Positions 1 through 64,000 are shown, numbered from the stretch's first letter. The stretch is DNA of 64,000 nt from Dimorphilus gyrociliatus (GCA_904063045.1 CAJFCJ010000006.1:4170408-4234407); one strand, 5' to 3'. The notes: generated by a model from the letters alone, not told the origin. Numbers and translations are program-made.

Positions 1-40
1 TATACTGCATAATAGACTACATTTTAAATAAATTATTTAC

Positions 41-483
41 CTCATCTATTTCCATTCTATCCATTGGGTGGGACGATGGCAATGAGCAGGAGGAAGAAGA
101 AGAAGGTGGAGAAGAGGAGGTGGTGACTATCTGCATAAATTGCATCCGGTTAAATAAAGATACACATTTATATTAACCAATAGGAAGACGTTGTAACATA
201 CTTGACTTTGTTGCTTGTGTAATAGGTAAACATTGTTATTCAGTGTATTGTTATCCTAGAAATGAAAAGTTAAAGAAAATAATAAATAGTTAGACTACAA
301 AGCTTTCGTATATAAACAATAATTATATTATCAACAGAATGCGAAACACAGTTATTCTTATTAATCTTGCTGCTTACCGACTCAAAATCTGTCATTATAA
401 TTTTACGAAGAACGTCATTGAACTGTTTAAGGGTAGATCATATGAGCGATTTCAATGCGAAAATATACCTTGAAAGAGCACAT
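41..483 (-). CDS. 5' part of an unidentified spliced gene that continues off the left edge
   Basis: Four phase-0 exons (483-469, 422-378, 255-202, 130-41) joined by GT-AG introns read open: MCSFK|FNDVLRKIIMTDFES|DNNTLNNNVYLLHKQQSQ|IVTTSSSPPSSSSSCSLPSSHPMDRMEIDE|. No family recognised. Confidence 0.5.
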
Positions 484-1760
484 TGTTCACGTTGTGAATG
501 GGCGAAAACTACGAAAAGAAGGTCTCGATATGTTTGTGAAAGGTTTTTACACTGTACTTGCAAGCGTGCTGCGCATATTCTCTCTGTACTGCAACAGGGC
601 AGCTGCAATATGGTTTAAGTTTCCTATCTAGGCCTATGGATTAGCACAACAGCGCTTTAGTGTATTGGTCTATAGCATTAATTATATTATACTATTTCGT
701 TACATTCAATTATAGCTGTGGGCCCTTTTATCATACTTGTGGATTGAGGCCTATCAGTTACCGTTCTCTCACTTTGATACTCTTTAAGTATTCTAGTAAA
801 AAGTTTAAGTAAACTATTAATTCTCTTTCACATTGTAGTCCTAAATAACATTTCTCTTTCAAGTTTTACATATTTCTCGTCTAGAACAATCTCTTAAGCA
901 ATTATTACTTATTGTTCAAACTGTTAAGGTTTATAATGGAAATAGAAGATATTTTTAAATCTACAGATTTTTTATTGCCTATTTTTATATTATATTTGTA
1001 ATATTTATATTTATAGAATTTTATATAAATAATACTCTATTTCTAAGTTAAATACAGGTCTAGGCTAAACACTGCATACAGACGGATGTTACGCCATCTA
1101 TAGTCTATGGAACTTTTCGATTTTTATTGACAACTATAAAAAAGAACATTTCAAATAGAATTACAAGATGAATAGAATCAACTTACTGCTAAATTGTTCA
1201 TATAAAAGAATTTTACGGTAAATTGAGATTTAAGTAGCATTTTATTACAATATTTCCTTCCAAATGTCATTTTAATAATATTTTAATATTCTACCTAAAA
1301 AATTTCCCAAACCTTTCTTTAGAGGGAACAAAGTATTTTAATTCAATTTTTTTCCCTTAATATTAATAAGTTATCGAAGGCTGACTCAAGTTTTTACAAT
1401 ATAACTATTTTTTAATTAAAAATAGGTCAGGAAAAAAATTATTAAAATTGTTAAAAAATAAAAAGCAAAAATAAATTACAAGTAAATAAATGACCTTCAC
1501 CTTTAAAAAATATATACATTTATTTACATATTTTAACCACCCTCTAATAAAATTTTATATTAATGAGGTGACAAATAGAGATAGAAAAGAGTAAATCAAT
1601 TAAAGTTTCACCTTACGAAAGTATGTTGATTTGGCGTATAGTTAGAAAATTAGAAGAGTTACCATTAAACGAAAATTACGTGATGATAATAAATACAGTA
1701 TATACTGTATATATATATACTAATATATACAAGGTTAAGTACAAATAACAATTAGATGGC

Positions 1761-3204
1761 CTATTCTTCCTTTCTAGATGCTTCTTTAAAAGCTTTAATA
1801 ACTTTTAAACTGCCAAATATCTTCTTTTTAATGACATTTGTCTTATCAATTACCATTCGATTGGATGGTTCCACTTCTAAACTGTTAGGGTTTTCAACTT
1901 TATTCGCTTTTAAAAAACCTCTAGCCAAAGCCTCTGGAAAATTTAACTTTTCATTTGTACTTGTATCGATGAATACTCCGTTATCCTTATCAATTATTCC
2001 GCAGTGTAAAGCCTCCGGAAATGTAATTATTTTCATTCTCTTTCTATCGACTATACCCCTGATTGCGTAAACTTCTGTTATCTCTTCAGCCTCTCTCATT
2101 GTTGTTATAATAAAACCGGATTGAATGGCATCGTCGATTGATGTCTTATCACCTGTTTCGGTGTTTAGAAAAAGTCCAAGATCTTCGTTAAGAATCCCAT
2201 TCACTTGTGCATCCTCTTTCGAAAGAACTTTATTACTTTTAACATCTATGACTGTTTCAATAGTCTCTTCGCTTTCTTTCAGTGTCTTTAACGTTATTAT
2301 ACCCAGTGTAGATTTCGTCTCTTTAGTTCGGATTGTTTTTTGATATTCAACAGTTATTTTTCCCTCAGTCATGGCTATTGGAATAGGTATCTCCTTTCCA
2401 TTTGTAGACCTATAAATTCCACTTTCAGGTATAATGATCTTTTTTTCAATTGCATCGTACAATGAAATTTCCTTTTTATCCTGAGGATCTTGAACACTTC
2501 TAATGAGAAAAGTTTGCTGTTCTTCACCTTCAATTGAATCTAATTGCTCAGTTTCTGTTGTTACTTCGGGAGGATAGTCAATATTTGTGATTTTGTCCTT
2601 TTTAACTTTATTTGATAAATCATTTTCTGGTTTTACCGTAACGGCTTCAATTATGTTTCCCTCCGCTATTTTAAGATAATTCCGTATTATATAATAATAA
2701 ATAAAATAATATAAAGGTTAACTGCATAACGCAAATTTTCACAAATACAGGCCTAATTTACAACGGCTGTACGCAATAATAGCTATTTCTTTTTTTGTTA
2801 TAATAAGCCATTAATTATTTTGGTCAATTATATTCTCTAGCCTATATTGAAATTTCAAAAATAGGCAAAACCCCCCGCGTATAATCTTTCTATAGTAAGG
2901 TAAGAGAAATAGGCTAAGGTTACATGAAAATGAGTTGTAAGGAGAAAGGAAAAAAAGAAACATTTTGTAAAAAATATTAAAAAATAAAACATTATCGAAA
3001 AGAGAACAAAATATAAAAACCAATAAAAATATATTTGCAAAAATTACCCAAGAAATTAATTTTACCTGCAATTTTCTCTTCGTCCGTCAATTCTAAGGAA
3101 GCACACCAAAGTTTAACAGAATATTTTGTAGATACAATACGAATATACGTCTGATTATCAATTACCAAAGATATTTTAGAGTTTACTGGTGTATCGTTTG
3201 TCAT
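1761..3204 (-). CDS. Plakin/plectin-repeat domain protein, about 347 aa, two exons
   Basis: Exon 2 (2665-1761) extends the listed ORF upstream to an AG acceptor and carries plectin-repeat-like units (SLYDAIEKKII, SKEDAQVNGIL, SIDDAIQSGFI, TFPEALHCGII, NFPEALARGFL). Putative exon 1 (3204-3066, MTNDTPV...EEKIA) ends in GCAG|GTAAAA, and its phase 1 matches exon 2. Exon 1 is less certain than exon 2. Confidence 0.65.
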
Positions 3205-3858
3205 GTTTTTTTTTGCATTAAAATATAAAATATTGGAAATATGGTTAATACAAAAAAAAACTAAAAAACAAAAATTGAATGATGTTGTTTTTTTATCAAG
3301 TTTTAATATTCAAAAGAAATTTTTTTCCAATTTTATTTTAACTAAATCGATATTTTAATGCAATATGACACACTGGTAAAACGTTTGGATAAAACTATTT
3401 TATCCAAAATAAGCTCCATCTAGCGTTAGAACGTTATTTTTATGGCCTTTGAATAACAATTTCTAATTATTGGTTAGTAACCTTTATAATAATATAATCT
3501 ATTGATTATACTGTACACTTTCTCAAGTAGATATTTTAATATATAGTAACAAATGGAAAAAAAACAACAACAACATATATAGGTCTAACTTTTCTTCAAT
3601 TTTCAACAGATTCTAAGCTGGGGTACTTTTTTTTTTCTTTTTTTTTAAGTTAATCTCTGTGAAATAAACTGAACAGTAGTTTTTGAATCAACATTACAAG
3701 TAAACATTTATCAATGAGAAAATATTAGGGTCAATGAAAATATATATTTATTAAAAATATTTAATAATTTGATTATAATTGAACGAAACATTGTGTACCA
3801 GCAATGTTGTGTGTCAGTGTACGTGTGTGTGTCAGTGAATGCTGTCGTATCTGGCGGG

Positions 3859-3993
3859 TGACCTAAAGTCACACTCATAAAGTCGGTCTGACTTGATATC
3901 AAGTCAGATCGCGAATTTGACAAAGTCAACAGCCAGATGAGTAGAATCAAGCGCCAACTTAAATGACAAGAGTAACTGTGAGAGGTATAAAAG
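3859..3993 (+). promoter_or_regulatory. Candidate enhancer/promoter: clustered AAGTCA/TGACCT half-sites, a 22-bp palindrome and a TATA box
   Basis: TGACCT 3859-3864; AAGTCA 3866-3871, 3901-3906 and 3923-3928; TGACTT 3889-3894; perfect palindrome TCTGACTTGATATCAAGTCAGA 3887-3908; TATAAAAG 3986-3993. Lies in a GC-richer island between divergent genes. Confidence 0.5.
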
Positions 3994-4515
3994 GGAAAAT
4001 ATGTGACAGTACAGGGTGAGAGCCAAACGAACGTTTAAAAATAAATTGTAACGAAATTATTAATTAATTTCGTGATACAAGTAACCATAAATCTTGTAAA
4101 ATAATATTATAGCTTAAAGTTGAAATATAATCCCTAGAAAACAATTTGAAAGTAGATATCTATAATTGGCGAATTTTTTATTGACCCAGGCTTCTATTGT
4201 AGAATTAACCTAGGCTTATAGGGCTTTAGGTAATCCCTTAAAAAAAAATTGTCATAATACTCATAGCTAATGAAGTATTTCGTAGAAAGTACCAAAATTT
4301 TGTATTAATATACTATATTCCCGTATAGATAACTCAAAAAGAGAGGACAATATAGCCAAGAGAATTTACTTGCTGATAACGTAAGTATGCTTTTGTAAAA
4401 ACCGCTTAATAAATCCTCTTTCTTAGAGCTAGTCTAAATTTTCCCATGATATGTTAGGCCGAATTTTAAAAATATTTGAATAAAATGGACCCTTTTTTAT
4501 TTTTTAGGAAAGACT

Positions 4516-5166
4516 ATGATCTCAATGAAACAGTGTTTAATTGTTCTTCCTTTATTATTGGGATTTGTTATAAATAATGGTAAAACTCAATTTAATAGTC
4601 AATTTATATAGTTTATTAACATTCGTTTATTCATTGTTTTTTCAACAGTATCGACGTCTGCTCATTGTCGCAATCTAAACGCGTCAGAGACTCCGAAAAT
4701 TTTAGAATCATCTTCTGCATACAATTGTTGGATTATAACTCCGTCGACTGTTTTTGGTCGCGTTCGTTTGCAAATAATTGGAGTAAATTTTGCCAAGGAA
4801 AAAGAGGACTTTTTGGAAATAAGCGATGGGGGTGTTAAAAGGTCTAGTAGAACTTACATATTCAATAAAACTGATGTAGTTCGTCATTTTAATTTTCTTA
4901 CTAAAGAGCGAATCACTTATATTTATTTTCATTCTGAAGGAAACTTTAAAATAAGTTACCATGAAGTGATTGACAAGTCTTTTAAATTAGAATTGGCTGT
5001 TTATGCCTTTGTTTGTTTAATAGTTTTTGTTTTAGTATTATTCTTTCTGGTTATTGTAATAATGTTTCTAGCATACAAGAAAACTATTAGGGGTCGAAAT
5101 GTTGACGATAAAGATTCTAGTGAACAGCCTCCATCTTACAGAACACTAAAAAATCTTATTGTCTAA
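4516..5166 (+). CDS. Small type I membrane protein: signal peptide, CUB-like domain, TM helix, cytoplasmic PPxY; 193 aa
   Basis: Exon 1 4516-4579 (MISMKQCLIVLPLLLGFVINN), intron 4580-4648, exon 2 4649-5166. CUB-like pattern CWIITPSTVFGRVRLQII...DFLEISDG; hydrophobic run LAVYAFVCLIVFVLVLFFLVIVIMFLAY; tail EQPPSY. Confidence 0.7.
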
Positions 5167-5511
5167 TTTGTCTCTTAACACTTCAGCACAAAAATTTTTT
5201 TTGTTATTTATCTTTATGTTGTTGTAAAAAGTAAAAACAAGAAAACTAGTGTAAGCTATGTAAAATTTGAGTAAATAGACGTAATTTGATAAATGTTGTT
5301 GTTTCTTTACATTTATAAAGTGTTCTATTAACTAAGTGATATGTTAAAGTATTTGTTTAATAGCAAATAGAAGCAGTTTTTAAAAGTTCTCTTTACAAAA
5401 ATAAAATTATTTGCACTCTGAGAATTTTTGGCTTTCTTCGTTCTCTACAAAAATCAGTAATTCTTACTTCCATACGGATATTAGTCATATCGAAAATTTT
5501 TGCCGTTTCCG

Positions 5512-5526
5512 CTTCCTTTTTTCTCC
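5512..5526 (+). promoter_or_regulatory. TCT/5'TOP-like polypyrimidine initiator of RPS20
   Basis: CTTCCTTTTTTCTCC about 80-90 nt upstream of the RPS20 ATG; typical of ribosomal protein genes. The TSS cannot be confirmed from sequence. Confidence 0.45.
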
Positions 5527-5601
5527 AAAGCGTGAAGGAGTATACAGTAAATCTACTGGCTCACCGCTTTTCGAGTTGAATAAGTCGGCCAGATTATTAA
5601 A

Positions 5602-6127
5602 ATGGTATGAACAATTATGTAATTTATAATAATCTATTCATTCAATATGTAAATTTTCAAGAATGACCTTAACATAGTCTATAAAAATGTATTTTATAAA
5701 TTTTCCTCTACTAACAGGAAAAACCAACTAAGCCTACCACCGAGGAAACTCCTGTTCACCGTATCAGGATCACTTTGACCAGCAAAAATGTAAAGAGCTT
5801 GGAAAAAGGTATAATACAAACTTCTAGTTTTAATAAATTTATTTTAAGTATCAATATTATCTGACAGTTTGCGGAGATTTGATCAAGAGCGCTAAAGACA
5901 AGTCTCTGAAGGTTAAAGGACCGGTTAGATTGCCAACGAAAGTCCTAAGAATCACAACAAGAAAAACCCCTTGTGGTGAAGGTTCGAAAACTTGGGATCG
6001 CTTCCAAATGAGAATCCATAAGCGTCTCATTGATCTTCATAGTTCATCTGAAGTTGTTAAACAGATAACTTCGATACCAATTGAACCTGGTGTCGAGGTT
6101 GAGGTTACTATTGCTGACGCAGCCTAA
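5602..6127 (+). CDS. RPS20: 40S ribosomal protein S20 (uS10)
   Basis: ATG-only first exon 5602-5604, then exons 5718-5808 and 5868-6127: [24 protein letters not shown]...[41 protein letters not shown]...[12 protein letters not shown]. Confidence 0.97.
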
Positions 6128-6344
6128 GATGGATGAATAAAAGTTCAATGACGATCCTTTAATTAAGCTTGCTCAGTACATAGCTATTAGTGCGTAAAAT
6201 TTTTAAATTAGAAGGGCGTAACATCATTGTACTGTACTTCAGACATCCATACCCTTCTCTTTAGAGCACAAATAGTTCACGATTCTTTCTTATAATGGGC
6301 GTTTATATTTAAAATTTTATTGAAAAAAAAAGAAGTTTATTAGG

Positions 6345-8219
6345 TTAGAATTCTGCTGAATAGTTATTTTCGAAATCGTCTTTTAGATGGTCTATTAAAT
6401 GGCTGATCTCTGTTACCCTTTGCCGATTTCTTTCAATCTCCTCTTGTTCGTGTATAGTTCTAGTCAGATTAGTTAACCAAGTATTTACTTTGGTTGTACA
6501 ATCGTCTTCGCGGTTATCAATTTTCATTAAGTGTACATCGTGGGAAGATGTAACCTGTATAGTTAACGAAAATAGTAATTGATAAGCTCCACTTTGAGAG
6601 TGACATACATACCGCACTATTTAAAGTGTCTTTATCAACGAATAGATCTCTTATTTCATCAGGGATATCATCATCTACCTCACCTTTGACAATTTTTTCT
6701 AAGGTCATTTGGCCAATTTCCAATAATTTCTCATTGTGCTGGTTTTCCAGTTCTCTCATTCGGCTAAATAAAGCGCTAACATTTTCTTTAAAGTTTGCCA
6801 CCATATCGGACATTGCACGTTCGAATTCTTTAATAACGTCTTCCAGCTGATCGACCAACTGCATCTCATAAATCATGAGTGCATCCCATAATTTGTCAAT
6901 TGTCTTCTGATATTCTTCGTGAGCCTCTTGTTCCTCGTGGTTTTCTCCTGGTTCGATCAATAGTTCTGGCAGTACTCTTTTTCGATATTCCATAAATTCT
7001 TCTATTTTATTTATTCCCAGTTGTTTATTTGTTTCCTTTGCTTCTCTTACACATTCCCAAAACATTTTCACTTCCGCTTGTCTCTCCACATGCATCTTTA
7101 ACCCAAATTCAAATATTTCGCGGCAAATTTCGTTAAATTCTTCTCTGTAGTTTGAGATCATTTCGTCAACAGTCGGAATCTTATTTAATTTCATTCCCTC
7201 CGGATCTTCAGCGTACAAACTATCGAATAGTGTTGAGTCGTTCAAATGTTCTACATAAGCAGCCTATAAAAGGAAATAATAAATTAAATACTTTGGCGAT
7301 TACTATATATAAAAATCCTACCTTGTGTAACTCGAGTTCTTCTGTTTTTTTTATCTCCTCTTCCTTCTTTCTAGCAGCGTTCCTCTCGCCTTCTTCCAGT
7401 TCTTGAAGGGCAATATCATACTTCTCTTTAGCAGCCTCTCTCTGAGAGTTTATTCAGTCATAATTAAAATAAAGTTGATAATTTGATTTTATTAAAAGAA
7501 ATTACCGTTTTCTGATCTACTAATCGATAATCTAAATATTCTAGATCGGGTAGATGAGCTGCTATATAACTTTCGTATGCCGCATCATTTTTAATAGGGT
7601 TTCCCGTTAGATTTAATGTTCGTAGATTATCGAATTTACGAAGATACTTCATATTCTCTAAATCCTTTAATTGATTGTTCCCAACAGATAGAACGTGTAA
7701 CTTTGTTAAGTTATCCATGTTTTCTACTCTCTCAATTCGATTATTGTAGAGTGTCAGGTCTTCTAATAAAGTCAAATTATCCAAATTCTCAATAACTTCT
7801 ATATTATTAAAAGACAAGTCTGTTGAAAAAAAATGATATTTTAAAGAAGAATATTTTCTTTATTCACTTAAAAAATATAATTATACCAAGCCAAACGAGA
7901 TTCACAAGAGTGTCCAAACCTTCTATTCTTTCAATGATATTGTTATCTAATTGTAGTTTTACAAGACTTTTGAAACTCCATAAATTACCAATTTTCAGAA
8001 TATCTATTGGGGATAGAATTTATACAATTTTAAGAGCATTGTTTTGGTTTTCGGCCTACTTTTAAAGTCCAATCTAAGTGATGTAACGTCCGCGAAATCG
8101 ATGCCTTCCTCTCTGGCTAGTTTACCAGCCTCATTTTTTGGACCTTGTTCAACGACAGCTCTTTGAAGCATCTCATCATCAATAACTGACGGCTCAATTG
8201 TATCGTATAAGCGACTCAT
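6345..8219 (-). CDS. DRC3: Dynein regulatory complex subunit 3 (LRRC48)
   Basis: N-terminus MSRLYDTIEPSVIDDEMLQRAVVEQGPKNEAGKLAREEGIDF, SDS22-like LRRs (LSFNNIEVIENLDNLTLLEDLTLYNNRI), coiled-coil C-terminus SHDVHLMKIDNREDD; multi-exon. Confidence 0.93.
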
Positions 8220-8437
8220 TTTTTCTCTACGAAAATAAAGAATACACAAAAATTAGAGCATTTATTCTAATGAAATAGTTTTAAAATAGTGAAAGAAATT
8301 AATCTATTCTGCCATGTCAAATTGATTTTTACAAATATTAAGTATTATTAATTTGCTTACCAGATAGTATCACAGAATCTCATGTAGAGTAAGTTAAATT
8401 TTATATATTGGACGGTCGTTTGTTAGGGTCGCATTCG

Positions 8438-8451
8438 GTTACTATGGTGAT
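8438..8451. promoter_or_regulatory. RFX X-box upstream of DRC3
   Basis: GTTACTATGGTGAT is one base off the X-box consensus GTTRCYATGGYRAC and lies just upstream of a ciliary gene, in the DRC3/TOM1 divergent gap. Confidence 0.6.
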
Positions 8452-8629
8452 CAAATATGAAACTAGCGAGAATATTTTACATTATAAACGATAAAAAAAT
8501 ATTTAATAAATAAGATAACAAATTTTTCTTGGTTCAAACTTTTTTTTATGAATTAAATAGTTGGTGCGTAATTTATGTTGTCGAAATTTGTCTCTTCCGG
8601 TTGTACGAAACGGCAATAAACTTGAAAAA

Positions 8630-11600
8630 ATGGAAAGAGTTCAGTCATTTTTAGCCGGAAATCCATTTAATAACCCTATTGGTCAAAGAATTGGTAAATA
8701 AAGGTTTTCCTCTTGGAAAACTTTAAATTTTTTAGAGCAGGTCAAAATAGAAATAAGTATGATTCATCATCACCCTTACAGAAAAAGCTACAGATCCAAC
8801 CATATCAAGTGAGAATTGGGCTTTAAATATGGAAATATGTGATTACATTAATGGTACTGAAGAAGGGTAAGGAATTTGCCAATTTCTAAAAATATCCTAA
8901 AAAAACTCACAGCTGATATGTTTACAATTTTTTCAGCGGAAAGGATGCCATAAAGGCTATTAGAAAGAGATTTCAATCCCAGAGTAAAAACAGCAAATGT
9001 ATGATATACACTTTAGTAGTTTTGGAAACATGCGTTAAAAATTGTGGACGCCGTTTCCATATTCATGTTGCAAATAAGGACTTTCTGCAGGACATGCACA
9101 AAATATGCCAACCAAAGAATGATCCTTCTTTGGAGGTACAAGAAAAAGTTTACCAATTAATTCAAGTATGATTGTCATTATACATTCAAATTATAATCTT
9201 GTCATAAAAAGAAAATATACTCTAGCACACTTATTGTTTTGTAGAATTGGTCGGAGGCATTTACTGGCGAACCTGAATTGAAAGAAGTTGAAAAACTGTA
9301 TAGGGATTTAAAATCAAAGGGAATGGATTTTCCCATATCAGAAACGGATATGACGAAACAAGTATTTTTTAATGAACTATGTTTTTCATTTTTAAATCTG
9401 CTTAAATACATTTCAGGCTCATAACATCGAAGCTAGGCCTGCCTCCCAAAGAATGGTATGTGTTTTTCATAATCTATTTTATATCCCGATTAAAAAATTT
9501 ATATTAATATCCTTTTGGTAATGAATGCTAAGCACCTAAGTACTGTTATCTATTTGGGTTGTTGCACAGTATGATGAGTATAAAAAACATTTACATCAAT
9601 AATTAATATTTTGACTGTGTCAAAAAAATCGTTTAAAAATTTAGAGTTAAGCCTATAATACCACAAAAAACAGGAAACCAGACAATAATACTGTTTTCGT
9701 AAAATCTTTGAAAAGGTCATAAGAAAAATTGTCAGAATATCGTAATGCAAACCCATAAACCATATTTTCCATATTAGGATTAGAGATATAACTATGTTTA
9801 TTTATCATTAACATGTTTTGTTTTATAACTGTTCTATTTTTACTCTCTTTTATTAAGTTTGATGATAAACTAGAGTGGTGCCACTTAATTATAATGTACA
9901 ATTTTGTATTTAAAATTTACCGTTTTGTTGAATTTTATTTAATGAATATTTAATGGATAAGATAAAATGATTTTATAATTTTTTATCAGCCTGTAGCAAA
10001 TCATCCTCCTCCACCATCATCTATGAACCGTGCTCCTGGAGCTGTTCAAGATCTTAAGGCTAAAATTAAAAAGGATTTGGACAGCGTTAAACACCATATC
10101 ACAATATTCAATGAACTTTTAACCGGAATCCAACCCGGTCAAGGTACTGAGGATGATAAAAAACTGATGGAGGTAAATATAATAATGCTGAATTAAAAAT
10201 ATAAATCTACTGTTTCTATTAATAGAATTTATTTGTTATATAATATAATATGTTGCAGGACTTGAATGCTACCTGTCATCAAATGCAAGAGAGAATCGTT
10301 GAACTACTTAATCAAATATCGGCTGAGGAAATAACCGTAGATTTGCTACATTTGAACGATGAATTAAATAATTTATTCATGAGATATGATAGATATCAAA
10401 GAATGGCAGTTAGTTCATCATCATCAGCGTCACAACCAAGCACAGTAAGCAAAAAAATTAAATGTAAATGACAGAAGAACAAAACGAATATACGAGAAAG
10501 AACTTATTCATTTTAAAATTCTCAAAAACAATTACAAGCGAACACGTACATGCAAATTGTTTACAGAAAAGATAACATTAATTTAGCTACTTATATATAA
10601 ATATGTGCAAGCCAAGCCAAACCAAACCAAATTATTTTAACTAATCAATTAACTTAGTAAATTTAATAGTTTTTTTTAAATAGCTATTAAAAATAATCTT
10701 AAATTTTGAAAGAGAATTATAATAAGTTTCTTGTCTCATTTGATGCTAACAAATTAAAGATTTGTTTTATCCTATAAAAACGTTTTTTTTCACCTTTACT
10801 AAATATACCTTTCTTTTCAAACAAATTAATAGGGACAGGCACTTCCTCCAGTTGTTGGGGATGGAGCAGCAAAAACCAATCAAACGACCGACTTACTGAT
10901 TGATTTAGGTGACGATAATACTAATACTACGAATCCACCCAATTTGAATACGCAGTTTGTCGGGTTATGTGAGTCACACACTCTTCTTTTTTTTTCTTTT
11001 TTTGAGTTAATTTTATTTAGTTTTTCAATCTATTTTTTATTTTATTTATTTTCAAATATTAATTTTCAATTATTAATTTTCGAACAATTGTGTTTAGTTT
11101 ATATATATATATATTTATATATATATATTTTATTTCAAAGTTGTATTAAATTATATCTATATATATTTATTTCAACTGTGTCTATATGTATATCTATGTT
11201 TGGAAAATATGCGTATTCACACCCACTTTATAGACTAAAGCAAATAATTGATAGTTTCCACCTATACTGTATAATGGAATTTAATAACAACAAAAAAAAG
11301 GGATCTTCATTGTTATACTCTCTTCTATTTGTTTGAAATACATTTATTATTTTGTTATTTTTTTTTATTTAGCCGTTGGTGGGAGTAACAAGAAACCAGA
11401 AACTGATGAATTTGATTTGCTAGCTCAGTCTAGACAAGGCCCGTTAGTATTTATTTAAACATTTATTGTATGATGCATTTGTTTTTTTTTAAAATCTCTT
11501 TGCATTTAAAGTAAAATCGTATTTAAAAAAGAAACACGTATTCACACAGACCGCCTGCTGGAGCTATGGGTGTGGCATTAACGGCAGAAAAACCAGACGT

Positions 11601-12353
11601 AAGTTCTAATTAACAAAATTAAGAGTGGTATAGTGGTGGTTGTAAACGGGGCGGGTAGAGAAAAGATTGGGACGGCATTGATCAATAAATCTTTTCAATG
11701 TTCATTTATAAATTAACATTTGCTGCCATTATTATTAGGAGTTTCCTAGTGAGGTAGTAAATATTCATTTTAAATATAATAGGCCTTTAAACATAATGCA
11801 TCAACGACGTTGTTCCAGTGACGCCATCTGCGGCGTAGATTGTGAACATTATTTTTTTTAAAATAAAGTTTATATAATTTCTTTTTGTATAGAGTATTGC
11901 ATTTTACGGCATGAGAAATTTTGCATTTCTTAGCTATTATTCTAAAAGAAAGCTACTAATTTTTTAATTTTTATTATTTAAAAAATTAAATCAACGACGT
12001 TTTTATCCCTTTACATTTTGGATAGTTTGTTTTAGTAGAAAGCTAGACTTTTTTTTTAAATATACTTCTTTTCATGTAGTTAATTGACACTGAGCAAGAT
12101 CTTGAAGAGATGGAAAAATGGATGGAAAATAATGGGGGAGGTAATCAGGCGGCTACAAGTTTAGGTATGTTAGCCTATATTGTATAATGAAGAAAATATT
12201 AATCATATATATATATGTGTTCTATTAGAATTTGACCAGTTCCTAGCCGCTAAGGCAGGAGGTACTGTTCCGGGTATTCCGGCAGCAGTAGGTTCTCGAC
12301 CTGTTGAACGCCAAATAAAGAAGGATGAAGATGATAAAATGTTTGCTTTGTGA
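8630..12353 (+). CDS. TOM1: TOM1/TOM1L2 orthologue (VHS-GAT endosomal adaptor)
   Basis: [21 protein letters not shown]...[15 protein letters not shown] (VHS); [19 protein letters not shown]...[19 protein letters not shown] (GAT); C-terminal EFDQFL...DKMFAL*, matching the TOM1L2-type end. Many exons. Family-level assignment. Confidence 0.9.
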
Positions 12354-12590
12354 TTCAAGATCGAATTTTTGTTGATAACAGACTCTGATATATCACCCAC
12401 CCGTTCTAGTTTGTTTCAGTCCCTCTTTATCTAGTGCATTTTATCAGATGAAATTTTTAACTTTTTCTTTCCTTTCGCCATTAAAATACACTTAATTGAT
12501 GAATTCTAACTAGTCTAAAAAGATTATGTAACAATAAAATGTATTCCTATATAAGTATTGATATATCATTATTAGTTTTGTATAGAATAA

Positions 12591-13481
12591 TCAACTTGTT
12601 TCATTTTCTGGTAATTGTCCAATTTCAAATTTAAATTCATTCCAAACTTGCGGGAGAATAGGATTTTTTCCTTCACGCTCATCAAAGTAATGATGATACA
12701 CAAACATTTTTATAGGGATTGTATCAATTCCATTTACTGTTACGTTAATTGTATATTGTCCGGGCTCTACAATAGGTTCATCTGGTAGGCTTATACAATC
12801 CTGAGGAACTTGAGCACCGGCACATCGAAAAGCTACAAACACATTTTCTTTTGTAAGAGTCCAAGTTACTTTCGGATTCATAGGGACGTGCAAGTTCATC
12901 CTTCTAAGCCATCTAATTGTTTCTTGGCCAGTGAGAGTTTGTCTAGGTATATTTGCGTTTTCCTAAGACAAGATTAAGAATAAAATAAACAGCTGTTTTA
13001 AAACAATTAAAAAGAAATAAAAATTATTTTTACCTCTCTAAGTTTTTGTGTATTTTCTATGTTTTCTTCAGAGGCATATATAGCTTGTTTAGTAGGAGAA
13101 AGCGTGTTCCTAAACAAGTTTCTGTCAACTGGTAGAATATCGCCGGCATATCCCAAACCTTCAACGTGCCTTAGAAGAACGACATCTATTGGAGTTTCAA
13201 CTTCACTGTCATCGGTCGTTTCTATGATATCGTAAAGCAAATTCGTGTAGTTTGTCTCTAAATTTGGCCAAACATTTATGTCATTAAACTTGCGATCGAG
13301 ATTTTTATTCCTTCTCTCAACTATAACGGTGGTCTGAGGAGAAAGGATGTATAAATTGTAGTTTATCGGATAATTTTTTGAAAAAGATAAAATATTTTAC
13401 CCTTTTTGAATGCTTTAGTAAACTAGCACATCTATTCCGAGCGAATAGCAATCGTAAAGGTTGACGAATAGAAAGATTCAT
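12591..13481 (-). CDS. MRPL9: Mitochondrial ribosomal protein L9 (bL9m)
   Basis: Arg-rich presequence MNLSIRQPLRLLFARNR; motifs VVLLRHVEGLGYAGDILPVDRNLFRNTL and MNLHVPMNPKVTWTLTKENV; three or more exons. Confidence 0.85.
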
Positions 13482-13653
13482 CTTTCACGAGGTCTTTTCG
13501 ATAAAGCAACCTTGACCTTAACTGGCAGTCACCGGTCGAAGAGTAAACGGTTACCGCTTTTTATTGAAGTTAAGCAGACGACATAGGACAAGGGAGAAAG
13601 GGATAATCAGAAAAATTGAACTGTTTTGTGTTTTTTGGGACTCAGATATCTAA

Positions 13654-14340
13654 ATGGCTGTTAATCAACAACAACAAGCCGTCAGTGCCCTTCCTCTACC
13701 GCCGATTTTCTACCAAGGCTATACAAATGAAAATATTGAGAAGGGAAGGGCCCCACAACCCCCACGGCCACCTAAACCTTACGAGCCCTATTCGTGCTTC
13801 GGCTTTAATTACGGTGGACCAAACGATGGACAAATAGTGCCGCCATTGGAAACTCAAAACGTAAAGAGGCTTCACCCGCAAAATTATGAACATAGACGGG
13901 AGTTGATAAAAATGAATCACTCTCTTCTTTGTGCTGTTTTAGACTTGTTGCAAATTTTAGTGACTTCGGCAGATAGCCCTCAAAGGACACAGAAACTTAG
14001 CGATATCTATCTTATACTCATACATATGCAACATTTAATTAATGAACTTCGGCCAGTGCAGGCGCGGGATGCGCTTGCAGCAATGATGCAAAGGCAGGTG
14101 AAAGCAACAAGAGAAGCTGTCCTATCAATAACAAGAGTTATGAATAAAGCTGCTAATTTTGTAAATAAAGCAATTTGCAATGTAAACGTAACATCGGCCA
14201 CAAATAGCATCTATCCTACATTTATAAAAACAGAAGTTGAGGAAGAAAAGAAACCTTCTATTATTACAGATGAATCAGAATTAAAAAATGAATTAATGTG
14301 TTCTATCATAGACAATTTAGACCGCGAGGGTTTACTATAA
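13654..14340 (+). CDS. MED7: Mediator of RNA polymerase II transcription subunit 7
   Basis: Single exon; VSALPLPP...PQPPRP...YSCFG...LETQNVKRLHP...ELIKMNHSLL...HLINELRPVQARD is the Med7 signature. Head-to-head with MRPL9, 172 bp apart. Confidence 0.93.
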   Translation: MAVNQQQQAVSALPLPPIFYQGYTNENIEKGRAPQPPRPPKPYEPYSCFGFNYGGPNDGQIVPPLETQNVKRLHPQNYEHRRELIKMNHSLLCAVLDLLQILVTSADSPQRTQKLSDIYLILIHMQHLINELRPVQARDALAAMMQRQVKATREAVLSITRVMNKAANFVNKAICNVNVTSATNSIYPTFIKTEVEEEKKPSIITDESELKNELMCSIIDNLDREGLL

Positions 14341-16071
14341 AAGATATTCAAGAAAGGAAAACAAATCGAATTATTAAAAAAAAAGGAAAAAAAAATAAAT
14401 GAGAGGAAAAGAAATAATAAAGATTTATTACATTATATTTATGAGAGATTATTTATATTTTAATTTCCTTTTTGCGCCTTTTTTTTTCAAATAATGTTCG
14501 AAAAAAGCTTTTGAATTATTTATGCTCTTCTGCCTATCATTGTACAATATTTATTTGTATTGTTGTACATAAGTTTTTTTGTATAGTTTTTAAAATATTT
14601 TACTCAATAATGTTTATCCTATAAATTGTTATAAAACAGTTTTCTATGTAATGTTCTGTATTATAACAAAAAACTAATCTGATTTTTGGGTTAGTGTTTG
14701 GTTTGTATTAAAAAAAAAGAAAAAAAAATTAAGTGTTTGATGGTTGTGTTTGCCTTCTCTTAATCATAGTTATCAATTCTATCCTCAAATATCATACGAC
14801 ACCTGTCCTCCTCCCGTGTTGGTTTGTCCCCCTCCCTTCTGTTGTTCTTTTTTATATCTCAATTAATTTATGAATTTTCGTGTTCTTTTTAAAAAAAAAT
14901 GTTTAAAAATCAAACAAAGGGATCGATTACAATACCTTTATTTCTCCTATTGCTTCTTCTTTTTAATATTTTCAGGATGTATCATAATCTTTCTACCAAT
15001 ATTTATTACATATCTTGTGGAAAGCTATAATAATGTAGATGGAGTTACTAGTTAAAGCTGCCTATACCTTGCCTCGCATACAGTAGAGCATAAAATCATC
15101 ATATCTTAAATATATCATTAGAGTAAATATCTTCAGAAATTTCGCTACTTAGTGTCTTAAGATACAGAGTTATACTGGATATAAAATATATATTATTAGA
15201 ATGAGTCTTATATTCTAAAACTATAAATTGCTGTAAAAGACAAACAAACAGTCATATTAACATTCTGTAAATAATATCTATATTTCTACGCCTGTTCTTT
15301 CATTTAATAAATTTCACATCAATTTATCGTCAAAGTGTAACTCTATGACTTTTTATGTTATATTTATGAAAATAATAATCTATTCATGTATATTCATATT
15401 AATCAACTGTTAAATATTCTTTCATTTTTCATTATTGTTATCTAGCTTATATACAGGACAAGTTTAAACAAGAAGATAGGGAAGAATAAGATTGTCATTG
15501 TAGATAGAAAACCAATATAAAAGCCAGATATGGTGAGGATATTGAGAAAAATTTTTTACGTGATAAATAAAAAAAATCTTTGAATAGGCTAAAAATATAA
15601 TAAATTTGATCAATCTTCGCTTATTACTTCCATTGGTTGTTGTTGTTTGGTCATTTAGTCCCAAAAATTACAAATATTGTTGAGTATGTTTAATTACGTC
15701 ATCTCATTTCTAGAATGACATAGTCCTGGTTTGGTTGACTTTGAGCGTTACTTCAATTTTATTAGTTTTCTTCTTATTTTTGAATCAATATACAATTGAG
15801 TTTGGTGCATACTTGAAAAACATAATCTATAAATAGAGAATGAGATATTGTAAAACACTCTTTCAATTTTTAGATTAGTGCCTGGGAATCGTTATAAGCC
15901 TATCTATTTAGATCATACCATTTGATCAAAAACTAGTTTTATTAGACTTTATCAATATGACATTGAAAAAAAAGACCTACTTTCTGGCTTTTGGTACATT
16001 CAGACCTTGGAATTAAATAATTTAAAATTTAGCAAGTTTCTTTCTCAATATTTTCTTCTGACTGGGTTAAA

Positions 16072-17970
16072 ATGAAATCGCTAATTGCTACTTTAATTAT
16101 AGCATATATAGGCTATTATGTATTGGTAGATTATAAGGAGAGAATACAAACTATAGACTCTAGTGATGATGAATATGACTATATTGTTGTTGGAGCTGGA
16201 TCGACTGGTTTGTAGTAGTACTTAACACCAACAGTTTATACGTTTATCGTATTTTTTATCCTCTTTTCGCATAAAGGTAGTGTTTTGGCTAATCGGTTGA
16301 GCGAGAACAAGAATATAAAAGTTTTACTTTTAGAAGCCGGTCAGGATATATCAAACGAGGATTTACCTAAAACCCCTATATCTTTTCCTCGCTTGCAGGG
16401 AGAATCTTATGACTGGAATTTTACAATAGCTCCTCAACAGTATTCCGGTTCTCCTCATATAGGCAAACAAACATTCCACCCGAGAGGAAAATGCTTAGGT
16501 GGATCTTCAAGATTAAATGCTATGCTTTACGTTAGAGGAAATCGACTTGATTACGACTCATGGGCAGAGAATGGTGCCAAAGGTTGGAGCTACGAAGAAG
16601 TTTTACCTCTTTTTAAAAAATCTGAGAGTAACACAAAACCTAATATTTCATTAAAATATCGCGGTCGGGAAGGACCACTTCACGTTGGTGATTTTCCCAG
16701 AGGAGAGGGTTGTAAACATTTTATAGACGCTGCAGTTGAATCAGGATTTGTAGAGAGGGATTTTAATGCAGAATACCAGGAAAATAGTGTCTGGGCCTTA
16801 GAGGGAACAATTAAAAATGGGATAAGGCATTCAACGGACGAAGCATTTCTGAGACAGGCATCTGCTAGACCTAATTTACATATATTACCTGGAGCACATG
16901 TTACAAAGATTCTTATAAATGATAAAAAAGTTGCAAAAGGTGTTGAATACGTGAAAAATGGCAAAATAGTAAAGACAATGGCTCGAAAGGAAATTATATT
17001 GAGTGCAGGAGCTTATGGATCAGCAACCATTTTAATGCTTTCTGGAGTGGGACCAGAAGCGCATCTAAAAGATTTAGGAATACCAGTTATTAAAAATCTT
17101 CCTGTTGGAGAAAATCTCCAGGATCACGTTCACTTTCCAATTGTAGTTGGAGTCGACGAACCCATAAGCAACGAATTGAAAGAAGCTGAAGGAATCTTTT
17201 CCACCTTAAATTATAAGCTCTTTGGAAAAGGCTATTTAGGTAGTCCTGGTCTTGAAGCAGCTGTTTTCACAGATTTACCAGCTGCTAAACAACCGCCGCT
17301 AATTCAATTGCATTACTTTGGTACACATTTTGGTGCAAATGAAGAAATAATGAAGCTATGGTTTCGAAACATAAATCACGGAAAAGATTTCCAGAAACAA
17401 TATGCAAAGAATTTATTAAATAAAAATGCAGTTTCAATATTTCCATGTCTTTTACATCCTAAAAGTAAAGGAACGATTAAACTCGCGTCTGCAAACCCTT
17501 TCGATTATCCAATAATCAACCCAAGAAGTTTGATGGAAGACGAAGACGTTGAAGTATTGTTAAGCAGCGTTCGATTAGTTCAAAAGTTGGTCGGAACGAA
17601 ATCTTTTAAAAAAATTGGAGGTAAAATTATAAATACGCCAACATTCGGCTGTGAGGTAAGACACGGGTTTCATATCATTAAATGTCTTATTCATTTAACA
17701 TCTTTCCGACAGCATTTGAAATACGATTCGGATGATTATTGGAGATGTCATATTCGAAATGAGCTTTCTACTGTATATCACCCAGTTGGAACTTGCAAAA
17801 TGGGATCTATAAATGATCCCACTGTGGTTGTTGACCCAGAGTTAAAGGTCAAAGGTATAACTGGCCTAAGAGTTGCAGATGCTTCAATTATGCCTACATT
17901 ACCGTCTGGTAATACTAACGCTCCCTGTATTATGGTAGGAGAAAAAGCGGCTCAGTTAATATTGAAATAA
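16072..17970 (+). CDS. GMC oxidoreductase (glucose/choline dehydrogenase-like) with N-terminal hydrophobic leader
   Basis: Exon 1 16072-16207 gives YDYIVVGAGSTG, joined to SVLANRLSE (FAD-binding GxGxxG). Also RGKCLGGSSRLNAMLY, VGENLQDH, YHPVGTCKMG and GNTNAPCIMVGEK. Probable in-frame intron at 17656-17712. Confidence 0.92.
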
Positions 17971-18234
17971 TTATCTTTAATTTATTTTTCAATGTGCGAC
18001 TATTCTCTAATTTAAATTGTTTTGACAACAAAGATTTTTGTGATTATTGTCGTTTATAGAATTTATCTTTTTGCTGAAGTGCCATATTATTTTCGTGCGA
18101 GGAATAACAACGTTAAATATTAATTAAACGGTATAATTGAAAGAGAAATAATAGGAGAAAGTATTCTTTTTGTGCGTAATAATATCAATCTTTTCATTGT
18201 TTTCTGAAATAAGTGGTTTTTTGTTTCATAATGA

Positions 18235-20611
18235 TTATTTTTTCCACGATTTCCTTGTTAGGAACCAGCATTTCATGTCATTTTCTCTTCCTTTCATTTT
18301 CACTGTCCCGCGATACTCGAACTGGAAATCTGGATCGTAACATTTTTCGCTCTGTAATAATTTGTACGCATCTTCCGAGACATTTATTTTCCCTTTAGTT
18401 CCAGTTGTTTCTGTTCTACTTGTAAGGTTAACTGTATTTCCGAAAAGACAGTAACGAGGCATTCTAGTTCCAATAACACCTTTTTAATGAGGACAGAAAA
18501 AACATAATGAAGATTATTCAAACTTTTGCGTTTAAAAAAAACCTTTTACCTGTCACGACTTCACCTGAATGAATACCGACAGTAATTTGTAAAGGTTTAC
18601 CGTCCGGGTCATTTGTATTCTTTATAGTTTCCATCATATCTAATGCCAATAGTGCTATATTCCTTGAATGATCAGGACATTCTTCCGGCAGTCCACTTAC
18701 AGCCATATATTTATCACCGACTGTTTCAACTTTATATACGGCTGGATGCTTTAAAGGATCGATTAATTCGTCAAATTTTGTATAACAATCGTTCAATAGT
18801 TTTATTATTTTTGCCGCACCATTTACGTCCGAATTTCTTGAACTAAACTCATCGAAGCCAACGATTCCGCTAAATAAGATAGTTACAAGATTATATTTAT
18901 ACGGTTCAACTGGATTTTGTTGCCGAAGTTCATTAGCGACCGACGGTGGGAGAACGGAATACATAAGATTGTCTGTTTTTTGTTTTTCGCTTTCCAAGTC
19001 TCTTCTCGCTTGTTTAAGATCATCAGTTAAAATTTCTAGATTCTGGGTAAGTTTATACTCAGCCTGAAAATTCTCGGACAAAAGAAGAAGATCTCTGGTT
19101 GCGTCATGAACAGGTATGTCACCAACGTGTAAACCTTTCTTCAAAAGATCATCAAGTGAGGCAACACATGGTGAACCCAAAAAAAGAATCGAATCTTCCT
19201 TAATAATATATGTCATTTGACCTTTGATCCGCAAATCCGCTATTTGAGATATTTGACTGTCAATTGCTGCTGTTTGTTTTATTTTCATTACATATACTGT
19301 ATTTATATGAGCAAGGATTGACTGAAAGTCATAATTCATATTTGGTCTGATCATCTCGAATAAGTGAAATATTTCTTTGTTAATGTACTTTTTAAACAAT
19401 CTGGCAAGTGTGTCACCCATTTCGATGATTCTCATCTTATTATCAATTACGAAATGAAAAGGGAAAGCATTACAAATCGTTCTTCCTTTGATTTTTTTGT
19501 TGTGTGCAACTAGAGCTTTTAATTCAGACTCCATAGCGTTCGATAATCTTCTTGTACTACCGTCTTTTTTCTCTTCAATTAGAAATTGAACATGATCTAT
19601 GCCATCTTCTCCCTTTGCCTTATAAATGCTTACGTCAACTTCTGTTGAATGTAATTCTTCTGAAACTGCTTTAACTATACCAATTACAATATGTTCCAGT
19701 CCATCTCTTTCAGATGTGTAATGTAGTATTGTGGCGCCATCTGATTCACGTTCACTCACCCTGAGAAAGAAATGAATAAGCAGATAAATATTCGAGGAAA
19801 AGAGCATCATGAGCCGTTGATCATTCTGATGTTAATTTCAGCTTTAAGATGATCAAGTATTCTTTTAAGGACTAATATTTTACAAGTAACTCTCTGTGGA
19901 GAGGGATTAGCGAAGAACATCATTACCTGAAATGAGGAGCTTTCATCCCCGGATAAATAGTACCCAGATGATCGTGGAGGGCATCAAGATTTTGCAGGAA
20001 GTCCCTAACTGTCGAACCAAGAACCTTGAGAGAGAATAAAGCTTATTATTATTAATGAGAAAGGAAATAAGTGTAAATTTTTAATTTATAGTCTCTTTTT
20101 AATACTAAACCATCAATATTTTGTCATAGCCTTGCTCTTGACAAAACTTAAAGAAAACTCGTCCAAATAGTTCTAAAATGTTGTTTGCTGATATCCCTAT
20201 TTAATGAAACATAGGAAAAAATGTAATTACTCTTAATAGACGATTATAGTAATGTTGTTTAATCATTAAAAAAAAAAGGAATCTTCTATTAATAAGGAGG
20301 TCCCTGGAAGTAAATGCTATTATTTATGGCTACCTAGTATTTTTTCGGCTGCTCCAACTAAATTATAGGACATGGAATCGCAATATATTTGCCTGTGAAG
20401 AAATTCCCCTTCCATGGATACATTTGCCTCCTTCTTTATCTTCTCCCATGTCTCTTCTCCAAAATTTCTCAAAACCAGCAATTGTAAAGCGTGATTAACA
20501 AAGCCATACTAATAATTGGAAAAACGAAGAAATAACAATGGAATAAATAAAGTTAATTAATTAATAACCAAAGATAAAAGGAGTTAGAAAGTAGAAAGTA
20601 TTACGTACCAT
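18235..20611 (-). CDS. GUCY1B1: Soluble guanylate cyclase beta-1-type subunit (H-NOX, PAS, coiled coil, cyclase)
   Basis: M|[25 protein letters not shown]; heme ligand in NLDALHDHL; YxSxR motif (HYTSER); beta-type [23 protein letters not shown] and [21 protein letters not shown]. Confidence 0.93.
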
Positions 20612-21053
20612 AACTTTCTTCAACGACTTGCGTCTATATGACGTTTGATAGCTTGGAAACGCCCTCTAGAGAGCTTTTTTTGTAATTCTTTTTCCTCTCT
20701 CTTTCTCTTCCTCGTTTTGTCTATTTTCGGTTTTTTTTTATGTGCTAAGTGATATTAGAACTTAAGGAGTTGAGAGTGCGAGAAAGAGAGGGGTGTATAA
20801 CTCCTTTAAATGATAATCTGAGGAGTGGAGAAATATCGAATGTATCTGATTGCTAATTAACGTAATTAAAGACAGGAAAAAGCGGAATAAAGAAAGTGAA
20901 GTAATAAGACTTTCGTTTTCTAAGATACTTTACACGAGAATTAGAAACTTATATATCTTTATATACAGATGAATATGTATTTTTTGTTACAAGGTGCACT
21001 AGACATTCTTTATTTTTCATACAAAATCGAATATAAGACTATATCTAAGGAGT

Positions 21054-24000
21054 TTATGATATTGGGAAGTACTCTTTCATTGCTGCTTCAGTGTGAAGTT
21101 CAATACAACTTTCATCCGAAACCGTAGAATGCTTGTAGGATTGAAGGAAGTAACCTATACCTTCACCTGCAGGAAAGCCTTTTGGTAAATCCTCCTTTCT
21201 TCTTGGCACGAACGAGAAACCCTTTGTATTTTCTACCAGTCTGTTTGCATAGAATTTTCATTGTAGATATTTAGTAATAAGATAAATAAAAGAACTTTAA
21301 CATCCTTTTGACGAAATGCAGATCATTAAAAATGATTTGGGTATCGAACGATAATTCAATTTTTTTCGTATAAATTATGGAATTATTTTTAATGGAAGTG
21401 GGCGTTTTTTTTACGAGTTTATTTAAAAATAATAGCCTTACCTATAAGTCGTTGGACTAACATTTGTTTTCATGGCTTCGCTACCAGATTCAAATTTGTT
21501 TGCTAAAGTAACATTATTACCAAATAAACAATATCGAGGCATTTTCTTTCCAACAACACCTTTAATAGGTAAATTATATTAAATTCATTTGTTTATTTTT
21601 AATTTAAAACAGTTAAAACATATTTATACTAATATATACCAGCCATAACGGGTCCAGAATGAACTCCAATGCGCATCTGTCGGAATAATTTACATAATTA
21701 GGTGGCATTGATAAAATTAATCTATATCCTATTAGATATTAGATATTTAATTAATAGGAACTTAGTGAAAAACATTAAAATCAATAGAAAGCAAATTAAT
21801 ATGTTTTAGATTAGTATTTATAATTTTAACTATAATTAAATCTACAGACTAAAATGCCATGATGAGCATAAATAATGTCAAGTCTAATGTCAAATAAAAT
21901 AAACCTATTGATAGGTAAAGTCTATACAGTATATATATATATATATATATATAGTATAATAGTTTACAGCAGAATACAGTAGGAAGGAGATAGATAAATC
22001 GCTCCTTCCCCTTGGGCAATATTATAAGGAATAATCAGTGGCGTCTAAACAAATACAGTCTAATTCGTAAAATTTGAGCGAGAAAGGAGGTGAAAGGAAT
22101 AAGAAATGTGTATTGAACTAACCCTGATGGGTCTACTATCATGAGTTTTAACTTTGCCGGCAGCATTGAGCATCTCTAAAGCCATCCAACAAATCTGTTG
22201 TGCGTGGTATTTGCTTGTTTTGTGTAGACCTCCGGCGACGCAATATGCATCTCCGATAGTTTCTATCTAAAAGTTTATGACACTATACTATTATCAATGA
22301 CTATAGGCATTTCAGGAGAAAAGGGAAATTTTAATACATTTGCAAATTATAGCATACATACTTTATAAATATCTAATTTTTCACAAGCAGCATCACATAG
22401 AGTGTATAAAGCGCTGAGCATTCGAATAACCTGAAAAGGCGTGGCTGTAGAACAAATACTTGTAAATCCAACAAGATCTGAGAAAAGCATTGTTACATCT
22501 TCGAGATTCGATGGAACAACTTCATTTCCTGTTTTTAGTTTTAATGATTAAACCATTTTCATTGGAGTTAATTATTTAAAATCCCCAATAGCTAAAGGGA
22601 ATAGGTGGAAAGAACAAGTTAAAAAGGAAAGAGAGAAGACTTTTATCTCCTTTGGGAATATAGAACCGAATACGTTTATCATCTTAATCTTCCTCCTCCC
22701 TCATTAAGAGGACGAACAGCGCAAAAAGGAAATTGGTTTGCTCTACTTCTTCTACTTAATTCCAAAAAAATTGTGGTGCTACTCACCTAGCCACAATTCC
22801 TTAGCAATATTCTCTGGAAATATTAAATTTAATAATTCTACATTCTTTTCTTTCTCCACTTCAACCGCTTTACAAGCCTCTTCTACTTCGGCGTTAAGTC
22901 GCTCCATTCTTTTCTTTAGACCATCTTGAGCTTTTGATTGTTCCCCTACGAGAATGACATCTCTTGTTGCGTCATGAATAGGTACATCCGATATAAATAT
23001 GCCATTGCCAATCAATTGATCTAATCCAGCAACTACGGGAGAACCAAGAAATAGATAGCTGTCGCATTCTTCAACAAAAAGGAATTGACCCTTCAACTTC
23101 AATTTCTATTCAGATTTTGAATGAAGAAAAATTTTATTATCTATTTACAAGCTTATCTAGATTTATTTGTCAATCAATGATGACCAAATTACCTGGGCAA
23201 CAACGGCAAGACCGTTTTCCGAGTTGAAATTAAGATGGCTTTGAGAACCAAATCGAAGTTGTATTTCAAAGGGAACATTCGTATTTGACGCAATCGTTTG
23301 AGGTATGATCATATCAATTTGAGGTTGAACGATAGAGAAATACTTAGCAAAGTGTACCTGATGTTGAAAGTCGTGGAGCTGTAATATTCTAGACAAAGCA
23401 GATCCTAGTTGTTCAATTAAGAGATCCTTGTTGAGCATGAGATGAAACGGTAGTATTTCACACATTGTTGCCATATCAATGGGATAGTCTAACTTTGATG
23501 GAGTGTTGTCCTTTGGGCGATTTTTGCATGTTACTCTATAGACAACAACTGTCTCCTTGTCTTCGGCGATTTTCATGTCAATTTCTTCTCCGAAAACGAA
23601 AGTTGCCAAATGAATGAAGAATTGCTGATAGAAAGTGGATAATTTCTCCTCTATAAAATTTGCTCGTACATAAAAACTTCCATCAGAGTCATGATTAAAA
23701 CAAACAAAAGAATTTGAACAACTGCTCTTCGATGGTCTTAGACCGTTTAAATTCGATATTAATTGACGAATTGAACATCCAATCGACCTTATTCTTTGTT
23801 TATGCTCGGTTACAAAATTTTTACAATACTCTTCTGCTGTTTCGTTGTCGTTTAACTGTAGGGAAAAAGCGAAATGCAAATGAACTGACTTCTCATTAGG
23901 AAAGCCGGAAACCGAATGTTTTCTATTTCAATTTAAAGAATGTTACTGTTAAAAGTAAATTTCTCCAACATGACTTTAAATGATGAAATTTCATAAAAAT

Positions 24001-24492
24001 GCCCAGTTTTCAAGAGCGAAAAAGGAGTGTTTATGAGCTCATTGTAAATTAATACAGCAAGAAGGAAAAATACAATAAATAGTAAAAGAGAAATCAATGG
24101 GATAGGAAGAGAGGAGGAAAGTTGAAAGAAATTGAAGAGTGAGAGGAAAGGAGGTATAGAGAATAAAAACGAGGAAAAGATATAGATATGTAGGGAAGGG
24201 ATAGGTGAAAAAAGAACGAGGCTGACAAACAGAAAGAACGATACTACGAAAAAATCGATCAAATAAGACTTACAGACGGTTGAACGATTGAAGCTACCGT
24301 CTTTTGTAATGTGGATAACTGCAATTGGTCACCCTCCTTCGTTTCTTCATCATCCTTACACGCCATCCAGCCGAATTTAGTGTCTTCCGGAACGTCTCCC
24401 TCCGGCTTGTCCTCGTTATAGGCAATCTTTGCCGGAATTAGGACGCCCACTTGCGTTTTAAAACGACGGCGGCAGCATAGAAAGAACGCCAT
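21054..24492 (-). CDS. GUCY1A1: Soluble guanylate cyclase alpha subunit
   Basis: [15 protein letters not shown]...[55 protein letters not shown] and [19 protein letters not shown] (alpha-type). Start inferred at [10 protein letters not shown]; alpha1 versus alpha2 not resolved. Confidence 0.88.
21930..21953. repeat. (TA)n microsatellite in an sGC-alpha intron
   Basis: About 12 consecutive TA units. Similar short TA runs occur near 11100-11130, 24830-24843, 45105-45135 and 48266-48282. Confidence 0.9.
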
Positions 24493-27356
24493 CTGAAAAT
24501 TGTTTTGGACATAACAAAATACTTGAAAAAAAAAAACATTCATAAAATTAAATTGCAGTCGTTACATTTAAATAAATCTAAATCCTTGTTTAATATCGAA
24601 ATTGATAGATAAAAATAGATTTTTTTTTAAATACGTTCGTGAAAGATTTAATATCTAAAACATCTTTCATCCGATTAATTCTAACAAATTACCTCAATAT
24701 ATAATTGATAAATTAGATGGGCTGGCGCTCAGATTTCCCTTTAAATATTCTCACTGATATAGTCAATTTTATATGGATATTATATTATTAATTATTATTA
24801 TTAATTAAATAAAAATTAATCTTATACTATATATATATATATAGTATTAGACATTTTAATAAACAGTTTATTGTAAATTATTTCAACTTATCCCTCAATA
24901 GTTTATCCATTCAGCATTTCGAATCCTAAGGGATTTAAAGACTTCTTACTTTTTATTGCTAATAAAACTAAGTACTACAAATACGAAAAGTTTCGTATAT
25001 AAACTTTATAAACAATAAGCCAATATACAATTTTGATTTACATTATTTCTTAAATATTGTAAATATATGAATATTTAAAGAAATTATAATAGGAATTAAC
25101 TGAATTCATATTGATGCTAATTAATTTTAATTGTCTTAATTAATAAATAAGACGTCTACTTTACCTGAATTTTAAACTTCAACTATAAGAAGTGAAAACG
25201 AACTCGTTAGTTTAGATTATGATGAGGAAACAAGTTTTCACAATTAATATACTCTTAATATATACGCATAAATGTGCATTTGTTCATCGATTACCTTTCC
25301 CTTGCGACATTCCTAATTACGTACTAAAATTATAAATAGACAATTTTCTTGCGTTAAAATAATATGACGGTTCTTTAAACTATTTATAATATATAAATAA
25401 AAGGCACAATTTTGATGATATAATATATGTTCTTTTATAAAGTATAATTAAATTATTTACTCAGCGAAATCAAAGTTTTAAATAAGAAAGAAACTGTTAC
25501 AGGAAACAAGTAAAAATCCTCTTTTCCTTTGTTTAATTAACTTTTCCTGTGAAGAAAAAAGTATTGGTATCATTTCATTGAAAATTTTATCCAAGGTAGA
25601 GATTTCTAATTTTAAAGTGACGTATTTTTTTCCTAATTGAAGAATAGTTGTAGAGGAAAGTATATAAAATCATTCTCAGTCTCTTTGTTAATCATATGAT
25701 GATTAATTATAAAAGTCATAACGGTAAATCTTAAAGATTTTTATCATCTGCGAAAATTGTTTATATACTAGTTCTAAATAACTAATAACGCAATGAAGTA
25801 ACGTATCATTGTATGCAATATTGTACAATGCTGGTATATATGTACAGTATATAAATATTCTTATAATAACTAAAATTGAATATATCTTACCTGAAATGCA
25901 CAATTGCTGTATAAAGTCCTTTGTTATTATATTTCAGTAGTATTCTTGGAATATTACCGACCTTCAGCTAAAGTGTCCTTCTTTCCGTATTATAAAATTA
26001 CTAAGTCCTGTGTTAGCTTTACAAGAATACAATTATATTGCTTGAGGAGCCTGTACCACAGTCCTTTCGATCTGTCAATAAATGTAATAGTTATAAATAT
26101 GTTAAATATGTATATACATATAGAGTGTATAGGTAAATATAAAAAAGACGAGGGAGGGAGAGGGGGAGAAAGAAAGTGCATCCATCAACTGAATTTCCTT
26201 TGCTTAGTGGAAACTAATTTAGATTAGTTTGAGTCTTACTAAAGATCAATGGTAACGGTTAGTATTTCGTGAATATGTAAAGGCTTCGAAATCATAGAAC
26301 ACTTTCTTTGGTAGAATTACCTAAAGGTACGAAACAAAGACAGAATGGGATGGAAGAGAACATAAAGGTATATTCTGATAGTCAATAAAATATAAAATAT
26401 ATCAATAAATCCTCTATATTGCTATTGCTTATTGTATATATACAGTCAAGCATAATGTATATATGTATGTATGAATATTGATGACGCTGTTCCAGAATTG
26501 AATTATGTAAAGATGAGAATAAAAAATAGTTTTACTGTTAAAGTATACAAAGTAGTGAAGTATAGTTGTTAAATGCCGAATTTCTCTTTATATACAATAT
26601 ATAAATTAATTAAATTAATTAGCTTAATTTATAATTCTAATTGTCAAATGCACTTGTAACAATTTAGTGATATTGCTATAGAAATATGATATGAAATAAA
26701 TACTCAATTAACTTTGCACGTGAATAGATGAGTGGATAAGTCTTTGAAAGTTGCAATTCTAACTAATCACGACAGGGGTCGTTTAAGAATGTTAGGCAAA
26801 TAAAGTTTCAGATGTGTATGTATTTATTTGATAAACTGCACATCTATAAAATACCCTGAATACTATTTGTAGTTCACCAACAAACATTGAAATGGAATAA
26901 ATCGAATATCTAGGATGTCAACATCCGTTTCCGTATGTTAAATTGTTTTATACGCTCTATTCCTTAATTGCTTAATGTAAACTCTTAAACTAGATGCTGA
27001 GAAAAACAACAAATATGCTATTTACACAGAAAAAACAGTCTATAATGGTAAAATTTATGTAATTAAATGTATCAGTAAAATTTTCCTTGCTCTCGTGTAA
27101 TTTTCCCAGTACATCCATTATTCTCTCAGTATGATGGGAAAAACTCAGCTTGTTATTCTCCTTCTGGAGCCATGCCAGGCAGTTTATTTTAAAATTAATA
27201 GAACATATTGAGGAAGTAAGAAAAGAATAAATGGCTTAAATACACTATATATTTCATCCATATAATTATTAAAATAATATGTTTATTAGCATTTCATCAA
27301 TAGAGAATGAGAAAAGATATATTAAACATTTAATAATTATAGTTTAATTAAATATA

Positions 27357-30300
27357 TTATCTTTTCAGGGGCTTCATCTTATCCACTGGACTCCTTTAAA
27401 AAAAATTTATATTAGTAATATAAAAATTACTTTTAATTAAACGTCAAAGATATGTTTTCTTTCATTAAATATGGAAGATATTATTAAGAATTAGTAATAA
27501 TTTATTACTTACTTCATATATTGGTCCAGATACGCTAAAATGTCTTTTTGTCTATCTAATGCTGGTAGACTTTTAGAACTTCTAAGGGTGTCCGTTTTCG
27601 AGATCGCCTTCTGTAAATATTTCTTTTCGGGAGGCTGAAAGAGGAAAGAAAAATGTGTGTTGAATACAGCTCTTTAAAGTTGAGTTTCTTAGCATTGGAT
27701 AATTTGTCAGCATAGCTGCTAGCTCCTAATTAGTGAATAAAGTGTTTAATGCAGTAGTTCGGTTACTCACCTCAACAACTGCAATTTTTTCGCATTCCTT
27801 GACGTCTCTTTTATCCGTATCTTCGTGAGAATTAAAAGAAGAATTGACCAAGTCGTCTGTATCGGATGTCTTAGATTCGCTTTTATCCAAAACATCTTTA
27901 TTTGGGGATTCTTCCTTTTTCTTTTCCAATTCCGTCCGGGGTCGCAGGGGTAAAACAGGCTTAAAGGCCTTTTTGGCTTTTGATGAAGTTATTAAGTTGA
28001 TAGAAGGCCTACCAAATTTTGAGCTTACTGAATCCTTGTCTTCGTTTTGATCCTTTATTTCCTTCGAATTAGGTAGAGATTGAAAAAATCTACTCTTAAA
28101 CGATTCATTCGGTGAATTGATCTTCTTAGCAAACATATTCCTCGGGGGTGACTTTAATGGACTGTCCATTATAACAGTTATCTTTTCACTATCTTTATTA
28201 TCCAGCACGCTATTTCGATTCTGAGATGATTTTGAACAATTTAAATCGAATACGTTCACTTTTTCAGTTTCATTCTCTTTTTCGCTGTCAGTAAATGATT
28301 CAGCTTTTCTACTCTTTTTAGGATTTAGGTAAGATTCCAATTTAATTTCACTATCAGAAAATTTTTTTTCATCCTCTATTTTATAGAAATAATATAAATA
28401 TGCATAGATAGTAACTAATTAGAATTTCTTGTTAAATAAACCTGATAATGATCTCTTTAAACCATTGATTTTAACGCTTATTCGTTTTGTTTTCATGCAA
28501 TTTCGTTCTGTTTTATCCGTGATTTCATTACCTTCATTCTTTTGTCGAGGTAATTTGTAATCCTGATGCCAAATGCTCGTAAAAGGCGTCTTAAATTTAG
28601 GCTAAAAAGATATTTCATTTATAAAAGTGTGAAAAAAATGGCCCTTTTTTTTGCTACGTATAAGAAAAGTAGCATATTTATTATTTAAAACAAACTTTGA
28701 ATTTTCTTGGATCGTATACATCCATAATCTCATTATTATTAACGTTAATATTCCCTAAAGCAACTTGAAGTGCTTTTTTTTCTTCCATAAATCTTTAAAG
28801 AAAAACATATAGGAGAAAAAATTCCTTTTTTTAAATTTGATTAAGCCATTAACAACTTACGATCCTGCATAGCTCAAATCTTCGTCCTGAAGATGTTCCG
28901 GTACGTCATTCAACCGTCTCAATTTCCTAGTTAAGGGATCGAATACTATTTGGTATAAAAATGTGTTGTCTGCCTTTAAAAAACCACTTATATATTCTTC
29001 AGTTACACTAAGAGAAGACATTTTTAAAGTTAACGGAAGTTTCCTGAGAACAATTCTTATATCGGTTTGTCTTGTTAATTGGAATACTTTATTTGCCTTG
29101 GCTAATCCAATTCCAGGTAGAGATGCAAGATAGTCGCATCCGGATAAGATACAAAGATAACGGAATTTGTCAAAAGTATACCATGCTGAATTTAACCCGA
29201 TTGATTCATTTAGTCGAGATTTTTCTATTATAACGCCATTGCCATTTAAATCCATTTTAAACATTATCTATGGAATAAGTTAATAAACTATTAAAACTAA
29301 TTGTATGTTAATAATCTAATAATATTTTCATACTTTCTCACAACCAAATAAAACTAAATCAGAATCCTCTGTTATTATTACTTGAGCTACACCAATTTTA
29401 TTCAAATAAGCTAATTGAGCGTCTGCTTCGTAGGGAGCAACAATGCAATCAACACCAGCATCCCTGCATGTTTGAATTAATTGAAAAGCCATTTCGGGAG
29501 TAACCTCGGTACATCTTTGCAAACATTCCCTAGCCTCTTTATGTTTTCCATCTCTTATAAGGGATGCTGCTTTGTCTTTATACTGTTTTCGTTTACTGAA
29601 AAATAAATACCAAACAGTTATTTCAATAGAGGACAGTTTGTAGATGTCTGGATGCATTCTTCCATAAGTAGGCTATACGTCTAATTATAGAATATAAGTT
29701 TAATATAATAGACCTATAATATAAGAAGAATTCCATGGAAAATCAATTGAATGGTTTCGTGCATGCTATTGTTAATTGCGCAAATGCAAAATTAGTAGCT
29801 GGCAAGTAAGCTGTTTTTATAACAATGCCATTGAAGGATAAATATCCATTTCTCTAAGATTTACTCCTTGCAGCATTACAGAACTTGTCCTTTTCTTCGA
29901 AAAGAACTGTAAATATATTGCATACTAACAGACCTAAGTGTTTTATATTCACAATTATAAAAAAGTAGAATAATACTGAATATAAAAGGTGAAGTAAATC
30001 AAGAGAATTGTTTATTGTCTTGTTTATGCTCCATTAGATGCTAAATTTAGTAAATTCTCTATACCTTTTAAAGGATATAACATCAAAATTAATAGCCTAC
30101 AGCAAATAATTTACTTCTTTAGTTATTTAACTTGTATTTTTTCGCATCATTAAACGCCTTCTAATAATTAACTCGGAAATAAAATTTCATTTCTTTTTAA
30201 AGGCCAACCTTTAATTAGCTTTAAGAGATCAAGTTAATATATTTTTCTACTATTTGGAAAAATGTTTAGAAGTTTTATATAAGTAAATTATCATAATTTT

Positions 30301-30684
30301 TCATCGGGGGAGGATATTAAAAATAAATTCATTATTAACTTACTTTTTTCTCTGCAGTTCAGTCTCTTTTTTAGACGGTAAATTGAAACCGTCAAAAACC
30401 ATAATCGGTTTAATGCCTAGCGATAGAAGTTTGTTTACATACTTCATGCAATATTGTACGAACCTGTGTCAAAGACAATGCATAATTTTATTCTATACAA
30501 CAGCATTTAAAATTAATTCTAACATATCTGTGTGTTCGCCAAGAGCAAGTTTATCTGCACATGCGAAAGCGCCTTTGTGCAACCAACAGTATGAATCTAC
30601 TGCAACAGTTTGTCCTTTAAAAGCTAAAATATTACACGGTTTTGAAGATTTCTTCAAAAACGGTAAAAGTCCCGAGATACCCAT
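27357..30684 (-). CDS. EXO1: Exonuclease 1 (XPG/RAD2 family)
   Basis: [12 protein letters not shown]...[20 protein letters not shown]; [14 protein letters not shown]; [13 protein letters not shown]; [20 protein letters not shown]. Ser/Lys-rich C-terminal region. Modelled last exons 27634-27513 and about 27393-27357 include PIP-box-like QKDILAYL. The 3' end is less certain. Confidence 0.92.
29735..30153 (+). CDS. Candidate nested antisense small gene (about 78 aa) inside the 748-nt EXO1 intron
   Basis: Exons 29735-29805, 29859-29908 and 30038-30153 with GT-AG introns and matching phases: [78 protein letters not shown]. Other acceptors are possible. Confidence 0.4.
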
Positions 30685-30781
30685 GTCGGTAAATATATGT
30701 TAAAACTCTTCACGCTAATAAATTGTAAACAAAATCAACGTTAACGTTAATTTTCATTAACTGAAACACAAAACATTTCGC

Positions 30782-30789
30782 TTTCGCGC
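30782..30789. promoter_or_regulatory. E2F site in the EXO1/LRPPRC bidirectional promoter
   Basis: TTTCGCGC matches TTTSSCGC, about 100 bp upstream of the EXO1 ATG. EXO1 is a cell-cycle-regulated repair gene in vertebrates. Confidence 0.5.
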
Positions 30790-30990
30790 TTTCCCTCGTT
30801 TATCGTCCTGTCTAGTCACTTGGCAAAACGTTTTTTCAAAACTTTTCATACAACAGAAATCTTTTAAAAGTTCGAAAAGTTTCTTTTAAATTTTTTTCTT
30901 TTTTTAATAGTTGGCATCTTAAAAATTAATATTCACTTGTATGATGTATTTATTTTTTCTAAACGTGCTCCTATGTACTTCCATTTCAAA

Positions 30991-33900
30991 ATGGCGACCT
31001 TCATGAAACTCTGGCGCATGCCGGTTATTCGGCGATTCCCTTTAAGATTATCTGCAATAAACTCAAGTAGAAGAGGAAATGATTTTTCACTTAAATCTAA
31101 CCTACATATTGATTGCAAGTTTGTAGTTATTTCTTCAATACCTTATACACGTGTTTCGAAACTATGTTCTTTTCCAATTTCGTTAAGTTCTTATATTACA
31201 TTTTCAATGTTTTTCAATAGTTTTGCAAGATATGCTTCGACATCTCAAAAGACAGCCGATTTAAGAAGGCAACAGCGTAATACGAGTGTACCAGAAACTA
31301 TAGATCAAAAACTGTACGCTCTTGACAATCAAGTTAGACGCTGGGGCAGATTAGACATAGAAAATATAACTGATATCATGGAAAAAATAATGAAAGAAGG
31401 TATTAATTCCATATTTTTAAAATTAAGATATATTCTGTTGAATTGTAATAAAGTTTTATTTCAGTTAAATTACTAGAATTAATGTACAAATATATGTATG
31501 TCATAGTATAAGTCTTGTTAATTTCCATTAAAAATTTTTTACTATAAATAATAATTAGACGCAATCACCTATAATTGATAGTTATTTTTTATATTTAGGT
31601 AAGGTCTCTGAACAACAGAGCTTGATACTTCTCCGAGGTTGTGGTAATCATCTTGTTAAAGTCACCCCAGAGAAAAGAATGAAACTTTTTCATGAAATAT
31701 GGGAACAATTTGCTAAACTTGGATTAAAACCTTCAACGAATCACCATAATGCCTTACTTAGGGTTAAACTCGAAAACGGTGAAATTTGTTCACCCACTGA
31801 ATTCTTACAAGAAATCGCAAAAGCTGATTTAAAACCAAATAAAATGACATACCAATTATTAATTCATGTTTATTGCAAAGAAGGAAATTTAGAGGGAGCA
31901 AGTACAATTTTGGAGCAAATGAAAGCCGAACAAATGTCTCTGAATGAAACTATCTTCAACAGCTTCATAATGGGTCATATGAAAGCAAACGATGAAGCTG
32001 GAGCATTAGCTGTTATAGAAAAAATGAAAGAAGCAAAAATAAAGCCATCTGCTGATACATTTAAGAACATGTTACTGTGCTATGCTGAACATGGTAATAT
32101 GGAATCTATTAGACAATTGTTGGTAAATATCGAAAAAGAAGATGTTATTCTACTTCCTCGACATATTTGTGAAGCCAGCTTTGTTTTAGTTTCGCATGGT
32201 CATAGCGAATATATGATGGAGGTTATTTTTATCTGTTTTTAATTATTATTTAAAATACCATAATGTAAACGCTTTTCAAAACAGATGATGGATTGTTTGC
32301 CAAAAAATTTTGGAAGTAATCACGACATTATCAATACTGTATTTAGATTAATCTCCAGCGGGTTCGACGAGGAAGCTTTCAAACTACATGAACGTTTGCA
32401 ACGACCGGAGCTAGGGAATAATGACAATGCTGTGGGAAGTATTAATCTCTTGCGAGCGATGGTTATTAGTGAAAGACCTGTTAAGAAAGTTATGAAATTT
32501 TTCAATCAATTAAAAGAAAGCAACACTATAGATAAAAGCTTTCATCTTTTAGGCTTTTGGGCAATGAAGTTTTGTAGTGCAGGTTCGTTGACAAGTTTAA
32601 GTATAACTATATACAGTATATTAATAACTAATTCAAACATGTAGATTACGCTAAAGCTCTTATTGATGAAATAAAGAGTGCAGCTGAGAGAGGAGTAAGT
32701 TTTATATCTACGAACGGAATATGTAATTCTATTTTGTTTTTACTTTAAGTCTGATTCTACTTTTGCTCCTCCGGTTTTTTGGCCTCACTTTGAAAGATTC
32801 GAAAAAACAAAAGATGTTGATGGTAACAAAATTAAATTTTAAAAATTACATAAACTATTATTGTTACATTTTGTAGGTATTTATAGACTTTGCGACATTA
32901 TTAGTTCATCATCACTGAACAGTTTTGAAGGATTTAAAACTATATATAGTCATGGTGTAAAAAGTCTAAAGCGTCTTAATATGAATATTGATGTTATCAA
33001 TGAAAATTTAAAGGTGCGAGTTAATTTTTCACATTTAAAACAACGTAAAGGCAATTCATTATAAATATATTTAAAAGAAATTCGGCGTCGATCCTAAAAT
33101 AGCTGACGGATGCAGTCTTCTAACATATTTGAGTAATGGAAATATTGATAAAGTTATCGAAATCATAAAATCAGGACAATTCGTCACCAACATACAATGG
33201 TTGAAAAGCAATTTTTCTGTTGGGTATAGAAATCAAAATCTTGAACTTGAGAAAATTATTGAAGTAAGGATAATAAATGCCTACACTAAAGTAGTAGTTA
33301 TCACATTTTTGTTTGTTATAGATGTTACAAGAAATAACAAAAAAGGATGGAAACTGGGGAGAATTTTCTGCAGATGTACTAAATACATTGTTAAGATTTA
33401 GGCGAACAGAACAAAATAAAGAATTTTTTGAAAATGCTATAGCAAATTTTCAATCTAATGTAAGTTTCATTGTGTTAAAAGTGACTACATTTTGAACATC
33501 AGTTTAATTTCTATTAGAATATCAAGTTAAATAACACATACAAAAGAAGAATTGAACAAGCCTTAGAGTTGATTGATGAGAAATCCTTGATGACAGTATG
33601 TCTTTAATTGGTTTCTCAATTGTCTAATATTCAGTTACTTACTTTTTTCAAATTAGAAATTGGATGATCTTTGGATCGGAAAAGGAGAATCAAAGAGCTT
33701 ACAACTGCCAGTTAATGTAAAGAGACAGAATTATTTATAAAATTTCTTTCATTAAAAAAGACAATCTGTTTTTTTTTAGGAACTAATGCAAATGAATGTA
33801 GCCAATTTAGAAAAACTTTATGAAGATCGTTTGAAATCAAATCAACCTACTAGGCAAATCGAAAAATGGCTTCTATCGAAATATTGTTCTGCTGGAGTAA

Positions 33901-36633
33901 GTTTAAAATTAAAAATTTTGATGTTTTTGTATTAATATATTACACTTGACAGGAGGTAGAAAAGGCGAAAGAATTAAAACAGAAATTGGACAGTTTAGAC
34001 TTTGATTACAGCCCAGAACTTCTCAGACAACTGGCTTTTATGGAAGCAAAATTCAATAATAACCCTGATGATGCCAAGTTATATTTGGATGAACTGTAAA
34101 TATTTAAGAATCTTCAACAGTCACCTTCTGATAATCTATTAAAATTTCAATAACAGAAAAAGAAAGAATCCTCAGTATTCATCTTATATAGGCGTTTTAT
34201 TCTCACTTTGTAATGCTTTAGCAAAACGAGGCGATCTCACAGGTTAGTTTTCAACCATCTTGATTTCAAATGGAAAACATATATAGATGTTATTTCTTAC
34301 TTATATTAATATTTAGCTATTATAAATGAATTGAGAGTTTATGCCAATCAAAATGGATCATACCTAAAGGGACAAAATTATGAATTCCAATTTGCTGAAA
34401 GTATAGAAAAGATATTAGAGTCTTGCTCTGAATGCTCATTGGAAGACCAGACACAGTTTGTTGAAACTGTATTTGAGAATGGGTATGTAAAAGAGGGAAC
34501 TTATTCTATTCTAAAACAGCTTGTAAGAAATGTTTTGAAAAGGTTAGTTGAAAAATACTCTATATCGATTTCACGTTGGCATATTTATAATTATCCTATA
34601 TTGTTTGTTTTTAGAGAAAATGTAGCAGACACAATAAAAATATTAGAGTTTTGTATTGATAAATATAATAGAACACCATTATTCGTTGATGTTTTCAAAT
34701 TTATATTGAAAGAACAAGACCTCGAGAGTTTGGAAACTGTTGTTTCTTTAATATCAAAGTCTATGGGCCTTTCAGAAACCCTTCATCATTTGGGCTTCAC
34801 TCTGGTTCGATTGAATAAATCTGTGGAAGCAACAAAAGTTTTTCAGGTATGAATATGGAAACAGTTATATTGTAAAACAGTTGTTTTTCTAATCTAAAAT
34901 TTCATTTTGAAGGTAAAGGGAATTACCGCAAATAGAGGACTAATAAAACGTGAAGCGGAAATGTTGTCCTCAGAAAGAAAAATTGAAGAACTTAGAATTT
35001 TGTGCCAATGTACAAAAAATATGTTTAACGTTGACAGAGACGAAATTCTCTTTGAGTATATAAGAGCTCTAGGTAAGTTTTGTAGTCTGTTTCTTTTTTT
35101 ATATGCTAATCTCGCTATTTCATTTTTAAAACTAAAGCTTTAGATAAAGATAATAGTCAAGAACTCTTAGATGTTTATTCTTTGTACGAGGAAGAAAATG
35201 TTTTGCCCAGACCCAGAACATTAAGATATCTAGCCAATGTTCTTGAAGGTAGAGGAGAAAAAGTTCCATTTTCTGTTCCACAATTAATGAGTGGTAAGGA
35301 CAAGCCAAAAAACAAAAAGACAGAAGATTTGGTATAAAAAAGAGCAAACTTTTATACAGTATATGACATATTCATTTTTTCATTCATTAGAATATTAAAA
35401 CATCCGACGAACAGGAACAATCTGCTGTCAGCTATTTAAGGGAGAATAATATGCCTGCTTTCTTTGATTTATGTCGGGAGAGAAAATTGTCAACAAATTT
35501 TATTATAAAGGCTTTACTAGCTTTGTTGAAATATAAAGCACCTTGTAAGAAATATCATTTACACGCATTATGTAAAAGTTAATTCTGTTTTATTAATATT
35601 AAAGCCTTCAAAGACGCTGTATTTAAGTTAAGTGAAGAAGGAAGAGATGATGTTTTAGTTGAATTATTAGATTCTGAATTTCTTCAAGGACGTATGAAAA
35701 ATTTTGTCGAGAAGAGATATACGACGGCAGCAATTGCTAGGTTTTGAAACTAAATCGATTGCTAATTACGATTTTACAAACTTTCTTGTGAAATTTTTAG
35801 GGGAAATGCTGAAGATGTTATAAAACTTATGGAAGATGACTTATCGAATTTACCAAAGTTCACAAGTACCCATGCTTTCTGTTTGATGGATGAAAAGTCT
35901 CCGGGTCTCATGGAGAAAGGTATTTTTTGTACAATAAAATATACATTTGAAAGAAACACAGCAGTACTAAATGTACGTTAATTACAAATCTCATAGTTGA
36001 AAGTCTAATTATGAAGTATTATCAAGGAGGAGGCGCAAGAATTGCACAAGTATTAAATCAATTATTTAACTATTTTGTTGCAACTGATAATTTGGATAAA
36101 GCGAAAAAATTGTTGGAGGTAAAATATTCTTTACTCATCAACTATATTTGTTTGTATTAATATATTTAATTATTCTTTAAAGGATATGCCTCTTCTTCAA
36201 AAAAACATCAGATATTTGTCAACTATCACAAATGCTAGAGAAAATGGACGAGAAGATGTTCTACTGAAATTGAAAGATCTATTAGTACCGTATGGAGCAA
36301 ACAAAACTGCTCCAATATTTGGGCAGCTCATCAAATTGAGCTGTGACGAAGGAGAAGTGGAAAAAGCAGTTAGTTACGTGAAGGAAGCAAGAAATTTGGG
36401 TATAGAAGATGAAAAGATTTGGGTTCAACCACTTCAACAATTAGAAGAATTGTGTTTAGAACGATCATTACCTCTGCCATGGCCTGTAAGTTTTTTCTGC
36501 TTTAGATTTAGTATAACTTTCCAATGTAATCCAATTTTATATTTCTTTTTAACAGGCCGGAACTTTACAAAGTAGACAAGAAAAAATAAAAAAGAGGCAA
36601 GAAATGAGTGACGTTTCTGATTTATCAGAGTAG
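30991..36633 (+). CDS. LRPPRC: Leucine-rich PPR motif-containing protein, mitochondrial
   Basis: Basic presequence MATFMKLWRMPVIRRFPLR; LDNQVRRWGR...LILLRGCGNHL...STNHHNALLRV...PNKMTYQLLIHVYCKEGNLEGASTILEQMK (PPR repeats in LRPPRC order); many exons. Confidence 0.88.
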
Positions 36634-37161
36634 TTCTTATAAATAATAACAACGTTTTTGTTTATATTATTTTAAGATTTTAGGAGTAACCTATAATGAA
36701 ATTTTTTAAGTTTATTACATTACAAATACTGAAAATATGTTTACAAGACTTTTCGGTTAAATTTTCTCTTTGCTTTGTTAGAATTCAGTTAGATGTATTT
36801 AATTGAAAGTTTAGTTAGTTTTAGCAGTTATAAATATCTAAATCAAAAAATAAAAATACTATACTAATAGTTAAAAGCTATTGTAAAATAGTGAAAATTC
36901 ATAAATTAAGTAATAGTTTTTGCAATTTTTATATATTTTATGGATCTTAATAAAGATACTGTAACAGTCGTCCACAAGATAGGCAGATATTTCACAATTG
37001 CAGGACTATAGGCCTACTCTTTGGAGGAAATCTCATTGGTCATCAGTTAGATTGATCGCTTTTTTTAATAATTATAATATAATAATCTCTGGAAATAGAT
37101 ATAAAAAGCTTCTCTTTGTAGAATAATCATATGGACAAATATATTTTTCAAGGCAAAATTT

Positions 37162-38058
37162 TTATAAAGTTGAACAGTAACAATTAGATGATGCAGGTGA
37201 ATTATTAGAAGCGAGATTTAATCCTTGTCCTTGAGCTTCCCATAGACCAGGCGTTTGAAGGATCTATGTTGTGAGAGAATTTTTAATAAATTAACCTAAT
37301 TTTGATATCAATTATAATGAAACAAACTTTTTCTACTAATTCTTCAAATGCGCATTGAACACCCTCCTTGGTTTTAGCACTTGATTCAATGAAAAGCATA
37401 TGATGTTTTCTGGCAAACTTTAAACCCTCATCTCTGCTGACAAGCTTTTGAGGATGATCAACTTTATTACCAACAAGCATTTTAACAATATCATGCTTTG
37501 TGGAGAAAGTTTCAAGCTCTGATAACCAAGCTTCAAGACGGTCGAAGGAAGCACGATTAGAGACATCGTAGACGAGAATAACGCCCTGTGCTCCTCGATA
37601 ATAACTTGGAGTTAACGTTCTGAAACGTTCTTGACCTGAAATTAGACCAAAAGTATATAAATATTCTTCAAAACGCATTAAATGTTAATAATCAGGCAAT
37701 CAAACAGAGAGAAAGTTAAATATTTTAAATAAACTGGTAATGATTGCTTTCTTTGTTCGCCTACACTTTTCATTTAGACGTTCGAAAATATTTACCAGCA
37801 GTGTCCCAAATAGCTAATTTGGCTCTGTTGCCATCAATAGATATTGTCTTCACTTTGAAATCGACACCAATTGTTGCTGCTTGTTCAGGATCAAAAGTAT
37901 CTTCAGTAAATCGTAATAGAAGACTGTTGAAAGCGATAATTAAATAAATTTAGAAAGCAAAAAGTAAACGTGTTAGTTAGCAATAACCTTGATTTTCCCA
38001 CCCCACTTTCACCGATAATAAGTATTTTCAGAGTTGTGAGAATACTTCCGTCATCCAT
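37162..38058 (-). CDS. RAB18: Ras-related protein Rab-18
   Basis: [19 protein letters not shown]|[29 protein letters not shown]; last exon ILQTPGLWE...CYCSTL* (CAAX). Confidence 0.95.
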
Positions 38059-38160
38059 TTTCAAGGTCTATATGATTACCGAATAATAAAATGATTTTTT
38101 TTCACATAAATCTGCTGTTAAGCGGACGATTTCATTATTTTTGAGCAACTTGCTGACGAA

Positions 38161-38168
38161 CCGGAAGT
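38161..38168. promoter_or_regulatory. ETS-family site in the RAB18/YIPF4 bidirectional promoter
   Basis: Perfect CCGGAAGT in the 290-bp gap between the two divergent ATGs; a typical housekeeping bidirectional-promoter motif. Confidence 0.55.
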
Positions 38169-38348
38169 TGCGTAAAAGTAATTTCGTATTTTACAGATTC
38201 TATAATAATATTATCATTTATTTAGACAGATACTATGTACCCAGTCTTTAAAATATAACTTGTTGGTATTTCATTTATTCGAAAACTTTCAGAATTCAAT
38301 AAAAGGATTAAAGTGAGAGAAACTTCCTTTGGGCGATATTACACCATC

Positions 38349-39553
<1,205 letters not shown>

Positions 39554-40151
39554 GAAAGAGTTTTTTTTTAAATGAAGTTACTGTAAAATTGAACAATTTG
39601 AGACTAATATTAGCTTGATTAAACATTATCGTTTCTTTTCCATACTTTTTATGCTTTGGAAATGCAATAAACTAATTTATAGTTAACGGTTATTTTTGTA
39701 TATAAATTCAATTTTTTTGAGATATGAAATTTGCATTTATATCTTCTACGAACAGTTGAATAAATTTAAGCAACGATTCCAGTTTCAATCAATTTCCTAT
39801 CGATTTTATAACGTGTGCAGTATTTGCGGAGTAATGATCCACCGCCATCTAAGAATAAGCCTACAATTCTTGTTAAAAGTACTTTTTGCACTATCAATGT
39901 TCACTCCGTTGGATATTGAAATTAACTTTCTACTCTTGGACATAATAATATATATTACGTTAAAAATGCAAATGGAAATGTTTACAGCTTTTGTCGAAAT
40001 ATTAAAACATAATTTTTACATTTTAAGTTTTAGCCTATGTAATTAATTAGCTTTCTTCTGACAGGGATTGTATATGCGTCTGAAAATGAATTTGACCAAA
40101 ACGAATGAGTTATTTGCTCTTCGTTGCTGAAATTCTGTTAAAATATTCGCA

Positions 40152-40163
40152 TTTCCCGCCAAA
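40152..40163 (+). promoter_or_regulatory. E2F-like site upstream of the cadherin-like/U-box/TPR gene
   Basis: TTTCCCGCCAAA about 20 bp before the ATG at 40185. Confidence 0.4.
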
Positions 40164-40184
40164 ATAGTCAGACCGCAGACAAAA

Positions 40185-43100
40185 ATGAATGACTGCAGTT
40201 TGGAGAAATTAAGTGTAAAACCTGGAAAATTAAACCCAAAATTTGGTGTTGATCAACTTGATTATTCGGTTACGGTACCGAGTAAAGTAGATAAGATAAC
40301 TTTTGATGGATTTGCAAGAGATAGCGGTGCTTCCTGGTGCGTTTATGTAAGTTTTACGTTTGGTTACTAGGGACTCTTTCCTACTGCAGCGGTATCTAAT
40401 AGCATAATTTTCCTTAATATTATTCTGCAGAAAAATAACGGTGAAAGATCAGTAAATTTGGTAGAGGGAAAGATCAATGAGATAAAAATTGAAGTAACAG
40501 CAGAAGATGGCAAGACTGTTAGATATTATAATGTCAAAGTGAAAAGATTATCAGCCAGGGACGCTTCCCTGGCCGATTTGAAATGTTCAACCGGTCAATT
40601 TGATCCGTCCTTCTCTCCAGATGTTAAAGAATATTATTGTATGTAATTAAAGATTGCAATTCGTTTTTCAATTTATTAACAAAACTTACACGTAGGTTAT
40701 GTGTCATGCGACAAGGAAGAGATTAAAATTTCAGCTAGTGTTGATGATAAAAATATGAAGATATCTGTAAACGATAGCGAACAAGATAAACCAATTCCTT
40801 TGAATGTTGGTCAAACAAAAATAATGGTGGAGGTAACATCCAGCGACGGCTCTAATAAGGAAGTCGGTATTTTTGTATTGTTATAAGGAATGTTTTTCCT
40901 TATTTATAATAAAAAATCATCAATTAAACAGAATTACAAAGTACTGGTTACTAGAAAACAATTACCCAGGCATATTATATTTGTTGATAAAGGTTTAAAT
41001 TGGAAATTTGAAGATCCTCTGTCCCTTTCGGCACTATATTGCCCTATTACTATAAAAAATTCGAAACCAAAGCATACCTATTCGGCTCCTATTATAAATC
41101 AATTAACAAAGACCAATAAAGTTGACCCTTTGAATGAACAACCTCTGCCATTGGATTGGAGAATAGAAGACGAAGAAATTGAAGCAAAATTGACTGATTC
41201 CATTGCAAAGATTCCCTTGAGTGATGGAACCTATACGGAAGAAATGAAATTATCTCAGCTATTGAATAAGGGAAAAGAATTTTGCGGTAAAATCTCAATT
41301 AAGGTTCGGTTTTTGTCTTGATAATTAGTTTTTCAATCAATAATCATATTGAATTTGTAAATAGGCTCCTCAGAGAAAGTTTAATGATAAATGCCCTCTA
41401 TCACATAAAATCGTTGAAAAGAGCTGGGAGAAATCTTTACAGCAGATTTATGATGAAACAGATTCTTCTAAATTACTACAAATGGCTGAAAAAAGCCGTA
41501 AAAGCTATTTTAATTCCTTGTCTTTGATAGGTAGAGAATTTTAAATTATGAATAACTTAAAATCTCCTAATGAACCTTTTTAATAGATAAAACTCCGACA
41601 TTCATCTCTGGTGAATCTCCTTTAGATTATTTAGATCATTCTATCTATTGCTATGCAACAGCTATACAACACAAACCAAAAGATGGCTCTCTTCATTTGA
41701 ATTTAGCTATGCTATTAGAAGAGAGATACTTTGTAGAGGATAGTCTTGGATTAAGTAAGGATACAAAAAAGGCCGAAGAACCTGGTGCAAATTTCGAAGC
41801 TAGAGAAAGTTCAAAAGAAGAAGAGTGCGATGCTATTTGTGAATTGAAAGGCGTTTCAAAAAGCGCACCTTTATCCGAAAAATTGAAAGCTATCGATGCT
41901 GAATATAAGCAACTAGTTGACAGTGGACAACGACCTAAGGCTGATCATGTTCAAATATTATATGCATGGAAGAGTAAACAAGGAACAAAAGAAGGTCGCT
42001 TAGCACAAAAAGTAGAAGATGAAATGTCATTTCTTGGACAAGCATACGTTAAATATCTAGACGCATTATCCATAGATGACGGAAAATCCTCAACACATTT
42101 CCACTTAGCTAGAATGCTTTCTATAAGAGGAAACTATGAAGAAGCCATAAATAGGTTTGAAGTTGCTTTAGTGTTTAATGCAAAGTTGGATGTTGCGAGG
42201 TTAATAATTTTTTAGATTGAAATTCTTCGGTAAAACACATTTATGATATCTATAGATACTACTTAGGAGCTGCCCTTGTTCTTCGAGATAAAGGACCAGG
42301 GGATCGTAAAAAAGAAGCTATAGCATACTTAGTGGAATGTTTAGAGAGTTTACAAACTCAGTTAACGGACGAAGCATTAAATAGCAGTATTAGGTATATA
42401 AAGATCTGTTGAAATAAGCACAATTTTTATAGTTTTATTATTAATCAGTGAAAGCAGAAACAAATTACAAGCTGAAAATTGGGCGAGAGCGTCAAATGGA
42501 TTTCTGCTAAGAAGTTTTATTCAACTTGGCAGATTACTTAAAGAGGAACCTATCAAAGAGTGCCCTTCTGCTGAGGACATATTTCATGCAGCTGCTTTAC
42601 TTGCTTCTCAAGCGTTGCCAGTTACTTCAAAGGGAGATTCCTATCAACAACTAGAATGGGTCATCATCGATGCCCATTCGAACCTCTTGGATATATTGTT
42701 ATCGTCAGAAAATAAGGACAATTCCCTTATTGCTGAACGTTGTAGGAGATTGAGTTCTTTAATAAGTCAATGCTCAATCACTTCGACAACCAATCTTCTT
42801 GCAGTTCAACTAAAAGTATAAAGTTTTCGTTTTCAAAATTCCTTTTCATTCTATTTATTTTTTATAGACAATAGAGAAATTGGTATACATTCAACCTTGT
42901 GATGCGCATTCCTTATATTTGCTGGGAAGTGCTCAATATCGTAATTACGAAGAAAATAACAAAGACTCTTCCCTCCAAGATGCTATATTATCATTTAAAT
43001 CTAGTATAAATCTAGAAGATAAATCAGTTAGCGGACCTGCTCCAGCTGATATATCTGGTACTAAATTATTTAATGATTTATACGAATCTTTACTTTTGGA

Positions 43101-44135
43101 TTAATAATAGGTCAAGAATGGTTTAAATCATATACAACCGAAAAGAGGCCAGACAAAGCAACTGAACCAGCCACCCCAGCCAGTAAGACCCAACCTCCGG
43201 CTTCAAGAGGCACTGCTCGTGGAGCAAGTCGTGGAGCTGCTGTATCAGGAAGAGGGACTGTTGCAAGTTTGTAGAAAGTAGCATTGTTTGGTGACATTTT
43301 TAATTTGCTTGTATTAAAGGGGGTGCTGCAGCTAATAGAGGAACAAGAGGGAGAGGAGCTCCAGTAGGACGAGGAACAGTAAACAAGCCAGCGGCACCCA
43401 CATCCAAAGTGACAAAAGCATTATATTTGTAGTCTTTTGTTGTAATAGTGTAATTTTATTAGGTACCACCTGCAAAAGCCACTGCAAAAGCTTCAGAAGT
43501 AAGAAGACATTCATGCGAGCCAACGGAGAAGAAGGCTCCTGAAGAAAAGAGTACAAATATCCCAAAGAAAGAAGATAAAGTTGAAGATGATAGAGTCAAT
43601 CCCAAATCGTACTTGCCAAGATTGGGTTTAGCTAGAGCCTTGTCAAGGAAATCAGACAAGATTGAGGAATCAAAGAAATATTATCATGAGACTATTAAAA
43701 TGGCTCCCGACATCCACGATGCATATATAGAAAGTGGCGAGATGCTTGTAAAAACTGATCCAATGGGAGCGGTGGAGATTTATAACAAATTTCCAGTTGG
43801 TGACAATCCAAGTTTCGACGATGCGTTCATATTTGGTGAAATAGTTCGAATCTTAATGAAAGAAGAGAAGTACGATGATGAAAGACTGGAAAAAAATCTT
43901 ATAAGGATGGGAAAAGTATTAGGATTAGGTAAATAATTAAAATTTGAATATATTAATGAATAAAAACTGAATTTCAAAATCTTCTTCGTAAATAGGAGCT
44001 TTGGAAAATTACGTTAAGAAGTTAGAGGATAAACTCAAGAATCAATTGTTAATGAACGTCTACGCTGGTGTTAATGGAAAGTCGGTTGACGATCCAGATT
44101 TACAAACTTTCTTCAAATTTAAATGTTGGAAATAA
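40185..44135 (+). CDS. Uncharacterised protein: 2x cadherin-like beta-sandwich, U-box-like, TPR repeats, RG-rich region
   Basis: Repeats LEKLSVKPGKLNPKFGVDQLDYSVTV...IKIEVTAEDGKTVRYYNVKVKR and LADLKCSTGQFDPSFSPDVKEYYC...IMVEVTSSDGSNK. U-box-like FEDPLSLSALYCP...IINQLTKTNKVDPLNEQPL. TPR-like THFHLARMLSIRGNYEEAINRFEVAL and RLGLARAL...YHETIKMAPDIHDAY. Ends FFKFKCWK*. Domain names come from by-eye pattern recognition. Confidence 0.75.
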
Positions 44136-44284
44136 GGACAGTATTTGAGTAAAATTATTGAGATGAAATTGTATTGTTTAAGATCGGTTTATCTACCAAT
44201 TTCTCTCTATTATGAATACATTAAAATTGTAGGAGAGTAAAATGGCAGATATAAAGCTTATTGAATCTTACAGAAAATAAACTA

Positions 44285-47217
44285 TTAAGGCTTTTTAACA
44301 AGAATATTTAAAATATCTGTTACAATTCTATTTAAATTATGCTCATCCGGATGAACAATAATTTCGTCCAGGACTTCCAGAACACCGTCCCGAATAGCTA
44401 ATGTACTATATTTCCTTCCTGTAGAGAGATAATTCTAGGTCAAGTGAAATTAAATAAAAAACTAAAAACACATTACGAACGATTGTTTAGCAATAAATTT
44501 CTTAATGTCCATAAAGCCCATTTTTTAACAGCAATTATATTCGATTTAATTAAATGTATGAGTCCATTGAAAGAGGAGTAAATATGAAAAGATGGATAAA
44601 TTTCATCTCCCCACATATTTACCTTGTCCAGCTTTTAGAATGATTAATATATTGAAAATATATTAAAATTAATTAGTCCTACTAATGTATAATTACCAGA
44701 GCAGTTTGCAAGATCTTAACATCTTCTTTAGAGTAGATTGTTGATGAACATTCAGATTCTTTTAATAGTTTAATAATTAGTTATTAATAATTAATGAAAA
44801 TAGCTAACCAATAATAAGAATATGAGCTAGATTAGCTGCAGCAGTTTGTGAAACTGGAAATTCATGCTTTTCAATTCTCTCTAAAACAAGAGAGATAATA
44901 TCTCGATCTTGCATTACTATTTGTTTTGTATTCTGAGTCATAAGGAAGAGGAACTAAAATAGGTAATAAAAATAAAGTTATTTTAAACGTAAACAAAGCT
45001 TAGATAATAGAATACCAGTAATGTAAACAATCGTCCTTCAATTGGTGCAAGAACATCATTTTTATCCTGAGGATTAATTGTCTGTAATAATAAAAGATAT
45101 AGATATATACATATATATTAATATATATATATATATAACTACATATAAATGTACTTATCAATATAAAGATATTTATCTATTACCTTCAATATCATTTTAA
45201 ATACTTCGTATCGTCCTTCGGAAAAGAATGTAAGCGATAGCGAAGAATGCGCTAAACAGGTAAGTATTCTCAAACAGGAATAAAGGGTAAAGGAAGCATG
45301 TTGTGTAAAATTTTGTAAATAATATTCTATATGACGAAATAGAGATGTAATAAAATTTTCAATTAGCTCAATTTGACTTTTAGTGAATTTTATCTAAAAA
45401 TTAATTAATTATTTAATTATTTAATTAAAGATAAATAAACATGCTAAGAAAAACTTACGGTATGGATTCGTATTTTCGAGAAAAAAGTCATACAAGCAAC
45501 GTAAAGTTGCCTAAGAACCGAATCATCATTTATTTGGGAACCCAATTCAAGTATTATAGATAATGAATGAAAATCATTTTGAACCTTAAATCGTATAAGG
45601 AAGAGATTGATAGGTAAAAAAGAAATATATAATTTTAGAATAGATCAATTAGAAATTCGAAATATACCGCTCCTAATCCTCTGTAATTCCTATAGATTGC
45701 TCCCAAACATAGATTAACAATTTGAGAATGAGTCTTAAAACTTTCAAGAATTTTGAAACATAGCTTTACTATTCGATAGCTAATTGGCAATTTCGTTATT
45801 GGTTTTTTATAACAACTAATAGCATCGATACTTGATAGGCTATGTACAATTAGGTGATAAGATTCAGTTTTCTTATAATTGTGATAGAATTTCCAATTTT
45901 CTAATATATCACATATTGTCTTAAAATAAATAAATAGATTAGTTTAATTAATTATCTAAATAATTAATTAATTACCTGTAAAATATCAATATATATTGAA
46001 TTATTCGATTCATCATCATCAATTCTAAGAATAGTAGTACAGAGGCTTTTTAAAGATGTAGTAATTGCCGTTACATTCAATGAATTGTTTTTTAAGCAAT
46101 TCAAAATATTCTTTAAACACTGCCTTCCCGTTATCTAAATGTTTTTATTTACATTATCAATGATTATATAATATATAAATATACATTATGGTTAATCTTT
46201 ATTATATCTATTAGTATAAAATACAAACATTGATATTGCTGAATTGCGCCATTTTATCTTCGCAGTTGGTTAGAGTTAATCCTAAAAATTTTAACTTTGG
46301 ATGTCTTTGAATGAAATTCCTAGAAATGAAGTTATTACTAGTATAATAATTCTATTAATTAGATTGATATTTTACTTAAGAATCACTTCGTGACAAGTCC
46401 AATTGCCACTAATATTTAAATAAATCATATTTGGCCATATTGTTCCTTCTAAGAAGTTATTTAAATAATCTATAGGATTATTTGTATTAAAAGCATCCCT
46501 AGATACATCAAGATGGTTAAGTGTTCCAATAGTTTTTAGATGATTTAAAGTTGATAATGTTGTGAAATATTGATTGAATGAACAGTTTAAAATTTTTAAA
46601 TTAACCATTTTAATCAGAGGTTCAAGGTCAGTTATAAAAGTTTTTGCTAAATTTAATTTCCTTAAATAAGGTAAATTTTCCACAAGGAAAGCTAAGTTTG
46701 TATCACTGAAGTTTGTAAAGCTTACATCTAAGCTCAGAAGATGTTTAAACTCAGTTAAAAAGTCAATAGCTCTATACTCCGATGTATACTTTCCACTTTC
46801 AAGATTCTTAGAATTAATTATACAACCGGAAATACCTAAATGAGTGATATTTTCACATTTAAATCCAATAAGCCATTCTTTAGCAGGAAAATGTCTAAAG
46901 TATTCTATTTGGATCGAAGTAATATTATGACCTACTAAATTAAGTATGGAAGATTTTTCTTGAATTCTATTGCCGTGCATTTTGATGAAATTGAGAGATG
47001 TACGATTTGGTTTAAATACCTTTAAAGTTTCATCCGTAATACCAATCTCCTCATCATCCAAAATATTTAATAAGTACTCTGATATTGTAATAGGAAAATG
47101 AAAAAAATCGCACGACTGTAAATATTCTCTATAAATCAGTTTCCAGTATTTTTTGATAAAAATCAAACAAATATCTTGCAGTGTGTCAATTTTAAATTGT
47201 GTAATATCTCCTGACAT
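44285..47217 (-). CDS. ZYG11/ZER1-family LRR-ARM protein (putative CRL2 substrate receptor), divergent
   Basis: N-terminal DTLQDICLIFI (BC/VHL-box-like), FPITISEYLL...TDETLKVF; LRRs (LLSLDVSFTNF, LRKLNLAKTFI, LNHLDVSR); helical repeat exons ending AIRDGVLEVLDEII...LVKKP*. Confidence 0.7.
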
Positions 47218-48763
47218 ATTAATATATTGTATATGTTCCTTTCGTATTTAATCAACTGAATAATAATCACAAATAAACTATCCAATTAACCTGAAATAAC
47301 TTCTCAAATAATCCATGCACAATAGATGAATAATGTCAATTATCTACAGTACTGACATCTAGTTATGTACCAATTTGAAATTTATAAGTTGATAGTAGAA
47401 AAAAAATGACCAAAGTTCTCTACAATCTCTATATTAATCTATTAAGCCTCCGTTCTTTCTTTTTCTTCAAATATCCAGATGATCTTTTAAAAATCCTCGT
47501 CCCGTTATCTGAGCGTACTGATATTTGTACTGAAAATAGAAAGGAATAAAACGTTGAGCACTATCAATTGAGGACTTTTTATTCAAACAAACGGAGATAT
47601 ATGGAAAAAAAGAACGTTCTTTTTATTTTCAAAAATCGTTCCTTTCTCTTTCAATTCCTTTAATTGAACGGTCTTTACACTTTCCATATTTCTATACTCA
47701 AACAATTTATCAAAGTTAACCTTTTGGCCAGTATATTTTAGGAAATCTATATAACCTATAAAAAAAGACAACATACTACGTATATATTTATGTTATATAT
47801 TTACATTTACTATACATAGATGTTTGTCAGTTTAAGATTAAACAAATGTTTAGGCCTATTGAAGGAAAATAAACAATACTATTGTAGAGAGGTAATACTT
47901 ACGTTACATTAAAAAAAATAAGCAAAATTCTATTTAATTTCATGTTCTTACACTATAAACCTACAACTATATATAGTATATATCTAATCTAATAATGCCC
48001 TATTTTAAGGAAACGGCTACATCTTATCTCTCGAACTTTTTATAAACATGATACGCGTATAGTATTTATATATAAAAAAGGGAAAGTATAATAATAACAA
48101 ATCAGAAAAAATCTAGGTCAAAATATTATTTTACTTATTAAAGAAAAAAATTACATTAACTATTCCATACTATTAACATTAATGGATAAACAAGATCTTA
48201 TATATCAACATGATTTCTATTCTTTAATAGGATTTTATTAGGAGTGGACTATATTTTTTGTACAATATATATATATATATATGTTCCGGTTACCAAGATA
48301 GAGAATGTATAGAAAGAATACTATATTCTAAGGATGAAAGAAATATTTCTTCTTTTCTCATCTCTTTGATTGATGGAAACTAATAATATACGGATATTAT
48401 ATTATGCTTATGGAGAAAAAAACAATAGTACTAATAGTCTTTAGTATAAATGCAGAGAGAAAGAGAGAGGTAAAATAGGAAGAGAAAGACACATATCGAG
48501 ACAAGCTTTTGAACAGACTTCCTAAAATTTCTAGGGAAAAATTTGCAAGATATATTGATTCTTGATTGTACTGTCACATATCTAGACTTCTCAATGCTAT
48601 TCCGTGGGCCGTAAGCTCCTTTCTCTGAAAGCAAAATTCAAAAATTTTTATGTATACAATAGGTCCAGGTAGGCCATTTACTTGTAAAGCTATTTTTTGC
48701 TAAAGGTCTATGAACCTATAAACCTCCTTTAAATTTAATCAGTTGGTGAAAATCATCAAACTT

Positions 48764-51700
48764 ATGAACAATTATTTGGATGCTAAGTTATCAGGTATGA
48801 TATTCGTATCGCAAAATGTTGAATATTTCATCAGTTTGCTCTGTTTGAATTCGTGTCAATTTTTGGGTCTCTCTCTCTCTCTCTTTCAATATTTATATAA
48901 TTTATATCTATTTTTAATGCGTTATTATAATTGATGATAATTATTATCTACAAAAGCTGTAGAAGATATCGAAGAAAATAGCATACATTTGGAAATGAAA
49001 AGGGTTAAAATAAGTGATTCTTATAGGAAAACATCTCCAAATGTTATCATAAAACCTGTAAGTAATTAAAAAATTAGACATACAGGTATATTAATTCATT
49101 AATCAATTAATCAATTTACGTTTGTCAATCAAATGAAATAATGAAACAAAGGAATCGAATGAAAATCCACTTATTTATCCCGTTGAAAAGGCTCAGCGTA
49201 AAGAATCTGCGGAGGAAAAATCAATTTGGAAACGCTGGAAACTAATGATAATTATTTTAATAATTGTAATTGTTCTCTTAATATCCATTATTATTGGAAT
49301 TATACTTGGATTTACGATTAAAAGTATAATGAGAATAATAGTTAAACCATTGCTTAAACTAGTCATGTCAAATAGCTTCAACAAACGATAATCATTCGTC
49401 AGAATCGTGGGTCTATTACGAAAGTATTATGATTTAATTATAAATTAATATCTTAAATAATATGACTATAAATTTCAAAATTTTGTAGCAATTGTCTCAA
49501 TGGAAATTAATATGAATAAATCCTATAATGATAATTTAAAGGATAACAGTTCAAAGGAGTATAATGATTTATCAGATGAACTACAATCATCATTTACTGA
49601 TTTTATGAAAAATTCCAAAAATAAAAGACTAAACTATTTAACTTCAATAAACAATATAAAATTTAAATCTGGAAGTATAATATCAAACTTTAATATGTTA
49701 TTCAAAAGCAATAATAAAGCTGAGAGCGATATTAAAGTTGAAGAGATTGAAAATATATTTAATGAAATATTACAAATTTCCAAATTAAAGTTGACATTCT
49801 TTAAGATTATCTTAATAATTTATAAGAAAATATCTGATTCTTCTGAAGAAATGTTTACTGTAAAACCAACTGAAAAAATGACAACAACTTTACTTCTTGA
49901 TACAACTAAGACAAGTCCAGTAGTTGATACTACTATTCCAACAACAACCGTGCAAACTTCAACAAGTCGTAAGTATTGTTTAATTATATTTAAATTATTT
50001 AATTGCCTTAATTTATATAGGAACAAGTACAAAATCGATTTTGCAGTCGACACTACCCTCTCCCAGTGAATATAATTTTCTATAGAATCTGTATTATAAG
50101 TATTATTTTAAAAACATTTTATCAATTTTTAGATATAGAAACGTGGTCATTCGAAAAAGAATTGGATGATACTTCAATAATATCTGGAAATAGTTTCTAT
50201 TCAACTTTAAAATGGAAGAGGATGACAGTAAATGAATTAAAACGTGCTCTTCCTGTATCCGAATCAATAAATCTTGTTGGAAGAGGTCTCATAACACTAA
50301 TATATATTTAAAAAAACATAAATAGTACTTGAATTCTACAGATTCCTATTTGTACTATGTCAATGGTTATAAATCATTTTCGAACGAGTTTACAATTCTT
50401 CTCACTCCAGTTGTTAAAAATTTATATAGTTGTTCATCGTTATATTATTACATCTCTAATCCTGACAATGGTACTATATTCTCAGTAAATAGCCTTACAT
50501 TCAATATTTATTTATTGTATTAATTTTAATAATTATTATCCTTTCGAAAACAGATTGGTATAAAGGTTAATGAAAAGTATCTGCCGGTTCTACGTTATCC
50601 TTATCTTAATGACTTTTGGAACTTAATAAGAATTAATAATTTGCCTAAAGAATTTCAAGTAAGCTACATTCGTTATCTATAGGTTTCGCTTATTTAATTT
50701 TATTATTTATTAAGTTTGTCTTTACGGTGCAAAAGACTTTTAATTCTAATATTAAAGTAAATATTGGTATTGATCAAGTTCAATTTCATTCAAAAGGCTT
50801 TTGTAATGGAGCATCTAATGATATGCAAGGTTAATTAAATAGGTTTTTGAACAATTTCACCTAATTAATTAACCTTCTATTACTTTTTCTACAGAATTGA
50901 ATAATATTAATTGCAATTTCAAGTTGAACACTTGTGGATATTATACGCAGTTTTCATATAAACTTACAGCCGGCCTTACTTGGCATAGAGATATTTACAG
51001 AGGTATTTACACATTCATAAAAAATAAAATAAAAAAGGCAGATTGCCAATAAAACATAGACATACTTTAGCTTTCATATATTATTCATTTTTTCCTTGAA
51101 CAGGTCAATATGTACTAGCTGCTTATCCTTTATATACGACTCATGAATCTCTTGAAACTAAATTATATTCACCTAAATTTAAATTACATAAAGATAATTG
51201 CCTAAGAATCTCTGGTACAAGAATAAAAGGGGCAACTATAATACTGAATATTAATATGTACAATCCAAATGGAATTTCAGCGTAAGCTTTATAAAGGAAT
51301 TGTTTCCATTAAAAGAATAACATATCATTTAATATAAAGGCCTTTGAAAAATATCGTTTTTAATAAACATACACCAGATACAGTTGGTTATATAGAAATA
51401 CCAAAGATTTACGTTCAAGTATGTTCAATAGTTATTGTTTTTTTAATAACCTTAATTAACGATCAAATCTTTCTTTAGTTTAGCATTTCACCATTGAAAA
51501 GTGATGACAAACCTAGTTTGTTATTCATTATTTCTATATCTTTATTAAATGATTCTTGTCCTGTTAAGCGCAATGGTTTATAGAATTGAAAATATATGTT
51601 CAATTTTTTAAAGGTACATGTTTTTTGCAGATGCAACTTTTGAAAAGAAGTTATGCTCTTTTGATAAAGATATATGTAATTTTAGATTATCATATTCAAG

Positions 51701-54700
51701 CCGGCGTTCACCGGGTTCAAGGCATTTTGCTTTCCAGAGAAAGGAAATTCAATATTTTCCAAGTAGAAAGTTTTTAATATAAACATTTTGAACGTTTACT
51801 GTAGATTAATATGTTAATTTGTAAAGATACTGAAGCTTATTTACTTGCCAATGCTCAGGATGGAGTGCATTCGAATGACGTAGCTATTGTCGAGTCTCCT
51901 TTAATAAGTGATACAGGATATACTTGCTTGTATTACTCTTATACGATATCAGCAGTTCATAATACAATAATAGCAATCTCTGTACGTCTATATTGTATAA
52001 AACTATAAAATTATAAATAATTTTATTATTCAAATACTAATATATCTTTATGTCTTTATCTAATTAATAGGTAAATATCTTAGATAGTAATAATACATTT
52101 AGAACACTTTCATCGGTTGAAAAGGCTACTAATTCCGCATGGTATACCAAAAGAACGGATATTTTCTCAGATATATCTTACAAGGTACTTTTAATAATAA
52201 CATACATAATCTATGTATTTATTCTTATCAACAGATAATTATAAAAGCGGCAATTTTATCTAAAGGAAGATACGCACATATTAGAATAGATAATATTGGT
52301 ACAAGCAGATCAAGATGCTACAAAGATGAATATTATAAAGGTAAGATTTTTTGAAGAAATTGAAGACCGATATTTTTTAAATATATAGTATTTTAATTAT
52401 AATTCATATATAGTTTCCCCGACTTGTGACTTCAACAAAGATCTTTGCGGCTACGAATTAGCCAACAAGTTAGAAAGCTCTTTTGAATGGGATCGCTCAA
52501 AATTAAATACAACAACTGGTAGAAATATTTAAATATTCTTTATAATTACTATGTAATAAAAAAATAAAACATTTAAATTAGATAACATAGCATTAAGAGT
52601 TGTCCAATCAGAATATACTTCAGGAGATGTTGCAACATTAATATCACCAGAAATAGGAATAAAAAATTCAAATAAATGCGTCTACTTTGATACATATTTC
52701 ATCAATGAAAAGTACATTGTTTCTAATGAAACCTTTTTAAGAGTTTATCAACTTTTAGATGACAATAGGAATCGAGAAAATATGTATATATTTCTTTCTT
52801 TAAAGGAATTAACTATATAGAATTATATATATTTTATCATTTTAGATTAAATATTTCAAGAAACACTTGCTACAAACGTTATTATATAAATTTAACGAAA
52901 CACGTCTCAAAGGTAATCTCTCCAAAATGTTTTAACAATCCGTTTTAAATGTACTATAATCCTTTCTTTGTTTGTTTTCCCCTATAATAGATTATTTTTG
53001 AAGCTACATCAGTGTCTAAAAATGAGGAAACTTTCTTTATCGATAATATTTTGTTCAAAACTGGTAATTGCGTTGAAGGTTAGTTAACTAATTTGAACAA
53101 TTTATTATATTATTACATACTATGTTTACTAATAGAAAATGAAGCTATGTGCACCTTTGAAAATGGTATATGTTATGAATATTCTGTTAAAACAACTCAT
53201 AATGATAACTGGATATGGAAGATTGAAGATGAAAGTGACTTTCTCGGATTTCAATTACTAAAATGTAAAATAGATACTTTAAACAAGTTAAAAAGAATGT
53301 TTCCTTTATTATTTCAATTTTTTTTATTTAAAAAAAGGTAACAAGATAATATCTGTAAGAGACAATTCCGCTAGTATCAATTCAGCTACAACATTGACAA
53401 CAAGCTATATTAATGCAACGAAAAATCATTGCATATCTTTCAATTTTCATGGAGGAAGGTATCAAAGACCGTTGATGGTAGCCATATTTACTCACTATTA
53501 ACATATATAAGTATATTAAACTAAATATAAACGTTTGAATATGCAGGTTTATATAGAAGTTGAAAATGGAATAGTTTCATGTTCGTATAGAGTGAGACAG
53601 TTAGATAAAATTTGGAAAGTTGGATATATTCTGGATCTACCTCAAACTAATGCATTTAGGGTATTAAATATTGCTTTTATATACTGTATATACAGTATAT
53701 ATAATACGATTAATAATTTCATATAGATTCACTTTAAAGCTGTTAAAGGAGGATTTAAAGACGAAATTTTTGCTATCGATGATCTGAAATTTGCCGATAA
53801 AGAAGTTTGCCAAAACTTTACAAACAATCATATGAATAGTATTGGTAAATTTTCTAAACAAAAAAATAGTTTTATTTCAGAGATAATAACATTGAAAAAA
53901 AATTTTCAATCAGATTGTAGATTCCAGAATGATATGTGCGGATATTCTACAAACGAAGCACTTTATCAAGGATTTTCTTGGTTTAAATATGCTATAGGCG
54001 AAAGTAATAACCAGGAAACTTTTGTAGATGATCATATGTTTGTTAAAAATGACTTTAAATTTTAGACCATCACCTCAGAATTCAAGGCTATAATAATGAT
54101 ACTACAGATCAAATTGCTAGATTAATCTCTCCGAAAATGATTAATCCTATATCAAAGGGTAAATGTTTGTACCTTAACCTTAAGAATAAATACAAGCATA
54201 GCGAAGTCTTTATTAAAACATACTTTAAATTTATTAATGAAACATTTTGGAGGTGATTACATTTGGTTTCTATTCTAATAGATAAACATAATTTTTGTAT
54301 TAAATAATTGACAGTATTCCTGAACAAAAGTATAAAGATTCATGCAATTTTAATAGTATCATCTATTACCATATTGACAAACCTGTCGTACAAGTAAGTA
54401 GACTTGTTTTTCATTGTAAAAAATAAATAAAACTTTTTTGTAGGTCATGTTGGAGATTAAATCTTTAGATATTAAAAATAATATCATTACATTAAATACC
54501 ATCAATGTAGAATATTGCAACGGTAACGGTAAGCTCTTACTACTATTGTTAAAGTCATTTGACCTAGTTATAAAACACAGGAAACTATTCCGACAATCGA
54601 AATTGCGAAGAAGATAGTTTGAAAGATAAACTTACATTAGGAAGTAATAAAATTCAATCGAGTGATTTATCTTGGCAGGTAAATCATCTAGTTTACAAAC

Positions 54701-57700
54701 AATTTGAGTAGGTTTAATAAGTACATAAATGCTATAAAAAGGTATCTTTGGAACTCCAAGATTATGAGTCGTTCAGTCAAAAATGTAGTGGTACAATTGT
54801 TCATAATAGATATATTTTAACGCCGGCCAAATGTATTAGCAGGTTTGTTGTTATATTTTTCATACTATGTAGTACAGTCAATTAGTAATTGTTTTAATGC
54901 ATTTAATGTAGAAATACCGATAGAATAATCATTAGATTTGCAAAATCAAGCATTCCTGTTGAGGTTATCCACAAGAAAGATATAGTATTTTATGCTTCTA
55001 AATATGAATTTCTTAATGTTGCTATAATAAGGTTACCGAGATCTTTAATAGCAAACTTTCCAATAAATCCTATTTGCCTACCAAAAACTACTGTCTTACT
55101 GAATGAAAGCTCTCAGTGTTTTCACGTGGAATTGATGAGTAAGTAGTAGTAGAGATAAAAGTAATTGTTTCTCATCACCATTTTTTACGTTATAAATAGA
55201 CAATGGAACGAATTTGATCAATTGGAGAAAAGTCATTGAGCGAAATGAATGTAATAGAGTAATGGGTAATACTACCGACAGACCAAATTTTGTTTGTGCC
55301 TCTTCAAAGAATCCTTCTAATAAAACTACGGAAAGTTATTGTAAAGTTAGTACTACAGTGATAATATGATAAACATTAGCTATTCAAGTACTTTTACAAA
55401 GGTCAAAGGCTTTGGAGATCCTTTAATTTGTTTGATAAATGATAAATGGTTACTTTTTGGCATAAAAAATTGGATTCCATCAATATGTGAATGGGATTTT
55501 AATGTTTACTCTCATATTTCAAGCAATCTAGAATGGATAAATCGCTCTATTGACAGAGATTTAAAATGTACCGAAAGCTGTGTTATTCCTAAAGGTAAGG
55601 TGGGTAACATTGGCACTTTTCTAGCAGAGTCTTTATAATGGCAAACATATCTTTTTTTAAAAGATTTCTTATTGTTTTGCGACTTTGACGATTCTATCTG
55701 TGGATTTGTGGTGAAGAGCTACCCTAATAATGATATTGTCAAATGGACAAGATCCGTAACTCAAGCTGAAGACAATTGTAAGAAAAGAACAATGTAATAC
55801 GAATGTTATTAATTTAAAACATCATTTTGATATTAAAAATAGGTCCTGAAAGTTTCTTAATGGCTCAAGTACTAAAAGTGAGCGCTCAGAGTGTTGCTCT
55901 AGCTGAACTACCAGTTGTTGACCTTATAGGAGATCTATGCTTAATTTTTAAGTATAAGATTAAGCAGTTGGTCGACTCAACAGTATCCTTATCAGTAAGA
56001 ATTACTAATTGATTACTTAGTGTTTTGGTTTAAGTGATAAGAAAATTTTATAAATATAGGTTTATATCAAATTTGACGAAAATGAACCAATTCCTTTAAT
56101 ATTTTTTGATAAGAATACCAATAATCTTTGGAAGAAAAGCGAGATTAGGATTAATAATAATTCGAAATTTAAGGTAGAATGAAAAGAAAAACGATATCCT
56201 TTGTTATTAAATTATTCATTTATATCTTAAAGATAATCTTCAAAGCATCATTAAATTATGAAAATACTAATTATATCTTATTAGATAAAGTTGGAATAAG
56301 AGAAGGAATATGTCCAAATTCTCCATTAACTAGTACAGGTAGTTTTTCTATCATATAAAAGATTTCCCAAATAATAAAGCTGGTTTATCTTTTAGATAAT
56401 TCTATTGACTGTGAATTCCAAAATGGAATGTGCGGTTATAGTTTGAAAAACAATTTAAAAAGTCCATTTGAATGGCAATATGTGAAAATTTCTACAGAAT
56501 TGAACAAATATGGTTTAAAGTTAACTTCTTTCACAGGACATTCTGAATCTGTGACAGAAATTTTATCATCACTAATTCAACCATCTCAAAATGAAAAATG
56601 TCTCTCTATTAATATTTATGGAAAAAATCGATTATCTTACTTAAAAAATATTATTCATGAATTATACGTAAAAGAAAATGATAAGATAAGAAAGTAAGTA
56701 TGAAAGTATATACTGTAGTATTGTATAAATATAGTGTACACATTGAAATTATAAATTGTAGATATAGAAATTTATGTAATTGGGATGTAAAAATGTCAAT
56801 TGGTGGAAATGTTACCCAGATAATACTCAAGGCAAAGTTAAAGTCAAATTATTTTAGAGAAGATATTTTTATTGATAATATTAAGATAAGAAATGTTCCT
56901 TGTATGCACCAAAGTAGTTTGTCATATATGTTTTTTTTATACAAGTTGTCTTACGCTTTGGATTATTTCACTATAGATCATTTATTTTGTACTTTTGAAC
57001 AAGACTTATGTAATTATACCATCGTTCAATATAATGTTGGAGAAAGTAAGAAATTCGTCTGGGAAATAAAGGAAATTGAAGAGTGTTAGTTATATAACAT
57101 CTTTTATTTTTATTATCTTCTATGCAAATTTTCCCTAATTAAATCTAGGTTCAAGAGGAAATAAAGTTTTAGCTCCAAGATCCTTTGTAGGATCTCGTGG
57201 CGATACTACAACAGCAACTACACCAATTGTTAACAATGATAGAAACTTATGCTTATTTTATAAATATCAATTGACTTCCTACTACTCTAAAATCTCTTTG
57301 ACAGTTTGTCTTTTATCTTTTTTATCAAGGATAAGAAGAATAACAAAATAAACTATACGCTTCTGTTTTCTCCTTATAGGTCTATGTTAAAGAAGAGAAT
57401 GGTAAGATAACTCCCCTTAACTTTCATGTTGAAAATACTGCTCCAAATTGGAAAGCTGGCGAAACCTATTTACCAAGTGGAAACATAAGTGTATTTAATT
57501 TTATCCTACTCCGTTATTAACACAAATTTATATGGATTAACTTTACTATTTTAGATTATATTCAAATCGATTCTATACGCACAATACGGCAGTAATGTAA
57601 TGATAGATGATATTGAATTTAGGTCTTGTAACCTTATTAGGCCAAATGAGAAAAGTTTGTATTTAATAATTGTAGAATATTGCATACTAGTTACATTCAT

Positions 57701-59780
57701 ATATTTTATAAGATGATTCACTATCCTGCGATTTTAATAATGGAATGTGTGGCTATGAATTTGAAGTAGATTTTTCAAGTTCAATCGAATGGCATTTAGT
57801 TGAAACTCAAAGTATTTTCAATATTCTTGTTAATAGTTTTATAAAGAATAATAATATTGTCTTTATTTAGAAAAGAATTCTGTAATACGTTTAATAAATG
57901 TCTATAATTCTAAAAAGAAACAAATTAGACTATTTTCACCAAAAATTCAACCATCTAGAGAGGAGAGATGTCTTTTCTTTCAAATGCATCATATCGTTGA
58001 AAATGATCAACAGTTTTCTCCATTTTTCGTTGTATACGTTTATCAAAGAACAAGCGAAGAGGAGAATTTGAAATTTTTGTAACTAGTTTAGACACCTTTT
58101 AATACTATTTAAAATTTTATTGAAATGTTGAATTATAGTTCAGAAATCCAATCGAATAAAGGATGCAATCATTTTATTCAACTGAGAGAAAATGTCGTCC
58201 AAGTAAGTCATATAATAAAACGTTTAGACTATAAATAAACTATAAATCTTCTAGTTTTCATTTGAAGTTCAAGGACAATTGTTAAAAGAGGAAATTACAC
58301 TTCATCTAGACAATTTTAATTTAATCTATTCAAAATGCCCAAATGGTAATATCTATTCAAGTATCGTAACATTACATAAGGAATATTAAAATAAATATTA
58401 TATCATTTAGATTTAACGAATGATTTGCATTACTGCGATTTTTCAAGTGATAATTGTAATTTTATAATTGAAAATTATCATTCAAGGTCAACAATTGATA
58501 AGTTGAAATGGAAAAATCACGAATCAAAGACAAATTTGCTATGTTAGAACAAAATAAAGAGAAATAAATTTGAAGAGACTAATTTATAAACGTTTTATTA
58601 CATAATTCAGGTAACAATTCGTATATGATGGTTGATTCTGTTGATGGATATCCGAATGAGGTTACAGTATTAAGGTCGCCTTTAATAAACAAAGTCGAAG
58701 AAGCTTGTCTTATATTTGATTATAAAATGCCTAATAAACTACAAGGATCAACTTTATCGGTAAGTTCCATAGAATTTAAAACTTTATACATTTTCTACAA
58801 GGAAATCATATTAATAGGTATATATTCAATACGAAAATAAAGAATTAGATTATATTATATCATATAATCACTTTACAAACGATGATTGGATAAAAGAAAG
58901 ATTAATATTAAAACCTAAGCGAATATATCAAGTAATTATCAATAAGTTTAATTATTGATATAGATATATGATAATGAATATTCTCCTTCTATAGGTTTTG
59001 TTTAAAGTTATTCAATTTCAACTATTTTCCGGTAATATCTATATTGATAATATAATTATATCAAAATCGGAATGTCACAATCCTTCAAATTTTGGATACG
59101 ATAGTAAAAATATTATATAATTTCCTTTATAAAAATACTCTATTAATATAAAACTGCTTTTCAACTTTCAATTGACGAAATAGATGATGAAATTTCATGC
59201 AATTTCAACACTAATTTATGCGGATATAGAATAATTAATCAATTGGAGTCGCCATTTGAATTTCAATATTCCGGTAATAAATTTATTGTTTTTATTGTTT
59301 ATAGCTTTTTTTTACTTTTCTTACATTTCTTTTATTTATACTTATCGAAAAAATGAAGGCGAGTCCAATAGGGGTTTGCAACTGAGAAGGAACGAAAAAT
59401 CGACTGGTTATATTGTCAGGATAGTATCGCCTATTATAAGAAAATCGAGTTTGAAAGACAACTGTCTATATTTTAATATAATTGGAAAAAACAATGAAGA
59501 TATCGATTATTTAATGAAATATTTCTACATATCAATATATATCAATGCTCAACCGAAGAATGGATTTAGGTTAATATCTGTATATTATTAATAATTTCTC
59601 TTTAATAGTTTATCCCTCTACAGCAAAACTCAGTTTACTCTAACATCTTCGAGAAATTTTATACCTGTAAAGGAAACTACCATTCAAATTATGCTTGAAA
59701 TTGAATCCTTTCCAGATCTTTTTAACCAAGAATTATACTTTCAAAGCATCATATTATCTCCATTACCTTGTCTTTCCTAA
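48764..59780 (+). CDS. Large type II membrane protein: TM, SEA, Thr-rich linker, 6x MAM, inactive trypsin-like domain, 6x MAM
   Basis: Hand-spliced model with more than 40 short exons. Putative start MNNYLDAKLS|AVEDIEE. TM KLMIIILIIVIVLLISIIIGIILGFTI; SEA with FKSGSIISNF; twelve MAM-like units (CxF...C...W...L.SP...CL...I.F...IDNI...C); protease-like segment about 54581-55593. Not every junction was verified and the start is uncertain. Confidence 0.75.
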
Positions 59781-60628
59781 AAACAAAAAAACACAGTTAC
59801 AACTATCAATTGACAATATTTACAAAGAAAAAAACATAGAAAATCCTTAATTTGTCACGAACAAACTTAATATGAATGTTAAAAGTGGTGTTATTTTATC
59901 TATCTCTGTTCGTTTAAGAATTATAATTAAGTTTAAAACTGTTATTATAAAATATTAGCAATTATAACAAATAATACAAAAACTAATAGAATTTTAATAT
60001 CATTAAAAAGACATACAGTTCTAAATTACTATCTCAAACAGAGAAGTTAATACTCAAAGAAAAATCATAGTTAAAGTCTAATATAAAAATATTGTAGTTA
60101 TAACCTCCAATTTCACCTTTTACTTTACTCAGGATGAGCAAATAATAGAATCGTGTTAAGTGATTATTATGGTTATTCAATAAAGTAAAATATAGCTAAT
60201 GTTGTACAAATTTTTCTGTAACTTATTCTACATCGTGTTAAAATTTTTTTTTTACTACGATATAATTCGCTGTTAGTGACTAACATACAGGAAGAATAAA
60301 TACAATTTCATTGATTGAACGAGAAATCGTGAAAGATTTAAAAAAGGCCTATATGTCAAAAGTAAAAAAAAGAAAAAGAACGAGCGAGCTCGAAGGCTTT
60401 CAGCGTAGTTTTTTTCTTATTATAAGGAAATTTATTTTATTTTTGTCGTTTTTTCCAAGTTGTCTAATATTTACAGAATATATATATATATGTGTGTTGA
60501 GTGTGTAGCGGTAGTAGCAGTCAATTTGGCAATCGTAACAGTCACTCAACCAACGATAACTTCGCTTTAAAGTAATAATAATTAATTATAATTATAAATA
60601 GTATTTATTTAATATACTTCTTTTACAG

Positions 60629-61414
60629 ATGGAAAACTTTCCACTATTTTCATTATATCTAATATTATGCTTTTTCTATGTACGAGCTGAAGTAAAATCG
60701 GATTGTTTGTCGTTCGATCCACCAGATTTGGTAGAGAGGCTTACGAGATTTAGGACTGAAAATGATTTAGAAGTAGCTGAATTTAGTGAAGAAATTGATA
60801 AAATAGTATTTGAGAAGAAAATTCTTAAAGATTCAAGAGCGAATGCAACTTGTCCTAATTCTTTACAAGAACATATGCAAGAACTGAATAATATCTCAAA
60901 AATGCAGAAAGTAGATTTACGAGTGTCTACATGTCCTATTTTTAACGTTGTCAGTTATCATGAAAAGCGCTTTCCGAGATCGATTACCGAAGTGCGGTGT
61001 CGTTGTTCCTCTCCCAAAACTCCTGGCTGCCTTAGAGAAAATAGTCGAACCGATTCAGATTATGAGTGCGGTCCTATAGCAGTTAGAGTACTTGTTTTGG
61101 TAAAGAATGGTGAATGCGAAAATAACTTTGCAAAATATGTTCCTTATTGGGATGAGCAAGTCGTTGGATGTGGTTGTCAAGCTTCTAAATGGCACGAAAA
61201 GGAAGTAGAACATTCTACTGTTGAATCTTTTACATTAACTCCTCTAAACAACGAGACGACAACAAGAAAATTTACAAACGAAAGTCATAATACAACGATA
61301 AATACAACAAATTCGTCAACAACTGAACAATATACGGAAACAAATTTACTTCAAATAAATACAACAACCACAAAATCCGTATTACAGAATGAAACAGTAA
61401 ATTCAGTTAGTTAA
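60629..61414 (+). CDS. IL-17-like (IL-17/PTTH/Trunk cystine-knot family) secreted protein with Thr/Asn-rich tail
   Basis: Signal peptide MENFPLFSLYLILCFFYVRA; STCP...RFPRSITEVRCRC...C...C.PI...VLVL...C...YVPYW...VVGCGC is the IL-17-type cysteine pattern. Single coding exon. Confidence 0.75.
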   Translation: MENFPLFSLYLILCFFYVRAEVKSDCLSFDPPDLVERLTRFRTENDLEVAEFSEEIDKIVFEKKILKDSRANATCPNSLQEHMQELNNISKMQKVDLRVSTCPIFNVVSYHEKRFPRSITEVRCRCSSPKTPGCLRENSRTDSDYECGPIAVRVLVLVKNGECENNFAKYVPYWDEQVVGCGCQASKWHEKEVEHSTVESFTLTPLNNETTTRKFTNESHNTTINTTNSSTTEQYTETNLLQINTTTTKSVLQNETVNSVS

Positions 61415-61560
61415 GTAACTACAATGCCAAATAAAAGTAAAGATATCAATTTATCAAGACCATCATCGGTGAGGAAGAATATTAAAATATAAAATTTCAA
61501 ACTATTATAATAAATATATTTATATTAAAGGTTTAAAAATATAAATAAACATATTTGAAC

Positions 61561-64000
61561 TTAAATTGTATCAGGTGTTTTATTTATACAATATCCAATT
61601 GTCATCTTAATCTTAGATATAAGAATATAGTTATTAATACTAGTTTCGTTCTTAAATATTGTCATAGAAAACTGAAAAAGAACAAAAAAGAGGTTTTATA
61701 ATATTGAATTCTTTATTATTTATTTAGTAAAAACTACCTGATTAATAGTTTTATCTAGATTGAACAGAATATAATTGTTACAGTGTATTATATCGGTAGG
61801 ATATCTATTTAAATAAAATATTTAATAAATATATACATAAAGATATTTCAAAAAAAATAGTTTATCACCTAAACTCTTTATCAGAATCTCGTTTAACTTT
61901 CACCGACAAACTAGCTGAATTTGATAATTCAAGTACGCTGATATTTAAGCAACTTTGTGTAAAATTATTATTAAAGATTGGTGAATACAGAGTTTTGGAA
62001 CTGTTATCATTCTTTTCATTAATTCTACCCATAAGTAAGTATTCTAATAAAGTATTAGGATATAGATAATTAATTAATTTCAATTAAAAAACTAATTTAA
62101 ACATGTTTTATTACCATTTTCATTAGTTGATAATCTTTGCCAATCTATTCCCTTCTCAGAATAGTCGCCGTTATTCATATAGTATCCACATAAACTTTTC
62201 ATAAAATTACATGATACGTTGATTTCTATTCGTATTAATTAAAGCTATAATTAAGCAAATAAGGTAGATAATAAACATTTACTCTCTGGATGATTTATTG
62301 GTGATGAACAATTAATATTATCAATTATTATTTCAGCTATTTTGAATATTGTACTATTAGATAGACTTGAAATAGCTTGAATAATTAATTGATTATCTCC
62401 AGTATTAGACAAGATAGATATCTGCAAATTTTTCCACTCGTTTCTTTTAAAAGATGAAAGATTGATAATAGGAATTGTCTTATTATTTTTCTTAAAGTAT
62501 ATCTAAGATTATTGCAGAATATTTATAATCCAGCCTAATCTAATATAAGTTTTTTTCACTTACTGATAACATTCCGCAATTTTGAATTATTCTATTATTA
62601 GCATCAAAAATACTTAGATTAAAATTGATACATCGTAATTCTCTATTCAAATTTGGCGTTATTAATAAACTACTTTCACCCATGTTTGAATGAGAAGTAT
62701 TAACAGTTAAATATCTCTTCTCTGGAATAAAATTGTTAATGTTAATATTCTAAAAATAATATTGAATTTTAGTGATTTTTTTTAATGATTCACCTCTTTT
62801 TCTCAAGTTTTCTCCAAGCAAAAACCATTTGAAATGGGATTGTTCATTTAAATTTAATATCTTTAAGTCGTCTAGATTATCGTTAAAAAACCATGATAAA
62901 GCTATAATTTAATAAATGTATATATTATATAGTATAAAGTATATAAAGTTATTAAAAATACCTGTAGAACAATTGGAAATTGATAGGCTAATTAATGATA
63001 AAGTTGCTTTAAAATGGTCGTTATTTGGAGATTTTGCATTGAAGTATATCTATGAGAAGATAATGATAAATTTTTTAAATGATTGTGTTTCTATTTCTTC
63101 CTTAATACCATTTCAGCCTTATCATTAATATAAGTTATCCATGTATTTCTATGAAATCTATCCATTACGTGACTATGTAATAAAGTAAGATATTAAAAAA
63201 ATCTTATGTAACACACTCAATGTTTACCTTTTTAATACAGATTTCGATTTACTTTTTAATGATATTGCCACAACATTCCATTCGAATTCCATATTAGAAT
63301 CTAATTTATATGATAAACACAATCTATTAGCCTTGGTTGTCTTTAATTTTGGGATTATTAGTAAAGCTTCGTCATCCAATTTTGAATATCCATTTAAATT
63401 GAATTGATATAGATTATCTGAGGATAAGAATTCAAGAGATTGATAATTAATTAATCTTTATGAATACCTTTCAAATTTCTATTAATCTCCCATTGAAAAG
63501 GCGATAATATGTCATTTTTAAAGCTATAACCGCAAAATACATCATTAAGTTTACAATCTGGAATATTTTGTTGTAAAAAGTTGAAGTTATTACAGATTTA
63601 TTAAAAATAGTATTACAAACCGGAAATTGCATTGGATATGAAAATGCTTGTACTGCATTTAAAATGAAGTAATATATTATCAATCGCAGCGTATGATACT
63701 CTCATTTTCAAACGATTTGTTTGAATTGCTTTAAATACAATCTAATAAGGAAAATGAAGGAAAGAGAGAGAGAGACAGAGAGAGAGAGTGACTGTTTATT
63801 AATTGTATTCTATGATTAATTTATATTACTTTATATTGATTTGGATAAAAGATATAAGATTGCTTCTTCCATAAAAACTTCCCAGAATCCGAAACAGATA
63901 GGATAATAGGATTTTCGTCATTGTTTTTATAAATATAAATCTAAGGAAAAAAGTTAAAATAAATGAATATTCATGAATAATTAATCATAGATTATGATAA
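61561..64000 (-). CDS. 3' part of a second multi-MAM-domain gene that runs off the right edge
   Basis: Spliced exons give IVFKAIQ...AAIDNILLHFKC, DCKLNDVFCGYSFKNDILSPFQW, LLIIPKL...LCLSY, LLITPNL...CINF, LYSPIF...SCLNI, and a final FSMTIF...ILISKIKMTIGYC...*. At least three full MAM units and one partial. Confidence 0.7.
63763..63788. repeat. (AG)n microsatellite in an intron
   Basis: About 13 AG units with one interruption; forms the polypyrimidine tract of a minus-strand acceptor. Confidence 0.85.

Follow-up and report, generated by a model that had tools for sequence, protein, structure and literature searches.

A predicted type II transmembrane SEA protein of Dimorphilus gyrociliatus with a degenerate trypsin-like domain between two blocks of six MAM domains

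Serine proteases of the type II transmembrane class (TTSPs), among them enteropeptidase (TMPRSS15) and especially the HAT/DESC type (TMPRSS11D), share with the gene described here a short tail, a signal-anchor transmembrane (TM) helix and a membrane-proximal SEA domain, as well as an S1 domain with a propeptide cysteine ahead of it; enteropeptidase also has MAM in its stem. However, enteropeptidase carries one MAM domain among LDLa, CUB and SRCR modules and ends in an active protease, whereas the predicted D. gyrociliatus protein has a six-MAM stem, an S1 domain lacking the catalytic triad, and six further MAM domains. Haptoglobin, HGF/MSP, protein Z, Drosophila masquerade and the insect clip-domain serine-protease homologues likewise keep the trypsin fold and its disulfides with the catalytic residues replaced. 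Non-catalytic homologues such as haptoglobin and HGF/MSP use the S1 domain as a binding module, but in this group it is C-terminal in secreted proteins, and none is anchored by TM-SEA or embedded in MAM domains. Long tandem MAM arrays on or near epithelial surfaces also occur in MAMDC4/endotubin, MALRD1 and zonadhesin; these, in contrast, are type I or secreted proteins in which MAM is interleaved with LDLa, SRCR or VWD, and they contain no S1 domain. Polyserase-1 (TMPRSS9) is a TTSP with a non-C-terminal S1 domain and one catalytically dead S1 domain, but its first S1 domain is followed by further S1 domains rather than by MAM, and it has no SEA-MAM stem. Unlike polyserases, which have at least two tandem S1 domains, the present gene has a single one.

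The window, that is, the whole 64-kb stretch of D. gyrociliatus DNA analysed, contains on its plus strand one readable open reading frame of 53 exons and 2387 amino acids at positions 48995-59780. From the N-terminus, the frame encodes a cytoplasmic tail, a signal-anchor TM, a SEA domain, a Thr-rich stalk, a first set of six MAM domains, an S1-like domain and a second set of six, then the stop. All 52 introns are GT-AG and measure 39-165 nt, a compact size typical for the locus. We consider a single intact gene the best reading of this sequence. A first gene model obtained by dynamic programming had 58 exons, with read-through introns and spurious 3' exons extending to 60690, and was corrected using the public model and a profile. 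Database searches were made with single exons or with the public protein as queries, and the spliced 2387-aa model was analysed with a profile derived from the locus itself. The original prediction, which had placed a TM helix, a SEA domain, six MAM units, a trypsin-like domain and six more MAM units along an open frame, was borne out: every module is present at about the predicted position, as judged by Pfam, profile or hydrophobic run, and the gene reads intact throughout.

Exon 1 (48995-49057) comprises the proposed start codon (48995-48997) and the first 21 residues of the cytoplasmic tail, as judged from sequence alone. No earlier ATG occurs in the frame open from 48941 to 49066, and the exon is closed at 49058 by the donor GTAAGT. 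An alternative start at ATG 48764, with an exon at 48764-48794 joined to 48963, would require an extra intron of 168 nt; ATG 48995 is the conservative, if uncertain, choice. Exon 2 (49152-49323) encodes the rest of the tail and a hydrophobic run of 24 residues after KRWK (aa 52-75, 49242-49313). Given this N-terminal extension of the public model, and judging by eye, the protein has the cytoplasmic tail (51 aa) and single signal-anchor TM of a TTSP. No N-terminal signal peptide was found ahead of the TM in the extended 2387-aa model, and by the positive-inside rule the topology would be type II, with a cytoplasmic N-terminus. The helix would thus hold the protein in the membrane, with an ectodomain opening with SEA and then the stalk.

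Exon 3 (49489-49968) encodes both of these elements. The SEA domain (49512-49790) matches Pfam PF01390 at 37.1 bits (E 3.6e-9, cut-off 26.4), and in a scan of the whole genome it ranks best of all SEA domains, at 38.2 bits. It includes an autocleavage-type motif, GSIIS (G/SIIS), at 49671-49685, from which self-cleavage into two non-covalently held chains is predicted, as in mucins and TTSPs. C-terminal to it in the same exon lies a Thr/Ser-rich stalk (~49851-49968), which is probably O-glycosylated. Among solved structures, the SEA exon is matched best by TTSP SEA domains of the HAT/TMPRSS11D type (2e7v and 8vis), in agreement with the predicted TTSP-like start, and the stem is, as in TTSPs, a series of adhesion-type modules beginning with SEA, here followed by six MAM. 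These SEA matches favour a TTSP ancestry, as does TMPRSS2, which ranks among the protease domain's best matches.

Twelve units of MAM, a beta-sandwich domain, lie six at 50189-54521 and six at 55675-59771; each scored 57-143 bits with a profile obtained by jackhmmer from MAM7 as seed, which also scores the seven canonical MAM domains of one sea-urchin MALRD1-like protein at 90-129 bits. A profile made from the sea-urchin domains by themselves reached no more than 18 bits, being too narrow, and was replaced. The public protein matches Pfam MAM (PF00629) at 270 bits, above the curated cut-off, in seven passing stretches; in an exon-by-exon Pfam scan SEA alone was significant and single MAM exons were weak, the MAM and trypsin exons being too short and divergent. 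Across the 64-kb window, the only MAM profile matches outside the gene lie in a neighbouring paralogue. Pairwise identity among the twelve units is only 11-30%, yet of the 12 units 11, 11, 12 and 11 have cysteine in profile columns 2, 9, 66 and 149, respectively, a sign that selection has continued to act on the fold. A duplication of the whole block was also considered, but the identity matrix shows no pattern of MAM(i) pairing with MAM(i+6).

In the first block, MAM1 (50133-50829, four exons) scores 56.9 bits over profile positions 15-150 and has a degenerate N-terminus, in which MAM Cys1 and Cys2 are missing; its exon 50326-50484, absent from the annotated model, gives a profile match at 50332-50481. 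MAM2 (50895-51575, 88.0 bits over positions 1-150) and MAM3 (51631-52340, 99.8 bits in the final model) also have four exons each. Taking the first exon of MAM3 as 51631-51762 instead of ending it at 51675 as annotated gave 106 bits in place of 94 and brought back the Cys1/Cys2 motif, and a Pfam MAM match falls on a MAM3 exon at 51820-51987. The block is completed by MAM4 (52414-53078, 112.7 bits), MAM5 (53136-53844, 96.0 bits) and MAM6 (53914-54528, 94.8 bits), again with four exons apiece.

The second block begins with MAM7 (55664-56338, four exons, 142.8 bits), followed by MAM8 (56396-56901, 102.1 bits), which has two exons, its first two exon parts being fused. MAM9 (56977-57654, 116.0 bits), MAM10 (57713-58345, 104.9 bits) and MAM11 (58411-59103) each have four. 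For MAM11 the long first exon, 58411-58542, was kept, with which the unit scores 127.9-137 bits, versus 115 bits for the version with the annotated cut at 58458; a Pfam MAM match lies on another stretch of this unit, at 58604-58765. A canonical 80-nt intron with a GTAAAA donor (59104-59183) leads to MAM12 (59184-59780, 84.4 bits), which consists of three exons (31, 34 and 18 bits) and the stop codon at 59778-59780.

Between the two blocks, five exons at 54581-55594 encode a trypsin-like S1 domain, identified by Pfam Trypsin, alignments and codons. In the public protein, PF00089 matches at 54631-55560 with 46 bits (E 7.4e-12, cut-off 20.6), covering profile positions 7-220 of 220. The domain spans aa ~1205-1430 of 2387 and is hence internal, as predicted, rather than C-terminal as in TTSPs. 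Its top PDB match is chymotrypsinogen (E 1.1e-9), and haptoglobin is among the PDB matches of the last protease exon. The prediction of a dead protease also held. In alignments to chymotrypsin A, chymotrypsin C and TMPRSS2, and in the codons themselves, His57 is replaced by Lys (54829-54831), Asp102 by Asn (55015-55017) and Ser195 by Phe (55411-55413). Moreover, Gly193, which forms the oxyanion hole, is Lys (55405-55407), and Asp194, which is needed for zymogen activation, is Gly (55408-55410). With the triad replaced and Gly193 and Asp194 lost, the domain as encoded cannot be catalytic and is predicted to be unable to hydrolyse peptide bonds; the loss of the latter two residues further suggests a substrate-binding site without the mature protease conformation. 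All eight cysteines of the S1 disulfides 42-58, 136-201, 168-182 and 191-220 are present in the chymotrypsin alignments, and so is the Cys122 equivalent (PICLP), Cys122 being the disulfide partner of the propeptide cysteine in TTSPs. At 54595-54642 the propeptide cysteine is kept, nine residues upstream of a putative activation site in which K/LTLG replaces R/IVGG. By analogy with haptoglobin, HGF and the insect serine-protease homologues, such a domain could act only as a binding or spacer module.

The protease domain is joined to MAM7 by a 69-nt intron (55595-55663, GTAAGG...AAAAG), which is canonical and is also used by the public annotation. If this intron were retained, translation would stop in frame at 55636-55638, 14 codons past the exon end, yielding a conventional TM-SEA-MAM6-(pseudo)protease protein. 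The locus might then give two products, that protein being the main one and MAM7-12 either a rarely spliced extension or the remnant of a formerly separate MAM-array gene downstream. We regard this as unlikely, although every other MAM/protease gene examined in the genome has a C-terminal protease domain, with a stop and then a new signal peptide after it. MAM7 begins 19 residues after the C-terminal helix of the protease domain, and neither an in-frame Met nor a signal peptide was found between the two domains; the 130 nt that separate them leave no room for a promoter or a 5' exon. A separate start of MAM7 at ATG 55638 was rejected, being out of frame and stopping after 16 codons. Furthermore, the intron is of typical length with a typical acceptor, MAM7-12 stay open through 21 exons with their cysteines retained, and the public annotation itself connects the two halves across 55594/55664. 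Since the interval between the protease domain and MAM7 contains no Met or signal peptide, in contrast to the tandem MAM/protease genes of contig C14, which each open with both, a single gene remains the best reading.

In public databases the gene already appears as the uncharacterised DgyrCDS5264 / A0A7I8VJB1, a model of 1925 aa that is short at both ends relative to ours, lacking the TM, the SEA domain and MAM12. That this sole deposited model is right as it stands, starting at Met 49851 and ending after MAM11, is improbable, even though its junctions are all canonical. The product would then be a MAM/S1 protein rich in disulfides, with neither signal peptide nor anchor, and the model's start lies in the same open frame and the same exon as the Pfam-significant SEA domain, directly downstream of it. 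The model also skips one MAM1 exon and shortens one exon each of MAM3 and MAM11, although these parts are supported by the profile, and at its 3' end it leaves the GTAAAA donor at 59104 unused and reads five codons on, to the stop at 59118-59120, with the complete, open MAM12 lying beyond. Less probable still is a decaying gene, or an artefact of assembly or annotation. The MAM units are indeed very divergent, with MAM1 degenerate, and sequence searches found no orthologue or close relative of similar length outside D. gyrociliatus. Nevertheless, 2387 codons are open in sequence of 27-29% GC, where ~8% of random codons are stops; every splice site is canonical, the structural cysteines are conserved, and GC is higher in exons (29.3%) than in introns (21.4%).

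The searches pointed to relatives within the same genome. The MAM8 exon, searched against representative proteins, gave six matches, four of them from D. gyrociliatus, and retrieved the public model; a sea-urchin MALRD1-like protein (P0006) was the sole named match outside the worm. Word searches with the whole public protein, the protease region or the last protease exon returned the query itself or nothing, and RNA-derived fragments were not among the matches. At least ten loci in the D. gyrociliatus genome have a MAM array and then an S1 domain, active or dead, with MAM-array (pseudo)protease loci on contigs C265, C14, C37, C13 and C305/C229/C118/C90; identity to these paralogues is low (22-35%). 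They consist of the same blocks in the same order, a MAM array with or without SEA and then S1, but their S1 domain or domains end the gene, and a second MAM block is found only in the present one. The neighbouring gene, which is convergent (tail to tail), is a TM-SEA-MAMx5 paralogue with an equivalent exon of RRRK followed by TM and a SEA domain 42% identical to ours with the motif EGSIIS; its TM-SEA-MAM order supports the TM-SEA start of the present gene. Accordingly, the original claim that the layout is novel stands in part: our literature search found no paper describing TM-SEA-MAM6-pseudoprotease-MAM6, but the gene is already in databases, and the genome has at least ten MAM-array (pseudo)protease loci. 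To us the gene appears an unusual member, probably without enzymatic function, of a MAM-array family specific to this lineage; what sets it apart is solely that a TM-SEA anchor goes together with six additional MAM domains beyond the protease domain.

Taken together, we favour, with a probability of roughly 0.6, one intact gene for a type II TM-SEA-MAM6-pseudoprotease-MAM6 protein of ~2390 aa that arose within this family and has a non-enzymatic role at the cell surface. The ancestor would have been a member of the worm's MAM-array protease family, of a kind like the SEA-MAMx7-active-protease gene on C265. In this ancestor catalysis would have been lost and a second MAM block added C-terminally, perhaps through fusion to a MAM-array gene lying downstream whose signal-peptide exon had been lost. 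By analogy with the systems above, the product is most likely a sheddable, non-enzymatic cell-surface scaffold or an adhesion or ligand-binding protein. The roles named in the original prediction, an adhesive scaffold, a decoy or a recognition platform, are plausible on the same analogy. A role still tied to proteolysis is conceivable but doubtful: the protein might trap protease inhibitors as a membrane-bound decoy, or might help active MAM-array proteases of the family as a cofactor that brings them their substrates, as with the insect clip-domain homologues. The S1 fold, its disulfides, the propeptide cysteine and, where activation would take place, a basic residue are all kept, and active relatives with MAM arrays exist on C265, C13 and C14 (domains T3 and T5); against such a role speaks the altered binding site suggested by the loss of Asp194 and Gly193. 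More speculatively, and with a similarly low probability, two tandem MAM-array genes may have given a stable, expressed fusion in which the former TTSP protease is a non-catalytic recognition module centring a surface rod of ~50 nm. This rod might cooperate with active proteases of the family, for example as a membrane-bound trap for substrates or inhibitors or, next to the IL-17 gene, as a platform that binds microbes; if so, it would represent a new class of TTSP-derived pseudoenzyme receptor.

If transcripts confirm the preferred single-gene model, this would be, as far as our literature search went, the first TTSP-type protein whose protease domain, set between MAM arrays, is at once internal and dead. 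The analysis also shows that the public D. gyrociliatus model of the locus falls short at either end. The wider significance is limited, as none of the domains is new, pseudoproteases occur widely and the gene seems lineage-restricted. Together with its paralogues (active, dead, with or without SEA, and in tandem on C14), however, it offers a compact natural series for the passage from membrane protease to pseudoenzyme and for the reshaping of mosaic extracellular proteins by fusion. C14 was considered as a second case of a single MAM-protease-MAM gene and rejected, because its tandem MAM/protease genes are split: each MAM block after a protease lies past a stop codon and starts with its own Met and signal peptide. 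A weak SEA match on C14 overlaps a MAM match and is absent from the Pfam scan, and was therefore treated as spurious. On C14 and C37 the paralogues have S1 domains in tandem, and several paralogues have dead triads of their own, with, for example, His57 replaced by Val, Lys, Asp or Glu and Ser195 by Gly, Leu or Thr.

Profile scans for the SEA, S1 and MAM domains, together with alignments, confirmed the layout of the original prediction, which had placed a transmembrane (TM)-SEA start and a dead trypsin-like protease domain (S1, Pfam PF00089) between two blocks of six MAM domains in the forward-strand gene now modeled at 48995–59780. A non-enzymatic, membrane-anchored surface protein is the best-supported reading of this gene. 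The region has a GC content of ~27%, and its forward strand carries numerous short open frames with MAM-like C-x-F...C-G-Y starts. The locus is represented by a public protein of 1925 aa from the annelid Dimorphilus gyrociliatus (DgyrCDS5264; CAD5116365.1, UniProt A0A7I8VJB1), the top match to the MAM8 exon in a search of 1.84 billion representatives. It matches Pfam Trypsin at 46 bits (E 7.4e-12, residues 931–1143, profile positions 7–220) and Pfam MAM at 270 bits in seven passing stretches. The public model maps to 49851–59120 on the forward strand and appears to be truncated at both ends: it starts at an internal Met (49851) within the SEA-encoding exon, 3' of the SEA domain, and its last five codons before the stop at 59118–59120 are read from an intron whose donor is GTAAAA, although the sequence past this intron holds a further MAM unit that is complete and open. 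It also lacks profile-supported coding parts at 50326–50484 (a whole exon) and at 51676–51762 and 58459–58542, where it shortens the first exon of MAM3 and of MAM11, respectively.

We revised the gene model by merging a first-pass splice model with the junctions of the public one and choosing among alternatives by MAM profile score; single exons or the public protein identifier served as search and fold queries, while the joined spliced model was analyzed by scripts alone. The result is a single open reading frame of 2387 aa in 53 exons. All 52 introns are GT-AG, with lengths of 39–165 nt (median ~64 nt), and GC content is 29.3% in exons versus 21.4% in introns. Two in-frame forward-strand micro-exons with canonical splice sites are candidates for inclusion, one of 48 nt at 49376–49423 and one of 45 nt at 50021–50065, the latter encoding additional Ser/Thr-rich stalk. 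The sequence also offers a candidate alternative first exon with ATG 48764 (48764–48794, forward strand). A short CT microsatellite (48868–48886, forward strand) lies in the putative 5' region; with ATG 48764 as the start, this region would become the first intron.

In an exon-by-exon Pfam scan, SEA (PF01390) was found at 37.1 bits (E 3.6e-9) in the open frame 49461–50066, and a six-frame scan of the whole assembly (77.9 Mb, 349 contigs) returned it as the best SEA match of the genome. This domain sits directly 5' of the annotated Met in one open frame with it, which requires the coding sequence to extend upstream. A 172-nt exon located 165 nt farther upstream splices in frame and encodes a basic KRWK motif followed by a 24-residue hydrophobic helix; ahead of this exon comes one of 63 nt that carries ATG 48995. 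No N-terminal signal peptide was found at the start of the revised model, from which we infer a type II membrane topology. G/SIIS occupies the position of the SEA autocleavage motif, and the best solved-structure matches are SEA domains from type II transmembrane serine proteases, or TTSPs, of the HAT/TMPRSS11D type (2e7v, E 0.0096; 8vis). The stalk that follows is 44% Thr/Ser.

When exons were scanned singly, SEA alone was clearly significant; the MAM and trypsin exons gave weak matches (E 8e-4 to 0.1), and the MAM exons of this gene were among the weakest of the 131 MAM matches in the six-frame genome scan. A jackhmmer profile was therefore seeded with MAM7 and iterated across the proteins of the locus. 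In a sea-urchin MALRD1-like protein (945 bits with Pfam MAM), the seven canonical MAM domains all scored 90–129 bits against this profile, which shows that the profile is genuinely one for MAM. It scored MAM1–6, before the protease domain, at 57, 88, 100, 113, 96 and 95 bits and MAM7–12, after it, at 143, 102, 116, 105, 128 and 84 bits; across all six frames of the 64-kb window it found no match beyond this gene and a neighboring paralogue. Among the 12 units, the four MAM cysteines are kept 11, 11, 12 and 11 times, respectively, and MAM1 alone lacks the first Cys pair. Pairwise identity among the units is 11–30%, without a pattern pairing MAM(i) with MAM(i+6), so that a recent block duplication did not take place.

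The public protein and single exons were aligned with chymotrypsinogen A (E 1.1e-9), chymotrypsin C and TMPRSS2. The catalytic triad is replaced throughout: Lys stands at the His57 position (T-P-A-K-C versus T-A-A-H-C), Asn at Asp102 and Phe at Ser195. Lys occupies position 193 instead of Gly, and Gly replaces Asp194, the loss of which makes the usual activation switch impossible; the codons of the substitutions were confirmed by direct reading of the sequence. Judged from these residues, the domain can no longer perform catalysis. The disulfide cysteines 42–58, 136–201, 168–182 and 191–220 are all kept, as is Cys122. K/LTLG replaces the R/IVGG motif, with a Cys nine residues ahead of it. The retained S1 cysteines and this preceding Cys point to descent from an activatable, disulfide-tethered protease.

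An internal protease domain could reflect two separate tandem genes, such as occur elsewhere in this genome, read as one. On contig CAJFCJ010000006.1 itself, the last protease helix is linked to the first Cys of MAM7 by 19 residues, with a single 69-nt intron (GTAAGG...AAAAG) in between; retention of this intron would lead to a stop at 55636–55638. On another contig (C14), one strand carries MAM blocks in alternation with S1 domains, and behind each S1 domain come a stop, a gap of 350–600 nt, and then a Met and hydrophobic signal peptide leading into the next MAM block (two of two inspected blocks downstream of S1), so the C14 blocks are tandem genes. The studied gene has no such spacing or start signals between the protease domain and MAM7: no in-frame Met or signal peptide was found ahead of MAM7, and the sole ATG (55638) is out of frame and meets a stop after 16 codons. 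The public annotation likewise splices across this junction. We put the probability that the protease half and MAM7–12 belong to one gene at about four in five. Its origin by fusion of two formerly separate tandem genes would be a reasonable explanation.

The genome-wide scan revealed MAM arrays followed by S1 on ten contigs (C7, C13, C14, C37, C47, C90, C118, C229, C265 and C305). The gene on C265 (1–9000, minus strand) combines SEA, ~7 MAM units and a C-terminal S1 with intact His/Asp/Ser, and likely illustrates, in a gene that survives today, the layout from which the studied gene arose. A fetched stretch of C13 holds two MAM domains and an active protease. The tandem MAM-block/S1 genes of C14 (255001–305000, minus strand) include two S1 domains that keep H/D/S and three that are dead, in the order H57 to V, H57 to K, active, dead (E/N/T) and active; the array was apparently built from a duplicated ~14-kb unit. 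Dead sites also occur on C37 and on C305, C229, C118 and C90 (A, Y, D or S in place of H57; I, G or L in place of S195). The latter four are small contigs with near-identical copies of four to five MAM units plus a dead protease (with D or S at H57 and G or L at S195), and since the C229 and C118 peptides are identical, some of these copies could be haplotigs or have arisen by very recent duplication. The last protease exon comes closest to the C14 domain in which V replaces H57 (43% over 47 aa), the remaining similarities being 22–35%.

The search with the MAM8 exon gave six matches, four from this worm, one from the sea urchin and one Logan protein of 124 aa. The last is an exon-like open reading frame with 36% identity; at the site of an intron in other units it carries 21 extra in-frame codons, and it may represent the orthologous gene of a related species. 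Among proteins of 1059–3369 aa, word searches queried with the full public protein or with its protease region returned the query alone, and one with the last protease exon gave no match; such searches are insensitive below ~45% identity and rule out close relatives in the collection, not distant ones. No description of the layout, or of MAM-array proteases in annelids, was found by full-text literature searches, and the one candidate paper concerned astacin-MAM proteins. The nearest described architectures are presumably enteropeptidase, polyserase-1, haptoglobin/HGF, masquerade and MAMDC4/MALRD1. The novelty originally claimed is softened by the gene being already public and by its paralogue family in the genome. 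Because two features that define TTSPs, the C-terminal S1 position and the triad, are missing, we keep the gene out of the TTSP class and file it as a TTSP-derived pseudoprotease and as a variant in a family of MAM-array proteases specific to this lineage. The membrane-anchored protein would probably undergo SEA cleavage and O-glycosylation, its twelve MAM domains may provide adhesion or oligomerization surfaces, and the fossil protease domain could act as a binding or spacer module.

Directly downstream and tail-to-tail with this gene lies the convergent TM-SEA-MAM paralogue (minus strand, 61870–64000 and beyond; contig positions 4232277–4236425). It comprises an RRRK-plus-TM exon, SEA (28.3 bits, EGSIIS, 42% identity to the SEA of the studied gene) and ~5 MAM units, and has no S1 domain. 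Between the two is an IL-17-family gene (60629–61414, forward strand; PF06083, 38.8 bits), an open reading frame in one exon that encodes 261 aa and bears a hydrophobic signal at the N-terminus. Upstream, a separate gene of 281 aa (46372–47217, minus strand) encodes leucine-rich repeats (PF12799, 33.9 bits).
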